Origin: Alphaproteobacteria bacterium | GTDB lineage: Bacteria; Pseudomonadota; Alphaproteobacteria; Bin95 | DNA: 64,000 nucleotides | NCBI GenBank assembly: GCA_963665325.3 | Contig: OZ224045.1 | Location: 2,144,001-2,208,000, forward strand | Direction: 5' to 3' | Shown: piece by piece, positions 1 through 64,000 of the stretch | How the letters are laid out: every line of letters starts with the position of its first letter | Position numbering within the stretch: the first letter of the stretch is position 1 | The notes under the pieces: generated by a model | What the model saw: only the letters and a program-made list of their open reading frames with translations | Databases searched by the model: none | Told to the model about the DNA's origin: nothing | Position numbers and translations under genes: made by a program

Positions 1-1325
1 CCGCAGGCGATATTGGCGTGAATGCTGTCGTCGAACAGCGAAACCTCCTGGCTCACCAGCGCGATCTTGTCCCTGAGCGAGGCGAGGGTGACGCCGCGCA
101 GGTCCTGCCCGTCTATGGCCACCCGGCCGGCTTTGACATCGTAGAAGCGCGGAATGAGGTTGAGGATCGTAGTCTTGCCGGCCCCGGAAGCCCCGACCAG
201 GGCCGATGTGCGGCCCGCCGGAAAGGTGAGCGAGAGGCCGGATAGCGCCGCCGGTCCTCCCGAATAGGAGAAAGACACATCCTCGAACGCGATTTCGCCG
301 CGTTCGACGCGGAGCGGCACGGCGTCCGGCGCATCCACGATTTCGGGTTTCCGGTCCAGCAGTTCGAAGCAGCGCTGCGCGCCAACCAGTCCCTGCTGGA
401 TGGCGGCGTTGACGCTGACGAGATGCTTGACCGGCCGGTAGGCGATCAGGAAGGCCGTGAGGAAGGCGACGATGGTGCCCGGCGTTATGTTGCCGGCGGC
501 GACCTGCCCGCCGCCGTAGAAGATGACGGCCGCGATGGCGACAGCGCCCAGGAACTCCATGATCGGACGGGAGATCGCCTGCACGCGCACTGTCTTGATC
601 GTCAGGCGCCGGATGCGATCGATGGCGGTGTCAGCTTCCCTGCGCTCGCGTTCCTCCAACCGGTAGGCCTTGATGTGGCGGATGCCGGTGAGCGTTTGTT
701 CGAGCGTGGCGGTGAACTCGCCCCAGCTCGTCTGCGTGGAGCGCGTGATCCGGCGGATGCGCCGGCCGATGCGCAGGACCAGGATGAGCGTCGTCGGGAA
801 CACGAACAGCACGATCAGGGAAAGCAGCCAGTCCTGGTAGAACAGCACGCCTAGCACGAAGACGATGGTAAGGCTGTCCCTGCCCAGCGTGAGCAGCGTT
901 GTGGACAGCGCCCCGCGCATCAGGTTCACATCGTTGGTGAAGCGCGAGATCAGCGCGCCGGTGCGGCTGTTGTCGAAAAACACCAGGTCCGCGTGGACCA
1001 GATGGCCGAACATCGCGGACTGGAAGGAGGCGACCACGCCCTGACCGACCCTGGCGAGAATGACGGCCGAAAAATAGGCCGAGAAGCCTTGCACCAGGCC
1101 CAGCGCGAAGATCGTCAGGGAAACGAAAACGATCAGCGCTTCGTTTCCTGCGACCAGTACCTCGTCGACCAGCTCCTGCACTACGCGGATGTAGCCGGCC
1201 TGCGCGGCGGCGCTCAGCGCCATCGCCAGCGCGGCCAGGCGGAGCGCCGGCAGGTTGGCGCGGATATGGCCTCGCCAGAGGCGGCCGATCAGCGCGCGGA
1301 CGGGAAGGTCCTGGGGGGAAGCCAT
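1..1325 (-). CDS. MsbA-like ABC exporter (permease + ATPase), 3' end outside window
   Basis: Not in ORF track. Manual translation from ATG 1325: MASPQDLPVRALIGRLW..., TM domain, FFDNSRTGALISRFTND, Walker A GASGAGKTT. Confidence 0.85.
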   Translation of the reverse strand, partial: MASPQDLPVRALIGRLWRGHIRANLPALRLAALAMALSAAAQAGYIRVVQELVDEVLVAGNEALIVFVSLTIFALGLVQGFSAYFSAVILARVGQGVVASFQSAMFGHLVHADLVFFDNSRTGALISRFTNDVNLMRGALSTTLLTLGRDSLTIVFVLGVLFYQDWLLSLIVLFVFPTTLILVLRIGRRIRRITRSTQTSWGEFTATLEQTLTGIRHIKAYRLEERERREADTAIDRIRRLTIKTVRVQAISRPIMEFLGAVAIAAVIFYGGGQVAAGNITPGTIVAFLTAFLIAYRPVKHLVSVNAAIQQGLVGAQRCFELLDRKPEIVDAPDAVPLRVERGEIAFEDVSFSYSGGPAALSGLSLTFPAGRTSALVGASGAGKTTILNLIPRFYDVKAGRVAIDGQDLRGVTLASLRDKIALVSQEVSLFDDSIHANIAC

Positions 1326-1479
1326 AAGGTGCGCTTCATAACACGAGCGGGCGACAGGCGGGAGCGTCGATGCGCGCCCGGACGGGACAGTTGCTTGTCT
1401 CGCGGGAGCAGGCGTAAAGTCGCCGAGGCTGAAGCAGGGTCCGGGGGAACCGGACTTCACATCTGGGAGGATGCCTACC

Positions 1480-2652
1480 ATGAAACGTTCGCTTCTTGTT
1501 GCGACAGCAACGGCAGCGGTCCTGACCGCCGGCGCCGTCCAGGCTGACGAGATCAGGATCGGGGTGCTCTATCCGATCGCCGGAACCGGAGCGGTTTACG
1601 GCGAGCCGGCGATGCACGGCCACAATATGGCCGTGGACGAACTCAATGCCGCGGGCGGCATCCTCGGCAAGAAGATCGTGAGCTTCGCCCGCGACACCAA
1701 GCTGAAGCCGGCCGCCGCCTCGGCTGCCGCCAAGGAGCTGATCACCAAGGACGACGTCAACGTGCTGGTCGGCGGGCTCTCCTCGGCCGTCGGCCTCGCG
1801 ATTTCCGAAGTCGCGCGGCAGGAGGGGGTCGTCTATGTCGCGACGATCCCGAAGACGATCAAGCTCACCACCGAAAAGCGCCACGACCATGTCTTCCGGA
1901 CCGCCTCGCATACGGACTTCGAAGGCGATGCGATGGGCCAGATCGTCGCCAAGCTCGGGCTGAAGAAGATCTGCGACATCCAGCTCGACTACGCCTACGG
2001 CCACGACCTCGCCGCCGGCATCGAGAAAGGGCTGAAGCGCCATGCGCCGGACGCCGAGAAAGTGCTGGACCTGCGCGTCAAGCTCGGCGCGACGGACTAC
2101 AACGCCTTCATTTCCCAGATCATGGGCGCGGGCTGCGACGGCGTGACGAGCGGCCTCTGGGGCTCGCATTTCGTCAACTTCGCCCAGCAGGGCAGCCCGT
2201 TCGGCCTCTTCAACCAGATCAAGTACATCTCGGGCGGCGAGATCGCGAGCCACGAGATCGCCGGCAAGATGAAGGGCGACTATCCGGACAATGTGTGGTC
2301 GAACACCTATGAGCTCTGGTACCACCACCACGATCCGAGCCATGTTGCCTTCCAGGAGGCGTTGGCCGAGCGTTCCGGTACCAAGGAAACGGCCATGTGG
2401 CCGGTGCTCGCCTATATCGGCGTGAAGTTCATCGCGGCCGCCGCCGAGAAGGCCGGCTCGATGGACGCGGATGCGCTTGCCGCCGCGCTGAAGGGCATGA
2501 GCATCAGCACGCCCGTCGGCCCGCGCACCATCGACCCGGAGACCCACCAGGCCGATACCGGCCAGTTCTGGGGCCCGATGGTCAAGAAAGAAGGCGTGGA
2601 CTACCGTGTGATGGACCCGGTGACCCTCATCCCGGCGGTCATCGCAGAATAG
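1480..2652 (+). CDS. Branched-chain amino acid-type ABC substrate-binding protein
   Basis: Signal peptide, IRIGVLYP...ELNAAGGILG; RBS GGGAGG 1465-1470 favours ATG 1480. Confidence 0.9.
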   Translation: MKRSLLVATATAAVLTAGAVQADEIRIGVLYPIAGTGAVYGEPAMHGHNMAVDELNAAGGILGKKIVSFARDTKLKPAAASAAAKELITKDDVNVLVGGLSSAVGLAISEVARQEGVVYVATIPKTIKLTTEKRHDHVFRTASHTDFEGDAMGQIVAKLGLKKICDIQLDYAYGHDLAAGIEKGLKRHAPDAEKVLDLRVKLGATDYNAFISQIMGAGCDGVTSGLWGSHFVNFAQQGSPFGLFNQIKYISGGEIASHEIAGKMKGDYPDNVWSNTYELWYHHHDPSHVAFQEALAERSGTKETAMWPVLAYIGVKFIAAAAEKAGSMDADALAAALKGMSISTPVGPRTIDPETHQADTGQFWGPMVKKEGVDYRVMDPVTLIPAVIAE

Positions 2653-2663
2653 CGGCACTGAAG

Positions 2664-2703
2664 AAGCGCGGCCGGCCCTTCCGCCGGCCGCGCTTTCCCT
2701 TTT
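2664..2703 (+). terminator. Intercistronic hairpin (terminator or mRNA stabiliser) after SBP gene
   Basis: AAGCGCGGCCGGC-ccttcc-GCCGGCCGCGCTT followed by a pyrimidine tract. Confidence 0.55.
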
Positions 2704-2727
2704 CCGACACAGGAACGGAGCCCGTCC

Positions 2728-3672
2728 GTGGACTCCATCATCCAGTTCGTGCAGCAGGATCTGGGCAATCCGGGGCTGGCGGCTCTGCTGTCCAACCCGT
2801 CTTTCGCTTTCATCCAGCTCATGAATTCCTTCTCGCAGGCGATGAACCTGTTCATTATCGCCGCGGGCCTGTCGCTGATCTTCGGCGTCTTGCGCGTCAT
2901 CAACTTCGCGCATGGCGCCTTCTATATGTTCGGCGCCTATATCGTTTATTCCGTTGCCCAGGAATGGACCGGCAATTTCTGGCTGGGCGTCGCCGCCGCC
3001 GGCCTCGGCCTCGCGGTGATGGCGGTCGTGATCGAGCGCGGCCTCTTCCAGTATATCTACGACAAGGAGCATCTCATGCAGTTGCTCCTGACCTTCGCCG
3101 TCGTTCTGATTCTCTCCGACGTCGCGAAGATAATCTGGGGGACCGACCAGTACAGCGTCTCCTATCCGGCGAGCATGAAGGGCGCCGTCGATCTGGGCGT
3201 CACCTCCTATCCGACCTACCGGCTGTTCCTGATCATGGTCGGCCCCGCCATCGCCATCGGGCTCTGGCTGTTTATCGAGCGCACGCGCTTCGGGCGCCTG
3301 ACCCGCGCCGCTACGCAGGACCGCGAAATGCTCTCTGCGCTGGGCGTCAATGTGCCGATCATCTACACCGGCGTCTTCATCTTGGGATCGGTGCTGGCCG
3401 GCATCGGCGGCGGGCTCGCCGCGCCGTTCAACTCGCCGACGCCCGGCATGGATGCGACGATCATTGTCGATTGCTTCGTCATCGTCATCGTCGGCGGCCT
3501 CGGCTCGATCTGGGGCAGCTTCATCGGCGCGATCATCTATGGGCTGGTCTTCAATTACGGCTCGGTGATCGTGCCCAACTGGCAGGACGTCTTCCCGTTC
3601 CTGATCCTGCTGGCGGTGCTGCTGGTCCGGCCGTGGGGCCTCTTCGGCAAGCCCGAGGGGGGGAACGCCTGA
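2728..3672 (+). CDS. LivH-type ABC permease
   Basis: GLSLIFGVLRVINFAHGAFYM motif. Confidence 0.9.
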   Translation: MDSIIQFVQQDLGNPGLAALLSNPSFAFIQLMNSFSQAMNLFIIAAGLSLIFGVLRVINFAHGAFYMFGAYIVYSVAQEWTGNFWLGVAAAGLGLAVMAVVIERGLFQYIYDKEHLMQLLLTFAVVLILSDVAKIIWGTDQYSVSYPASMKGAVDLGVTSYPTYRLFLIMVGPAIAIGLWLFIERTRFGRLTRAATQDREMLSALGVNVPIIYTGVFILGSVLAGIGGGLAAPFNSPTPGMDATIIVDCFVIVIVGGLGSIWGSFIGAIIYGLVFNYGSVIVPNWQDVFPFLILLAVLLVRPWGLFGKPEGGNA

Positions 3673-3673
3673 A

Positions 3674-4615
3674 ATGACCGGCCCGATGACCCGTCCGGTC
3701 CTGGCCGCCTGCGCGGTCGTGCTGGTCCTGCTCGCACTGGTACCGGTGCTGGAATCGAACTACCTGATAGACCTCTTCAACGAGATCATGATCTACGCGC
3801 TTTTCGCGCTCAGCCTGAATGTCATTATCGGCTATTCGGGCAATGTCTCCTTCGGGCATGCCGCCTATTTCGCCATCGGCGGTTACACCATGGCGATCCT
3901 GCTCACGACTTACCAGTGGCCGCTGCTGCCTGCTTTCGCGGCTTCGGTTGCGTTCTCGTTCGTTGCCTCCGGCGTGGTCGCCTATTTCTGCACGCGGCTG
4001 ACCGACATCTATTTCGCCATGCTGACGCTCGCCTTCTCCATGCTGGTCTGGGGCGTCGCCTTCAAATGGCGGTCGATGACCGGCGGCGACGACGGTTTCG
4101 TCGGCGTGGATGTGCCGGCCTTCATCGCCGAGCGGGTGCCGTTCTACTATTTCTCGTTGGTCGTGATCGCGATAGCGGTGGCGGTGCTCTGGGTCATCTG
4201 CCATTCCGCTTTCGGGCGTGCCCTGCTGGCGGTGCGCGAGAACCCGGTTCGCGCGGGCTTCGTCGGTATCAACACACGGCTGATGCGCTGGTGGGCGTTC
4301 GTCGTGGCGGGCACGTTCGCCGGAATAGCGGGCTCGCTGTTCGCCATGGTACATCGCGGCATGTACACGGAGTCGGCGTTCTGGCCCGAGAGTGCGACCG
4401 TGCTCATCATGACCCTGCTGGGTGGCATGTACTCCTTCTTCGGCCCGGCGATCGGGGCCGCGAGCCTGTTCCTGCTGGAGCGGTTGACCAACGAATACAC
4501 TGAATACTGGCCGCTGGTGCTTGGCACGATCCTGCTGGTGATCCTGATGTTCCTGCCCGAGGGGCTGGCGGGGTTGGCGCAGGCGGTCCGCCGCCAGCTC
4601 CAGCGGGAGCGCTGA
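3674..4615 (+). CDS. LivM-type ABC permease
   Basis: SFGHAAYFAIGGY, TGGDDG motifs. Confidence 0.9.
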   Translation: MTGPMTRPVLAACAVVLVLLALVPVLESNYLIDLFNEIMIYALFALSLNVIIGYSGNVSFGHAAYFAIGGYTMAILLTTYQWPLLPAFAASVAFSFVASGVVAYFCTRLTDIYFAMLTLAFSMLVWGVAFKWRSMTGGDDGFVGVDVPAFIAERVPFYYFSLVVIAIAVAVLWVICHSAFGRALLAVRENPVRAGFVGINTRLMRWWAFVVAGTFAGIAGSLFAMVHRGMYTESAFWPESATVLIMTLLGGMYSFFGPAIGAASLFLLERLTNEYTEYWPLVLGTILLVILMFLPEGLAGLAQAVRRQLQRER

Positions 4616-4619
4616 GGCC

Positions 4620-5375
4620 ATGCTGAAGATAGACGGCCTCTTCAAGCAGTTCGGCGGCTTCGTGGCCATAAACGATGTCTCCTTCGAGCTCATCGAAGGC
4701 GAGAAGCACGCTATCATCGGACCGAACGGCGCCGGCAAGACGACCTTCTTCAACCTGGTCACGGGCCATTTGCTGCCGGACCGGGGCACTGTCGCTTTCC
4801 AAGGCGACGACATCACCGGCCGGCCGCCGCACCGAATCGTCAAGCTCGGCCTCGCTCGCTCTTTCCAGCGGATCAACATTTATCCGCGCATGTCGGTGTT
4901 CGAGAATGTCCAGGTGGCGCTTATCGCCCGGGAGCGGCGCGAGTTCCGCTTCTTCACGCTCGCCGCGGGACTCTGCGGCCCCGAAACGCGCGCGCTGCTG
5001 GAGCTTGTCAGCCTCGCCGACGAGGCGGAGGAGCTCGCCGGCGAACTCGCCTATGGCAAACAGAAGCAGTTGGAACTTGCCATCGCCCTGGCGGAAAACC
5101 CCCGGGTGCTGCTGCTCGATGAGCCGACCGCCGGCATGTCGCCGAGCGAGACCGAGGAAGCGATCCGGCTGATCCGTGAGATTGCCGACGCGCGTGGCCT
5201 GACGCTGCTGTTCACCGAGCACGACATGACGGTGGTGTTCGGCATCGCCGACCGGATCACGGTTCTGCACCACGGTGAGGTCATCGCGTCGGGAGCGCCG
5301 GAGGCCGTGCGCAGCGATCCGATGGTGCGCCAAGTCTATCTCGGCGACGAGGAGGTGGGGAATGGCGCAGCTTGA
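4620..5375 (+). CDS. LivG-type ABC ATP-binding protein
   Basis: GPNGAGKTT, LLLDEPTAG, EHDM. Confidence 0.92.
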   Translation: MLKIDGLFKQFGGFVAINDVSFELIEGEKHAIIGPNGAGKTTFFNLVTGHLLPDRGTVAFQGDDITGRPPHRIVKLGLARSFQRINIYPRMSVFENVQVALIARERREFRFFTLAAGLCGPETRALLELVSLADEAEELAGELAYGKQKQLELAIALAENPRVLLLDEPTAGMSPSETEEAIRLIREIADARGLTLLFTEHDMTVVFGIADRITVLHHGEVIASGAPEAVRSDPMVRQVYLGDEEVGNGAA

Positions 5376-6069
5376 AGCCAGGAACCTGCACACCTCCTAT
5401 GGGCTCTCACGAGTGCTGTTCGGTGTCTCCTTCGAGGTCGAGCAGGGCTCCTGCATCGCCCTGATCGGGCGCAATGGAGTCGGCAAGACCACCACCATGC
5501 GCTCGCTTATCGGCCTGACGCCGCCCTCCGAAGGCGAGGTGGTCTGGGAAGGCCGCCAGATCTCCGGGTTCGCCCCGCATACCGTTGCCAAGCTGGGCAT
5601 CGGCTTCGTGCCCGAGGACCGGCGCATTTTCCCGGAGCTTACCGTGTGGGAGAACCTCGACATTGCGCGCCGGCCTGCAGAGCCGGGGCGGCAGGCCTGG
5701 GGCGAGGACGAAGTGTTCGACCTGTTCCCCGATCTCAGGGATATCCAGTCGCGGGCGGGCGGCGTGCTTTCGGGCGGCCAGCAGCAGATGCTCACCATCG
5801 CCCGCTCGCTGATGGGTAATCCGCGGCTGCTGCTGCTCGACGAGCCGTCGGAGGGTCTGGCCCCGCGCGTCGTGGAGACGCTCCGCGAGCGCGTGCGGAC
5901 GCTCAAGGAAAGCGGCCTTTCGATCATTCTGGCGGAACAGAATCTCGGTTTCGTGCTGGCGCTTTCGGACATGTGCCATATCATGGAGAAGGGCGAGATC
6001 GTTTATTCCGGCACGCCCGGCCATCTGCGCGAGAACCGCGATGTGCTCGACAGGCATCTGACGCTTTGA
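5362..6069 (+). CDS. LivF-type ABC ATP-binding protein
   Basis: GRNGVGKTT, LSGGQQQ, LLDEPSEGL; start moved to ATG 5362 behind GGAGG. Confidence 0.92.
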   Translation: MAQLEARNLHTSYGLSRVLFGVSFEVEQGSCIALIGRNGVGKTTTMRSLIGLTPPSEGEVVWEGRQISGFAPHTVAKLGIGFVPEDRRIFPELTVWENLDIARRPAEPGRQAWGEDEVFDLFPDLRDIQSRAGGVLSGGQQQMLTIARSLMGNPRLLLLDEPSEGLAPRVVETLRERVRTLKESGLSIILAEQNLGFVLALSDMCHIMEKGEIVYSGTPGHLRENRDVLDRHLTL

Positions 6070-6860
6070 AGGAAGCGGAAGTTTTTCGCGACGAGGGCGT
6101 CGCCGTTTTGCGCGGCGTGCTCGACGCTGCATGGCTCGACCGGTTGGCCGAGGCGGTGGCCGCCAACATGGCATCGCCGGGGCCCTACGGACGCGACCAT
6201 GCCGAGCCGGGGCAGGGCAGCTATTTCGGCGACTATGTGAATTGGCATCGCTTCCCGGCCTATCTGGAGGTCGGGCGCGAGGGGCCGCTCGGTCGCCTCG
6301 CCGCGGCGCTCACCGGGGCCGAGCGGGTGCAGTTCTTCCACGAGCATGTGCTGGTGAAGGAGCCGGGGACCTCGCAGCCGACGCCCTGGCACCAGGACAT
6401 GCCCTATTACTGCATGTCCGGCGCGATGACGGTGAGCTTCTGGGTGCCGCTCGACCCGGTCCGCGCGGAAGTCTGCCCGCATTTCCTGGCCGGCAGCCAC
6501 CGCTCGCGCACCGCCTGGCTGCCGCGCCGCTTCAAGACCATGGCGGCGCTGGAGGGCGACACGAGCGAATACGAGCCATTCCCCGACATCGACGAGGCGG
6601 CGCAGGCAGAGGACATCCGCAGCTTCGACCTGGAGCCGGGCGACATTGTGGCGTTCGACTTCCACACCCTGCACAACGCCCCGCCCAACCGCGCGGCCAC
6701 GCGCCGCCGGGCGGTCAGCCTGCGCTATGTCGGCGAGGACGCTCGCTATCTCGACCGCCCCCACGCCGTCTCGCCGCCCTTCCCCGACCTCGGCCTTTGC
6801 GCCGCGCCGGGCGAACCGCTGCCGGACGACTGGTTTCCCGTGGTCTGGGAGCAGGGCTGA
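6066..6860 (+). CDS. PhyH-family Fe(II)/2OG dioxygenase
   Basis: TPWHQD, distal H in TLHNA, RRAVSLRY; probable TTG start overlapping the upstream stop. Confidence 0.85.
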   Translation: MKEAEVFRDEGVAVLRGVLDAAWLDRLAEAVAANMASPGPYGRDHAEPGQGSYFGDYVNWHRFPAYLEVGREGPLGRLAAALTGAERVQFFHEHVLVKEPGTSQPTPWHQDMPYYCMSGAMTVSFWVPLDPVRAEVCPHFLAGSHRSRTAWLPRRFKTMAALEGDTSEYEPFPDIDEAAQAEDIRSFDLEPGDIVAFDFHTLHNAPPNRAATRRRAVSLRYVGEDARYLDRPHAVSPPFPDLGLCAAPGEPLPDDWFPVVWEQG

Positions 6861-6899
6861 GAAAAGTCCGCATCCGCACAGGACCTCGGGAGGCGAGCG

Positions 6900-7856
6900 A
6901 TGACCAGGCTGATTTCGGAGGAGAGCAGGGGCGTCTTCGTCATCATGGCGACCCCGTTCGCCGATGACGGAGCGCTCGACCTGCGAAGCGCGGACCGGCT
7001 GGTCGAGTTCTGCCTGGAGGAAGGCGTTTACGGGTTCACGCTGCTTGGCGTCATGGGCGAAGCGCCGAAACTCTCGCTTGAGGAGCAGGCCGAGTTCACG
7101 GACCATGTCCTGAAGCGCATTGACGGCCGGGTTCCGGTGATCGTCGGGGTGAGCAATCCCGGGATGGACAATCTGGTGGCGTTGTCGAAGAACGCGATGG
7201 ACCGGGGCGCGGGCGGTGTGATGGTCGCCGGCATGCCGGGGCTGAAGACCGATGAGCAGGTGGAGACCTACTTCCAGGCCGTCGGGGACCGGCTCGGCGA
7301 AGAGATTCCGGTCTGCCTGCAGGACTACCCGCCGACCACCACGGTGTTCATCTCGGTCCCCGTGGTGAACAGGCTGATCGCGAAGCTGCCCCAGCTAAAG
7401 ATGTTCAAGCATGAGGACTGCCCCGGCCATCGCAAGCTGACCCGCCTGAGGGAAGCGCCGGCAACCGACGGCGTGCGGCGGGTGAGCATCCTGACCGGCA
7501 ATAACGGCCTCTATGTGCCGCAGGAGCTTGCGCGGGGCGCCGACGGCATCATGACCGGCTTCGCTTTTACGGGCATGCTGGTCGAGGTCTATCGCCTGTT
7601 CGAGAGCGGCAGGGCGGAGGAAGCGGAGGACCTGTTCGACCTCTATCTGCCGGTGTTGAGGCACGAGGCGCAGTTCGGGGTCGGGTTGGCGCTCCGCAAG
7701 GAGGTGCTGCGCCGACGGGGCGCCATAGCATCCGCCAGAGCCCGCGACCCGGGCCCGAGCATGAACGCGAGGGACCACGCCGAACTGGACGGCCTGCTCG
7801 AACGTCTCAAGGCAAAGCTGGCCGCCGCAGGCCGCCCGCTCCCCGCCGGCATTTAG
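6900..7856 (+). CDS. Dihydrodipicolinate synthase/NAL-family aldolase or dehydratase
   Basis: ATPF, LGVMGE, QDYP, Schiff-base Lys candidate in FKHED. Confidence 0.85.
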   Translation: MTRLISEESRGVFVIMATPFADDGALDLRSADRLVEFCLEEGVYGFTLLGVMGEAPKLSLEEQAEFTDHVLKRIDGRVPVIVGVSNPGMDNLVALSKNAMDRGAGGVMVAGMPGLKTDEQVETYFQAVGDRLGEEIPVCLQDYPPTTTVFISVPVVNRLIAKLPQLKMFKHEDCPGHRKLTRLREAPATDGVRRVSILTGNNGLYVPQELARGADGIMTGFAFTGMLVEVYRLFESGRAEEAEDLFDLYLPVLRHEAQFGVGLALRKEVLRRRGAIASARARDPGPSMNARDHAELDGLLERLKAKLAAAGRPLPAGI

Positions 7857-7928
7857 GCCGAGAGTATCGGCGCGGAAAAGTCCGAATCCGGGTGGACGGG
7901 CGGCAGCCGGGGCAGTAGGCCGGCAAGC

Positions 7929-8630
7929 ATGAGCGATGCAATCGACAGGCTGGATTGGCCGGCGTTGGGGGCGGACCTGTTGGAACGGGGCCATGCGCAG
8001 GCGGAGGACGTGCTTTCCCGGGATGCGTGCACGGCGTTGCGGGCCTGCTGGGAGCGGGACGAACTGTTCCGCCGGCGCATCGTCATGGCGCGGCATGGCT
8101 ATGGGGAAGGCGCCTACGCCTATTTCGCCGACCCGCTGCCGGAGGCGGTGCAGGCGCTGAGGGAGGGGCTCTACCGGCATCTCGCGCCGCTCGCCAACGA
8201 GGCCATGACCCGGCTCGGCAGGGCGGCGCGCTATCCGGCCGACCACGCGGCCTACCGGGCCGAGTGCCATGCGGCGGGACAGACCAAGCCGACGCCCCTG
8301 CTGCTGCGCTACGCGGAAGGGGGCTACAATCGCCTGCACCGCGACCTTTACGGCGAGCTCGCCTTCCCGTTCCAGGCGACCTTCCTGCTGTCGGAACCCG
8401 GTCTCGACTATACCGGCGGCGAGTTCCTGCTGGTCGAGAACAGGATGCGGATGCAGGCCAGGGGTGAGGCCGTGCCTCTGGAGCGGGGCGATATGGTCAT
8501 CTTTCCCGTGCGCGACCGGCCGGTGGCAGGCAAGCGCGGCCATGTCCGGGCGGAGATGCGCCACGGCGTTTCCCGGGTCCGTTCGGGCGAACGCTTCACG
8601 CTCGGCATCATCTTCCACGACGCCGCCTAA
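7929..8630 (+). CDS. 2OG-Fe(II) oxygenase (DUF2086-like)
   Basis: HGYGEGAYAYF, LHRDLYGE, RHGVS, RFTLGIIFHDA. Confidence 0.88.
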   Translation: MSDAIDRLDWPALGADLLERGHAQAEDVLSRDACTALRACWERDELFRRRIVMARHGYGEGAYAYFADPLPEAVQALREGLYRHLAPLANEAMTRLGRAARYPADHAAYRAECHAAGQTKPTPLLLRYAEGGYNRLHRDLYGELAFPFQATFLLSEPGLDYTGGEFLLVENRMRMQARGEAVPLERGDMVIFPVRDRPVAGKRGHVRAEMRHGVSRVRSGERFTLGIIFHDAA

Positions 8631-8649
8631 CCTGGAATTCTCACCGATG

Positions 8650-9579
8650 TCATGGCTGCCGTTGCACGGGGCTGACCGTATCCGGCACGATTCCAGCGAT
8701 GATGTTCGCCAGGTTCTCGACCAGAGTCATGCGAGGATAGCCTTTCCGGTGCACCAGCCGGATCGTCCGCCCGGCAGTTCCGCTTCGTTCGCGGCGGATG
8801 GCGATGCCGGCATCCGCAGCCCAGCCGCCCGCCAGGCTCATGGCAGGGACCAGCGTAATGCCGTCGCCCGAGCCGACGAGCGCCAGGATCGTGGGCAGGC
8901 TCGTCTTCTGCGTCCTGGGACCGGACATGTCGAAGGGGCGTGACCGGTCCAGCTTGCACGCTTCGAAGACCTGGTCTCTCAGGCAATGGCCGTCGGATAG
9001 CAGCAGCAGTTCCTCCGGCTCGATCTGCTCGATATCGACAGTATCGTGGCGGCTCAACGGGTGCTCCTCGGGAACCGCCACCCAGAATGGCTCGTCATAA
9101 AGGACGACTTCCGAGAGGTTCGCGCGGGTCGGGGTCGTGGCGAGGATGGCAAGGTCGAGGCGGCCATCGGCCAGCTGCTGTTCCAGGTGGTCGGTGAAGT
9201 CCTCGATCAACTCCAGGCCCACCTCCGGCAGGCGGTGCTTCATGGCCGGCAACAACAACGGCGTCAGATACGGGCAGACCGTCGGAGGCATGCCAATCGT
9301 GCAGTCGCCGACGAGCGGGTCCTTGTGGGCCGCCGCGATCTTCTCCAGTTCCTCCACCTCGCGCAGAATTTCCCGGGCGCGTTCCACGATCCGGTCGCCG
9401 ATCGCCGTCACTCGCACATATCGCTTGGTACGCTCGAACACCTTCACGCCGAGTCGTTCCTCGAGCTTGCGCAACTGGCCGCTCAGGGCGGGCTGGCTGG
9501 CGTTGCAACGCTCCGCCGCCCGGCCGAAATGCAACTCCTCGGCGACAGCGACCAGATACTCGAGATCGCGGGTGTTCAT
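8650..9579 (-). CDS. oxyR: H2O2-sensing LysR regulator OxyR
   Basis: LysR HTH; GHCLRDQVFEAC keeps both redox cysteines; divergent from katG. Confidence 0.92.
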   Translation of the reverse strand: MNTRDLEYLVAVAEELHFGRAAERCNASQPALSGQLRKLEERLGVKVFERTKRYVRVTAIGDRIVERAREILREVEELEKIAAAHKDPLVGDCTIGMPPTVCPYLTPLLLPAMKHRLPEVGLELIEDFTDHLEQQLADGRLDLAILATTPTRANLSEVVLYDEPFWVAVPEEHPLSRHDTVDIEQIEPEELLLLSDGHCLRDQVFEACKLDRSRPFDMSGPRTQKTSLPTILALVGSGDGITLVPAMSLAGGWAADAGIAIRRERSGTAGRTIRLVHRKGYPRMTLVENLANIIAGIVPDTVSPVQRQP

Positions 9580-9621
9580 GACGGTATTTCCTCCGATCCA
9601 TGCCGGGCGTCAGCTTACATT

Positions 9622-9676
9622 TCTAATCGGAATTATCGATAAAAACAATGTTTATCGCTTATTTGACTTATTTCAG
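9622..9676. promoter_or_regulatory. Probable OxyR operator in the divergent oxyR/katG promoter
   Basis: AT-rich patch with ATCG-N7-CGAT (9626-9640) and dyad CGATAAA...TTTATCG, resembling ATAG-N7-CTAT. Confidence 0.6.
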
Positions 9677-9801
9677 ATGCCGGAATATCTTTTGCTCCCG
9701 AGCCCTGCCGCGAGCTGCTGCGTCGGGGTCATAACGGGTTGGCCGAGAGGGAGGCGCAGCCTCTTCCGGCGTTCCGAACGGCACGGATGACGAGACGATG
9801 A

Positions 9802-12024
<2,223 letters not shown>

Positions 12025-12043
12025 CCTTCGCGAAGGTCCACGT

Positions 12044-12078
12044 AAGGGGCCCCCGGGCAATCCGCCCGGGGGCCTTTT
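12044..12078 (+). terminator. Rho-independent terminator of katG
   Basis: 11-bp stem GGCCCCCGGGC/GCCCGGGGGCC followed by TTTT. Confidence 0.8.
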
Positions 12079-12172
12079 GCTTGGGAAGGACAATCGTGCG
12101 GGGAGGCGCTACAGGCCGCGACAACAGCAATGAACACGCGTTAGACTGGTGAAGGACAGGAGGGTTCGAACG

Positions 12173-13255
12173 ATGGGATATCCCGATGCGCCTGTGCCGA
12201 TCCGCGCCGACATTCTGGCGGCCCATGCCCGCGCCTGGGCGTGGATCGCGGCTCCTGGCAACTGGCTGACCGGCGCCGAGCGGGTTGCCATAGCGGCTGA
12301 GACCCGCCATGCGCTGGACTGCCAGCTCTGTGCGGCGCGTAAGGAGGCGCTCTCGCCCGAGGCGGTCGCCGGCGAGCATGACGGACCGGGCATTCTCGAG
12401 CCGCCAATGGTGGAAATCGTCCACCGTATCGTTACGGATCCCGCGCGCCTGACACGTCGCTGGTTCCAGGCGCGGCAGGCCGAGGGCATCGAGGACACGC
12501 GCTATGTGGAGACGGTAGGCGTCGCGGCAGTCACCGTTTCGCTCGACACCTTCGCCCGCTCGATGGGCGTGGCGCCGCGCCGGCTGCCGGAGCCTGGGCC
12601 CGGAGAGCCGTCAGGCTATCGGCCTGCCTCGGCGCGCATGGAGGAGGCCTGGGTGCCGCTGATCGTGCATGGCGAGGAAAGCGGCGCCGAGGCAGACCTT
12701 TATTCGGGTTCGAAGGGCGCCTACATCCTCATGGCGCTCTCCTTGGTGCCACAGGCCAAGCGGGCATTTTTCGATCTCGTCGAGACGCAATATCTACCGG
12801 GCCGCTGGATGCGCATATTCGACGTCGAACACCGCGCCATCAGCCACGCGCAGATCGAGTTTCTGGCCGCAAGGATTTCCGCGCTCAACCAATGCGTTTA
12901 CTGAACCACCAGCCATGCGCTGCTGCTCCGTGAGAGCAGCCGGACAACAGGCAAGAGCTATGATCTGGACGCAATCGTAAACGGCGGCGGCGGCGGGGTC
13001 GCGGCGGGCGAGGAACTCGCGGCGTTCGCCGAGGCCGTTGCCGGGGACGCCGATATGGCCGCAGCCATATCGGCGCTGCGGCGCGCGGTCGGGGATGACG
13101 GCTGGGTGGATGCGGCGGGCGTGGCTGCAACCTTCAACGCCATCGACCGGGTTGCGGACGCGACCGGCATTCCGCTCGAGCCCCGCAAGGCGGAGGTGAG
13201 CGCCGATTTCCGGGGTGCGCTCGAAATCGACGACTGGGCCGAAGCGCGCGGGTAG
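12173..13255 (+). CDS. AhpD-like (alkylhydroperoxidase-related) selenoprotein, Sec at TGA 12902-12904 (codon 244 of 360)
   Basis: RBS AGGAGG 12158-12163; frame stays open 116 codons past the TGA and joins ORF 13055..13255; motif SALNQCVYUTTSH matches AhpD CxxCxxxH; SECIS-like hairpin follows. Confidence 0.88.
12922..12940 (+). promoter_or_regulatory. Candidate bacterial SECIS hairpin
   Basis: GCTGCTC-CGTGA-GAGCAGC: 7-bp stem, G then U at loop positions 2-3, 24 nt between the UGA and the loop. Confidence 0.75.
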
Positions 13256-13267
13256 GGAGGGACTTTC

Positions 13268-14638
13268 ATGATCGAACGCAAGCGCGACGATGAGTTCGTC
13301 GTCGTCTCCAATGGGATGCTGGGCTACGGCTTTCGCGAAGAATCGCTCCGGGACGCCGTGGAGGCTGGCGTGGACCTCATAGCATGCGATGCGGGGTCGA
13401 GCGATCCGGGGCCGTACTATCTGGGCACGGGCAAGCCCTTTGTCGGCGACGCGATGATCCTGCGCGACCTGCGCCTGCTGGTGCAGGCGGGCGCGGATGC
13501 GGGCGTGCCGCTTGTCATCGGCTCCGCCGGTGGGGCAGGCGGCGACGGGCAGGTGGACCACCTGCTGGCGCTGCTGCGCCGGGTGCTGGAGGAACTGGGA
13601 CTCGACCGGAAGGTGGCCGTGCTGCGCTCGGAGCTCGACCGGGAGACGGTGCGCGGAGCGGTCGAGGACGGGCGCGTTCGCACCTTCGAGACCGGCATGG
13701 CGCTAACGGTCGAGGATGTCGATGCCGCCGCCCATATCGTGGCGCAGGTCGGCCCGGAATCCTATTTCCGGGCGCTCGCCGACGGGCCGGACATCCTGGT
13801 CGTTGGCCGGGCCTGGGACGTGTCCAACATCGCCGCGCTGCCGCTGATGCAGGGCCATGACCGCGGCCTCGCGCTGCATATGGGCAAGATCCTCGAATGT
13901 GGCAGCCTGGCCGCGCGCCCGACCGGCGGCGGCGACCTCATTCTCGGGCGGCTCCGGGACGACCATTTCATTGTCGAGCCGACCCATCCGGAAAAGGCCT
14001 GCACCGAGGCCTCCGTCTCGGCGCACACCTTCTACGAGAAATCGGACCCGGTGATGTTGGCGGGGCCGGGCGGCTCGGTCGATCTGCGCCGGACACGGTT
14101 CGACCAGATCGATCCGCGTCGCATCCGCGTCTCGGGCAGCGCCTTCCAGGAGGCCGAACGGTACACGGTCAAACTGGAGGGCGCCCGGCTCGCGGGGCAC
14201 CGGGCATTGACGGTCGGCGGTGCGCGCGACCCGGCCTTCATCCGTTCCATCGACGCGATCCAGCAAGCTGTCAGGGACAAGATCCACGAGACCCAGTCCG
14301 GCTTCATCGACCCCTCGCAATACAGCATTACCTTCCATCGCTACGGCTTGGACGGGGTAATGGGCGCCTGGGAGCCGAACCGGCAGGCTGCACACGAGAT
14401 CGGCATCCTGATCGATGTCGTGGCGGAAACCCCGGAGATTGCCGAAGCGGTCTGCGGCCTTGCACGTTCGACCATCCTGCATGTGCCCTTCGAGGGCAGG
14501 CGGGCGACGGCGGGCAACATCGCCTTCCCGTTTTCGCCGGCGGAGATTCCGGCCGGGCCAGTCTACGAATTCAACATCTATCACCTGATGGAAATCGGCG
14601 ACCCGGAGAGCTTCGGACGGCTCGAATGGCTGCAATGA
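13268..14638 (+). CDS. AtuA-family (DUF1446-like) protein
   Basis: GMLGYGF, DAGSSDPGPYYLG, HMGKILECG, AHTFYEKSDP, TAGNIAFPFSP. Confidence 0.85.
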   Translation: MIERKRDDEFVVVSNGMLGYGFREESLRDAVEAGVDLIACDAGSSDPGPYYLGTGKPFVGDAMILRDLRLLVQAGADAGVPLVIGSAGGAGGDGQVDHLLALLRRVLEELGLDRKVAVLRSELDRETVRGAVEDGRVRTFETGMALTVEDVDAAAHIVAQVGPESYFRALADGPDILVVGRAWDVSNIAALPLMQGHDRGLALHMGKILECGSLAARPTGGGDLILGRLRDDHFIVEPTHPEKACTEASVSAHTFYEKSDPVMLAGPGGSVDLRRTRFDQIDPRRIRVSGSAFQEAERYTVKLEGARLAGHRALTVGGARDPAFIRSIDAIQQAVRDKIHETQSGFIDPSQYSITFHRYGLDGVMGAWEPNRQAAHEIGILIDVVAETPEIAEAVCGLARSTILHVPFEGRRATAGNIAFPFSPAEIPAGPVYEFNIYHLMEIGDPESFGRLEWLQ

Positions 14639-14949
14639 GGACGCTCGGGGAGCTCGCGGAGGTCATCCGGTCCAAGAATGCGGGCCCCTTCATCGTGACC
14701 TTCGACATCCTGTTCGACACCGAGGAGACGTTCGAGGCGGTCCGGTCGGCGGGAATGCTGAGCCGCCAGGCGGTCTGCAAGCTCTACGGCGTCTCCGACA
14801 ACGAGCTGCTCGGGTTCGACTTCTATCCCTTCGCGCGGGCGGTCAAGTTCTCGCTCCGGCGCCCCGTCGGCTCCGGCGGCCCGCGCGACGCGGATGTCTA
14901 TGGCGCGCAGCAGCACGCCCCCCTGCTCGATCTCGCCGTCCTGCCCTGA
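14635..14949 (+). CDS. DUF4387-like protein
   Basis: IRSKNAGPF, DVYGAQQHAPLL; ATGA overlap with the upstream gene. Confidence 0.85.
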   Translation: MRTLGELAEVIRSKNAGPFIVTFDILFDTEETFEAVRSAGMLSRQAVCKLYGVSDNELLGFDFYPFARAVKFSLRRPVGSGGPRDADVYGAQQHAPLLDLAVLP

Positions 14950-14952
14950 CCG

Positions 14953-15795
14953 TTACCTGGCGGCGATGGCTTCGCTGGCGGCCCAGAGGCGTTCCTGGTC
15001 TTCGACTGAGAGCGAGGCGGGAGAGGAGGGGACTTCCTTGCCGTCGGAGAAGTAGCGCCCGCTGACGCCCTCCAGCGCCGGGTCGGAGGCGAGCCGGATG
15101 TTGAGTTCCGCGCCTTCCTCGACGCCGATGGCGCCGCTGACCCGGAACGCCAGTTTCAGCCCATTGCGGAACAGCCAGCCATTGTTGCTGCCGAAACGGC
15201 TCGCCACCAGGCCCGGATGCAGCGCGTTGACCGTGACCGGGCTGCCCTCCAGCCGCCGCGCCAGCGCATAGGCGAACATCACATTGGCAAGCTTGGAACG
15301 GCTGTAGGCGGTCCGCACGCTGTAGCGGCGCTCGCATTGCAGGTCGTCGAAGTCCAGTTCGGCCCGCCGGTGGGCAATGGAGGCGACGACGACGATGCGC
15401 CCCGCCTCCGCCGCTCTCAGCCGATTTAGCAGCAGGTTGGTGAGCAGGAAATAGCTCATGTGGTTGAGGGCGAATGTGGCTTCGAGGCCGTCCGCCGTCA
15501 CCTGCCGCCGCGAGAAGATGGCGCCGGCATTGTTCACCAGCACATCCAGCCGTTCGGTCGACTCGGCGATGTTGCGGGCGAGACGGCGGCTTTCGTCCAG
15601 AAGCGAGAGGTCGGCACGTTCGAAGCGGACCTCTGCGCCAGGCACCTCTGTCCGGATCGCCCGCGCCGCCTGCTCGCCGCGCTGCGGGTTGCGGCCGACA
15701 ATGGTGACGGCCGCACCCTTCTCTGCAAGCACGCGGGCGGTGACGAAACCGATACCGGTCGTGCCTCCGGTGACGAGTGCGGTCTTGCCCTGCAT
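14953..15795 (-). CDS. SDR oxidoreductase (retinol dehydrogenase-like)
   Basis: TGGTTGIG, NNAG, YSRSK, LHPG. Confidence 0.9.
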   Translation of the reverse strand: MQGKTALVTGGTTGIGFVTARVLAEKGAAVTIVGRNPQRGEQAARAIRTEVPGAEVRFERADLSLLDESRRLARNIAESTERLDVLVNNAGAIFSRRQVTADGLEATFALNHMSYFLLTNLLLNRLRAAEAGRIVVVASIAHRRAELDFDDLQCERRYSVRTAYSRSKLANVMFAYALARRLEGSPVTVNALHPGLVASRFGSNNGWLFRNGLKLAFRVSGAIGVEEGAELNIRLASDPALEGVSGRYFSDGKEVPSSPASLSVEDQERLWAASEAIAAR

Positions 15796-15845
15796 GGAAC
15801 CGGAGTTTACAGGCTGCAGGCGCAATCGGGAACGAGGAGGCCGTC

Positions 15846-17105
15846 ATGGTGCTGGAACGCGTCGCGGCAGGCGTGGACGAAGCCGGGCTCTGGAAGATGC
15901 ATGAGGATATGGCGCGCTTCGGGGCGACGGCCAAGGGCGGCGTGTGCCGCGAGGCGCTGACGCCGGAAGACTTCGAGGCGCGCCGCCTTTTTGCCGAATG
16001 GGGCAGGGATGCCGGCTTTTCGCTGGCGGTGGACGCCATTGGCAACATGTTCCTGCGCCGCGAGGGGCTGGACCCGGACCTGCTGCCCGTAACGACCGGC
16101 TCGCATCTGGATTCCCAGCCGACGGGCGGGCGGTTCGACGGCAGTTTCGGCGTGCTGGCCGGGCTGGAGGCGCTGTTCGCTCTGGAGCGCGCGGGCGTGC
16201 GGACCCGCGCGCCGGTAGAGGTCGTCAACTGGACCAATGAAGAGGGCGGGCGCTTCGTGCCGGGCGTGATGGGTTCGGGCGTCTATGCGGACCCGCCGAC
16301 CCTGCAGACCATGCTGGAGGTGCGCGACAAGACGGGCGCGCGGCTCGGCGACGAGCTCGGAAAGCTGGGTCCGCTGCTGTCCTCTGTCGGCCCCGTGGGC
16401 GAGCGGGCGCTGGCCGCGCCGATGGGCGCCTTCATCGAAGGCCATATCGAGCAGGCGCCTCGCCTGGAGGAGACCGGGAACACCATCGGCGTCGTCACAG
16501 GCATCCAGGGCACGCGCAAGTTCCAGGTCGAGGTAATGGGCGAGGAGGCCCATGCCGGAACGACCCCTCGGCGGCGGCGCAAAGACGCCGTGCTGGCGGC
16601 CGCCTGCATGGTCCAGGCGCTGCACCGGATGATGGAGGACGCCGACGACCTGCTGCGGTTCACCATCGGGGCGTTCGAGGCATTCCCGGGCGCGCCTTCC
16701 GTCGTGCCGGGGCGGGTGCGCTTCTCCATCGATTTCCGACATCCGGACGACGACCTCCGGGCCCGGCTGGGCGACGCCATCCAGCCGCTCTGCGAGGCGC
16801 TGGCGGGGCCGTGCGGCGTGAGCATCGAGGAGCCGCAGGCCGCGTCCTCCGTCGATTTCCACGGGGCGGCGATCGACGCCGTGCGCCATGCCGTCGAAGT
16901 GGTGGGCGCGTCCCACATGGACCTCTATTCCGGCGCCGGCCACGATGCGCGCAACATGGCCATGCTCTGCCCTTCGGCCATGGTGTTCGTGCCGTGCGAA
17001 AAGGGGATCAGCCACAATGAGGCGGAAAACGCCAAACCCCAAGACCTGGCCGAAGGCGCCAGAGTCATCGCGGTTGCGCTCGCCGAGCTTGCCGGTGCGG
17101 AGTGA
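15846..17105 (+). CDS. M20 Zn amidohydrolase (N-carbamoyl-amino acid/allantoate hydrolase family)
   Basis: GSHLDSQP, NEEG, HIEQ, HAGTTP, GAGHDA, GISHNEAE. Confidence 0.92.
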   Translation: MVLERVAAGVDEAGLWKMHEDMARFGATAKGGVCREALTPEDFEARRLFAEWGRDAGFSLAVDAIGNMFLRREGLDPDLLPVTTGSHLDSQPTGGRFDGSFGVLAGLEALFALERAGVRTRAPVEVVNWTNEEGGRFVPGVMGSGVYADPPTLQTMLEVRDKTGARLGDELGKLGPLLSSVGPVGERALAAPMGAFIEGHIEQAPRLEETGNTIGVVTGIQGTRKFQVEVMGEEAHAGTTPRRRRKDAVLAAACMVQALHRMMEDADDLLRFTIGAFEAFPGAPSVVPGRVRFSIDFRHPDDDLRARLGDAIQPLCEALAGPCGVSIEEPQAASSVDFHGAAIDAVRHAVEVVGASHMDLYSGAGHDARNMAMLCPSAMVFVPCEKGISHNEAENAKPQDLAEGARVIAVALAELAGAE

Positions 17106-17168
17106 CGCTTGTCGCGGGCCGTGTCGCGCTGACCTGAAGAACCGATTCGAAGCACCGGGGTGCACGTC

Positions 17169-18089
17169 ATGATTCAACAAGCCAATGAGCGGGTCGCCTA
17201 TCACAATGGCGAAATCAAGCCCGAGAGCCGGGTGCTCGTGTCGTTCCGCGACCGCGGGTTCAAGTACGGCGAGGCGGTATTCGACACGGCACGAACCGTC
17301 CGGCACAAGCCGTTCAGGCTTGAGGAGCATATCGACCGGCTCTACCGCTCGATGCGCTATCTCCAGATCGACTCGGGCCTCGGCAAGGGCGAGATGCTGT
17401 CCATCTCCCATGAGGTGCTGGAGCGCAACCTGCACCTGATCGGTCCGGACGAGGATTACTGGCTGTTCCAGCGGGTGAGCCCCGGTGTCTCGGATCCTTT
17501 TCTGAGCGACGGAAAGGCCAGGCCCACGGTCATCGTCGAGTGCACGCCGCTGCCGCTTCAGGCCCGTGCGCCGCTCTACCGGGATGGCGTTCGCGTGCAG
17601 ATACCGGCGACCCGGCGCACGCCGCCCGACGCGGTCAGCCCGAGGGCCAAGACCCAGAACTACATCAACCTCCAGATCGCGGACCGCGAGGTGCGCGCCC
17701 AGGACCCGCAAGCCTGGGCCATCCTTCTCGACCATGACGGCAATCTCGCGGAAGGGCTCGGCAGCAACATCTTCTTCGTGCGCGATGGCGAGCTGTTTAC
17801 CCCGCGGGCCCGGTTCGTGCTGCCGGGCATCAGCCGCGAAACGGTGATCGAGCTGGCGGAGGCGGAAGGCATCGCCGTGCACGAGACCGACCTCGACCTC
17901 TTCGATGCGTTCACCAGCGACGAATGCTTCCTGACATCGACGAGCCTGTGCATGGTGCCGGTGGCGTCGGTCAACGGCCGCTCCATCGGCGGGGGCAGCG
18001 TGCCCGGGCCGGTGACGGCGCGCCTCATGGAAGCCTACAAGCGGCTGCTCGATTTCGACTTCGTGGCGCAATACACGGACAAGCTGTAG
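17169..18089 (+). CDS. Class IV aminotransferase (BCAT/DAAT-like)
   Basis: DRGFKYGEAVF, HIDRL, KTQNY, EGLGSNIF, LPGISR. Confidence 0.9.
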   Translation: MIQQANERVAYHNGEIKPESRVLVSFRDRGFKYGEAVFDTARTVRHKPFRLEEHIDRLYRSMRYLQIDSGLGKGEMLSISHEVLERNLHLIGPDEDYWLFQRVSPGVSDPFLSDGKARPTVIVECTPLPLQARAPLYRDGVRVQIPATRRTPPDAVSPRAKTQNYINLQIADREVRAQDPQAWAILLDHDGNLAEGLGSNIFFVRDGELFTPRARFVLPGISRETVIELAEAEGIAVHETDLDLFDAFTSDECFLTSTSLCMVPVASVNGRSIGGGSVPGPVTARLMEAYKRLLDFDFVAQYTDKL

Positions 18090-18097
18090 CGCGCGGG

Positions 18098-18142
18098 TGG
18101 CGACCCCGGCAGGACTCGAACCTGCGACCTACGGATTAGGAA
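18098..18142 (-). repeat. att site: 45-bp duplicate of the tRNA-Arg 3' half
   Basis: Identical to 24659..24703 (TGGCGACCCCGGCAGGACTCGAACCTGCGACCTACGGATTAGGAA). Confidence 0.95.
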
Positions 18143-18304
18143 ACTGTAATTTATCGTTTACCGATACATACCGACCCTTACCGGTGTGTCACATACTCCA
18201 CTGATTTCATGCGATAATTTCGGCATATATTTTACCTTGGCTTACCGGAGCGCCCCGGCTTATACTGGCGAAATGCTGACACGGTGCTGACACGGGAGGC
18301 TGAC

Positions 18305-19503
18305 ATGGCATTGACCGAACGCCAAATCAGGGACGCCAGGCCGGGACCGAAAACCCGGATTGAGTGGGATTCGACCGTCGCGGGATTCGGCCTTCGCGTG
18401 ACCGCCAAGGGTGCGCTGGCGTCATCCTGAACTATCGAATCGACGGCCGGGAGCGCCGCGTCACACTTGGCCGGCCCGCCGAAATGAACCTGAAAGAAGC
18501 CCGTCGCCGGGCTGGCGAAATGCTGGCGGGCGTCCGCGACGGCGCGGACCCGCTGGCGGAACGCCAAGCCCGCCGGGACGCGCCGACCGTGGCGGAGGGC
18601 GTCGAGAGATTCTTCAAGGAATATGCTCCGCGCCGCATGAACGATGGCCGCCTGTCTGCGCGGACGCTGCGAGACTATCGGCAACAATGGGGCAGGGTTG
18701 TGAAGGCGGCTCCCGCTCTCGGCGACAAGAAGATTGCCGCCGTGACGCGGCATGACATAGAGCGCGCCGTCGCCAAACGCGCACCTGTCCAGCGCAATCG
18801 CTCGCTGGCCTTCCTGTCGCGGCTGTTCAATCTCTTCGAGGCGTGGGAACTCCGGCCGCAGCACTCTAACCCGACGCGCCACATTGAGAAGGCGCGGGAG
18901 GAACCGCGCGACCGGACCCTTGCGCCGTCCGAACTGGCGGCGCTGGCCGATGCGTTGGCAGTAGAGGCGGAAGCCCGCCCGGCGGCCGTCGCGGCTATCC
19001 GAATTGCAGCCGTGACCGGCTTGCGCATCGGCGAAGTACTGCGCATCCGCTGGCAGGATGTGGATTTCGAGGCGGGCCGCTTGACCATGCCGGAGACGAA
19101 GACGGGCCGGAGAGTGCATGACTTGCCAGCCGCCGCGCTCGCTATCTTGGCGGACCAGCCGCACATAAACGAATGGGCGTTCACAAACGGGCGGAACGCG
19201 CCGGCAGGCTACCAGCGGACGCGAGACGCCTTCGCGCAATCTGCGAAGCGTGCCGGGCTGGAAGATGTCCGGCTCCACGACTTGCGCCGCACAGTTATGA
19301 CAAACGCGGCGGCAGCGGGAGTCGGAACGCACATTCTCCGAGACCTTCTAGGCCATAAGACAACTGCGATGGCCGACCGCTATGTGCGATCCGTAGGCAA
19401 TCCCGTACGGGAGGCGCGGGAGCAAGTGGGCGCGACCATGGCGGCAATGATGGCCGGCAAGACGGCGGAGGTTGTGCCGCTCCGGGGGCGGCGCAACCCT
19501 TAG
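18305..19503 (+). pseudogene. Tyrosine integrase with a single frameshift near 18422
   Basis: RBS + ATG 18305 gives MALTERQIRDARPGPKTRIEWDSTVAGFGLRVTAKGA, then stop at 18428; the other frame continues ILNYRIDGRERRVTLG...TGLRIGE...HDLRR...LLGH...Y. Confidence 0.85.
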
Positions 19504-19645
19504 TCTTCCCTGCCGATAATTTGCCTTTTCTTTCCTTACGGGCCGGAGTAGCATCCGGCCCGAATTGCTTCCCCACTACCGCGCGTGATTTGCAATGGGG
19601 GATGTAGCGCGCGTCCTGAAAACGCAAAATTGCGAGGGCGCGCTT

Positions 19646-19840
19646 ATGTTCGACGAAACCCGATTATATCTCCCGACCGACCCGGTACTCCGGCAGATTG
19701 CAGCGGTGCAAACGCTAGCGAATTGGCGACACGAAGGGCGCGGCCCGGCCTTCATCAAGGTAGGCGCGCGCGTCGCCTATTCCGGCAAGGCGCTGAACGA
19801 TTGGCTTGCTCGCCAAACCGTCGAACCGGCCGCCGCCTGA
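19646..19840 (+). CDS. Excisionase/AlpA-like small HTH protein
   Basis: QTLANWRHEGRGPAFIKVGARVAY...LNDWL; directly downstream of the integrase. Confidence 0.8.
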   Translation: MFDETRLYLPTDPVLRQIAAVQTLANWRHEGRGPAFIKVGARVAYSGKALNDWLARQTVEPAAA

Positions 19841-19844
19841 CCCT

Positions 19845-19885
19845 GAAAAGGAAAGCCCGCCGGCATCGCGCAACGCCGGCGGGCT
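19845..19885 (-). terminator. Hairpin with U-tract on the minus strand
   Basis: AGCCCGCCGGC/GCCGGCGGGCT 11-bp stem preceded by GAAAAGGAA on the + strand. Confidence 0.55.
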
Positions 19886-19947
19886 AAGAGCATCTTCGGA
19901 CACATGGCGGTGAGTGAAAATGCAAAGACATCACATCGGGCAACGCA

Positions 19948-20430
19948 ATGTCTAGGACCGAACCTAGCGGGCGCTTTCCGCCCCGGTCAAGTCTATTGCC
20001 AGCCGACTTTCAGCGGGTGCAGGCCATCCGGGGCCGCGCGAGTGGTCTAGCGCGCCGGAGACAGGTTCATGGCCGTGACCGGGCCATCCGGTCAAGCAGG
20101 CGAGCCGGCATGACATACAGGGCGATTGCGCTCCGGCATGGCGTTTCGTTGGGAACGGCGCATAGGGTTTGCATGGGCCGTCTCTGGATGATGGAGCGCG
20201 AATTTCTCCGGCTTCCGGGCGTGTTCAACGAACGGTTAAGCTGTACCCGCAGGAAGGTTCATGCTTATGTTTCATTCAGATTTAGATCTGGAATTGTTGG
20301 AGTGCCAATTGCGCGCGTGACGAAAGAATTTTTCCGAAAAGGGGTTGTTTGGGAATATGGACCGAATATCGAGCGTCCAGCCGGAATTCGGCTATACTGG
20401 GAAACCGAAAATGAGGACTGCGAACGATGA
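19948..20430 (+). CDS. Hypothetical HTH protein of the element
   Basis: GMTYRAIALRHGVSLGTAHRV HTH-like segment; ATGA-coupled to the next ORF. Confidence 0.55.
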   Translation: MSRTEPSGRFPPRSSLLPADFQRVQAIRGRASGLARRRQVHGRDRAIRSSRRAGMTYRAIALRHGVSLGTAHRVCMGRLWMMEREFLRLPGVFNERLSCTRRKVHAYVSFRFRSGIVGVPIARVTKEFFRKGVVWEYGPNIERPAGIRLYWETENEDCER

Positions 20431-20603
20431 GCGATGAAACTCTGGCGGGCCACTACAACGCTATCGCGCGGGCGCTCGAAGATGCGCGCAATTATGCGAA
20501 CAATACGCCGGGCCTCGAACGGGAGGCGGGATTGTTCGATGGGCTGGAAAGGCTCTTTCGGGAGAAAATCGGGGACGAACTAGGGAGGCAATCGCCATCG
20601 TAA
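20427..20603 (+). CDS. Small hypothetical protein (58 aa)
   Basis: Not in track; MSDETLAGHYNAIARALEDARNYA..., GAGGA RBS, ATGA overlap. Confidence 0.5.
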   Translation: MSDETLAGHYNAIARALEDARNYANNTPGLEREAGLFDGLERLFREKIGDELGRQSPS

Positions 20604-20870
20604 CCGGAGTCAAAATCACGACGCGGGGCGGACACAAGCTGCGCGCTCATCTACGCGACATGAAGCGCAAGGCGGCTGCACTCGAAGGCAAGGCCGTGGG
20701 CGTCGGCTTTCACGATGACCATGTTGCCGCCATCGCCCGGCTTCATGAATTCGGGCATCCGGCAATCCAGCTCCCGAGCCGGCCCGCGTTTCGCGCCGCA
20801 CGGGAGCCGATGAATAGGGCCGTTCACAACGCCATCAAGACGGCCGGGCCGCTCCCGCCCGATGTTGTGC
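20591..20870 (+). pseudogene. Phage virion morphogenesis (neck/tail-completion-like) gene truncated by IS21
   Basis: VGVGF...AAIARLHEFG...LPSRPAFR pattern; frame runs into the IS end at 20871; start uncertain. Confidence 0.55.
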
Positions 20871-21071
20871 TGTCAATCGGCTTTCAATAATGACCCCCTA
20901 TCGGCGTGCAAAATTGACCCCCTGAGAGGCACGGTGGAGGTTGTCCCGGTAGTCAATAGGGGGGACCCGCGCGGCTTCGTGTAGCGTCTCACGCTACGCG
21001 GAGCGAAGCCGCGTGGGGGGTCCCTGTTGACCCACCGGGGCAACCGGGCCGCAGGGGAGGCCGGCGGCGGG

Positions 21072-21800
21072 TCAGGAGCGGTTCTTGAAGCGCCAGCTCT
21101 CGTTGCCGGTCTCGATGATCTCGCAATGGTGGGTGAGACGATCGAGCAACGCCGTGGTCATCTTGGGATCGCCGAAGACGGACGGCCACTCGCCGAAGGC
21201 GAGGTTGGTGGTGATGACGATCGAGGTTCGCTCGTAGAGCCGGCTCATGAGGTGGAAGAGGAGCTGTCCGCCGGCTTGGGCGAAGGGCAGGTAGCCGAGT
21301 TCGTCGAGGATGACGAAGTCGCGTCGGACGAGCTGGTCTGCGGTGCGGCCCTGGCGCCCGGCACGGAGTTCGGCCTCGAGGTGGTTCACCAGGTCGACGA
21401 CGTTGTAGCAGCGGCCACGGGCGCCCTTGCGGATGCAGGAGCGCGCGACGGCGACGGCGAGATGGGTCTTGCCGGTGCCGGTGCCGCCGACCAGGACGAT
21501 GTTGCGCTGGCCCTCGAGGAAGCCGCCGCCGGCGAGCTCCTGGATCAGGGGCTCGTTGACCGGCGAGCCGGCGAAGTCGAAGTCGGCCAGTTCCTTGGCC
21601 GTGGGCAGCTTGGCGGACGCCATCTGGTACTTGATCGAGCGTGCCCTCTTGTCGGCGATCTCGACCTGCAGCAGCGTACCGATGATCTGCTGCACCGGAT
21701 GACGGCGCTTGAGCCCGTCGGCGAGGATGTCGTCATAGGCGGCTCGCATGCCTGCGAGCTTCAGCTGGGTCATCATCTCCAGCACATCATGACGCTCCAT
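21072..21800 (-). CDS. istB: IS21 helper ATPase
   Basis: [33 protein letters not shown]. Confidence 0.96.
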
Positions 21801-23301
21801 GACCGGCCTCCCTCAGGCTGTCGTAGCGCTGACAGTCGGCCACCGGCTGGTGGCGGAGCTTCAGGCCCTCGGGCGTCGGGATGATTGCCGGCGGTGCCGG
21901 CTGGCGCTGCCGGGCGAGGATGTTGAGCACGACGTCGGCGCTGCAGGCGCCGCAGGCGAGCGCCTCGGCGCAGGCCGCCTCGACCGCCTCCAGCCCGTCC
22001 TCCAGCACCGCCGCGAGGATCTTGACGAACTGCCGGTCGCCGTCGTCGTGGCCGGCGAGCCGGGTTCGCAGGCGGCCCAGCGCGTTGGGCAACTGCCAGT
22101 CCTTGAAGGGTGCGCCGTTCCTCAGTGCGCCGGGCTTCCTCGTCAGGATCGGCACGTAATGCCACGGATCGTAGACGAACCGACCGCGCCCGAAGCTCCG
22201 GGGATGCTCGGCGACGATCTCGCCGTCCTGGCGGATGACGATCCGCTCGGCATAGGCCCGCACGTCCACCGGCCGTCCCACCGCGCGGGCAGAGACGCTG
22301 TACTGGTTGTTGTCGAAGCGCACCAGGCAGGTCTTCGAGACTGACACCTCGCTGGCATGGAAGCCGTCGAAGGGACCGCGGTATGCCATCAGGAAGGGCC
22401 GCTCCTCCTCGAATACCTGCCACACCGTCTTGCCCTCGATCGTCGGATGCGGCTGCTTCCTGGCCTCCTCGATGCACCGATCCATCAGCCACTCGTTGAT
22501 CTCGGTGTAGGAGCGGCCCCGCGGGCTGCGCGCGAACAGACGCCCGCGAAGGTCTCCCACCTGCTTCTCAACCTGCCCCTTCTCCCAGCCCGCCCCTGGC
22601 GTGCACGCCACTGGCTCCACCAGATGGTGCGAGCACATCTCCTGGAAGCGGCGGTTGTAGGCACGCTCCTTGCCGACGAAGATCGTGTTCACCGCCGTCT
22701 TCATGTTGTCGTAGATGCCCCGTCGGCAGACCCCGCCGAAGAAGCGGAAGGCACGCTCGTGCGCCTCAAAGACCATCTCCTGGCTCTCGCGGGGAAAGAT
22801 CTGCACCAGATACATGCGGCTGTGGCACAGCCGCATGTGCGCCGCCTTCACCTTGGTCGTCGCTCCCGCCAGACGCGCATACTCGTGGCTCCAGTCGAAC
22901 TGGTAGGCCTCGCCCGGATCGAAGATCAGCGGCACATAGGCCTGCGACGGCGATAACAGACGGCGTCGGCGCCGCCACGCCCTGGCGTAGCGCCGGACCG
23001 CGTCATAGCCGCCCTTGTAGCCCAGCTCGCCAAGGTCCTCATGGATCTGCAGCAGGGACAGGCGATCCCGGCGCTTCTTCTTCTCGTTGGCCTCCAGCTG
23101 GCGCTCAAGCTCTGCCACCCAAGGCCCAAGCTTCGGCATCGGCTGGATCTTGCGCTCATAGCTGTGCGAGGTCGTATCGCCCCGAACCACCTTGCGTATC
23201 GTGTTCTTCGAAACCCTCAAATCCCGCGCCAGCTTCTTGATCGGAACGCCCTTCACCAGATGATCCCGACGGATCCGCGCTATCGTCTCCACAACCAGCA
23301 T
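21787..23301 (-). CDS. istA: IS21 transposase
   Basis: [23 protein letters not shown]; likely start ATG 23301 ([12 protein letters not shown]). Confidence 0.96.
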
Positions 23302-23415
23302 CTCCCCCACCCCGTCCGTCCAACGACAGGGCGTGTTCATGGACACAATCCATGGGGGGTCAATTTTGGACGCCGATAACCCCCAACAGGGGGTCAATCT
23401 TCCACGCTTACAACA

Positions 23416-24156
23416 GGCGAGACGGACCCGGACGGCTGGACATGCACCGCAACGGCTTACGGCCCTTCCGGCTCCTCGACATGGCGGCTCCCGTGGCAAT
23501 CGGTTGTGTTCGCGGCATGGGGAAGCCCGAACGCTCGCCCCTACCGTGGCTTGCCCCCGACCGGATGCGCCTCCGATTCCGCCCGCCTGTCCGCGCAAGC
23601 GGAAAAGAGCCTTGCCGATGAGGCCGGCGGGCCGCTGGCGCAAATACTGACAATCCCGGCCGGCTCCGATGGCGGCGACGGGAGCGAGGATGACCCGCTA
23701 GCGGACATGAAGCGCGACATTGCCAAGGCGCGCGGCAAGGCGGCTTTCGTCGAAACGACGGCCGCCGGCTGGGACCAGGGCCGGAGCGGAGCGCCGCAAC
23801 GGGACTGGCAGGCAACCCGGCTCGGGCCGAACATGCCGGCCGCCATGGTGGAACTGGCGCGGGACAGCTTCGCGCGCACTCTTGCGGCTTGCGGATGCTC
23901 CCCGGCGCTGTTCGACGATAGCGACGGCACAAGCAAGCGGGAGGCGTTGCGCCAGTGGCATATGGGCACTGTCCAGCCGCTTGCCCGGATGTTGGAGGCC
24001 GAACTGGCCGCGAAGCTGGAGGCTCCGATTCGGCTCGCCTTCGATTCCTACCCGCTGGACCTAGCGGGCCGCGCCCAGGCATTTCAGAAGCTGGTAGCCG
24101 GCGGCATGGAGATTGACCGGGCGCTTGCCGTGACGGGACTGCTTGGCGAGGAATGA
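23416..24156 (+). pseudogene. 5'-truncated phage portal-like protein
   Basis: Frame open from the IS junction (GETDPDGW...); C-terminus TVQPLARMLEAELAAKL...DLAGRAQAFQKLVAGG resembles HK97-type portals. Confidence 0.6.
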
Positions 24157-24383
24157 GCGCCCCGGCCCTATGGTCGCGCGCGGAAATCGCATGGTGTTGG
24201 AACTGCGAAATGGATGGGCCTGCGACTTACTGTCCGACGATGCACGGCGGCAAGTGGCAATGCGATGAATGCCGGCATCCGGCCTCCTATCGCCCGCCCG
24301 TCCAGTCTTGGGAGTCGCGGGCATGGAAGAAGCGGGGCGGGGCGCGCAAGCCGACCCGGTATGACGGGGCCGACGATGAATGA
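24153..24383 (+). CDS. Small Cys-rich (zinc-ribbon-like) hypothetical protein
   Basis: CWNC...CDEC pairs; ATGA overlap with the portal-like gene. Confidence 0.45.
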   Translation: MSAPALWSRAEIAWCWNCEMDGPATYCPTMHGGKWQCDECRHPASYRPPVQSWESRAWKKRGGARKPTRYDGADDE

Positions 24384-24658
24384 CCGGGCCGGAAATCCCT
24401 TACTGAAAAAGGCTTGACATGCCTCCGGGCAAATCGCGCCGTTTCAACGGGTTAGCCTACCCCGTCATCATGATGAGGCTTGCCGGGGGAATGTGCGGCG
24501 GCCGCCGGCCGAGTCTCCCCGGCCTCCGATGCATCACGGCTTATGAAACGGCCGCCGCCGGGGGCCATTCTACTGACATGACCGGCGCATCTACTGACAT
24601 AGTGCTGACACGGAGTTTTCATTGTGTCAGTGAACTTTCGCTAATCCGTTGATTTTCT

Positions 24659-24735
24659 TGGCGACCCCGGCAGGACTCGAACCTGCGACCTACGGATTAG
24701 GAATCCGTCGCTCTATCCGGCTGAGCTACGGGGCC
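24659..24735 (-). tRNA. tRNA-Arg(CCT)
   Basis: GGCCCCG acceptor stem, anticodon arm ACGGA-TTCCTAA-TCCGT, T-loop TTCGAGT, encoded CCA; 77 nt. Confidence 0.96.
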
Positions 24736-24746
24736 GTGTCCCCGGC

Positions 24747-24775
24747 TTCGTAGAAAACCGCGCTACACCGGTCAA
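24747..24775 (-). promoter_or_regulatory. Probable sigma70 promoter of the tRNA
   Basis: TTGACC-17 nt-TACGAA just upstream of the tRNA 5' end. Confidence 0.55.
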
Positions 24776-25023
24776 GCGTTCCGAGGGCAGGGTGGTATAC
24801 AATCGCCTATTCAAACTGCGGACGACGGTTGGCATTCGATGACCTCTTGGTCGAGATTCGCGACTTCGCCGGCAACCGATCTATCGCATCTCCAGAGCCG
24901 ACGAACCGAGCAATTCACGGTCTGCGGGCTCCACTTCCTGTCCCGGAGGCATGCTAGCGCACGATTCGATCCGTCCGAATCGCCGGCTGCAAGTCGGATA
25001 ACCGCCGGCTTCGCGCCCCACCT

Positions 25024-25151
25024 CGTCGCCCCGGCCCCTGAGCCGGGGCCCGGCCTCGACAGGCTCGGCGCGGAGCAAGGCCGGGGGATGGACCCCGGCT
25101 CTCCCCTGGATCGGGTCCGGGGCAGGCTTCTTCGCTCCGGCCGGGGTGACG
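25024..25151. repeat. CGTC-tagged REP-like palindromic dimer
   Basis: CGTCGCCCCGGC-ccctga-GCCGGGGC ... GACCCCGGC...GCCGGGGTGACG. Confidence 0.55.
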
Positions 25152-25211
25152 AATTCGGGCCTGGCCTGATATGCGGTCCAATCCGAAGGGATTCCGCACA
25201 AAGGAGGGAAA

Positions 25212-26399
25212 ATGTCATCGCAGAACGACAGCACGCTCGTTTGGGACGGGCGACCGCCGCGCGCCTTCGAGATCGCCGTCGAGGACAAGGTGCTCGATGA
25301 CCTGCGCAGACGCCTCCGCGCCACCCGCTGGCCCGACCGGGCGCCTGGCGGCCCGTGGCAGTTCGGCACCGATGTCGCCTATCTCGAAGCTCTGTGCGCA
25401 TACTGGGCCGGGGACTATGACTGGCGGGCCCAGGAGACGGCGCTCAACAGCCTGCACAACTGCAAAGTCACCATCGCGGGCTACGACCTGCACTATGCCC
25501 ACGTGCCGGGAGAGTCGCCGGATGCGCCGCCGTTGCTGCTGACCCACGGGTGGCCCGGATCCTTCTACGAGTACCACCAACTGATCCCGCGCCTGACCCG
25601 GCCGTCGGACTTTGGCGGCCGCGCGGAAGACTCTTTCACCGTCGTGGCGCCGTCGCTGCCCGGTTACGGATTTTCCTTCACGCCGGGCCAGCGCCGCTTC
25701 GGCCTCAGGGACGCCACGGACATCCTCGCAGTGCTGATGACCGACGTGCTGGGCTATGACCGGTTCTTCGCCCACGGCCAGGATTTCGGCTCCTATGTTG
25801 CGGCCCATCTCGGCAACGCCCACACCGACAAGACGCGGGGCATCCACATCACGCTGATGGCGCTGCCGCGGGTCCTGCCCGAATTGGCCCAGCCAACCGA
25901 GGACGAGGAGCGCTATCGGGCGCAGCTGGCGCACTGGCTGACCGAAGAAACCGGCTATGTCCAGATCATGGGGACCAAACCGCAAACCCTCGCTTTCGGG
26001 CTCACCGATTCGCCCGCCGGGCTGGCGTCGTGGATCGTCGAGAAGTGGCGCTCGTGGAGCGATTGCGGGGGCGATGTCGATGCCCATTTCGGCCGGGACA
26101 CGCTCCTGACGAACATCATGATCTATTGGATTACCGGCGCGATCGGCTCCTCGGCCTGGCCATACTACCAGCGTGTCCGGGAGCCCTGGATCCTATCGGA
26201 AGACGAACCGGTGACAGTGCCCACCGCCTATGTCGAGCATCCTCTCGAGATCCTGACGCCGCCGCGCTCGCTCGCCGAGACCATGTACACCAACATTCAG
26301 CGCTGGACGGTCAGGGAAAGCGGCGGCCATTTCGCGGCCCTGGAAGACCCGGATTGGCTGGCCGCCGACATTTCCTCCTTCTTCGGCAGCCTGCGGTAG
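25212..26399 (+). CDS. Epoxide hydrolase (EHN + alpha/beta hydrolase)
   Basis: HGWPGS, PSLPGYGFS, GQDFG, DSPAGLASWIVEK, GGHFAALE. Confidence 0.93.
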   Translation: MSSQNDSTLVWDGRPPRAFEIAVEDKVLDDLRRRLRATRWPDRAPGGPWQFGTDVAYLEALCAYWAGDYDWRAQETALNSLHNCKVTIAGYDLHYAHVPGESPDAPPLLLTHGWPGSFYEYHQLIPRLTRPSDFGGRAEDSFTVVAPSLPGYGFSFTPGQRRFGLRDATDILAVLMTDVLGYDRFFAHGQDFGSYVAAHLGNAHTDKTRGIHITLMALPRVLPELAQPTEDEERYRAQLAHWLTEETGYVQIMGTKPQTLAFGLTDSPAGLASWIVEKWRSWSDCGGDVDAHFGRDTLLTNIMIYWITGAIGSSAWPYYQRVREPWILSEDEPVTVPTAYVEHPLEILTPPRSLAETMYTNIQRWTVRESGGHFAALEDPDWLAADISSFFGSLR

Positions 26400-26497
26400 A
26401 GCACGACCCGTTCAGGCAGCAACGGAGGTCCGGCCGGCGCCCCGTCTCAAAACGGTCGGATACCGCTCTAACAGACCCCTTCGCCAGCGCCATCTGC

Positions 26498-26560
26498 AGC
26501 GGGAAGGCCGCGCCTTGCCCGCTCGACAAGGTCAATCGCCGGTTCCGCGCCACGGCGCCG
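26498..26560 (+). pseudogene. Tiny IS3-family transposase remnant
   Basis: Encodes SGKAAPCPLDKVNRRFRATAP, like the segment before the IS3 OrfB DDE core. Confidence 0.55.
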
Positions 26561-26751
26561 CCGGAGGCGTCGAGTCAGGCTCCCGGGCTCGCAGTCGCGC
26601 GGTCCCGGCGAACCTCTCGTCGGTCGCCGTTATTCCTGCTACACGGGTGCGCCTCGACACTGCCGCAAGCGGTTGAATTGGAGTCTTCGCGCGGCGTATC
26701 GTCGATCTGACCGTCGCTTCAGCGTCACCCGACTGGGACAAGGAAACAGAG

Positions 26752-27354
26752 ATGAAGGTATATTTTGCCCCCGGATCTCGTGCAGTTCGCACAGTCTGGC
26801 TCTTGGAGGAAATCGGCAAGACGTATGACCTGGTGAGGTTCACGCTCGGCCAGAAGGAAATGCGCGGCCCCGAATACACCAGGATCAACCCGAACGGCCG
26901 CGTGCCGACCCTGGTCGACGGCGACACGACCATCACGGAAAGCACGGCCATCGCACAGTATCTGGGGGCAAAATACGCGCCGGAACTGGCCCCCGGCCCG
27001 GACGCAGCGAATTTTGCAACTTATCTGCAATGGCTCAACTATGCGGAAGGCATGATCATGCCGCCGATCAACAACTATGTGGTCGAGACGATCCTGCTTC
27101 CGCCTGAGCGTCGGAACGCCGAAATCGCGGCGCGCTCGTTGAAGCTCTTGAACCGGACGCTCGGCGCCGCCGAGGCGCATATGGAAGGGCGGGATTTCCT
27201 CGCAGGCGACTTTACCGTCGCCGACACGATTACCGGTCATGCCGTCATCATGTCCCGCCGTCTCGGCGCCGATTTCAGCGGATGTCCGAACCTTACCGCC
27301 TATGCCGACCGGCTCGAGGCCCGGGAGGCGTTCAAGACTGCGAACTCAGCCTGA
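26752..27354 (+). CDS. Glutathione S-transferase
   Basis: SRAVR..WLLEE, INPNGRVPTL, ESTAIAQYL, FTVAD. Confidence 0.93.
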   Translation: MKVYFAPGSRAVRTVWLLEEIGKTYDLVRFTLGQKEMRGPEYTRINPNGRVPTLVDGDTTITESTAIAQYLGAKYAPELAPGPDAANFATYLQWLNYAEGMIMPPINNYVVETILLPPERRNAEIAARSLKLLNRTLGAAEAHMEGRDFLAGDFTVADTITGHAVIMSRRLGADFSGCPNLTAYADRLEAREAFKTANSA

Positions 27355-27451
27355 CGGCCCGACGACACCGCGCGGACCGTGACCCTGGCAGGAAATTCGG
27401 GCCAGGTTCGAGACGGGGTCGGTCGGGCCGAAGCCTTGGAAACAGGCCGGA

Positions 27452-28966
27452 TCAGAGAGAACGCCAGTCGTAATTCGCCTCGAATGCCGCCGCGGCCCTG
27501 TAGATGGTTGGTTCGTCCCACCAGCGCCCGGTAATCATCAGGCCGACCGGCAAGCCGTCCACTGCACCGCAGGGCACCGACATGGAAGGCTGGCCCGTAT
27601 AGTTGTAGGTCGGACAGTTGGCCAGCATGTTCCAGGCGTGCATGCAGTATTCGGTTATCGAGGCATCCGGCCCCGGGAAGGCTTGCGCGACCAGCGGGCA
27701 GGTCGGCATCAGCAGGAGGTCGTAGCTCTCCATCAGCCGCGCGAAGCCGTCCTTCGCCTTGCGCTGCAGGTTCATGCCCTTGGCATAGACGCGCCCTTCC
27801 AGCGCCTCCATGTAGTAGGCCCCGAGCAGCGTGAAGGCGCGGACGGTAGGCGGCAGTTCGTGCGCGCGTTCCATCCACCGGTTGCTGCGTTCGAGCGCTC
27901 CGGCGACATACATACCCGGCAGGCCGTAGAACACGCCGCCCTGGAGCATCATCTCCCGGGCGAGCCCCTCTGCCAGCGCCGGCATGTACATGACCGCCGC
28001 CTCGCGGTGCAGCGGGAATGAGATGGTCTCGACCTCGGCGCCGAGCTCGCTGAACCTGGCGCAGGCGGCTCGGACCACGGCGTCGGACTCCGCCTCGGAA
28101 CCGGGATGGCCGAACCCGTCCTCGATCACGGCGATCCTGAGGCCCGAAACCCCGCCGTCCAGCATCTCCGAATAGGGATGGGTGACGACATCGCGCTGGC
28201 GCCCGTCGATGCCGTCGGGCCCTGCAATCGCCTCCAGCATGAGTGCGTTGTCGGCGACGTTGGCCGTCATCGGCCCGACATGGTCGATCCCGGCCTCGAT
28301 GCCGAGAACGCCCGTGTAAGGCACGAGACCGTGCGTGGGCTTCATGCCGTATATGCCGCAGAACGAGGCCGGCATCCGAATGGAGCCGCCCTGGTCGCCG
28401 CCGATCGCCATGTCGACCTCGCCGGCCGCTACCAGCGCTGCGCTGCCGGAAGACGAGCCGCCGGCGCTGTAACCCATCCGGTGGGGATTGTGGCACGGCC
28501 CGGTCGCGTTGCTGTGGCTGCTGCCTGAGAGGCAGTAGTTCTCGCAATGCGCCTTGCCGAGGATCGTTGCGCCGGCATCGAGCAGGCGCGTCGCGACCGT
28601 CGCGTCCACCTCCGGAATATAGCCCTCGAGGACCGAGGTCCCGTTCATCATCGGCACGCCGGCCAGCATGATGTTGTCCTTGAGGGCGGCCGTCTTGCCT
28701 TTCAGCTTGCCCTCGGACGCGCCCTCGATCCGGCTCTTGTAGTACCAGGCGTTGTACCTGTTCTCCTCGCCCTCCGGCCGGTAGCCGGGGGTTCGCGGAT
28801 ATTTCACCGCCGGCAGATAGTCCGGCATTTTCTGCTGTGCGTCGGCCATGGCGACCAGCGGCGCCAGCAGCTCGCTGTATTCCCCGGCTTCCTCAGCGGT
28901 AAGGCCGAAGCCCAGGGACCGGGCGAGATCCTGCAATTGCGAAGCCTTGGGACCCTGAAGTGTCAT
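27452..28966 (-). CDS. Amidase-signature amidase (paralogue 2)
   Basis: LKDN, CENYC, GGSSSGS, GGDQGGSIRMPA. Confidence 0.93.
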   Translation of the reverse strand: MTLQGPKASQLQDLARSLGFGLTAEEAGEYSELLAPLVAMADAQQKMPDYLPAVKYPRTPGYRPEGEENRYNAWYYKSRIEGASEGKLKGKTAALKDNIMLAGVPMMNGTSVLEGYIPEVDATVATRLLDAGATILGKAHCENYCLSGSSHSNATGPCHNPHRMGYSAGGSSSGSAALVAAGEVDMAIGGDQGGSIRMPASFCGIYGMKPTHGLVPYTGVLGIEAGIDHVGPMTANVADNALMLEAIAGPDGIDGRQRDVVTHPYSEMLDGGVSGLRIAVIEDGFGHPGSEAESDAVVRAACARFSELGAEVETISFPLHREAAVMYMPALAEGLAREMMLQGGVFYGLPGMYVAGALERSNRWMERAHELPPTVRAFTLLGAYYMEALEGRVYAKGMNLQRKAKDGFARLMESYDLLLMPTCPLVAQAFPGPDASITEYCMHAWNMLANCPTYNYTGQPSMSVPCGAVDGLPVGLMITGRWWDEPTIYRAAAAFEANYDWRSL

Positions 28967-28996
28967 CGGCCCGTTCCTCCGTGTTGGCGTTTCGGT

Positions 28997-30511
28997 TCAG
29001 AGGCTTTTCCAGTCCTCTGCCTGCTCGAAGGCGTATGCGGCCCGGTAGATGGTGGCCTCGCCATAGCGCTTGCCGGCCAGCATCATGCCGATGGGAAGCC
29101 CGTCGCCCATGCCGCACGGGATCGACATCGCCGGATGGTGCGTGATGTCGAAGGGCGCGGTATTGCCGATCATCTCCAGCGCGCGCTGCACATATTCTTC
29201 GCGCGAGGCGTCGGGGCCCGGAAGCGGCGTGGCCTTGAGCGGCACCGTCGGCAGGAGCAGCAGGTCGCACTCGTCCAGCAACCTGTCGTATTCGGCCGCC
29301 AGGCGACGCGAGAGGTTGACCCCCTTGCCGTAGTAGCGCAGGCCGTAATGGTTGCGGATATAGGTGCCGAGCATGGTGAAGAGCTTGGTGGTCTCGGACA
29401 TCTGGTCTGCGCGGTCCCGCCACCGGTGGTGGAAGTCCATCAGGCTCGTCACATAAAGGTCCTGGCGGCTGTGGCCGTAGCCATCGCCCCACATCATGGT
29501 GCCGGTTAGCCCCTCGACGCCGATGGGGGTCCAGATGGCGGCGCCGATGGTGTGCATCGGGGCCGAGACCTCCCGGACTTCCGCGCCCATCTTCGCGAAA
29601 ATGTCCGCTGCCGCGCGGTTGGCCGCATCCACATCGGCTTCCGAGTTCGGGTGCCCGAAGCCTTCCTTGAGCACGCCGATCTTCATGCCCCGAACGCCGC
29701 CTTCCAGCATTTCGGAATAGGGGTGCGTCTCGACATCGTATTGCCTCGGGTCCAACCCGTCGGAGCCGGCGATGGCCTCCAGCATCAGCGCGTTGTCGCT
29801 GACGTTGCCCGTCATCGGGCCGGTATGGTCGACATAGACCTCGATGGGCATGATGCCGGTGTAGGGGACGAGCCCATGCGTCGGCTTCATGCCGTAGATG
29901 CCGCAATAGGCGGCCGGCATGCGGATCGAACCGCCCTGGTCGCCGCCGACCGCCATGTCCACTTCCCCGGCGGCGACGAGGGCCGCGGAGCCCGAGGACG
30001 AGCCGCCTGCGGAATAGCCCATCCGGTGCGGGTTGTGGACCGCGCCCGTTGCGTTGGTGTGGCTGCCGCCGGAGAGGCAGAAATTCTCGCAGTGCGCCTT
30101 GCCCTCGATGGTGGCGCCCGCATCCAGCAGCCGCTCGACGATGGTCGCGTCGACGTCCGGCACATAGCCTTCCAGCGTGGCCGCGCCGTTCATCATCGGT
30201 ACGCCCGCCAGCATCACATTGTCCTTGAGCGCGACCGTCTTGCCTTCGAGCTTGCCCCCTGCCGCGCCCTGGATGCGGGTCTTGTAGTACCAGGCGTTGT
30301 ACTTGTTCTCCTCGCCCTCCGGCCGGTAGCCGGGCACTCGTGGATAGCGAACCCGCGGCAGGTTGTCGGGAAGAGCGTCAACGACATTGTATGCGTCGAT
30401 GCTTCCGGCGATGAGGCCGAGGAAGGACTGGACGTCATCCTCGCTCAGCGACAGGCCCATCTCGTCCGCGACATCGCGCAACTGCTCCGCAGTCGGCATC
30501 TGAACTGGCAT
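28997..30511 (-). CDS. Amidase-signature amidase (paralogue 1)
   Basis: LKDN, CENFC, GGSSSGS, GGDQGGSIRMPA. Confidence 0.95.
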   Translation of the reverse strand: MPVQMPTAEQLRDVADEMGLSLSEDDVQSFLGLIAGSIDAYNVVDALPDNLPRVRYPRVPGYRPEGEENKYNAWYYKTRIQGAAGGKLEGKTVALKDNVMLAGVPMMNGAATLEGYVPDVDATIVERLLDAGATIEGKAHCENFCLSGGSHTNATGAVHNPHRMGYSAGGSSSGSAALVAAGEVDMAVGGDQGGSIRMPAAYCGIYGMKPTHGLVPYTGIMPIEVYVDHTGPMTGNVSDNALMLEAIAGSDGLDPRQYDVETHPYSEMLEGGVRGMKIGVLKEGFGHPNSEADVDAANRAAADIFAKMGAEVREVSAPMHTIGAAIWTPIGVEGLTGTMMWGDGYGHSRQDLYVTSLMDFHHRWRDRADQMSETTKLFTMLGTYIRNHYGLRYYGKGVNLSRRLAAEYDRLLDECDLLLLPTVPLKATPLPGPDASREEYVQRALEMIGNTAPFDITHHPAMSIPCGMGDGLPIGMMLAGKRYGEATIYRAAYAFEQAEDWKSL

Positions 30512-30529
30512 TTTCTTCCTCCCTCGACG

Positions 30530-31246
30530 TCACCGTGCCGGTGTGCTGAAGCCCGTATAGGCGCTCATCATCTCGGCATTGCCCAGGTCGCGGCTGTCGA
30601 CCTGGCGGGTGATTTCACCCTTTTGCAGGATTAGCACGCGCTCAGCCAGCGCGGCGATGAAGTCCAGATTCTGCTCGACGAGCACGATCGTCAGCTTCTG
30701 CTGCGCTCGCAGGTCGCTCATGACGGCAGCAATTTCCTGGATGATGGAGGGCTGGATGCCCTCGGTCGGCTCGTCCAGCAGGATCAGGGACGGCCGGGCA
30801 CAGAGACAGCGGGCGAGCGCGAGCAATTGCTGTTCTCCGCCGCTGAGCGCTCCGCCGCGGCGGTCCAGCAATTCGCGCAGCCGCGGGAAATAGCCGAGGA
30901 TTTCCTCGACCCGCCCCCCGGGCTCCTCGCCGCGCGGAATGCCGACGAGCATGTTCTGGAGTACGGTCAGGTTGGGAAATATCTCCCGCCCCTGGGGCAC
31001 GAGCGCCATGCCGAGCCTGGCGCGACGCCAGGTCGGCAGCCGCCGAATTTCCCGTCCGTCGAAACGAATGCTGCCGCCGCTGACATTGACGAACCCCATG
31101 ATCGCGCGCAGCAGGGTGGTCTTGCCCATGCCGTTATGGCCGAGGATGCCGACTAGCTCCCCCTCGTCGACATCGAGCTCGATTCCATGCAGGACCGGGA
31201 CCGGCCCGTAGGTCGCCTGCAAGCCGCGTATCTCAAGCAGCGGCAT
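30530..31246 (-). CDS. UrtE/LivF-like ABC ATP-binding protein
   Basis: GHNGMGKTT, LSGGEQQ, DEPTEGIQPSII. Confidence 0.9.
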   Translation of the reverse strand: MPLLEIRGLQATYGPVPVLHGIELDVDEGELVGILGHNGMGKTTLLRAIMGFVNVSGGSIRFDGREIRRLPTWRRARLGMALVPQGREIFPNLTVLQNMLVGIPRGEEPGGRVEEILGYFPRLRELLDRRGGALSGGEQQLLALARCLCARPSLILLDEPTEGIQPSIIQEIAAVMSDLRAQQKLTIVLVEQNLDFIAALAERVLILQKGEITRQVDSRDLGNAEMMSAYTGFSTPAR

Positions 31247-31970
31247 TCGTTTCCTTTCCCAGATAAATCTCCTGGACCTCGGAATGCGCCATGATCTCCT
31301 CGACATGGCCCTCGATGAAGATGCGCCCGCGGTGGAACACGGTGACCGTGCTGGCGATGTCCTTGATGAAGTCCATGTCATGCTCGACGACGATCAGCGT
31401 CGTCTCGCCCGCGAGGTTCCGCACCACGCTTGCGAGGCGCGCGCGCTCCTCGCCCGCCATGCCCGCGGCCGGCTCGTCGAGCAGCACCAGGCGCGGCCGG
31501 CCGGCGAGCACCATCGCAAGCTCGACGAGCTGGCGTTGACCGTGGGCGAGCGTCCCGACCGTGTCTCCGGCAATCTCCGGTATCTGCATGAGTTCGAGCA
31601 CTTCGTCTGCGACCCGCGCCGCGGCATCGGCCCGGTTCGTGCGGGCCGCCGCCAGGCTGATGTTCTCGTAGGCCGGCAGGCCTTCGAACAGGTTCGGCAC
31701 CTGGGTCTTGATGCCGATGCCGCGCGCGACGATTTCGTGGGTGTGGCGGCCGCCTATTTCCTCGCCGTCGAACAGGATGGAACCGCTGCTGGGCCGCAAC
31801 TGTCCGGTAAGGCACTTGAAGAAGGTGCTCTTGCCTGCCCCGTTCGGCCCGATAAGGCAGCGCAACTCGCCCCGGGCCACGCTGAAATCGACATTGTCCA
31901 CCGCCACAACCCCGCCGAACCGCATGGTGAGATGCGATGTGGCCAGGATAGGTTCGGATGCGGGGCTCAT
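31233..31970 (-). CDS. UrtD/LivG-like ABC ATP-binding protein
   Basis: GELRCLIGPNGAGKST, DEPAAGM, VEHDM. Confidence 0.9.
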   Translation of the reverse strand: MSPASEPILATSHLTMRFGGVVAVDNVDFSVARGELRCLIGPNGAGKSTFFKCLTGQLRPSSGSILFDGEEIGGRHTHEIVARGIGIKTQVPNLFEGLPAYENISLAAARTNRADAAARVADEVLELMQIPEIAGDTVGTLAHGQRQLVELAMVLAGRPRLVLLDEPAAGMAGEERARLASVVRNLAGETTLIVVEHDMDFIKDIASTVTVFHRGRIFIEGHVEEIMAHSEVQEIYLGKETNAAA

Positions 31971-32986
31971 TGCGCCCGCTCCCGCGACGGCTGGCGAAGA
32001 ACAAGGGCCAGACCCTTGCGCAGCCAGTCGTGCGCGGTCGGAACGATGCCGCGCGGCATGAGCAGCACCAGCAGGACCAGCACGATGCCGAGGATCACCA
32101 GATTGTTGATGAACGCCGTTTCGCCGAGCTTCAGCGAGAGATATTGCAGGGCGACGACGCCCACGATCGGCCCGATCAAGGTGCCGACGCCGCCGGCCAT
32201 GACCCAGATCAGGCACTTGGCCGACATCTCGAGGCTGAAGGCGTTCGGGTCGATGAAGGTCTGGTAGGTCGCCCACATCGCGCCCGAGGCGCCGCCCAGC
32301 GCGCCGCCGATGCTGAACACCAGCAGCTTGTAGCGGCGGATATCGTAGCCGAGCAGGCCGGTCCGGACTTCGTTCTCGCGGATACTGATTGCGATCCGGC
32401 CGAACTTGGAGCGGATCAGGACATGGAGCAGCAGGTAAACGAAGATGAGCAGCCCCATGAAATACTGGAACATCTCCCCCGGGTCCATTTCCCGGTCCGT
32501 GAACGGCACCCGCATGATGGGGATGCTGGGAATGCCGTTGAAACCGCCCAGCCGCGCCTCGCCGATGGCGTATTCGGGGCCGGCCGTGTGGTTTATCAGC
32601 TTCCACATGATGAGGGTCACGACCAGGGTCACGACGCCGAGATAGACGTCGCTCAGCCGCCCGTAGAACATGAAGTAGCCGAGAACGGCCGCAAATGTGA
32701 AGCAGAGCGCGATGGTGAGGAGGAAGGGGACCGTAGTGTCGCCCAAATTGATCGAGATTACGGCGAAGGCGTAGCCGCCGAGACCGAAGAATCCGGCCTG
32801 TCCGAAGCTGATGATGCCGCCGAAGCCCCAGATGTAGGCCAGGCTGAGCGCATAGATCGCGAGCACGACATACTGCGTCATCTGCAGGACCTCGAAGAGG
32901 TCGAACCAGGCCGGAACGAACAGCAGAATCGCCAGGAAAAGGGCCGCTACCAGGGCAACGCCGCGCCAGTATCGGGATGCTGCCAT
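31967..32986 (-). CDS. UrtC/LivM-like ABC permease
   Basis: WGFGGIISFGQAGFFGLGGY. Confidence 0.88.
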   Translation of the reverse strand: MAASRYWRGVALVAALFLAILLFVPAWFDLFEVLQMTQYVVLAIYALSLAYIWGFGGIISFGQAGFFGLGGYAFAVISINLGDTTVPFLLTIALCFTFAAVLGYFMFYGRLSDVYLGVVTLVVTLIMWKLINHTAGPEYAIGEARLGGFNGIPSIPIMRVPFTDREMDPGEMFQYFMGLLIFVYLLLHVLIRSKFGRIAISIRENEVRTGLLGYDIRRYKLLVFSIGGALGGASGAMWATYQTFIDPNAFSLEMSAKCLIWVMAGGVGTLIGPIVGVVALQYLSLKLGETAFINNLVILGIVLVLLVLLMPRGIVPTAHDWLRKGLALVLRQPSRERAQ

Positions 32987-32998
32987 GGCCCGCTCGTC

Positions 32999-33865
32999 TC
33001 AGAGGCTGCGCGAGAAAATGCGCCCGGTGATCCCCTGCGGGAGCAACCGGAGGAGGATGAGCGCGACGAGAAGCAGTGCGGCGTCGCCGAACACGGGCCC
33101 GGACAGGAAGGTAACGCTCTGGCTGAGCGTGCCCAGCATGGTCGAGGCGCTGAGCGTGCCGGCGACAATGGCCGTGCCGCCCGTCACCACGGTGATGAAG
33201 GCCTGACCGATGAAATAGATGCCCATGCTGGGCACGACCCCGGAAATCGGCGCGAGCAGGCCCCCTGCGAGGCCGGTCAGCGCGGCGCCGATGCCGAAAG
33301 TCGCCATATAGACCAGCTTGGAGTTGACCCCCAGCGCCTCGGCCATGTTCGGGTTCTGCATGGTCGAGCGCGCGATCAGTCCGAAGCGTGTGAATCTCAG
33401 CCCCGCATAGATCGCGGCCAGCATCAGCGCGGCCGCGAAGATCAGCACCAGCGTGTAGCTTGCCATCTTGTAGTCGCCGATGGCGAAGCCGCCGAGCGGC
33501 GTCGCCACGCCCTCAACCGTGTTGCCGAACACCACGGTGACCAGCCCGATGATGAGCAGGCTCAACCCCCAGGTCGCAAGGATAGAATCCAGCAGACGGT
33601 TGTAGAGGAACTGGATGATGCAGCGCTCGACAATGACCCCGAAAACGCCCACGACGAGCGGTGCCAGCACCAGGATCGCAACCCAGAGATTGACGCCCAG
33701 CTTTGTGGTCAGCACCACGGTGTAGCCGCCGAGCATCAGGAACTCGCCATGGGCGATGTTGATGACCCGCATCATGCCGAAGATGATTGCGAGTCCGGCT
33801 GCGATGAGCACAAGCCCCGCGACAGCGCGCAGCAGCTCTATGAGGACGATAACGGCGTAATCCAT
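32999..33865 (-). CDS. UrtB/LivH-like ABC permease
   Basis: GLAIIFGMMRVINIAHGEFLMLG, LATWGLSL. Confidence 0.88.
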   Translation of the reverse strand: MDYAVIVLIELLRAVAGLVLIAAGLAIIFGMMRVINIAHGEFLMLGGYTVVLTTKLGVNLWVAILVLAPLVVGVFGVIVERCIIQFLYNRLLDSILATWGLSLLIIGLVTVVFGNTVEGVATPLGGFAIGDYKMASYTLVLIFAAALMLAAIYAGLRFTRFGLIARSTMQNPNMAEALGVNSKLVYMATFGIGAALTGLAGGLLAPISGVVPSMGIYFIGQAFITVVTGGTAIVAGTLSASTMLGTLSQSVTFLSGPVFGDAALLLVALILLRLLPQGITGRIFSRSL

Positions 33866-33928
33866 GAAAGACCCCGGTGCCGCGGCCCCGCCTTGCCCGG
33901 CGGGGCCGCAGCCGATCCGTGACGTCTT

Positions 33929-35185
33929 CTATTCGAGCGAGATTTCGTAATGCTTGTTGGCGTTCGGGTCCTTCTCGAGGTCGCAGACAGACTGGGTGTC
34001 GGCGGGCTGGACCTGGGAGAACTTCTCCTTGATGACGAACTGCTTGTCCTGGAGGTCCGCCACATAGACGTCCCGGATCGCATGGTGCGTCTTGCGGTCG
34101 ATGGTGACCTTGCCGGAGGGGAATTCGTACTCCTTGCCCGACTCCATCACCTCGATGAGCGCCATGCGGTCGAGGCTGCCTGCGGTCCGCACCGCATCGG
34201 CCCAGATCATCATGCCTTCCCAGGTAAAGGCCGAAAGCTCGGTCAGGAACGGCGTGTCGTCGGGATAGCGTTTCTTGACCGCCTCGACCCAGGCGTTGTT
34301 CATCGGCGAATCGATCTGCGGGTAGTAGCCGTAGCTGGTGATGATGCCGTTGGCGACTTCCGGCTTGATGATCTCGATCTCCGCGCCCGCCGCGCCGAAG
34401 GTCGTGGACGCGATCGGGATTTCCTCCTTCATGCCGCCCGCGGCCCACTGGTTGTAGAAGCCCAGATGGCCGGTTCCGACCAGCACGGACATCACCATGT
34501 CAGGTTTGGCTTCCTGAATCTTCGAGATCGTCGGCCCGAAATTGGTGACGTCCAGCGGGAAGAAGTCGGTGGAGAGCACTTCGCCCCCGTTCTGCTCGAC
34601 ATAGCGCTTCACCCAGGCCGCGGTGATCTGGCCATAGTTGTAGTCCGCGGCAATCGTATAGACCTTCTTGCCCCACAGATTCATCGTGTGCGGCACGAGC
34701 TGCTCGACCGTCTGGGCCGGCGTGGTGCCGAGCGTGATCTCGTTGCGGTCGCAAACGCCGCCTTCGTAGAGCGTGTTGTAGAAGTACAGCGTCTTGAAGC
34801 GGTGGAAGATCGGACGGATCGTCTCCCGGCTCGCGCTGGTGATGCCGCCCATGGCAACCGCCACCTTGTCCTTCAGCGCCAGTTGCGTCGCATATTGCGA
34901 GTAGAGCGACATGTTGGACTGCGGATCGTAAACAACGCCCTTGACCTGCCGGCCGAGCAGGCCGCCCTGCGCGTTGATCTCCTCGATCGCCATCAACATG
35001 ATCTGGTTCATCGGGATGCCGGCGAAATCGATGAAGCCGGACAGGTCGTGCAGGCCGCCGACCAGGATTTCGTCGCCGGCATCGGCCGAGATGGCCGGGA
35101 ACACTGTGGAAAATGCGGCGGCGCCCGCGCCCATTGCCGCGGTTTTCATGAAATCGCGCCGGGATCTTGTGTTCTTGACTGTCAT
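33929..35185 (-). CDS. Urea/short-chain amide ABC substrate-binding protein (UrtA/AmiC-like), Tat-exported
   Basis: SRRDFMK twin-arginine signal; TSASRE, YEGG, ADYNYG. Confidence 0.88.
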   Translation of the reverse strand: MTVKNTRSRRDFMKTAAMGAGAAAFSTVFPAISADAGDEILVGGLHDLSGFIDFAGIPMNQIMLMAIEEINAQGGLLGRQVKGVVYDPQSNMSLYSQYATQLALKDKVAVAMGGITSASRETIRPIFHRFKTLYFYNTLYEGGVCDRNEITLGTTPAQTVEQLVPHTMNLWGKKVYTIAADYNYGQITAAWVKRYVEQNGGEVLSTDFFPLDVTNFGPTISKIQEAKPDMVMSVLVGTGHLGFYNQWAAGGMKEEIPIASTTFGAAGAEIEIIKPEVANGIITSYGYYPQIDSPMNNAWVEAVKKRYPDDTPFLTELSAFTWEGMMIWADAVRTAGSLDRMALIEVMESGKEYEFPSGKVTIDRKTHHAIRDVYVADLQDKQFVIKEKFSQVQPADTQSVCDLEKDPNANKHYEISLE

Positions 35186-35495
35186 CGACGACCTCCCTCG
35201 ATACATGACGGCAAGCGCATCCAGCTAAGAGCGACAGCGATGCACGAGCGCAAGCCTGCCAGATTAAGCCGGGGCAACAAAGACATAATTGGGAAAGCAG
35301 CCCGTGCGGTCTTTCGGATCGCGCGGTATCCGGCTTGCACCGCAGGATCGCCCCGGAGCGGTCGTTCGTCCTCCTCCCTGCGGCGAGATGAGGACGCCAG
35401 GGGCTGGCACAGCCATGCGCCCGGAAATTTGATCTAGCTCAATTTTTGGCGTCGGGGGGCGAAGCGAAGACCGCTTGACCGATGCGCTCCGGCGG

Positions 35496-36710
35496 TTAAC
35501 TGCCGCTAGCCCACCAGTCCCTGGGTCTCGACCGCGTCGCCCGTCCGGACCGATCGTCCAGCCAGAGCGCCGCCCGGCGTAGCGGCGAAAGCGCGAGGCG
35601 TAGCCAAAGCCGGCTGGTCCAGCGGCGGAAGTCCCGGTTGAAGGGGCAAACCCGAAGACAGATAGCGCAGTCTGAGGCGAGCTTGGCCCAATAGCCGAAG
35701 CACTTTTCCGCATCGGACGTCCATTTCACCACGCCCCGGATGGCGGACTGGTTGAGCCGGTCGGCGGTGGGCGGACCGTAGGGCAGGGCTTTCGCCGGAC
35801 AGGCGTCTGCGCAGCGCGTGCAGACGGCGCAGAACTTCGCCACGCCGAATTTGCGCGGTGCGTCATGGGCCAGCGGCAGGTCCGTGAAGATCTTGGAAAA
35901 ACGCAGGCGCGGGCCCGTCTCCGGGGTTATGACGAGTTGGTTGCGGGCGTATTCGCCGAGACCGGCTTTCAGCGCATAGGGAATGGCGAGCGCAGTGTCG
36001 TTCATGGAGGCGACCGCACGGTAGCCGAGCGCCCTGATATAGGCGGCAAGCTGCATGACGATTGCGGCTTCGTGGCTGTACTCCCGCCCGGTCGCAGCGC
36101 CGGCAAGCGCGGAGGGGTAGGTCGCGACAAGCCCCTCGTCCATTTCGTGGCCGAGCACGACGACATGCTCCAGCCCGTCGGGCAGACCCACCGGAGCCTC
36201 CGAGAAGTCCCGCACATCCACCCGCGACTCATAGGTCCAGCGCTCATCGTACTCGGTGATGCCGCACAGGCTTGCGCCGAAGAACCGGGCGACCTTCTTG
36301 ATCTCCGCCGCCATCGCCGCCGGATCGTCAACCGGGAACTGCTCCGCGACGACAGGCGTGTCGTCCGAGATCGCCGCCTGGAAACCCTCCCGCCTGCCTT
36401 GCTCGACATGGCGGTTGGTAATCAGGTCGGAGATCAGCCAGGAGGCGTTCCGGAGCGCGAAATCCCGCTGGTTGAAACCGTCTCCCCGGCGCGCAGTGAA
36501 GTCCGCCCGGTATGAATTGAAGAAGGCGTCCGTTTCCTTCGTGCGCACCCGCTCGTCCCAGAACGCGCGCGTGAAGACATCGTCGATCTGCCGGAAAGGC
36601 GTGAAGTCCGCAGTCGTCTCGATTCCCGCCGCCGCATCGCTTTCGGCGTGGCGTCCCCGCCAGCGAGCGCGGCGTTCTTCGAGGCTCTCCTCGTTTCCGG
36701 GCCAGCTCAT
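35496..36710 (-). CDS. Reductive dehalogenase-like cobalamin/2x[4Fe-4S] protein
   Basis: YIRALGYRA, AGLGEYARN..ITPETGPRLR, TDLPL, FCAVCTRCADACP, C-x10-CAICLRVCPF; no Tat signal. Confidence 0.8.
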   Translation of the reverse strand: MSWPGNEESLEERRARWRGRHAESDAAAGIETTADFTPFRQIDDVFTRAFWDERVRTKETDAFFNSYRADFTARRGDGFNQRDFALRNASWLISDLITNRHVEQGRREGFQAAISDDTPVVAEQFPVDDPAAMAAEIKKVARFFGASLCGITEYDERWTYESRVDVRDFSEAPVGLPDGLEHVVVLGHEMDEGLVATYPSALAGAATGREYSHEAAIVMQLAAYIRALGYRAVASMNDTALAIPYALKAGLGEYARNQLVITPETGPRLRFSKIFTDLPLAHDAPRKFGVAKFCAVCTRCADACPAKALPYGPPTADRLNQSAIRGVVKWTSDAEKCFGYWAKLASDCAICLRVCPFNRDFRRWTSRLWLRLALSPLRRAALWLDDRSGRATRSRPRDWWASGS

Positions 36711-36743
36711 CGATGCGAGACTACCGCTTTTCCGGTCCGGGCG

Positions 36744-37349
36744 TCAGTGGCCGGTCTTGCGAAACCCCTCTCCTTGCTCGTCGAGCGCTTCCGGCGGCCG
36801 GCCGAGCCATCGACCCGCGACAGCGCGCCAGGTTGCGAGCCGGCTGAAATTAGGAGGATCGGCAAGCGTGTCGTCGTCGTTCAGGAAAGGGCTCGGGAAG
36901 AACACGGTAAGGCCGTTCTCGCCCTTCCCGTTCCATATCTCGAAGCCCCAGGTGAGCGGCCTGGCGTCCCGGTCGAAGCCCCGGAATATCTCGGCCCGCG
37001 AGGGCCGGCGGTGCGCGCGCAGCGCCGGGCCAGTCGGGTCTCCGGGCGAGCCCAGGTTCTCGCCGATGCAAAGGTGGAAATGCCCGCCATTGCCGAACAT
37101 CACCGTCAGGTAGCCATCGAAGAGGCTTATCCGCGTCGGTGCGCCGGGACATTTCCACTCCCAGGCGGCGCCCTGGATCATCGGGCCGAGGCGGATGCCC
37201 CGCCAGTGGTTCTCGAACAGGTCGCGGAGGAAGGCCTCCAGGACGGATTCTTCCAGCGGCAGTGCCCAGATTTCGCGCGCGAGCGTCCCGTTCTCGCGGT
37301 ACTGCCGTTCGTCCGGTTCGGACGGAATCTCTCGGTCCGTGTCCTTCAT
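36744..37349 (-). CDS. Conserved-looking hypothetical protein
   Basis: RBS GGAGG before ATG 37349; motifs GPMIQGAAWE, HFHLCIG, FFPSPFL. Confidence 0.7.
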   Translation of the reverse strand: MKDTDREIPSEPDERQYRENGTLAREIWALPLEESVLEAFLRDLFENHWRGIRLGPMIQGAAWEWKCPGAPTRISLFDGYLTVMFGNGGHFHLCIGENLGSPGDPTGPALRAHRRPSRAEIFRGFDRDARPLTWGFEIWNGKGENGLTVFFPSPFLNDDDTLADPPNFSRLATWRAVAGRWLGRPPEALDEQGEGFRKTGH

Positions 37350-37444
37350 GTCTTCCACCTCCCGGCACCTCAAGTCTGTGCGAAGGTTCCGCCTGCGGCA
37401 ACGCTCCGGTTCCGTTGCCGGGCCGGCCGTGGAAGGGTGGGGCC

Positions 37445-38356
37445 ATGGGCGCATTTCTCGAAGTGGCGCTGCCGGCTTTCCTGCTGGTCTTCGCCGGGAT
37501 GGCCGCGGCACGCGCAGGCTGGATCGACGAGGCGGGCGCGAAGGGTCTGAACGCTTTCGTCTATTACCTCGCCATGCCGGCCGCGCTCTTCCGTGCGGCC
37601 TCGGAAGGCGCGCTGCTTCAGGGTTTCGACTGGCGCCTCGTGGCCGCCTATTTCGGTCCGACGCTGGTCCTGCTGGCGGCCGTCGAGGCGCTCGGCCGAC
37701 GGAAACCGGCGGAGGAGCGGGCGCTCACCGGCATGGGCGCCTGTTTTTCCAACAATGTCTTTCTCGGCATGCCGGTGATCGTGGCGCATATGGGGTCGGC
37801 TGCGGCCGGCCCGATGACGGTGATCATCGCGGGCACCACGGTCCTGTTCATCGGCCTGCCCGTGCTGCGGATCGAGATGGCGAGAGGTAGTGGGGGAGCT
37901 GTGGCGGCTGCACTCGGGCGCGCGCTCGCCAATCCGCTCCTGGTCGCAATTGCGCTCGGCACGCTCTGGGCGTCGGTATCCTGGCGCCTGCCGGGGCCGG
38001 TCAGTGTAGCGGTGGACCTGCTGGCTGCGGCATCCGCGCCAGCCGCGCTTGCCGGACTGGGCGCGGCGTTGGCGGGATACCGCATCGCCGGGGACCTCCG
38101 GGACAGCACTGCGCTCTGCGGGCTCAAGCTGCTCGCGCATCCGGTCATGGTGTGGTTTGCGGCGGGCGCAGTCGGGCTCGGCGAGTTCGAACGGGCGGTC
38201 GCGGTGCTGGCGTCGGCCATGCCGGTCGGCGCCAATGTGTTCGTGTTGGCGCAGCATTACGGCATCTACGAGCGCCGGGCCTCGGCCGCAGTGGTGCTCT
38301 CGACCCTCGCCGCCATGCCGCTTGCGGCCCTGCTGATGACGGTCTTCCACTCGTGA
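37445..38356 (+). CDS. AEC-family transporter
   Basis: FVYYLAMPAALF, FSNNVFLGMP, KLLAHP, AMPVGAN. Confidence 0.88.
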   Translation: MGAFLEVALPAFLLVFAGMAAARAGWIDEAGAKGLNAFVYYLAMPAALFRAASEGALLQGFDWRLVAAYFGPTLVLLAAVEALGRRKPAEERALTGMGACFSNNVFLGMPVIVAHMGSAAAGPMTVIIAGTTVLFIGLPVLRIEMARGSGGAVAAALGRALANPLLVAIALGTLWASVSWRLPGPVSVAVDLLAAASAPAALAGLGAALAGYRIAGDLRDSTALCGLKLLAHPVMVWFAAGAVGLGEFERAVAVLASAMPVGANVFVLAQHYGIYERRASAAVVLSTLAAMPLAALLMTVFHS

Positions 38357-38363
38357 GGCGGCC

Positions 38364-39212
38364 TTAGGCGCGCTGGCGGATGAGCCAGACGCCGATCATG
38401 GTCAGCGCAAAGCCGGGCCACATGGCTCCCGGCAGGTCTTCGCCGAGAAAGACCCATGCGAGCAGCGCGGTCACTCCGGGCGTCAGGTAGAAATTCGACG
38501 CTACCCGGCCTGCCTCTCCGTGGCGCAGCATGTAGAGCAGCAGGCCCATGGCGCCGAGCGAAACGCCGAAGGTGAGATAGGCGAGCGAGGCGACCATGCC
38601 CGGCGTCCAGACGGCGTGCGGCGCCTCGAACGCCCAGGTGAAAGCCCATGCCGTGGCCGCCGCCGCCGCGAGCTGCACGCAGTTGGCGCCGATGAGCGGC
38701 GCGTCCCGGCAGAAGCGCGCGTGGTAGAGTGTGCCGGCGGTGAGCGCGGCGATGGAACCGATTGCCCAGGCGATGCCGGCCGGGCGGCCGAGGTCGAAGG
38801 CGCCGATGCCCGCGACCAGCGCAACGCCCCCTGTACCCAGCAGGAAGCCCGCCCATTGCCGGCCCCGGAAGCGTTCGCCCAGCAGCGGCCCGGCAACTAG
38901 CGCGGTCGCGATCGGGTGAAGCGCGCCCATGAGCGCCATGGTCGCGCCCCGGATCTCCGTCATGGCGACATAGGCCGCGCCCAGATAGCAGGCATTGATG
39001 ATTGCGCCCGACAGCCCGAGATGGACGATTTCCGCGACCGTCGGCCGCCAGTCCCTGATCAGGAAACCCGCCACCGCTGCCAGCACGGCCGCCGCAATGG
39101 TGAAGCGGATCGCCAGGAAATAGAACGGCGTGATATCGGGCAGTCCGGCGCGGACCGCGACGAAGGCGCCGCTCCAGATCAGGACGAAGAGAAACGGGGC
39201 GAAGCGGGTCAG
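38364..39212 (-). CDS. DMT/EamA transporter
   Basis: Frame extends past the track start to (L)TRFAPFLFVLIWSGAF...LAIRF; probable CTG start. Confidence 0.85.
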   Translation of the reverse strand: MTRFAPFLFVLIWSGAFVAVRAGLPDITPFYFLAIRFTIAAAVLAAVAGFLIRDWRPTVAEIVHLGLSGAIINACYLGAAYVAMTEIRGATMALMGALHPIATALVAGPLLGERFRGRQWAGFLLGTGGVALVAGIGAFDLGRPAGIAWAIGSIAALTAGTLYHARFCRDAPLIGANCVQLAAAAATAWAFTWAFEAPHAVWTPGMVASLAYLTFGVSLGAMGLLLYMLRHGEAGRVASNFYLTPGVTALLAWVFLGEDLPGAMWPGFALTMIGVWLIRQRA

Positions 39213-39970
39213 CTTGCGCTGTCCTCGATCACCTCGCCGCCGAGTTCCTCGACGAAAGCATGGATTTCGGCTGCCGCTTCATCGATGCGTGCACGGTCCG
39301 CCCCACGCACGACCAGCGCCACGCCGGTGCCCTTGTCGGTGTTGTAGAAGGGGTAGGAGCCGAGATCGAGCTCCGGGAAGCGCTGCTGCACGGCGCCCAG
39401 GCCTCTCGCCAGCACGCCTTCCACCAGCCGGGTCGAGATCGACCGGGAATGGATCACGGTACCGCGTCGGAGCGAAGGTTTCGCGACCTCGAACATGGAC
39501 TGCATGATCTGCGGCACGCCGGCGAACACGAACACGTTCTCCATGCGGAAGCCGGGTGCGATGGACAGGGAGTTGTCCACGAGTTCGGCGCCGACCGGTG
39601 TAATCGTCATGCGCTTGCGCGCCTCGGTGAACTCCTGGCCGCGCCGGTCGTACCATTCGGCCATCCGGCGGTAGCTCTCCGGGTGGTAGTGCCATTCGGC
39701 GTCGAAGGCGGCGGCGATGGATTCCGGCGTGATGTCGTCATGGGTCGGCCCGATGCCGCCCGTGGTGAACACATAGTCGAACCGGGCGCGGAGCGCGTTG
39801 ACCGCCTCGACGATCTCCTCGCGGATGTCGGGCACGATGCGCACCTCCGCGAGCTGGATACCGATCTCGTTCAGGCCGTTGCCGAGAAAGGCGATGTTCC
39901 TGTCCTGCGTGCGGCCCGAGAGGATCTCGTTGCCGATAATGCAGAGCGCGGCGGTAACCGTAGCGGCCAT
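39209..39970 (-). CDS. CinA-like molybdopterin-binding domain protein
   Basis: IGNEILSGRTQD, TTGGIGPTHDDIT, AGVP. Confidence 0.9.
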   Translation of the reverse strand: MAATVTAALCIIGNEILSGRTQDRNIAFLGNGLNEIGIQLAEVRIVPDIREEIVEAVNALRARFDYVFTTGGIGPTHDDITPESIAAAFDAEWHYHPESYRRMAEWYDRRGQEFTEARKRMTITPVGAELVDNSLSIAPGFRMENVFVFAGVPQIMQSMFEVAKPSLRRGTVIHSRSISTRLVEGVLARGLGAVQQRFPELDLGSYPFYNTDKGTGVALVVRGADRARIDEAAAEIHAFVEELGGEVIEDSAS

Positions 39971-40101
39971 GGGGGCGGTCCTCGGCGGAGCGGGCCGGCG
40001 GAGGATAGCCCCGCCGGGCGCGCTCTTGAAGACGGCGCGGCGGTTGCACCGAAATGCTATGCTGGGTTCGGCCCCTGTACAACTGCACCCCCGGAGCCTC
40101 G

Positions 40102-40920
40102 ATGCAACTGAAGCGCCAGCAGACCCGCCGCCGGGAAGACGAGATTGCGATCCATACGGACGACGACCTTGCCGCCATGCGCAGGGCCGGCCGGCTTGCG
40201 GCGGAGGTGCTGGACCATGTGACGCCGCATGTCGTGCCCGGCGCGACGACGGAGAGCCTGAACACGCTCTGCCACGATTTCACGCTTGCGCACGGGGCTG
40301 TGCCCGCGCCGCTCAACTACAAGGGCTTCCCCAAGTCGATCTGCACTTCCATCAACCATGTCGTCTGCCATGGCATTCCCGGCCCGCGCCGGCTGCGCGA
40401 CGGCGACATCCTCAATATCGACGTCACCGTCATCCTCGATGGCTGGTACGGCGATACCAGCCGCATGTTCCTGGTTGGCGACGGAGTTGGCGTAAAGGCG
40501 CGGCGGCTGGTCGCGGTAACCCATGAAGCGATGATGCGCGGCATTGAGGCAGTGCGGCCGGGCGCACATCTCGGCGACATCGGCCACGCCATCCAGGCCT
40601 ATGTGGAACCGATGGGCTTTTCCGTGGTGCGGGATTTCTGCGGCCACGGACTCGGGCGGGAGTTCCACCAGCCGCCGAGCGTGCTGCATTTCGGCCGGCC
40701 GGGCGACGGTCCGATGCTGCGCGAGGGCATGTTCTTCACCATCGAGCCGATGATTAATGCAGGTCGCTTCCATGTGAAGATTCTGGCGGACAACTGGACC
40801 GCCGTCACGAAGGACAAGTCACTCTCGGCCCAGTTTGAGCACACGGTCGCGGTGGTGTCGGACGGTGTGGAGGTGCTGACCTACTCGCCGAAGGGATGGG
40901 ACAGGCCGCCTTATGCGTGA
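40102..40920 (+). CDS. map: Methionine aminopeptidase type I
   Basis: CTSINHVVCHGIP, GDTSR, CGHG, FTIEPMIN, SAQFEHT. Confidence 0.97.
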   Translation: MQLKRQQTRRREDEIAIHTDDDLAAMRRAGRLAAEVLDHVTPHVVPGATTESLNTLCHDFTLAHGAVPAPLNYKGFPKSICTSINHVVCHGIPGPRRLRDGDILNIDVTVILDGWYGDTSRMFLVGDGVGVKARRLVAVTHEAMMRGIEAVRPGAHLGDIGHAIQAYVEPMGFSVVRDFCGHGLGREFHQPPSVLHFGRPGDGPMLREGMFFTIEPMINAGRFHVKILADNWTAVTKDKSLSAQFEHTVAVVSDGVEVLTYSPKGWDRPPYA

Positions 40921-41716
40921 CGGACCTGCGATCGGGTCCGAAAGCAGGGTCGGGCCGCTTTTCGGCAAGGAGGAACGAACCGGTAGCAGCGCGGGCCGCC
41001 GGAAGAGCGGCGGCGATCCGGCGGCCGACCAGCGGATCAAGAAGCAGCAGAAGGGACACAGGGAACGGCTGCGCCGGCATTTCCTGGAAAACCTGAATAA
41101 CGAAGGCAGCATAAAGGACTACGAGCTGCTGGAATTACTACTGTTCGGGGCCTATTCCCGGCGCGACGTGCAGCAGCTTGCCAGGGACCTGATCCAGACC
41201 TTCGGATCGCTGAGCGGCGTGCTTGCCGCCGAGCCGGCGGCGCTGCTCAAGGTAAGGGATGTGGGCGAGGCGGCCGTCTCGCTCATCAAGGTCGCCGAGG
41301 CGCTCGGCGTCGAACTGGCCCGCAAGGGTGCCGTCAGCGGCGAGGTATTGAACAATTACGACGCCGTGATCGCCTACTGCCGCGCCAGGATGGGCCGGCG
41401 GCCGGTGGAGGAGTTCCGCATCCTGTTCCTGGATAGCCGAAACCGCCTGCTTCGCGATGAACGCCAGACCACCGGCACGATCAATCATACCCCCGCCTAT
41501 CCGCGCGAGGTCTGCAAGCGGGCGCTCGAAGTGGGAGCGTCTGCCGTCATCCTGGTGCACAACCATCCGAGCGGCGACCCGACGCCGTCCGGGGCGGATA
41601 TCGAGATCACCCGGCGCATCGAGGCGGCTGCGAAGCTGCTCGGCGTCGCTGTCCACGACCACCTCATCGTCACGCGCGGCGAGACGCTGAGCTTCAAGGC
41701 CAAAGGGCTGCTCTGA
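40913..41716 (+). CDS. radC: RadC-family JAB-domain protein
   Basis: GHRERLR, YELLELLL, HNHPSGDPTPSGAD, VHDH. Confidence 0.93.
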   Translation: MRDGPAIGSESRVGPLFGKEERTGSSAGRRKSGGDPAADQRIKKQQKGHRERLRRHFLENLNNEGSIKDYELLELLLFGAYSRRDVQQLARDLIQTFGSLSGVLAAEPAALLKVRDVGEAAVSLIKVAEALGVELARKGAVSGEVLNNYDAVIAYCRARMGRRPVEEFRILFLDSRNRLLRDERQTTGTINHTPAYPREVCKRALEVGASAVILVHNHPSGDPTPSGADIEITRRIEAAAKLLGVAVHDHLIVTRGETLSFKAKGLL

Positions 41717-41855
41717 ACGGGCCTTCAGCCGAGAAGGAGGCGCGAGGAGGCGCACGTTGAAGCAAGCGAGATGAGTTGTCTAAGGCACTCCATGACAAAA
41801 ATATGACGCATCCCGCGTCTCCCCCCACCCCGGACACCCGAAAGGCGCTTCTCCC

Positions 41856-43568
41856 GTGACCGACGGTATTCGTTCCGGCCTCGCCCAGTATGGCGATGCC
41901 GGGCTTTCCTTCTTTCTGCGCAAGGCGTTCATCAAGGCGATGGGCTATTCCGACGAGGCCCTGGAACGCCCCATCGTCGCCATCACCGATACTTTCAGCG
42001 GCTATAACGGTTGCCACCGCACCGTGCCGGACCTGATTGCCGCCATCGAGCGCGGCGTCATGCATGCGGGCGGGCTGCCGATCCGCTTCCCGACGATCTC
42101 GATCCACGAGAGCTTCTCGCACCCGACCTCGATGTTCCTGCGCAACCTCATGGCGATGGACACGGAAGAGATGGTCCGCGCCCAGCCGATGGACGCCGTG
42201 GTGCTGATCGGCGGTTGCGACAAGACGGTGCCGGCGCTGCTGATGGGGGCTGCGAGCGCCGGCATTCCCGCCATCATGGAGGTGACGGGGCCGATGATGA
42301 CCGGACATTTCCGGGGCGAGCGGCTCGGCGCCTGCACGGACTGCAGGCGGCTCTGGAGCCTCTACCGGGCGGGCGAGATGGACGATGCCGAGATCGAAGC
42401 GGCAGGCGGGCGGCTGATGCCGACGGCGGGCACCTGCATGGTGATGGGCACGGCGTCCAGCATGGCGCTGATGACCGAGACCGTCGGAATGATGCTGCCC
42501 GGCGGAGCGGCCATCCCGGCGGTCCATGCCGACCGGCTGCGCCATGCGGAAGCCACCGGCGCGCGCGCCGTGGCCCTGGCGGCGGAGGGGCTGACGCCCG
42601 ACCGCATCATGACGCCGGCGGCGTTCGAGAACGCCTTCCGGATGCTGCTGGCGGTCGGCGGCTCGGCCAACGGACTGATCCACATGACCGCGGTTGCCGG
42701 GCGACTCGGCATCGAGGTGGACCTTGCCGCCATCGACCGGATGGGCGAGGAGACGCCCGTGCTGGTGGACCTCAAGCCCTCCGGCCAGCACTACATGGAG
42801 GACCTGCACCGGGCAGGCGGTGCCGCGCCCATCCTGAAGGAACTCCGGGGGCTGCTGAACCTGGACACGCTGACCGTTACCGGGCGCACGCTCGGCGAGG
42901 AGATCGACAACGCGCCAACCGAAGTCGGCCAGACCGTGGTCCGCACGATGAGCGACCCGATCTGGCCGGAAGGCGGCCTTGCAGTGCTGCGCGGCACGCT
43001 CGCGCCGGACACGGCGGTCATCAAGCAGTCGGCGGCGAACCCGGAACTGCTGGTGCATGAGGGCCGGGCGGTGGTGTTCGACGGGCTGGAGGACCTGGCC
43101 GCGCGGATCGACGACCCGGACCTCGACGTCGCCGAAGACGATATCCTGGTGCTGCGCAATGCCGGACCCAGAGGCGCGCCCGGCATGCCGGAAGCGGGCT
43201 CGCTACCGATCCCGAAGAAGCTCGCTGCCCGGGGCGTGCGCGACATGGTGCGCATATCCGACGCGCGCATGTCCGGCACCGCCTTCGGCACCATCGTGCT
43301 GCACTGCTGCCCGGAAGCGGCGGTCGGCGGGCCGCTGGCGCTGGTTCGCACGGGAGACCGCATCCGCCTCGACACGCCCGCGCGCCGTCTCGATCTGCTG
43401 GTCGACGACGCGGAGCTCGCCGCGCGGCGGGCGGACTGGCGCCCGCCGGTCCACGCCGGCGCGGAGCGCGGCTATCTCAAGCTCTATCTGGAGACCGTGA
43501 CCCAGGCGAACCAGGGCTGCGACTTCGACTTCATGGCGAAGGCGGGCGGCGGGAATAGCGAAGCATAG
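41856..43568 (+). CDS. IlvD/Edd-family dehydratase
   Basis: GGCDKT, GTCMVMGTAS, GAPGMPE, ISDARMSGT. Confidence 0.93.
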   Translation: MTDGIRSGLAQYGDAGLSFFLRKAFIKAMGYSDEALERPIVAITDTFSGYNGCHRTVPDLIAAIERGVMHAGGLPIRFPTISIHESFSHPTSMFLRNLMAMDTEEMVRAQPMDAVVLIGGCDKTVPALLMGAASAGIPAIMEVTGPMMTGHFRGERLGACTDCRRLWSLYRAGEMDDAEIEAAGGRLMPTAGTCMVMGTASSMALMTETVGMMLPGGAAIPAVHADRLRHAEATGARAVALAAEGLTPDRIMTPAAFENAFRMLLAVGGSANGLIHMTAVAGRLGIEVDLAAIDRMGEETPVLVDLKPSGQHYMEDLHRAGGAAPILKELRGLLNLDTLTVTGRTLGEEIDNAPTEVGQTVVRTMSDPIWPEGGLAVLRGTLAPDTAVIKQSAANPELLVHEGRAVVFDGLEDLAARIDDPDLDVAEDDILVLRNAGPRGAPGMPEAGSLPIPKKLAARGVRDMVRISDARMSGTAFGTIVLHCCPEAAVGGPLALVRTGDRIRLDTPARRLDLLVDDAELAARRADWRPPVHAGAERGYLKLYLETVTQANQGCDFDFMAKAGGGNSEA

Positions 43569-43594
43569 CAACCGTCCCGGCCCCTCCGGTCGGT

Positions 43595-44551
43595 TCAGGA
43601 GACGGCGGGTTTCTCGCCCAGCGTCGCCTGCGCGCGCCGCGTCAGTTCGTGCCCGGCATCTGACACCGCTTCGGCCAGCGGGTCGATCCAGCGCTGCCCG
43701 TGGGTGGCCAGGCGGTGGATCATGCCGATCCGCCGCAAAGGCTCAGGCGGGGCGAAGCGCATGAAGCGGAGTTCGGGAGACAGCGCGCTCTCGCAGGCCA
43801 CGGCGGATTCGGGAAGCAGCGTAATGCCTTCTCCGTCGGCTACCAGCCGCGACAGGGTCGCCAGCGATCCGGCGCCCCGGTGGACGTCCTGCTGGCGCCA
43901 CATCGAGCAGGCCCCCAGCACCTGGTCGGCCAGGCAGTGCCCGTCCGCAAGGGTAAGCAGCGGCCCGACATCGGCCCGCGCCAGGTCCTCGGGGCGCGGC
44001 ATGCGGGAATGCGACCGGACGGCATCCACCGGGCCGCCGCGGCCTGCGACCAGGAACCGGTCCTCGAACAGTTCCCGTTCCGGGAGTTCGATCATTCCGA
44101 GCGGCAGGGCCAGGATTGCCACGTCGAGGCGGCCCGCATGCAGGTTGGCGACGAGCTCGTTTCCGGTCGCCTCGACGACACTCGGCTCGATGCGGGGCGA
44201 CGAGTCCTGCAAGCGCTGCAGCAGGCCCGGAAGCAGGTAGGCGGACAGCGTCGAGACGATCCCGAGGGAGACTTGCGCACGGCCCTCGTCGAACTGTTTG
44301 CCCATCAGCTCCAGGAAATTGGTCTCGTCCAAAATCCGCAGCGTCTGCTCATGCGCCTCCCGGCCCAGTCGGGTGAGGTGGATGCCCCGGCTCTCCCGCT
44401 CCACCAGCGGCCCGCCGAGCGAGGCTTCGAGTTCCCGGATCTGAAGCGATAGCGCGGGTTGGGAAACGTACACGCTCTCGGCGGCGCGGCTGAAGGAACG
44501 GTGCTCGACCAGAGCCTGGAAATAGCGCAATTGGCGCAAGGTAATCGGCAC
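43595..44551 (-). CDS. Second OxyR-like LysR regulator
   Basis: ITLRQLRYF HTH; GHCLADQVLGAC; GTG start 44551 with GGAGG RBS. Confidence 0.85.
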   Translation of the reverse strand: MPITLRQLRYFQALVEHRSFSRAAESVYVSQPALSLQIRELEASLGGPLVERESRGIHLTRLGREAHEQTLRILDETNFLELMGKQFDEGRAQVSLGIVSTLSAYLLPGLLQRLQDSSPRIEPSVVEATGNELVANLHAGRLDVAILALPLGMIELPERELFEDRFLVAGRGGPVDAVRSHSRMPRPEDLARADVGPLLTLADGHCLADQVLGACSMWRQQDVHRGAGSLATLSRLVADGEGITLLPESAVACESALSPELRFMRFAPPEPLRRIGMIHRLATHGQRWIDPLAEAVSDAGHELTRRAQATLGEKPAVS

Positions 44552-44580
44552 GGCGCCGGCCTCCCGCAGGGATGAATCCA

Positions 44581-44595
44581 ATAAGGCTACCTTAT
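44581..44595. promoter_or_regulatory. LysR T-N11-A box
   Basis: ATAAG-GCTAC-CTTAT perfect dyad in the divergent promoter. Confidence 0.55.
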
Positions 44596-44709
44596 CCCAT
44601 TTCACGCGGTTTAGCGGGAGAATTGTGCCTTTTGCGCGGGGACGATACCGAAAGCCGGCCGGCCTTGCTACGGTCCTTGGCGAAGCCTCATTTCCAGGGA
44701 TTGCAGCCC

Positions 44710-45951
44710 ATGTTCGAGTTTCTGACGGAACGGTCCGACGCCAACCCGCATATCGCCCTGCAGCGCAGTTTCGGGCCGCTGACGCTCGATCTCCGTTCCG
44801 GCCAAGACAGGACGGTTGCAATCATCGATGGGCAGGGCATTCGTTTCGGCCCGCCCGGCTCCTCCGCAGCCGACCTCGTGCTGAGCGCTGAGCCTGCCGC
44901 CTGGGCGGAACTTCGCAAGGCCCGGCCGGCGCCGGGCTTCCAGACGCTCGCCACCATGCGCCGCGCGCGGCATCTCACCGTCACCGGCGACATGGTGAAA
45001 TTCTACCGCCACCTGCTGCTGCTGGAGATGCTGTTCTCGCCCTTTGAAGGCGGCGGGATACCGGAAGCAGCGCCGCCCGCCCCGGCCGTCGAGCCCGTGG
45101 TCGGGCGCTATCTGCGGCTGTCCATCGCCGGGCGGCCGCACCGGGTCTATTTCGAGGAGGCCGGCGCGGGCGTGCCGCTTCTCTGCCTGCACACGGCCGG
45201 AAGCGACGGGCGGCAGTACCGCCACATCCTGAACGACCCCACGGTGACGGACCGGTTCCGGGTGATCGCCTTCGACCTGCCCTGGCACGGCAAGTCTTCC
45301 CCGCCCAAGGGCTTCGAGGCGGAGGTTTACCGGCTCACGACCGATTCCTATGTCGAGACCGTCATGGCGGTGGCGGACGCGCTCGAACTCGAGTCCCCGG
45401 TCGTCATGGGTTGCTCCATCGGCGGCCGCGCCGTGCTGCATCTGGCGCTGAGGCACGGGTCCCGGTTCCGCGCGGCCATCGGTCTTCAGTCGGCGCTCTA
45501 TGCCGAGGACAGGAGCCTCGGCGACCCTCTGCCGGAGATGGCGCTCGCCCGGCCGGACATTCACGCCGGCATGACGGCGGGGGCGTCGATGGCGGGCATG
45601 ACCGCGCCCCAGTCGCCGGCGGCCGAGCGGTGGGAGACCATGTGGCACTACATGCAGGGCGGGCCGGGCATCTTCGCGGGCGACCTGCACTACTATTTCG
45701 AGGACGGCGACCTCAGGAACGGCGGCGCCGCGCCGCTGGCGAATTCGGACTGCCCGATCTACCTGCTGAGCGGCGATTACGACGTCTCCGCCACGCCGGA
45801 AATGGGCCGCGAGCTGGCCGAACTGATCGGCGCCGCGCACTTCGAGGTGATGAAGGGCGTCGGCCATTTCCCGATGTCGGAGAATCCGGAGGCCTTCCGG
45901 GGCTATCTCCTGCCTGTCCTCGAGAGCATCCTGGCGCTGCCGCCGGGGTAG
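44710..45951 (+). CDS. Alpha/beta hydrolase with N-terminal SCP2-like extension
   Basis: HTAGSD, DLPWHGKS, GCSIGG nucleophile, GHFPMSE. Confidence 0.85.
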   Translation: MFEFLTERSDANPHIALQRSFGPLTLDLRSGQDRTVAIIDGQGIRFGPPGSSAADLVLSAEPAAWAELRKARPAPGFQTLATMRRARHLTVTGDMVKFYRHLLLLEMLFSPFEGGGIPEAAPPAPAVEPVVGRYLRLSIAGRPHRVYFEEAGAGVPLLCLHTAGSDGRQYRHILNDPTVTDRFRVIAFDLPWHGKSSPPKGFEAEVYRLTTDSYVETVMAVADALELESPVVMGCSIGGRAVLHLALRHGSRFRAAIGLQSALYAEDRSLGDPLPEMALARPDIHAGMTAGASMAGMTAPQSPAAERWETMWHYMQGGPGIFAGDLHYYFEDGDLRNGGAAPLANSDCPIYLLSGDYDVSATPEMGRELAELIGAAHFEVMKGVGHFPMSENPEAFRGYLLPVLESILALPPG

Positions 45952-45954
45952 CGC

Positions 45955-47310
45955 CTACTCCATGAGGCGGGCGGTGCGGCGGCGGGCGGCCTCGGCGATC
46001 GCCGTTGCATCGACGGTCGCGAGCGCGCCGTCGCGGACGACCGGGCGGCCGTCCACAAGGAGGTCGCGCACCGGGAACGGACCGCAAAAGACGAGCGCGG
46101 CCACCGGGTCCCAGGCGCCCGCGGCGGCAAGGCCCGAGACATCCCAGATCGCAAGATCGGCGCGCTTGCCTGCTTCGATGGAGCCGAGCTCTCTCGCGCG
46201 GCCGAGAATGCGCGCTCCGCCGAGCGTCGCCATTTCGAGGGCCTCGCGCGCGCTCATCGCGGTTGCGCCGTGCTGCATCCGTTGCAGCAGCATGGCCAGC
46301 CGGGCCTCGGGCAGCAGACTGCCGGAGTCGTTGCTGGCCGAGCCGTCCACGCCGAGGCCCAGAGGCACGCCCTTATCGAGCATGACCCGGACCGGGGCCA
46401 GGCCCGAACCCAGCCGGCAGTTCGAAGACGGGCAGTGCGCCACGCCGGTTTCGGTACGGGCAAAGAGGGAGATTTCGCCGGAGTCGAGCGCGGTGCAGTG
46501 CGCATGCCAGACATGCTCGCCGACCCAGCCGAGCGACTCCGCGTAGTCGCCCGGCCGGCAGCCGAAGGCCTCGAGCGAAAAGGCGACGTCCTCGGCATTC
46601 TCCGCCAGGTGGGTGTGCAGGCGCACGCCCTTGTCGGCGGCGAGCAGGGCGGCGTCGCGCATGAGGTCGCGCGAGACGGAGAAGGGCGAGCAGGGCGCGA
46701 TACCGACCCGCACCATCGCGCCGTCGGACGGATCGTGGAAGGCGTCGATCACCCGGATGCAGTCTTCCAGGATATCGGCCTCGCGCTCGACCAGGCTGTC
46801 GGGCGGCAGGCCGCCATCGCTCTCGCCGACGCTCATGGCCCCGCGCGTTGCATGGAAGCGCAGGCCCACCGTCGCGGCGGCCTCGATCGTATCTTCCAGC
46901 CGCACGCCGTCGGGATAGATATAGAGGTGGTCCGAGCTCATGCCGCAGCCGGAGAGCGCAAGTTCGGCAAGGCCAAGTTGCGCCGAGACGAACATGTCCT
47001 CCGGCTGCATCCGCGCCCACACGGGATAGAGCGACTTCAGCCAGCCGAACAGCAGCGCGTCCTGCCCGGCTGGCACGGCGCGCGTCAGCGTCTGGTAGAG
47101 ATGGTGGTGGGTATTGACCAGCGCCGGCGTCACCACGCAGCCGGCGGCATCGACGATCTCCCAGCCGGAAGGGTCGTCCGGCCCGCTGGCACCGACGCCG
47201 GCGATCTTGCCGCCTTCGACGAGGACATGGGCACTGGCGAGCTCGCTGCGGTCCCCGTCCATCGTGACGACAATGTCGGCGTTGCGGATCCAGAGTCTCC
47301 TGTCGCTCAA
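45955..47310 (-). CDS. 8-oxoguanine deaminase-like amidohydrolase
   Basis: NTHHHLYQTLTR, APCSPFSVS, HTHLAE, HCPSSN, GVDGSASND. Confidence 0.9.
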   Translation of the reverse strand: MSDRRLWIRNADIVVTMDGDRSELASAHVLVEGGKIAGVGASGPDDPSGWEIVDAAGCVVTPALVNTHHHLYQTLTRAVPAGQDALLFGWLKSLYPVWARMQPEDMFVSAQLGLAELALSGCGMSSDHLYIYPDGVRLEDTIEAAATVGLRFHATRGAMSVGESDGGLPPDSLVEREADILEDCIRVIDAFHDPSDGAMVRVGIAPCSPFSVSRDLMRDAALLAADKGVRLHTHLAENAEDVAFSLEAFGCRPGDYAESLGWVGEHVWHAHCTALDSGEISLFARTETGVAHCPSSNCRLGSGLAPVRVMLDKGVPLGLGVDGSASNDSGSLLPEARLAMLLQRMQHGATAMSAREALEMATLGGARILGRARELGSIEAGKRADLAIWDVSGLAAAGAWDPVAALVFCGPFPVRDLLVDGRPVVRDGALATVDATAIAEAARRRTARLME

Positions 47311-47321
47311 CGGATCGCTCC

Positions 47322-49964
47322 TCAGCCCAGCAGCCGTTTCAGTGCGTAAAGCTGCTCCAGCGCCTCCCTCGGGCTGAGCGAATCGGGATCGAGGGCGGCC
47401 AGCGCATTCTCGACCTCGGAGGGCTCCGGTTCAGCCTGCGGGTTTCGGGCGGCGGCGAAGAGCGGCAGGTCGTCGGCGAGGCGGGCGATGGCGCTGCCCT
47501 GCTCGCCCGTCTCCAGCAGGCGCAGCACCTCCTCCGCCCGCTCCACTACGGAGTGCGGCAGGCCGGCGAGCCGCCCGACATGAATGCCGTAGGAACGGTC
47601 CGCCGCGCCGGGCGCTACCTCATGCAGGAAAACCACGGAACCCTGCCATTCCTTGACCCGCATGGTGCGGAGCGCCAGCCGGTCGAGCTTGCCCGCGAGC
47701 AGCGTGAGCTCGTGGTAGTGCGTCGCGAACAGCGCCCGGCAGCGGCAGGCCTCGTGCAGCTGCTCCATCACCGCCCAGGCAATGGAGAGGCCGTCAAAGG
47801 TGGCGGTGCCGCGCCCGATCTCGTCGAGGATCACCAGAGACCGTTCGCCCGCCTGGTTCAGGATCGCCGCCGTCTCGACCATCTCGACCATGAAGGTCGA
47901 ACGTCCCCGCGCAAGGTCGTCGGAGGCGCCGACGCGGCTGAACAGCCGGTCCACCGCCCCGATATGCGCGCGGTCCGCCGGCACGAAGCTGCCCATCTGG
48001 GCCAGGATGGCGATGAGCGCGTTCTGGCGCAGGAAGGTGCTCTTGCCGGCCATGTTCGGCCCGGTCACCAGCCAGAGCCGGCGCTCCGGCGAGAGGTCGC
48101 AGCCATTCGCGACGAAGGGCTCGTCCAGCGCCGCCTCGACGACGGGATGGCGCCCGCCTTCGATCTCGAAGGCAAGGCTGTCGTCCACCAGCGGCCGGCT
48201 CCAGCCGCACTCGATGGCAAGCGCGGCGAGCCCGGAGGTCGCGTCGAGCAGGGCTAGCGCCTGCGCCGCCGCTGCAATCGCCGCGCCCGCCTCCTGCACA
48301 AGGGCAGCAAGGCGCTCGAAGATCGCCAGTTCAGCCGCAACCGCCTGCTCGGCCGCGCCCGCGATCTGCGCTTCCAGCTTTCCGAGCTCGACCGTGGTGA
48401 AGCGCATCGAGTTGGCCATGGTCTGCCGGTGGATGAAGGCGTCGTCCGTTTGCAGGCGGCCCGCGGCGGCCTGCGTGACCTCGACGAAATAGCCGAGAAT
48501 GTTGTTGTGCCGAATCTTGAGCGAGGCGGTCCCGGTCTCGGAGGCATAGCGCGCCTGCAGGCCGGCCACCGTCTTGCGGCTGTCGTCGCGAAGCGACCTG
48601 AGCCGGTCGAGTTCGCCGTCATAACCGGTGGCCACGAAGCCGCCGTCGCGAGCGGTCAGGGGTAGTTCGGGGCCGAGTGCCGGAGCCAGTGCGGCAACGG
48701 TCCCGTCATGGCCACGGAGTGCGGTGCAGGCTTCCGCCAGCAGCGGCGGCGGGGCATCCAACAGGCCGGCAATCTCGCCCGCGAGCGTGAGCGCGTCGCG
48801 GATGGCCGCCAAGTCGCGCGGGCCGCCGCGTCCGAGGCCGAGGCGCGAGAGGGACCGCTCGATGTCCGGGGTGCGGGCCAGCCGCCCGACCAGGTCGCGG
48901 CGCAGGCGCTCTTCGCGGCATAACCGCTCCACGGCGTCGTGGCGGGCTGCGACTGCCGCCGAATCGGTCAAGGGGGCGGCGAGCCAGGCCGCCAGCAGCC
49001 GTCCGCCGCCCGCGCTCCGCGTCCGATCGATGGTCGCGAGCAGGCTGCCCCGGCGCTCGCCGGAAAGCGTCGCCGTCAGTTCCAGGTTTCTCCGCGTGGC
49101 GGGATCGATCTCCAGCACCTGTCCCGGTCCGGCGGGGCGCGGCGGCTCCAGGCGCGGCAGGCGGCCCTTCTGCGTGAGCTCCAGATAGTCCACCAGCACG
49201 CCGCACGCGGTCTGCTGGGCGCGGTCGAAGCGCCCGAAGCCCTCCAGTGTGGCGACCTCGAAAGCCTCCAGCAGCCGTCGGCGGGCATTCTCGCTGTCGA
49301 AGCGCGCCGCCGGCAGCGGCGTGGCCGCGCCGTCGAATCCGATGTCATCCAGCAGCGTTTCGGGCAGCACAAGTTCCGAAGGCTCGATCCGCGCCAGCAA
49401 TACCGGCAGGCCGTCGCCTTCCACGCTCTCCACCCGGAACTCGCCGGTCGAAATATCGGCCCAGGCAACCGCCTTTGCGCCGTTCGCCTCGGCCAGCACC
49501 GCCAGATAATTGTGTCGCTGAGCTTCCAGAAGGGCGTCCTCGGTCAGCGTTCCCGGCGTGATCAACCGCACAACATCGCGCGCCACGACCGCGCCGCTGC
49601 CGCGCCTGCGGGCCTCGGCCGGGTCTTCGGTCTGCTCGCAGATCGCGACCTTGAAGCCCTTGCGGATCAGGCGCTCCAGATAGGCTTCGTGGGCGCGCAC
49701 CGGCACGCCCGCCATCGGGATGTCTTCGCCGTCATGGCGGCCCCGCTTGGTGAGCGCGATGTCGAGCGCGCCTGCGGCCTGGACGGCATCCTCGAAGAAC
49801 AGCTCGTAGAAGTCCCCCATCCGGTAGAACAGGAGGTAGCCCGGATGCGCGTCCCGGATGGCGAGATATTGCGCCATCATCGGCGTGTTGCTGGCGGGGC
49901 GGGCGGGTTTCATGGGCGCTGGCGGCGGGCTTTCCGGAACTCGGGCGGCCCCAGCATTCCGCAT
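47322..49964 (-). CDS. mutS: DNA mismatch repair protein MutS (start uncertain: 49964 or 49913)
   Basis: [41 protein letters not shown]. Confidence 0.97.
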
Positions 49965-50081
49965 CCGGCCCGTTTCGCCAATGCCGACGCGCGAGGGAAG
50001 CGCACAGTGCAGGCGATGGGCTATGCTGAACGCCGAATTCCGACTTGATGCCGGGCCCCGGGGGCCCAGGGGGGAAACGAC

Positions 50082-51044
50082 ATGGATTTCGGCTTCAGCA
50101 TCCCGCACAGGGGGCCGCTCGCCAATGCCGCCGACCAGAAACGCCTCGCCCGGACGGGCGAGCGGTTGGGTTATGCGGCGCTTACGGTCTCGGACCATAT
50201 CGTCATCCCGCGCGACATCGAGTCGACCTACCCCTATTCCGAGACGGGCGACTTCCCCGGCAGCCGGTCGGGCGAGGCGCTGGAAATGATCGCGCTGCTT
50301 GCCTTTCTCTGCGGCGTCACCGAGAAGGCGCGGCTGATTACCTCCGTCATGGTGCTGCCGCACCGCAATCCCGTGCTGGCAGCCAAGCAGCTTGCGACGG
50401 CCGACCTCCTGAGCGGCGGGCGCGTCACGGTCGGCTGCGGCGTCGGTTGGATGCGCGAGGAGTTCGAGGCGGTCGGCCTGCCGCCGTTCGACGAGCGCGG
50501 CCGGGTCGCGGACGAATATCTCCGGGTCTTCAAGGAGGTCTGGACCGGGGACCCGGCAAGCTTCGCTGGCGACTATGCGAGTTTTTCCAATGTCTCGACG
50601 CTCCCGCATCCAGTGCAGAAACCGCATCCACCGCTCTGGATCGGCGGCGAGAGCGCGCCGGCGCTCCGCCGTGTCGTTGCGCTTGGCGATGCGTGGTACC
50701 CCATCGGCAACAATCCGCGCGCAATGCTCGACAGCCTGGACCGCTACCGGGCCCGGCGCGACCTCCTGTTCCGCATTGCCGGGGAAGCCAGGCGCGACCC
50801 GGCCACCATCGGGCTCGCCTACTCTGCCCCCTGGCATTTCGAGGAGGCTGCCGATGATGGCGAGGGCGGACGGCGCTTCCTCACCGGCAGTGCGGAAGAG
50901 CGCGCCGCCGACCTCCGCGCACTCGGCGAGCTCGGCGTCGGCTGCGTCTTCCTGAACTTCGCGGCGCGCACCGTCGAGCGCACCGAAGAGCGCCTCTCCC
51001 GCTTCGCCGATGAGGTCATGCCGTTGGTCGGCGGGCGTGCGTGA
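50082..51044 (+). CDS. Luciferase-like (LLM) flavin/F420-dependent oxidoreductase
   Basis: [30 protein letters not shown]. Confidence 0.88.
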
Positions 51045-51076
51045 CCTCAGGAAAAGCTTGATAAGCTGCAGGTAGA

Positions 51077-51105
51077 AGAGAGGCGGCCTTCCAAGGCCGC
51101 CTTTT
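51077..51105 (+). terminator. Rho-independent terminator
   Basis: AGGCGGCCTT-cc-AAGGCCGCCT followed by TTT. Confidence 0.7.
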
Positions 51106-51627
51106 CTGTTTCGAACGGCCTCTGTGCCGATGGAACCGCATTTCGGCTCAGGCCCGAAATTGCCGTATCTTGTTCCCGAATTTCAGAACAATTTCCTTTA
51201 GGGGGGCTTGACCTGAGAGAAAATGTGTTAGAATGGGAACAGAGAGGCGGTCTTCTGGGGCCGCCTTTCGGCTTTTCTGCGCAGGAGAGCGGCTGGGGCC
51301 GCAAAAAGGCCCCGGCGGGAGCGGACAGGAGACGTGCGTCCGGCGCTTGCCTCGTGCGCGGGCGCAATCAGGCGCGCGAACCGCGCCGGCGCCAACGCGC
51401 TCGCCCGCGCGCGATACGCGCGAAAAAGGGTCCCGCCGCCCGGGAAAAAGCTGCGGCGGAGAGAATAGATCGAAGAGGGATCGAGAGGAGAGTCCCCATG
51501 CCGAATACGCAAAGCCGGGGAACCGAAACGGAATGCTCCGGGCCCCTGTCCGAAACGACGACGTCACGACCGAAGAAACAACAGCCCATGCGCCATCCGC
51601 ATCCGGAACATGACAAAACATGACACT

Positions 51628-52515
51628 TCATGACACATCGCGGCGTCTCCTCCGAAGGCGCAGGACCATCTGCATCCACACGATGCCGCTCAGCACCATG
51701 AGGGCCCCGCACCATTGCCAAGGGCCGAGCCGCTCGTCATAGAGCGCCCAGGCGGCGAAGATGCTGGTGAGCGGCTGGAGGTTGTTCAGCATCGCGGTAT
51801 TCTCCGCCCCGGCAAGGCGCACGGCGGCGTAGTAGAGCGGGATCGAGGAGACCTGGCAGAGGATCACGACAAGGCAGCCGGCCCAGCCCGACCCGGTCAC
51901 AGGCAGTCGGGCTTCTCCGGAGAAGAGGGCGATCGGCACAAGGATCGCCGCCGCCACCGCCGAGAACCAGAACATCACCGGCATCGGGTCCGCATGCGCC
52001 AGGCCGCGTGCCAGCCACAGCACGCTGACCGAACAGGCCACACCGGCCGAGACGCCGAGGAACACGCCGGAGGGGTCGAGGCCGTCGAAGCCGACGCCGA
52101 GCGCGAGCCCGACGCCTGCAAAGGCGAGCGCCAGCGCGCCCATGACCGCCGCGCTCGGCCAGCGCCGGTCGAGTGCAGCGGAGAACACGCCGACCAGCGG
52201 CGGGTAGACAAAGAAGCAGAGCGCGGCGAGTCCGACCGGGATCGTCTCCACCGCCGCGATATTGCCGTAGAACATGTGCGCTGCCAGCACGCCGAGCCCG
52301 AGGCAGGAGAGCATGTCGCGCCGCGGCAGGCGCAGGTTGCGCCGGGTCGCCACGCAGATGATCCAGAGCATCAGCGCCAGCAGGACGGCGCGCACGGGCG
52401 AGATCGCGATCGGCGTCGCGCCTCCCTCATAGGCCGCGCGCGAGGCCGCGATCGCCAGCCCGAGGCCGAGCGAGGATGCGACGGCGAACAGATATCCCCG
52501 CCGGACGGGCGTCAC
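51628..52515 (-). CDS. DMT/EamA transporter
   Basis: About 10 hydrophobic segments, FVYPPLV, NLQPL..YDERL; GTG start. Confidence 0.85.
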   Translation of the reverse strand: MTPVRRGYLFAVASSLGLGLAIAASRAAYEGGATPIAISPVRAVLLALMLWIICVATRRNLRLPRRDMLSCLGLGVLAAHMFYGNIAAVETIPVGLAALCFFVYPPLVGVFSAALDRRWPSAAVMGALALAFAGVGLALGVGFDGLDPSGVFLGVSAGVACSVSVLWLARGLAHADPMPVMFWFSAVAAAILVPIALFSGEARLPVTGSGWAGCLVVILCQVSSIPLYYAAVRLAGAENTAMLNNLQPLTSIFAAWALYDERLGPWQWCGALMVLSGIVWMQMVLRLRRRRRDVS

Positions 52516-52612
52516 CCGCTTGCCGCCGCTCCGGGGAAGGGCCGGGCGCAATGCCTGTCCAGAACCATGCCGAGCCCCTATATGATGAATCGCCCGCCGG
52601 AGAGGTTTAGCA

Positions 52613-54391
52613 ATGCCCGATACCGAGCGCGAGAGCGCCACGCTGCCGGTCTGGGACCTGACCGACCTGTACACCGCGCCCGACGGCCCCGATGTCGCCC
52701 GCGACCTGGAGACAGCCGATGGCGAAGCCCGCGCGATCGCGGAGCGCTGGAAAGGCAGGCTTGCCGGACTCGACGGCGACGGGCTGGCGGAGGCGGTGGA
52801 GGCTTACGAAGGGCTCCACGAACGGCTCTCGCGGCTGGTGAGCTATGCGAGCCTGCTGCGCGCCGGCGACATGACATCGCCGGAGACCGGCCGCTTCCAT
52901 CAGTCCATCCAGGAGCGCTTTGCCGAGATTGCGACGCACACTGTGTTCTTCCAGCTTGAACTCAATGCCATCGACGAAGCCGTCCTTGCGGTCCAGCTGG
53001 AAGGGAGCGAACGCCTCCGCCGCTACCGCCCCTGGCTGGAGCAGAGCCGGTCCTTCCGCCCCCACCAACTGGCGGAGGACATGGAGCGCCTGATTCTGGA
53101 CCGCGACGTGGCAGGCTCCTCGGCCTGGACGCGGCTCTTTGACGAGACGCTCGCCGCGCTACGCTTTCCGTTCCGCGACCGTCGGTTCAGCATGGAGGAA
53201 GCGCTCGACAGGCTCTCCGACGCCGATTCCGGAGTGCGGAAGGCGGCGGCCTCAACGCTCTCCACCGTGCTCGGGGAAAATACCCGGCTGTTCGCGCATA
53301 TCCTGAACACGCTCCTCAAGGACAAGGAGATCGACGACCGCTGGCGCGGCTTCTCCCGCCCCGTCTCCGCGCGCAACCTTCAGAACCGGGTCGAGGACGA
53401 GGTGGTCGATGCGCTGGTCGCATCGGTAAAGCGGGCCTATCCCGGCCTTTCCCATCGCTACTACCGGCTAAAGGCCGAATGGTTGGGGGGCGGCAAGCTC
53501 GCCTGGTGGGACCGCAATGCGCCTCTGCCGGAGGCGGATAGTCGAGAGTTCTCCTGGCCCGAGGCGAAACGCGTCGTGCTGGACGCCTATGGCGGGTTCT
53601 CGCCCGAAATGGCGCAGGTCGCGCGGCGCTTCTTCGACAATGCCTGGATCGACGCGCCGCCCCGGCCAGGCAAGGCGCCGGGGGCGTTCTCGCATTCGAC
53701 CGTGCCGGGCGCGCATCCCTATGTGCTGCTCAACTACCAGGGCAAAGCCAGGGATGTGGCGACGCTCGCGCATGAGCTTGGCCACGGGGTGCATCAATCT
53801 CTGGCTGCCGGGCAGGGCCATTTTCTCGCCGGCACGCCGCTCACACTCGCTGAGACGGCGTCGGTCTTTGGAGAGATGCTGACCTTCCAGTCGATGCTGA
53901 AGACGGCCCCGCCAGAGGGCCGGCGCGCGCTGCTCGCCGGCAAGGTCGAGGACATGCTGAACACCGTCGTGCGCCAGATCGCCTTCTACGAGTTCGAGCG
54001 AAGGCTCCATGAGACGCGGGCGGGCGGCGAGCTGACGGCGGACGATATCGGCGACATCTGGATGGAGACGCAGCGCGAAAGCCTCGGCGACGCCTTTGCC
54101 TATGACGATTCCTACCGGGTCTTGTGGACCTATATCGGCCACTTCATCCACGCGCCCTTCTATGTCTATGCCTACGCCTTCGGCGACTGCCTGGTGAACG
54201 CCCTCTACGCGGCCTATGAGGACGGGAGCGAAGGGTTCGAGGCCAAATATCTCGACATGCTCGCGGCCGGCGGGTCGAAACGCCACGGCGAGTTGCTGGC
54301 CCCGTTCGGCCTCGACGCCCGCGACCCTGCATTCTGGGACCGGGGGCTCGCGCGCATCGCCGCCTTCGTGGACGAGCTGGAAGCCGCATGA
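52613..54391 (+). CDS. M3B oligoendopeptidase (PepF-like)
   Basis: WDLTDLY, TLAHELGHGVH, LAETASVFGE, FYVYAYAFG. Confidence 0.95.
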   Translation: MPDTERESATLPVWDLTDLYTAPDGPDVARDLETADGEARAIAERWKGRLAGLDGDGLAEAVEAYEGLHERLSRLVSYASLLRAGDMTSPETGRFHQSIQERFAEIATHTVFFQLELNAIDEAVLAVQLEGSERLRRYRPWLEQSRSFRPHQLAEDMERLILDRDVAGSSAWTRLFDETLAALRFPFRDRRFSMEEALDRLSDADSGVRKAAASTLSTVLGENTRLFAHILNTLLKDKEIDDRWRGFSRPVSARNLQNRVEDEVVDALVASVKRAYPGLSHRYYRLKAEWLGGGKLAWWDRNAPLPEADSREFSWPEAKRVVLDAYGGFSPEMAQVARRFFDNAWIDAPPRPGKAPGAFSHSTVPGAHPYVLLNYQGKARDVATLAHELGHGVHQSLAAGQGHFLAGTPLTLAETASVFGEMLTFQSMLKTAPPEGRRALLAGKVEDMLNTVVRQIAFYEFERRLHETRAGGELTADDIGDIWMETQRESLGDAFAYDDSYRVLWTYIGHFIHAPFYVYAYAFGDCLVNALYAAYEDGSEGFEAKYLDMLAAGGSKRHGELLAPFGLDARDPAFWDRGLARIAAFVDELEAA

Positions 54392-55722
54392 GCGACGACA
54401 CGGCCAGTCTCGGCGGCCAGATGCGCCGCTATGCGCGGGTCGGTGGCGCGGTCGGCGGGCTCGCGGCGAACTATGCGGGCCGGCGGCTCCTCGGGCGAAA
54501 GATCGAGCACGATGCCCATGCGCGCGAACTGGCGGCCGCGGTCGGCGGCCTTAAGGGCCCGCTGATGAAGGTCGCGCAGATACTCGCCACCGTCCCGGAC
54601 GCGCTGCCCTCCGCCTATGCCGAGGAGTTGCGCCAATTGCAGGCCGACGCGCCTTCGATGGGCTGGCCGTTCGTTCGACGGCGCATGGCGGGCGAATTGG
54701 GACAGAGGTGGCAGGAGCGCTTCCGGGACTTCGAGCGCAGCGCCGCCCATGCGGCATCGCTCGGCCAGGTCCATCGCGCGACCGCCCCGGACGGAACGCG
54801 GCTCGCCTGCAAGCTGCAATATCCCGACATGGCCGCAGCCGTCGAGGCGGACCTCAAGCAATTGCGCCTGGTGCTGGCCATTTACGAGCGCCGCGACAAG
54901 GCTGTGCGTACCGAAAGCATCTTCCAGGAGCTGTCGGAGAGGCTGCGGGAGGAACTCGACTATCGCCGCGAGGCGAACCACATGCGCCTCTACGGTGCCA
55001 TGCTGGCCGGCGAATCCGGCGTGACGGTGCCGGAGCCGGTGGACGCGCTTTCGACCGGCCGCCTGCTCACCATGACCTGGGTCGACGGGCGCCCGCTGCT
55101 GGAGGCCGTGGACCTGCCGGTGGATGCGCGCAACCGGCTGGCGGAGCGCATGTTCCGCGCCTGGTATGTGCCCTTTTACGACTGCGGTGTCATCCACGGC
55201 GACCCGCATCTCGGCAACTATTCGATGCGGGAGGATTTCGGCATCAACCTGCTGGACTTCGGCTGCATCCGGGTATTCCCGCCGTCCTTCGTGAAGGGCG
55301 TCATCGACCTCTACCGCGCGATCCGGGACGGCGACGAGGCGCTGGCGGTCTCCGCCTATGAATCCTGGGGTTTCGAGAACCCGTCGCGCGAACTCATCGA
55401 GGTGCTGAACATCTGGGCCGAGTTCCTCTACGCCCCGTTGCTGGAAGACCGCGTCCAGCGCATTCAGGAAAACGAAAGCGGTCTCTACGGCGCCACCGTG
55501 GCGGCCAAGGTCCACCGCGAACTTAGGCGGGTAGGCGGCGTTAGCCCGCCGCGAGAATTCGTGCTGATGGACCGCGCCGCCATCGGCCTCGGCTCCGTCT
55601 TCATGCGGCTGCGTGCCGAAATCAACTGGCATCGCCTCTTCCATGGCCTGATCGATGGTTTCGAGGTGGATGCTCTGGCGGCGCGGCAACGGTCCGCCCT
55701 GGAGACGGCAGGGCTCGAATAG
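54388..55722 (+). CDS. ABC1/UbiB-family kinase-like protein
   Basis: KVAQIL, AASLGQVH, KLQYP, HGDPHLGNY, LLDFG. Confidence 0.93.
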   Translation: MSDDTASLGGQMRRYARVGGAVGGLAANYAGRRLLGRKIEHDAHARELAAAVGGLKGPLMKVAQILATVPDALPSAYAEELRQLQADAPSMGWPFVRRRMAGELGQRWQERFRDFERSAAHAASLGQVHRATAPDGTRLACKLQYPDMAAAVEADLKQLRLVLAIYERRDKAVRTESIFQELSERLREELDYRREANHMRLYGAMLAGESGVTVPEPVDALSTGRLLTMTWVDGRPLLEAVDLPVDARNRLAERMFRAWYVPFYDCGVIHGDPHLGNYSMREDFGINLLDFGCIRVFPPSFVKGVIDLYRAIRDGDEALAVSAYESWGFENPSRELIEVLNIWAEFLYAPLLEDRVQRIQENESGLYGATVAAKVHRELRRVGGVSPPREFVLMDRAAIGLGSVFMRLRAEINWHRLFHGLIDGFEVDALAARQRSALETAGLE

Positions 55723-55958
55723 ATTCCGGCTGGCACGATTATCTCCGACGGCGCACGGTAGGTGCGACATTTTTGCTTGCGGGCTGACCCGTATCGGTTG
55801 CAGGCTCGCATTGGTGCCGTCAATGCAACGGTGATCGCGTTTGCCCGCTTTGCGTTCGGGCGATGCATGGCCGGGGCGCGAGAACGGCCTTTGCGAAAGT
55901 CGGATTCCGGCAGGGTATCGAAGACGGCTTCCCGCAACGGCGAAAGGGAGACGACGTC

Positions 55959-57593
55959 ATGGCAGGGAACCGACCTGAGGCGCTGGTGGCGGAAAGGGGG
56001 CTGATGAAGGGCCTTCACTCCGGCATGGGATTCGCGGCGAAAGGCATGGTGGCCGCTTTTGTCGTGTTCACCGTGCTGAATGTCGAGTTCGCCAACGGCA
56101 TCTACTCGGCGGTCCGGGACTGGATCCAGGTGTCTCTGGCCTGGTACTACATTCTCATCGTCGTCTTCCTGGTGTTTGTCTGCCTCTACCTGCTGTGTTC
56201 GCGGCACGGATCGGTCCGCCTCGGGGACGACGATTCGCGGCCGGAGTTCAGTAATTTCTCCTGGTTCGCAATGCTGTTCTCCGCCGGCGTCGGCATCGGC
56301 ATCCTGTTCTTCGGCGTGGCGGAGCCGATCTTCTATTTCGACAACTCCGGCGCCTTCGGCTATCCGAACAACCCCCATGCGGATGCGGTCGGCGTGACCG
56401 ACATGGACATGAATCGCGCTGTCCATGCCATGCGCGTGACTTATTTCCACTGGGGATTCCACGGCTGGGCAATCTACGTGATCATTGGGCTCTGCCTGGC
56501 CTATTTCGGTTTCCGGAAGAAGCTGCCGCTTACCATGCGCTCGGCGCTCTACCCGATTATCGGCGACCGCATCTACGGCCCCATCGGGCACGGCGTGGAC
56601 CTGCTTGCGGTGTTCGGCACCGTGTTCGGCGTGGCCACCTCGCTCGGCCTCGGCGTGACCCAGATGGCGACCGGCATGAATGTGCTGTTCGGCGTCGATC
56701 CCGGCATCGCAACGCAGCTCGTGCTGATCGTGGTCATCTCGATCGTCGCGACGATCTCGGCCGTTTCGGGAGTTGGCAACGGGATCCGCATCATCTCGGA
56801 GTGGAATATCTGGCTCTCGGTGGTGCTGCTGGCGTTCTTCCTGTTCTTCGGGCCGTTCAAATGGCTGATGGGGTTCTTCGTGACCTCCATCGGCGACTAC
56901 ATCTGGAACGTGATCCCGATGGGCTTCTGGACCGCCGGCACCGATGCGGAGATCGCCTGGCAGGGCGGCTGGACCATCTTCTACTGGGGCTGGTGGATTT
57001 CCTGGGCGCCCTTCGTCGGCATGTTCATCGCCCGCATCAGCCGTGGGAGGACGATCCGCCAGTTCATGGTTGGCGTGCTGTTCGTGCCGACCACCATCGC
57101 CTTCTTCTGGCTGTGCATGTTCGGCGGCAACGCCATGTACATGGAGCTCATGGCAGAGGGCGGCGTCGGTACGGCCGGCATCGTCGATCTGGTGAAGGCA
57201 TGGAACCTGCCGTCGGCGCTTTACGGCACCATCGACCGGTTGACCGATATCGGGGCGCTGCAATGGCTGATGTCGGCGCTGGCGACCCTGCTGCTGGCAA
57301 CCTGGTTCATCACCTCGTCGGACTCGGGCACGCTGGTCATCACCACCATGCTGTCCATGGGCGACGACAACCCGCCGCAACGCTTCCGCATCGTCTGGGG
57401 CCTGGGCGAGGGCTTCGTCGCGGGCGTGCTGCTGCTGGCCGGCGGCCTCAAGGCGCTTCAGACCGCCTCCATCGCAGCGGCGCTGCCGATCTCGGTCATC
57501 ATGCTGTTCATGACCTACGGCTTGATAAAGTCGCTGTCGGAGGACAGCTCGGCCGTGCCGGCTGAGGGGAAAGCCGAGGCGGCGCCTGCCTGA
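55959..57593 (+). CDS. BCCT (betaine/carnitine/choline) transporter
   Basis: SWFAMLFSAG, FHWGFHGWAIY, WTIFYWGWWISWAPFVGMFIARISRGRT. Confidence 0.95.
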   Translation: MAGNRPEALVAERGLMKGLHSGMGFAAKGMVAAFVVFTVLNVEFANGIYSAVRDWIQVSLAWYYILIVVFLVFVCLYLLCSRHGSVRLGDDDSRPEFSNFSWFAMLFSAGVGIGILFFGVAEPIFYFDNSGAFGYPNNPHADAVGVTDMDMNRAVHAMRVTYFHWGFHGWAIYVIIGLCLAYFGFRKKLPLTMRSALYPIIGDRIYGPIGHGVDLLAVFGTVFGVATSLGLGVTQMATGMNVLFGVDPGIATQLVLIVVISIVATISAVSGVGNGIRIISEWNIWLSVVLLAFFLFFGPFKWLMGFFVTSIGDYIWNVIPMGFWTAGTDAEIAWQGGWTIFYWGWWISWAPFVGMFIARISRGRTIRQFMVGVLFVPTTIAFFWLCMFGGNAMYMELMAEGGVGTAGIVDLVKAWNLPSALYGTIDRLTDIGALQWLMSALATLLLATWFITSSDSGTLVITTMLSMGDDNPPQRFRIVWGLGEGFVAGVLLLAGGLKALQTASIAAALPISVIMLFMTYGLIKSLSEDSSAVPAEGKAEAAPA

Positions 57594-57679
57594 ACGGTCC
57601 CGGGCCGCCGAGTTCGCGTTTCAGCTCAACTCGGCGTTCGGGAATCCGGCGGTGCTGGGCCGGTCCGGGCCGGCTTCGC

Positions 57680-58465
57680 TCACCCGGTTGCGCCTGCGAG
57701 CAGGCAGGCGTCGGCGAGCGGCACGACCGGGCTCAAGTCGCGGTGATGCTGGTGCTCGGGCCGCTTGTGGCAGGTCAGCGCGTTAGAGACCGGGTTGAGG
57801 ATCAGCGAGAAGATCGTCCGCGGCCAGGGCGTCATGTTGATGGATGAGCCATGCACCAGCGTGTCGCCGAAGATCAGCACCGTGCCTGGCGGTCCCTTGG
57901 CGGCGACCAGACCGCCCTCGGCCACGAGGTCGGCCACGGTTTCGTTGTCGACCACCCAGAGCGGATAGCTCGTCGTCTCGGTATCCAGCGTCGCCGGCGC
58001 GGCCCCGCGCTTGTGCGAGCCGCGGATGAAGACGATCGGTCCGTTGAACTCCGTCACCTCGTCGAGCAGCACATGGAGGTTGAGCGCCAGGGGTTCCGGC
58101 ACGCCGTCCTCCCCGTGATGGGTGGCAAAATCGTAGTGCCATTGCCAGACGTCGCCCGAGAACGCCTCCTTGGCATTCACCTTGACCTGCTGAATGTAGA
58201 GGTCGTCGCCGAGGATCTGCCGGGCAGGCTCCACGAGACGCGGATGGCGGACGAGGCGGGCATAGACGTCGCTGCGCCGGTGCAGGGCCATGGCTGTGCG
58301 CACTGCATCGCTCCGCTTCTCCCGGAAGTTCTCCGGCCGGTGCTCGGCGAACAGGCGCGGCAGCTCCGCCTTCAGGACCTCGACCTCGTCGCACGAGAAC
58401 AGCGACGGCAGAATGAGGAACCCGTCGTCCCGGAACTGCGCGATCTGCGTATCCGTCAACTTCAT
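57680..58465 (-). CDS. PhyH-family dioxygenase (EctD/proline hydroxylase-related)
   Basis: KVNAK, WQWHYDF, LVHGS, R after the distal His. Confidence 0.88.
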   Translation of the reverse strand: MKLTDTQIAQFRDDGFLILPSLFSCDEVEVLKAELPRLFAEHRPENFREKRSDAVRTAMALHRRSDVYARLVRHPRLVEPARQILGDDLYIQQVKVNAKEAFSGDVWQWHYDFATHHGEDGVPEPLALNLHVLLDEVTEFNGPIVFIRGSHKRGAAPATLDTETTSYPLWVVDNETVADLVAEGGLVAAKGPPGTVLIFGDTLVHGSSINMTPWPRTIFSLILNPVSNALTCHKRPEHQHHRDLSPVVPLADACLLAGATG

Positions 58466-58583
58466 GGGATTTTCCGCGGCCGACAGGCGCCAGCGTGCGC
58501 CAGGACCGGAAGGTTAGCCCGGACTCCTCACCGAGGCCACGGCCTACGTCTCTGTCGTGCAGGCAGGGAAGAACGGCCGCGGC

Positions 58584-59801
58584 TCAGGCGCCGAGTTCGC
58601 GTTTCAGGTTGCGGTCCACGGCGTCGAGAAAGCCGGTCGTGCTGAGCCAGCCCTGGTCCGGCCCGGCCAGCAATGCCAGGTCCTTGGTCATCTCGCCGCC
58701 TTCCACGGTCCCGATGCAGATCCGCTCCAAGGTGCGCGCGAACTCGGAGACCTCCGGCGTCCCGTCGAACTGGCCGCGATAGTCGAGTCCCCGCGTCCAC
58801 GCGAAGATCGAGGCGATGGAGTTGGTCGAGGTCTCGTTGCCCTGCTGGTGCTGGCGGTAGTGTCGGGTGACGGTGCCGTGCGCTGCCTCGGCTTCGATGG
58901 TCTTGCCGTCCGGCGTCATCAGCACCGAGGTCATGAGGCCGAGCGAGCCGAAGCCCTGGGCCACCGTATCCGACTGCACATCGCCGTCGTAATTCTTGCA
59001 GGCCCAGACATAGCCGCCTTCGAGCTTCATCGCCTGCGCCACCATGTCGTCGATCAACCGGTGCTCGTACCACAGCCCGGCTGTCTCGAAGCGGTCCTTG
59101 AACTCCGCCTCGAAGACCTCCGCGAAAAGGTCCCGGAAGCGTCCGTCATAGGCCTTCAGGATCGTGTTCTTGGTGGACATGAAGCAGGGATAATTGCGCA
59201 TCAGCGCATAGTTGAAGCAGGAGCGCGCGAAACCCCGGATCGACTCGTCGAGATTGTACATCGACATGGCGATGCCGCCGCCGGGGAAGTCGAACACCTC
59301 GCGCTCGATCGCCTCGCCGCCGTCCTCCGGCTCGAAGCGGATGGTGAGTTTGCCTTTGCCCGGCACGACGAAATCGGTGGCCCGATACTGGTCTCCGTAG
59401 GCATGGCGGCCGATGATGATCGGCTTGGTCCAGCCCGGCACCAGGCGCGGCACGTTCGAGCAGATGATCGGCTCGCGGAAGACCGTGCCGTTGATGATGT
59501 TCCGGATCGTGCCGTTGGGCGAGCGCCACATGGCTTTCAGGCCGAATTCCTCGACCCGGTCCTCGTCCGGCGTGATCGTCGCGCATTTGACGCCGACACC
59601 ATATTTCTTGATCGCGTTGGCCGAGTCGACGGTGATCTGGTCGTCGGTCTCGTCGCGCTTCTGGATCGACAGGTCGTAATATTTCAGGTCGATATCGAGA
59701 TAGGGCAGAATCAGCTTTTCCTTGATGAACTCCCAGATGATTCGCGTCATCTCATCGCCGTCGAGCTCGACGACGGGGGTTACGACCTTGATCTTGCTCA
59801 T
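58584..59801 (-). CDS. icd: NADP-dependent isocitrate dehydrogenase
   Basis: [46 protein letters not shown]. Confidence 0.97.
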
Positions 59802-59930
59802 AGGCGTGCCGCTCCCGGCGTGCTTGTCGGCCGCCGCCGAGGGCTTGGCCGTACCGTGTAAAGAGGAAGGGCCGCAACATAGGCCGGCACCTGCGGGCGC
59901 GCAAGCAGTGCGCCAGCGGGTTGCTTTGCG

Positions 59931-61151
59931 TTATGGCGATCCGGCGGCGCGGAAGCGGATGGGCATGGAGACCGTGCCGCGCAGGCTGACGCCGTCGCGC
60001 CAGTCGAGCCGGTCTGCCGCGATCTCGATAGCCTCCATCGCTGCCAGCAGGCGCGGGAAGGCCAGCGCCGCCTCCAGCCGCGCGAGCGGCGCGCCGACGC
60101 AGAAATGGATGCCGAAGCCGAAGGCGATCTGCCGACCCTGCCGGCGCGCAATGTCGAACCGCTCCGGGTCCTCGAACGCCTCCGGATCGCGGTTGGCGGC
60201 ATTTAGCATCAGGAAGACGCGCTCTCCGGCCCGGATGCGTTTGCCCCCCAGTTCCAGGTCTTCGATTGCAATCCGCGATACTGCCGGCGCCGGGGAGTCG
60301 AAGCGCAGCATTTCTTCCACCGCCGCTTCGATGCGGTCCGGCTCGCGGCGCAGCAATGCCTGCTGGTCGGGGCTGAGGATGAGACGCATCAGGCCATTCG
60401 CCAACAGGCCGGTGGTCGTCTCGTGTCCGGCGAACAGCAGCAGGATGCAGTTCGCCACCAGGTCGTCGTCGGAGAGGCCGGGGCTGGCGGCGAGCTCCGA
60501 GATAAGGTCGTTGGCCGGTCGGCGGCGGCGCTCCTTCAATAGTTCGCGGAAAGTGCGGTCGAGGCCGGCCGTCGCGGCTTCGGCCCGGACATGCTTATCG
60601 GGTGCGGTCTGCGAGGAGCCGACGAAGAGCGCCAGGTCGTGGCTCCAGCGCTGTATGTCGTCCAGCCGGTCGGTTGGTGCGCCCAGGATTTCCATGATGA
60701 CGCCGGCCGGCAGCGGATAGGCGAACTCCGAAACGAAATCCATGGCTTCGCCGTCAAGCGCCTTGTCCAGCAGGGCATCGATGCGACGGGCTATCCGGGG
60801 CGACATGGCCCCAAGCGCCGCCGTCGTGAAGCGCCCGTTCAGATGGGCGCGGATGTGGGTGTGTTCGGGCGGGTCGAGGAAGACGGCCCAGCGTCCAAGC
60901 GCCCCTTCGCTGCGCTGCAACTGTTTTCGGCGCGCGGTATCGAGCCCCTGGAAATAGGCTGCCATGCGCTCGGCCGAGAATCGCCGGTCGCGCTGGGCGG
61001 CAAGGCAGTCGTCGTAGCGGGTCAGCAACCAGGCCTTCAGCCGGTCGCTCCATGCGACAGGGACTTCGGCGCGCAGCCGGGCAAGTGCCGGGTATGGGTC
61101 GGCAATTGTCGCCGGGTCGGTCGGGTTGTAGATTTCGTCGATGGCCACCAT
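59931..61151 (-). CDS. Cytochrome P450
   Basis: AGHETT, EEMLR, PERF, FGFGIHFCVG. Confidence 0.95.
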   Translation of the reverse strand: MVAIDEIYNPTDPATIADPYPALARLRAEVPVAWSDRLKAWLLTRYDDCLAAQRDRRFSAERMAAYFQGLDTARRKQLQRSEGALGRWAVFLDPPEHTHIRAHLNGRFTTAALGAMSPRIARRIDALLDKALDGEAMDFVSEFAYPLPAGVIMEILGAPTDRLDDIQRWSHDLALFVGSSQTAPDKHVRAEAATAGLDRTFRELLKERRRRPANDLISELAASPGLSDDDLVANCILLLFAGHETTTGLLANGLMRLILSPDQQALLRREPDRIEAAVEEMLRFDSPAPAVSRIAIEDLELGGKRIRAGERVFLMLNAANRDPEAFEDPERFDIARRQGRQIAFGFGIHFCVGAPLARLEAALAFPRLLAAMEAIEIAADRLDWRDGVSLRGTVSMPIRFRAAGSP

Positions 61152-61232
61152 CGGCTCACCAGCCTCTCCGGTGGCCCGGAGCATGGCTCCCGAGCCCGCC
61201 TGGCGCAAGCCGGCGCCCGAAATCCGCTCCCG

Positions 61233-61934
61233 CTATACCCCGAGCCAGCGTTCGAGGTCCGCGCGCCCTCCGGTCAGGTCCTCGCTGCTGCCCGTCCACA
61301 CGATACGGCCCTTCTCGACGATATAATGCCGGTCCGCAAGGCGGGCGAGATCGGCCACATTCCGGTCTATGGCGAGGATCGCCTGCCCCTCGGCCTTCAG
61401 GCCGGCGAGGCACTCCCAGATGCGCCGGCGAACCAGCGGCGCGAGTCCCTCGGTCGCCTCGTCCAACACGAGCAGCTTCGGATTGGTCATAAGTGCACGC
61501 CCGATCGCCAGCATCTGCTGTTCGCCGCCCGAAAGCAGGTTGCCCATATTGCGCCGGCGCGCTTCCAGTTCCGGGAACATGGTGAAAATGCGGGGGGCCG
61601 TCCACGGATTGGCCTGCGTGCCGCGATTGCCGGCTGCCGCTACGAGATTCTCCTCGACCGTCAGATTCGGGAATACCTGCCGCCCCTCGGGCACAAGGCC
61701 GAGGCCGAGCCGCGCGATACGATGGGACGGCATGCCCCGCAATTCGCGCCCCTGGAACAGGATTGCGCCTGCCGCAGGCGGCACGATGCCGAACAGCGAG
61801 CTCACGGTGGTCGTCTTGCCCATGCCGTTGCGGCCCATGAAGCCCACCGCCTCGCCCTCGCCAACCTCCAGCGAAACGCCGAACAGCGCCTGGCTGCGCC
61901 CGTAAAACGTCTCCAGGTCCTCGATCCGAAGCAT
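61233..61934 (-). CDS. LivF-type ABC ATP-binding protein
   Basis: GRNGMGKTT, LSGGEQQ, DEATEGL. Confidence 0.92.
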   Translation of the reverse strand: MLRIEDLETFYGRSQALFGVSLEVGEGEAVGFMGRNGMGKTTTVSSLFGIVPPAAGAILFQGRELRGMPSHRIARLGLGLVPEGRQVFPNLTVEENLVAAAGNRGTQANPWTAPRIFTMFPELEARRRNMGNLLSGGEQQMLAIGRALMTNPKLLVLDEATEGLAPLVRRRIWECLAGLKAEGQAILAIDRNVADLARLADRHYIVEKGRIVWTGSSEDLTGGRADLERWLGV

Positions 61935-61935
61935 G

Positions 61936-62691
61936 TCAGGCCGCTTCGTCGCCGAGATAGGCGCGGCGCACGGCCTCGTCGGCGCGCACGGCAGTCGGCG
62001 TCCCCGAAGCGGCGATGCGTCCGCCGACCAGCACGCTTATCCGGTCGGCGAGTGCGAACACGACATCCATGTCGTGCTCGACCAGCAGCATGGTCTTTTC
62101 GCCTTTCAGGCCTTCGAGAATGCCGGTCATGCGCCGGCTCTCCTCGGCGCTCATGCCGGCCATCGGCTCGTCCAGCAGCAGGAGTTCCGGTTCCGCCGCC
62201 AGCGTCATCGCGATTTCGAGCTGGCGGTGCTCGCCGTGGCTGACGGCTCCGGCGCGGTCGTCGGCCGCATGGGCGAGGCCGACCCGCTCCAGCGCCGCCG
62301 CCGCCGGTTCGACAAGATCCGGGTCATTCCTGGCAGGCCGCCAGAACCGGAAACTGCGGCCATCGCGCGCCAGCACCGCCAGCATTACATTGTCGAGCAC
62401 CCGCATCTCCGGCATGACGCTCGTGATCTGGAACGAGCGTGCAAACCCCAGCCTCGCACGTGCATGGGCCGGTCGGCGGGCGATATCGCGTCCGCCGAGC
62501 AGGATGCGGCCGCCGTCGGGCCGCAACTCCCCGGCAAGCAGGGAGATCAGCGTTGTCTTGCCGGCCCCGTTCGGTCCGATGACGGCATGAACCTCGCCTC
62601 GTTTCACCTCCATCGACACGCCATCGACGGCGGCGACCCCGCCGAAGTTCTTCTGGAGGCTCTCGACCCGAAGCAGCGCTTCTTCAGCCAC
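61936..62691 (-). CDS. LivG-type ABC ATP-binding protein
   Basis: GPNGAGKTT, DEPMAGM, VEHDM. Confidence 0.92.
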   Translation of the reverse strand: MAEEALLRVESLQKNFGGVAAVDGVSMEVKRGEVHAVIGPNGAGKTTLISLLAGELRPDGGRILLGGRDIARRPAHARARLGFARSFQITSVMPEMRVLDNVMLAVLARDGRSFRFWRPARNDPDLVEPAAAALERVGLAHAADDRAGAVSHGEHRQLEIAMTLAAEPELLLLDEPMAGMSAEESRRMTGILEGLKGEKTMLLVEHDMDVVFALADRISVLVGGRIAASGTPTAVRADEAVRRAYLGDEAA

Positions 62692-63607
62692 GACGCCCCT
62701 CCAGCAGCCCCGCGAGGCCGCCGCGCGCAAACAGCACGACCAGGATCAGCAGGAGACCGAAGGGAAGCTGCCAGTAGATCGTCCAGCCCGACAGCATCTC
62801 CTCCAGCAACAGGAACACCGCGGCGCCCATCAGCGGGCCGAACAGCGCACCCGTGCCGCCAAGGACCACCATGAAGATCAGCTCGCCCGAGCGCGTCCAG
62901 TCCATCATCTCGGGGCTGATGAAGTTGGTGAAATTGCCGAGCATCGCGCCACTGAGGCCGCACAGTGCGCCGGCCAGCGTGTAGGCGGCAAGACGGTGGC
63001 GGTAGAAGGCGAAGCCCAGCGAGGCCATGCGGCGTTCGTTTCCCCTGGCGCCCTCGATCACCATGCCGAACCGCGTGCGCACCAGCCGGTGCACCGCATA
63101 CAGCGTGCCGATCAGGACGGCGAAGCAGACATAATAGAGGGTGAGCCCGTCCTCCAGATCGACCAGCGGGAACTCCGAGCGGATGTCGATCACGAGGCCG
63201 TCATCGCCTCCGTATTCCTCGATGCTGACCACGGCGAAGAACACCATCTGGGCGAAGGCCATGGTGATCATGATGAAATAGACGCCGCGCGTGCGCAGCG
63301 CGATCGCGCCGGTGGCGAGCGCGAACAGGGCGGAACAGGCGACCGCGATCAAGAGATGCAACCAGCCGTCGTAGATTTCGTAATAGGCCGGAATGCCGAC
63401 GGCATAGGCGCCGATACCGATATAGGCCGCATGGCCGAAGCTGATCATGCCGCCATGGCCCAGGATGAGATTCAGTGAGGTGGCGGCCGCGGCAAGGCAG
63501 ACGAGGCGCGTCAGGATATCGACATAGAAGGGCTGGCCTGCGGCCAGTGCCAGCGGCGGACCGACGGCGAGCGCCGCCAGCAGCAGCCAGCCGACAGCCC
63601 GGCTCAT
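62684..63607 (-). CDS. LivM-type ABC permease
   Basis: SFGHAAY, GVYFIMIT, GGDDG. Confidence 0.9.
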   Translation of the reverse strand: MSRAVGWLLLAALAVGPPLALAAGQPFYVDILTRLVCLAAAATSLNLILGHGGMISFGHAAYIGIGAYAVGIPAYYEIYDGWLHLLIAVACSALFALATGAIALRTRGVYFIMITMAFAQMVFFAVVSIEEYGGDDGLVIDIRSEFPLVDLEDGLTLYYVCFAVLIGTLYAVHRLVRTRFGMVIEGARGNERRMASLGFAFYRHRLAAYTLAGALCGLSGAMLGNFTNFISPEMMDWTRSGELIFMVVLGGTGALFGPLMGAAVFLLLEEMLSGWTIYWQLPFGLLLILVVLFARGGLAGLLEGRRG

Positions 63608-64000
63608 CGCGTCTTCGGCGGGAATAGGCCCTGCGGACGGAAGGCCAGCACGGACGCCATCAGGATGTAGATCAGCATTGCCGAAAGCGCAGGCGCGGAC
63701 GTCTCCGCCGCCTGCGCGCTCATCAACAGCTTGAGCCCCATGTCGAGGAAGGACCGGCCCATGGTGTCGATCATCCCGATCAGCAGCGCAGCCACGAAGG
63801 CGCCCCGGATGGACCCGATGCCTCCCACGATGACGACGACAAAGGCCGTGATGATGATCTCGTTGCCCATCCCGATAGAGGCTTCGGTGATCGGCGCGAT
63901 CATCATGCCGGCAAGCCCCGCCATGACGGCGCCGAGCGCAAACACCAGCGTGAACAGGAGGCCGATGTCGATGCCGAGCGCGCCTGCCATGGCCGGGTTG
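63604..64000 (-). CDS. LivH-type ABC permease, 5' end outside window
   Basis: AFVVVIVGGIGSIRGA, RPQGLF. Confidence 0.88.
   Translation of the reverse strand, partial: NPAMAGALGIDIGLLFTLVFALGAVMAGLAGMMIAPITEASIGMGNEIIITAFVVVIVGGIGSIRGAFVAALLIGMIDTMGRSFLDMGLKLLMSAQAAETSAPALSAMLIYILMASVLAFRPQGLFPPKTR

Follow-up and report, generated by a model that had tools for sequence, protein, structure and literature searches.

The window analysed here is a stretch of 64,000 nucleotides in which one reading frame, opening with ATG at 12173, raises the question whether the TGA at 12902-12904 terminates a gene or is read as selenocysteine (Sec). The upstream part of the frame ends in ...SALNQCVY directly before this TGA, past which the frame stays open for 116 further codons, up to TAG 13253-13255. 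We consider it very probable that positions 12173-13255 form a single selenoprotein gene of the family NF041238, in which UGA244 is translated as Sec within an AhpD-type redox site and whose product would work with a peroxiredoxin-like (Prx-like) partner. A preliminary description of this DNA had noted the stop of the frame at TGA, its open continuation and the distance of 12 nt to the next gene, all of which the sequence confirms. It had also proposed one AhpD-like selenoprotein of 360 residues in which Sec replaces the second Cys of CxxCxxxH, and this reading is now backed by a full-length family match and by a conserved TGA/Cys column. The features of the gene are as follows.

12173..13255, forward strand: complete coding sequence, by translation, of the proposed AhpD-related selenoprotein (360 aa; Sec codon 244; TAG 13253-13255)
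12158..12163, forward strand: Shine-Dalgarno-like AGGAGG, as seen in the sequence, 9 nt before ATG 12173
12320..12331, forward strand: N-terminal C50-Q-L-C53, both Cys invariant, positionally homologous to the C-terminal CxxU
12857..12916, forward strand: active-site segment E229-x11-C241-V-Y-U244-T-T-S-H248, with invariant residues in AhpD relay spacing
12902..12904, forward strand: UGA proposed to be read as selenocysteine, codon 244, with TGA in the same column of homologues and Cys in others
12046..12078, forward strand: terminator-like hairpin after katG, read directly from the sequence

The start Met recurs in L022 and L043, the two aligned homologues that belong to the same paralogue type (MGYPD and MGFPD). 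The hairpin after katG has an 11-bp stem of G and C (12048-12058 with 12064-12074) and a loop, followed by TTTT, and would set katG apart from the selenoprotein gene. It was not flagged in a promoter/terminator consensus scan of 11900-18400 because its T run is short, and the same scan detected nothing resembling a promoter ahead of the selenoprotein gene. Among the listed differences between the window and the read contigs, which are a part of the total (44 further ones exist), those that a related strain's DNA contig displays within the hairpin span occur at loop positions (12059-12063).

The openness of the 116 codons is by itself not significant: in this window of 66% G+C, 265 of 2059 stop-to-stop segments (12.9%) are at least as long. 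Conservation lifts the case above chance. Mean pairwise amino-acid identity in an alignment of 31 loci is 0.591 upstream as well as downstream of the TGA, and differences at the three codon positions amount to 0.28/0.27/0.52 upstream and 0.25/0.27/0.49 downstream, so that on both sides the variability of third positions is roughly double that of first and second ones. The TGA itself occupies the identical alignment column in all 31 fetched loci and in 81 of 81 copies from 80 further loci. Exactly one in-frame TGA is present in each of the 53 profile-spanning NF041238 matches from 61 related genomes, and likewise in all 21 matches from a class sample of 301 genomes.

Other homologues carry Cys at this position. 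The full-length protein P0053, with the motif CFYCTSVH, is 45% identical over 358 residues, and Cys is found at the codon-244 column in 24 of 150 cluster representatives. The pattern expected of a bacterial selenoprotein, an in-frame UGA that alternates with Cys in full-length homologues and is flanked by conserved sequence on both sides, is thus present, which is the outcome of the comparison of homologues that the preliminary description had advised. Between the TGA and ATG 13055 there is no in-frame start, and the invariant T245 and H248 are therefore not separately translatable. Contigs from RNA libraries span the TGA (X16 record 5, 12867-13067; X20 record 13, 12784-12956), where the identical pieces of X16 and X17 are counted once and where the contigs give neither strand nor level and may include DNA. 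The contigs of the three RNA runs leave 13111-14120 uncovered and are consequently silent on operon structure.

Compared with the profile of NF041238 (AhpD_rel_CFYUT, "alkylhydroperoxidase-related (seleno)protein"), the read-through protein scores 456.1 bits, where the cut-off is 175, with E 8.9e-137 and an alignment that covers positions 1-356 of 357, and a six-frame search of the genome recovers the gene with 447.4 bits and one TGA. A CxxU, a single Sec and a length near 357 aa are common to the protein and this family, and nothing defining separates the two; the window copy has C-V-Y-U-T instead of C-F-Y-U-T, and C241-V-Y-U244-T245 agrees with the family motif C-x-Y-U/C-T. The motif continues as C241-V-Y-U244-T-T-S-H248, with the His at +4 from the TGA. 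In an alignment of 19 sequences E229, C241, Y243, position 244, T245 and H248 are invariant, as are C50, C53 and R56 in the N-terminal half, where the CxxC (CQLC) anticipated in the preliminary description is indeed located.

The proton relay of Mycobacterium tuberculosis AhpD comprises Glu118, Cys130, Cys133 and His137 (PMC3141380). The arrangement Glu...Cys-x-x-Cys-x-x-x-His recurs in the window protein as E229/C241/U244/H248 with equal spacing, and the fold and the Glu-x11-Cys-x2-Cys-x3-His spacing are alike in both (structures 1gu9 and 1knc; AhpD is the AhpC reductant). The window protein differs in having Tyr for His132, as does PA0269, and Sec for Cys133, in the lack of an adjoining ahpC, and in a score far below the cut-off of the AhpD family TIGR00777 (23.8 against 191.95 bits).

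A relationship also exists to the COG2128/TIGR01926 "peroxidase-related" proteins of about 190 aa, which include "AhpD-like" CxxU selenoproteins from marine metagenomes (PMC1088965, PMC2398784). Solved structures of this group are 6k40, 2oyo, 2pfx, 3c1l and 2prr. The C-terminal half of the window protein (about residues 185-340) is homologous to them and has the N-x-C-x-Y-C/U-x-x-S-H in common, whereas the whole protein is twice as long and bears an extra N-terminal AhpD-like domain in the same chain. TIGR01926 remains below its cut-off (42 against 81.8 bits, residues 214-336 only), and a search of the source genome with this model yielded none above cut-off, the rows being the two NF041238 copies and a weak match on contig C4. 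Pfam CMD (PF02627) is likewise below its gathering threshold (18.1 against 23 bits, residues 220-255), and a Pfam scan of the protein (P0001) with E up to 1 returned no family besides CMD, hence no sestrin family.

Structure prediction gave a model with pLDDT 92.9 and pTM 0.93. Its C-terminal half is recognised by sequence (6k40, E 8.5e-16) and by structure (2pfx, Z 12.5; 1gu9, Z 7.6; VIA-align), while in a Foldseek search of the PDB the best entry, 6k40, had E 4.1e-3 and none reached E <=0.001. The whole model aligns with Sestrin2 (5cuf_A; VIA-align) over 235 residues of model positions 1-334, with an rmsd of 3.5 and Z 16.5, a value to be read against the tool's warning that arrangement alone gives helical models Z of about 13-14. 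An hhalign comparison of the N half with the C half pairs C50/C53 with C241/U244 (E 1.3e-4, at a probability of only 54%). We interpret these matches as an indication of an internally duplicated protein with a predicted Sestrin2-like double AhpD fold. In PMC11429811 Sestrin2 is discussed alongside bacterial proteins of the double-AhpD kind, among them E. coli YciW. Two AhpD-like helical domains per chain in a pseudo-symmetric arrangement are shared with Sestrin2 and YciW; in Sestrin2, however, the catalytic Cys lies in the N-terminal domain, whereas the window protein has its active motif in the C-terminal domain and a CxxC/U in both.

The genome encodes what decoding of UGA as Sec requires. 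The search for sel genes, which the preliminary description had also advised, detected selA (535 bits), selB (442 bits) and selD (271 bits), all above cut-offs, together with a tRNA-Sec (72.6 bits, above cut-off) that ARAGORN also reports as tRNA-SeC with anticodon TCA; selA, selB, selC and selD are thus all present in the source genome. Homologues ending at this codon with no conservation downstream, a genome without selABCD, and reads with TGC or TGT had been named beforehand as observations against a Sec codon, and none of the three was found.

Bacterial SECIS elements form a hairpin shortly 3' of the UGA with a G in the apical loop. A hairpin of this kind follows the UGA in the window.

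12923..12939, forward strand: candidate bacterial SECIS, 6-bp stem CUGCUC/GAGCAG with a 5-nt loop CGUGA

The candidate element starts 18 nt past the UGA, its stem pairs 12923-12928 with 12934-12939, and the window sequence permits an extra G-C pair at 12922/12940. It has to be judged on conservation, because the single-sequence fold of 12896-12975 is no stabler than shuffles (z -0.40). An Rfam scan of 12700-13300 (E up to 10) returned no SECIS family and one lone row, a weak ctRNA_pGA1 (18.1 bits against a cut-off of 45). Among 86 distinct sequences 93% of the cells pair, against 35-58% with the 3' arm slid; according to the tool's warning, the shuffle control overstates for related sequences. 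Three of the six core stem pairs are invariant, and so are C28 and G29 of the loop; pair 22/38 occurs as CG in 67, UG in 14 and GC in 4 sequences and is the only core pair with a double change (4 of 86), and in 40 of 86 pair 21/39 does not form.

Of 102 degenerate conserved columns only four use a single codon throughout, and L+7 CTG, L+8 CTC and R+9 CGT are among them. All 31 Sec forms have CTC at L+8 and CGT at R+9, and 30 of 31 have CTG at L+7; LLR at +7 to +9 is found in a single one of 24 Cys forms. This shows that the hairpin codons are under strong synonymous-site constraint.

The mechanism that we propose starts with decoding of UGA244 as Sec, for which the conserved 6-bp hairpin 18 nt downstream would serve to recruit SelB together with Sec-tRNA(Sec). 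The product is predicted to be a pseudo-dimer, in which the AhpD/CMD helical fold is duplicated internally in a Sestrin2-like arrangement and the C-terminal domain would hold a complete AhpD-type proton-relay site, E229...C241-x-x-U244-x-x-x-H248. U244 would occupy the second position of the CxxC pair, that of Cys133 in M. tuberculosis AhpD, which we take to be the attacking Cys. Its selenolate may attack an oxidised substrate, which could be a peroxide or, on a peroxiredoxin-like partner, a sulfenate or disulfide, after which C241 would resolve the adduct to an intramolecular selenenylsulfide that is then re-reduced. For this re-reduction the invariant C50xxC53 may serve as a second redox centre.

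The likeliest partner class appears to be a Prx-like selenoprotein with the motif W-U-P-x-C. A Prx-like gene with an in-frame TGA in FYRGHWUP[FYH]C adjoins the NF041238 gene in 8 of 80 loci, 7 times directly downstream on the same strand and once convergently, and in G086 and G258 the two genes are divergent neighbours; it is absent beside the NF041238 gene in the other 72 of the 80 loci. The window has no peroxiredoxin gene next to the selenoprotein gene, and the Prx-like orthologue of the source genome is unlinked (G000:C3:64349-64813, one TGA; PF00578, 69.6 bits). Across 39 selA-positive genomes, 9 possess both families, 5 NF041238 only, 4 the Prx-like family only and 21 neither, with a Fisher p of 0.004 that overstates the association since the genomes are related (G086 and G258 belong to one genus, as do G109 and G278).

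Directly downstream of the selenoprotein gene two further genes follow.

13268..14638, forward strand: AtuA-like gene (PF07287, 69.4 bits), 12 nt downstream of the selenoprotein gene
14626..14949, forward strand: DUF4387 gene (PF14330, 115.6 bits), start ATG 14626 or ATG 14635

The 12 nt between TAG and ATG 13268 read GGAGGGACTTTC and hold a Shine-Dalgarno-like GGAGGG, and the AtuA-like gene is probably in one operon with the selenoprotein gene. With the start option ATG 14635 the DUF4387 gene overlaps the AtuA-like stop as ATGA. In 11 of 12 loci of the same genus the window-type paralogue is followed by genes for the AtuA-like protein, DUF4387, an M20 amidase and an aminotransferase, and this paralogue probably heads a genus-conserved operon with the AtuA-like and DUF4387 genes. 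No mention of such an operon was found for NF041238 in the part of the literature searched. The AtuA-like and DUF4387 proteins have no NCBIfam match, and no mention of DUF4387 was found in the literature searched.

Linkage to KatG/OxyR was considered as a functional clue and dismissed: apart from the window and L044, just 2 of 12 same-genus loci have KatG upstream. Nor did clustering of flank ORFs from 80 loci yield a universal conserved neighbour; the top clusters consist of the selenoprotein gene itself and its shadow frames, and the largest real ones are the L126-type with hydantoinase B (19), an AMP-binding enzyme (13) and the Prx-like gene (8). NF041238 genes also recurrently adjoin sel genes.

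Several other explanations of the locus have to be weighed against the Sec reading. Were the TGA a true stop, translation would yield 243 residues, and the open frame beyond would represent either a small gene of its own or a relic. Public annotation agrees with this, in that 119 of the 120 public proteins closest to this one terminate directly ahead of the TGA, including the 100% identical P0002 on a contig of 2,567,574 bases, and an open stretch of 116 codons is not rare by chance, as given above (12.9%). The downstream codons are nevertheless conserved like the upstream part with a coding substitution pattern, they contain the catalytic His, the NF041238 HMM and AhpD structures span the TGA, full-length Cys forms exist and no start is available up to 13055, all of which renders a true stop extremely improbable. 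We rather see in these predictions the failure of standard gene callers that the preliminary description had expected. Equally little credence is due to read-through by a near-cognate tRNA (Trp or Cys) or to a reassigned code, to which in-silico data would be blind as far as the inserted residue is concerned. A reassigned code is contradicted by the neighbouring genes, 7 of 13 of which end in TGA, and the genome has complete Sec machinery. TGA-containing members were found in selA-positive genomes only: in the class sample selA is present in 14 of 14 genomes with NF041238, compared with 39 of all 301. Homologues align Cys and not Trp at codon 244, and the synonymous constraint of the hairpin lies at the expected place.

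A different question is what the selenoprotein acts on. The window paralogue could supply the selenol redox function of a pathway whose other genes lie alongside it, namely the AtuA-like and DUF4387 genes followed by those for an M20 N-carbamoyl-type amidase and a class IV aminotransferase. Its target would in that case be a small molecule or one of the pathway enzymes, and it would be neither a peroxide-defence protein nor a partner of AhpC. The 12-nt gap with its GGAGGG, the ATGA overlap and the conserved order in 11 of 12 same-genus loci speak for such a role. So do the hydantoinase B gene beside the other paralogue of the source genome, the N-formylglutamate amidohydrolase, arginase-family and M20 genes beside other members, which together make a loose theme of nitrogen-compound catabolism, and the occurrence of a small-molecule CMD-fold thiol enzyme, the debrominase Bmp8 (6ohi), among the fold matches. 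Yet the AtuA/DUF4387 linkage is confined to the window-type paralogue of one genus (0 of 28 loci of other types), no such cluster extends beyond 8 same-genus loci among the 80, neighbours in other loci are highly varied and the active site has every element of an AhpD-type relay, and we therefore regard a pathway role as unlikely. More specifically, the window-type paralogue might have been recruited as a selenol redox subunit of an AtuA-like/DUF4387 small-molecule system outside peroxide defence, whose step would, by analogy with Bmp8, be for instance a reductive dehalogenation or desulfuration; this we hold to be quite improbable. Bmp8 aligns over 174 residues (model 93-347, Z 13.1) at an identity of 14%, and this Z resembles that of other AhpD-like structures, which implies that the fold alone is in common. 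If true, such a recruitment would put Sec on the AhpD fold to a new catalytic use and would provide the first functional handle on AtuA and DUF4387.

Under the preferred Sec reading the gene is an ordinary member of a known selenoprotein family. The preliminary description had supposed that the family might not be new, and it is in fact curated as selenoprotein family NF041238 and has been listed since 2005. The table of a 2026 review gives NF041238 as the selenoprotein "hypothetical protein 1" through its reference 59 (PMC13188914), which we take to be the 2005 Sargasso Sea selenoproteome paper (PMC1088965). As NF041238 corresponds to "hypothetical protein 1" of that selenoproteome, the Sec reading of the family was already known; no experiment showing Se in any NF041238-family protein was found in the literature searched.

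The practical value of the locus is an annotation warning; as a discovery the locus has little weight, with family and Sec codon curated and in print since 2005. In addition to the 119 of 120 closest predictions, 104 of 150 cluster representatives stop at the TGA, so that in most database entries for the family a third of the protein is missing, and with it the catalytic Sec and the His. As leads for choosing what to test we see the predicted double AhpD fold and its pair of homologous CxxC/U sites, the recurring adjacency to Prx-like and sel genes, and the probable genus-conserved operon with AtuA-like and DUF4387 genes. The genus is an uncultured alphaproteobacterial one, whose DNA occurs in runs labelled as sponge metagenome.

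The selenoprotein gene at 12173–13255 is an unremarkable representative of a curated selenoprotein family whose first report dates from 2005, and is thus already known. Its read-through protein matches the NCBIfam equivalog NF041238 (AhpD_rel_CFYUT, 'alkylhydroperoxidase-related (seleno)protein') over profile positions 1–356 of 357 (E 8.9e-137, 456.1 bits, cut-off 175), and stays below the cut-offs of Pfam CMD (18.1 versus 23), TIGR01926 (42 versus 81.8) and TIGR00777 (23.8 versus 192). The preliminary description allowed that the family might not be new, and the Sec reading is indeed not new: the available sections of the 2005 report (PMC1088965) describe a "hypothetical protein 1", equated with NF041238 in a 2026 review (PMC13188914), with four sequences and a conserved CXXU motif, there without functional evidence, and those of the GOS paper (PMC2398784) describe COG2128 AhpD-like CxxU selenoproteins as common in marine metagenomes (299 sequences in GOS). 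The remaining interest lies in the function of NF041238 and in leads on its fold, its Prx-like neighbours and the probable AtuA-like/DUF4387 operon.

The gene had been described as one AhpD-like protein whose frame stays open past a TGA in a CxxU-xxx-H motif, with an additional N-terminal CQLC. The sequence agrees in each respect:

12158–12163, forward strand: AGGAGG preceding the start codon
12173, forward strand: ATG start of the selenoprotein gene
12902–12904, forward strand: in-frame TGA after ...SALNQCVY
13253–13255, forward strand: TAG end of the gene, 116 codons past the TGA
13268, forward strand: ATG of the next gene, 12 nt after the selenoprotein gene

The motif around the TGA reads C241-V-Y-U244-T-T-S-H248, and the N-terminal part carries C50-Q-L-C53. 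An open frame past the TGA is weak evidence by itself, because 265 of the 2059 stop-to-stop segments in the window (12.9%; 66% G+C) reach at least 116 codons. The frame offers no start codon from the TGA to 13055, which rules out a separate gene as the source of the invariant T245 and H248. The observation of a TGA-spanning gene is confirmed, and its reading as a Sec-containing AhpD-like protein is supported.

A six-frame search of 61 genomes (the window's own and 60 relatives) with the NF041238 HMM returned 55 matches over cut-off. All 53 that span the profile contain a single in-frame TGA and are otherwise free of stops; the remaining two are partial, one with a TGA and one with a TAA. Across 301 genomes sampled evenly from the class, 14 gave 21 matches, each with one TGA; 80 further loci, from a search limited to a single genome for each species, contain 81 copies, all with the TGA. 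Among genes aligned from 31 loci of the 61-genome search, the TGA always occupies a single column within C-x-Y-U-T-x-[ST]-H and is followed by 114–127 further codons. Mean pairwise identity is 0.591 on either side, and differences by codon position amount to 0.28/0.27/0.52 upstream and 0.25/0.27/0.49 downstream of the TGA. Judged from this alignment, the pattern on both sides is that of translated sequence. We accordingly regard a true stop at the TGA as extremely improbable, even though 119 of the 120 closest proteins in a collection of 5.8 billion stop exactly before it, as was anticipated of standard gene callers. These include P0002 (243 aa, 100% identical, from a contig of 2,567,574 bases); the sole full-length protein, P0053, carries CFYCTSVH. 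Cys forms, for which a check had been proposed, are more frequent when homologues are clustered at 50%: among the 150 best representatives, 24 have Cys in place of Sec and are full length, 104 stop at C-x-[YFW] and 22 are fragments or variants.

The machinery for Sec decoding is present in the window's genome (5.58 Mb, five contigs, completeness estimated at 100%), comprising selA (535 bits) with adjoining selB (442 bits), selD (271 bits) and a tRNA-Sec with anticodon TCA (ARAGORN, 72.6 bits). The code is not reassigned, because TGA ends 7 of the 13 genes neighbouring the selenoprotein gene. Across the class sample selA occurs in 39 of 301 genomes, among them all 14 that carry NF041238. Reading of the UGA without Sec is likewise most improbable; a candidate hairpin follows the codon by 18 nt:

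12923–12928, forward strand: 5' arm CUGCUC, followed by the loop CGUGA
12934–12939, forward strand: 3' arm GAGCAG

The hairpin alone is not unusually stable (z -0.40 versus shuffles), and no Rfam model matches its region; its weight comes from conservation. Of 102 conserved columns whose amino acid is four- or six-fold degenerate, just four show one and the same codon in all sequences carrying the conserved residue (29–31 of the 31), and all four lie 2–9 codons past the UGA (T+2 ACC, L+7 CTG, L+8 CTC, R+9 CGT). The tripeptide at +7 to +9 is LLR only once among the 24 full-length Cys forms, which fits a constraint on the RNA of the Sec forms rather than on their protein. In 86 distinct sequences 93.0% of hairpin cells are paired, versus 35–58% with the 3' arm slid; none of 500 shuffles reaches the observed pairing, a control that overstates for related sequences. 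Variation is seen at pairs 22/38 (CG 67, UG 14, GC 4, other 1), 23/37 (UG 63, UA 21, CG 1, other 1) and 24/36 (GC 83, GU 3). Against the hairpin stand three core pairs without any variation and a seventh pair, 21/39, unpaired in 40 of the 86.

The AlphaFold2 model, built on a 19-sequence alignment, is all-helical (pLDDT 92.9, pTM 0.93). Residues ~185–340 match solved AhpD-type proteins by sequence (6k40, E 8.5e-16; also 2oyo, 3c1l, 2pfx and 2prr). The closest fold to the whole model is human Sestrin2 (5cuf_A, Z 16.5, rmsd 3.5, 235 residues, model 1–334), followed by Bmp8 (Z 13.1), 2pfx (12.5), 3lvy (12.4), 2gmy (11.1) and M. tuberculosis AhpD (1gu9, 7.6); Foldseek alone gave no match at E 0.001 or better. 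Profile-profile comparison aligns the N half (1–170) to the C half (171–360) over 125 columns (E 1.3e-4, probability 54%) and sets C50/C53 on C241/U244, so the protein most likely consists of two AhpD-like units that were fused and have diverged. A Sestrin-like arrangement has been discussed earlier for bacterial double-AhpD proteins, e.g., YciW (available sections of PMC11429811). The E-x11-C-x2-U-x3-H spacing equals that of Glu118/Cys130/Cys133/His137 in M. tuberculosis AhpD, in which His132 is replaced here by Tyr, as in PA0269 (available sections of PMC3141380). Invariant residues in the 19-sequence alignment include E229, C241, Y243, position 244, T245, H248, C50, C53 and R56.

The best reading, by sequence and analogy, is that the protein would act as a Sec-dependent thiol/selenol oxidoreductase of AhpD type. 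In M. tuberculosis AhpD, Cys133 is the attacking residue. U244, at the same position, would be the attacking nucleophile, with C241 as resolving residue and E229 and H248 as proton relay; the oxidised selenenylsulfide would then be re-reduced, possibly via C50xxC53.

The Prx-like selenoprotein would be a probable client. This AhpC/TSA-family gene, itself interrupted by an in-frame TGA (FYRGHW-U-P-[FYH]-C), adjoins the NF041238 gene in 8 of 80 loci, seven times 20–90 nt downstream in the same orientation and once convergently; in two genomes of one genus (G086, G258) both genes are divergent neighbours ~185 nt apart. The orthologue in the window's genome (C3:64349–64813; fetched locus L155:1501–1965) has 54% identity, one TGA, the motif FYRGHW-U-PYC and 69.6 bits to PF00578, and is a further predicted selenoprotein gene. 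Of the 39 selA-positive genomes, both families occur in nine, NF041238 by itself in five, the Prx-like gene by itself in four and neither in 21 (odds ratio 9.45, Fisher p 0.004, overstated as several genomes are close kin). The available sections of the GOS paper (PMC2398784) already record one read on which a Prx-like 1 and an AhpD-like 2 selenoprotein gene are neighbours. In a Rhodospirillaceae MAG (L105:3001–5712) two NF041238 copies in tandem, each with its TGA, precede the Prx-like gene, giving three consecutive UGA-Sec genes. One or both genes lie ~2.1–6.5 kb from selA in G258:C3, G086:C39, G194:C19, G109:C1, G321:C11 and G317:C4, a proximity suggesting that these selenoprotein genes move together with the Sec machinery. 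The selD ORF of the window's genome (contig C1; L010:334–2496; 720 aa) carries a pyridine nucleotide-disulfide oxidoreductase domain fused at its N-terminus (PF07992, then AIRS, AIRS_C) and resembles the Ndh-SelD fusions in the available sections of the GOS paper (PMC2398784).

The gene neighbourhood comprises the following features:

8650–9579, reverse strand: OxyR-like LysR gene, upstream of katG
9814–12024: katG (1280 bits to NF011635)
12046–12078: G+C hairpin with TTTT, between katG and the selenoprotein gene
13268–14638: AtuA-like gene, directly downstream of the selenoprotein gene
14626 or 14635: start of a DUF4387 gene, overlapping the AtuA-like stop
14953–15825, reverse strand: SDR gene, convergent
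15777–17105: M20 carbamoylase-type amidase
17160–18089: class IV aminotransferase
18364–19503: tyrosine-type integrase, just past the aminotransferase gene

The main rival to the oxidoreductase reading is that the window-type paralogue acts inside an AtuA-like and DUF4387 pathway. Twelve same-genus loci, chosen from the 61-genome search by a match length typical of this paralogue, share 76–91% identity with the window's protein in its N-terminal part; the AtuA-like, DUF4387, M20 amidase and aminotransferase genes lie downstream in 11 of them, and KatG upstream in two. We nevertheless consider this rival unlikely. Most listed genomes of the genus have two or more NF041238 matches, and the second paralogue of the window's genome (C1:1044137–1045186, 457.7 bits, one TGA) shares 48–58% identity with the window's copy and has a hydantoinase B gene next to it, downstream. 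Neighbours in other genera vary widely, and clustering of flanking ORFs at 80 loci found no universal neighbour. Upstream of the OxyR-like gene (4620–8630), two branched-chain-type ABC ATPase genes and PhyH-, DHDPS- and 2OG-Fe(II) oxygenase-family genes form an amino-acid or small-molecule catabolic neighbourhood. A tRNA-Arg (CCT; 24659–24735) lies ~5 kb beyond the integrase gene, and both may mark the edge of an integrated element.

Contigs from RNA libraries include portions of the gene and span the TGA in public runs X16 (record 5, 12867–13067) and X20 (record 13, 12784–12956); such contigs are silent on strand, level and transcript ends, and the libraries may include DNA. Pieces from X17 are identical to those of X16 and were left out of the count. 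The gene also lies on a DNA contig from a different study (X5 record 15, 12000–14792) that has 71 differences, none of the 40 listed falling at 12902–12904. A second, deeper contig of this sponge metagenome run (record 16) matches the window only at 12263–12282 and at 12899–12919, which surrounds the UGA, and probably stems from a diverged paralogue or a relative in which the nucleotides at the Sec codon are retained. The closest genome records to 12000–15000 are all MAGs of uncultured Alphaproteobacteria, and 9 of the 22 public runs listed as carrying this region or as additions are labelled sponge metagenome.
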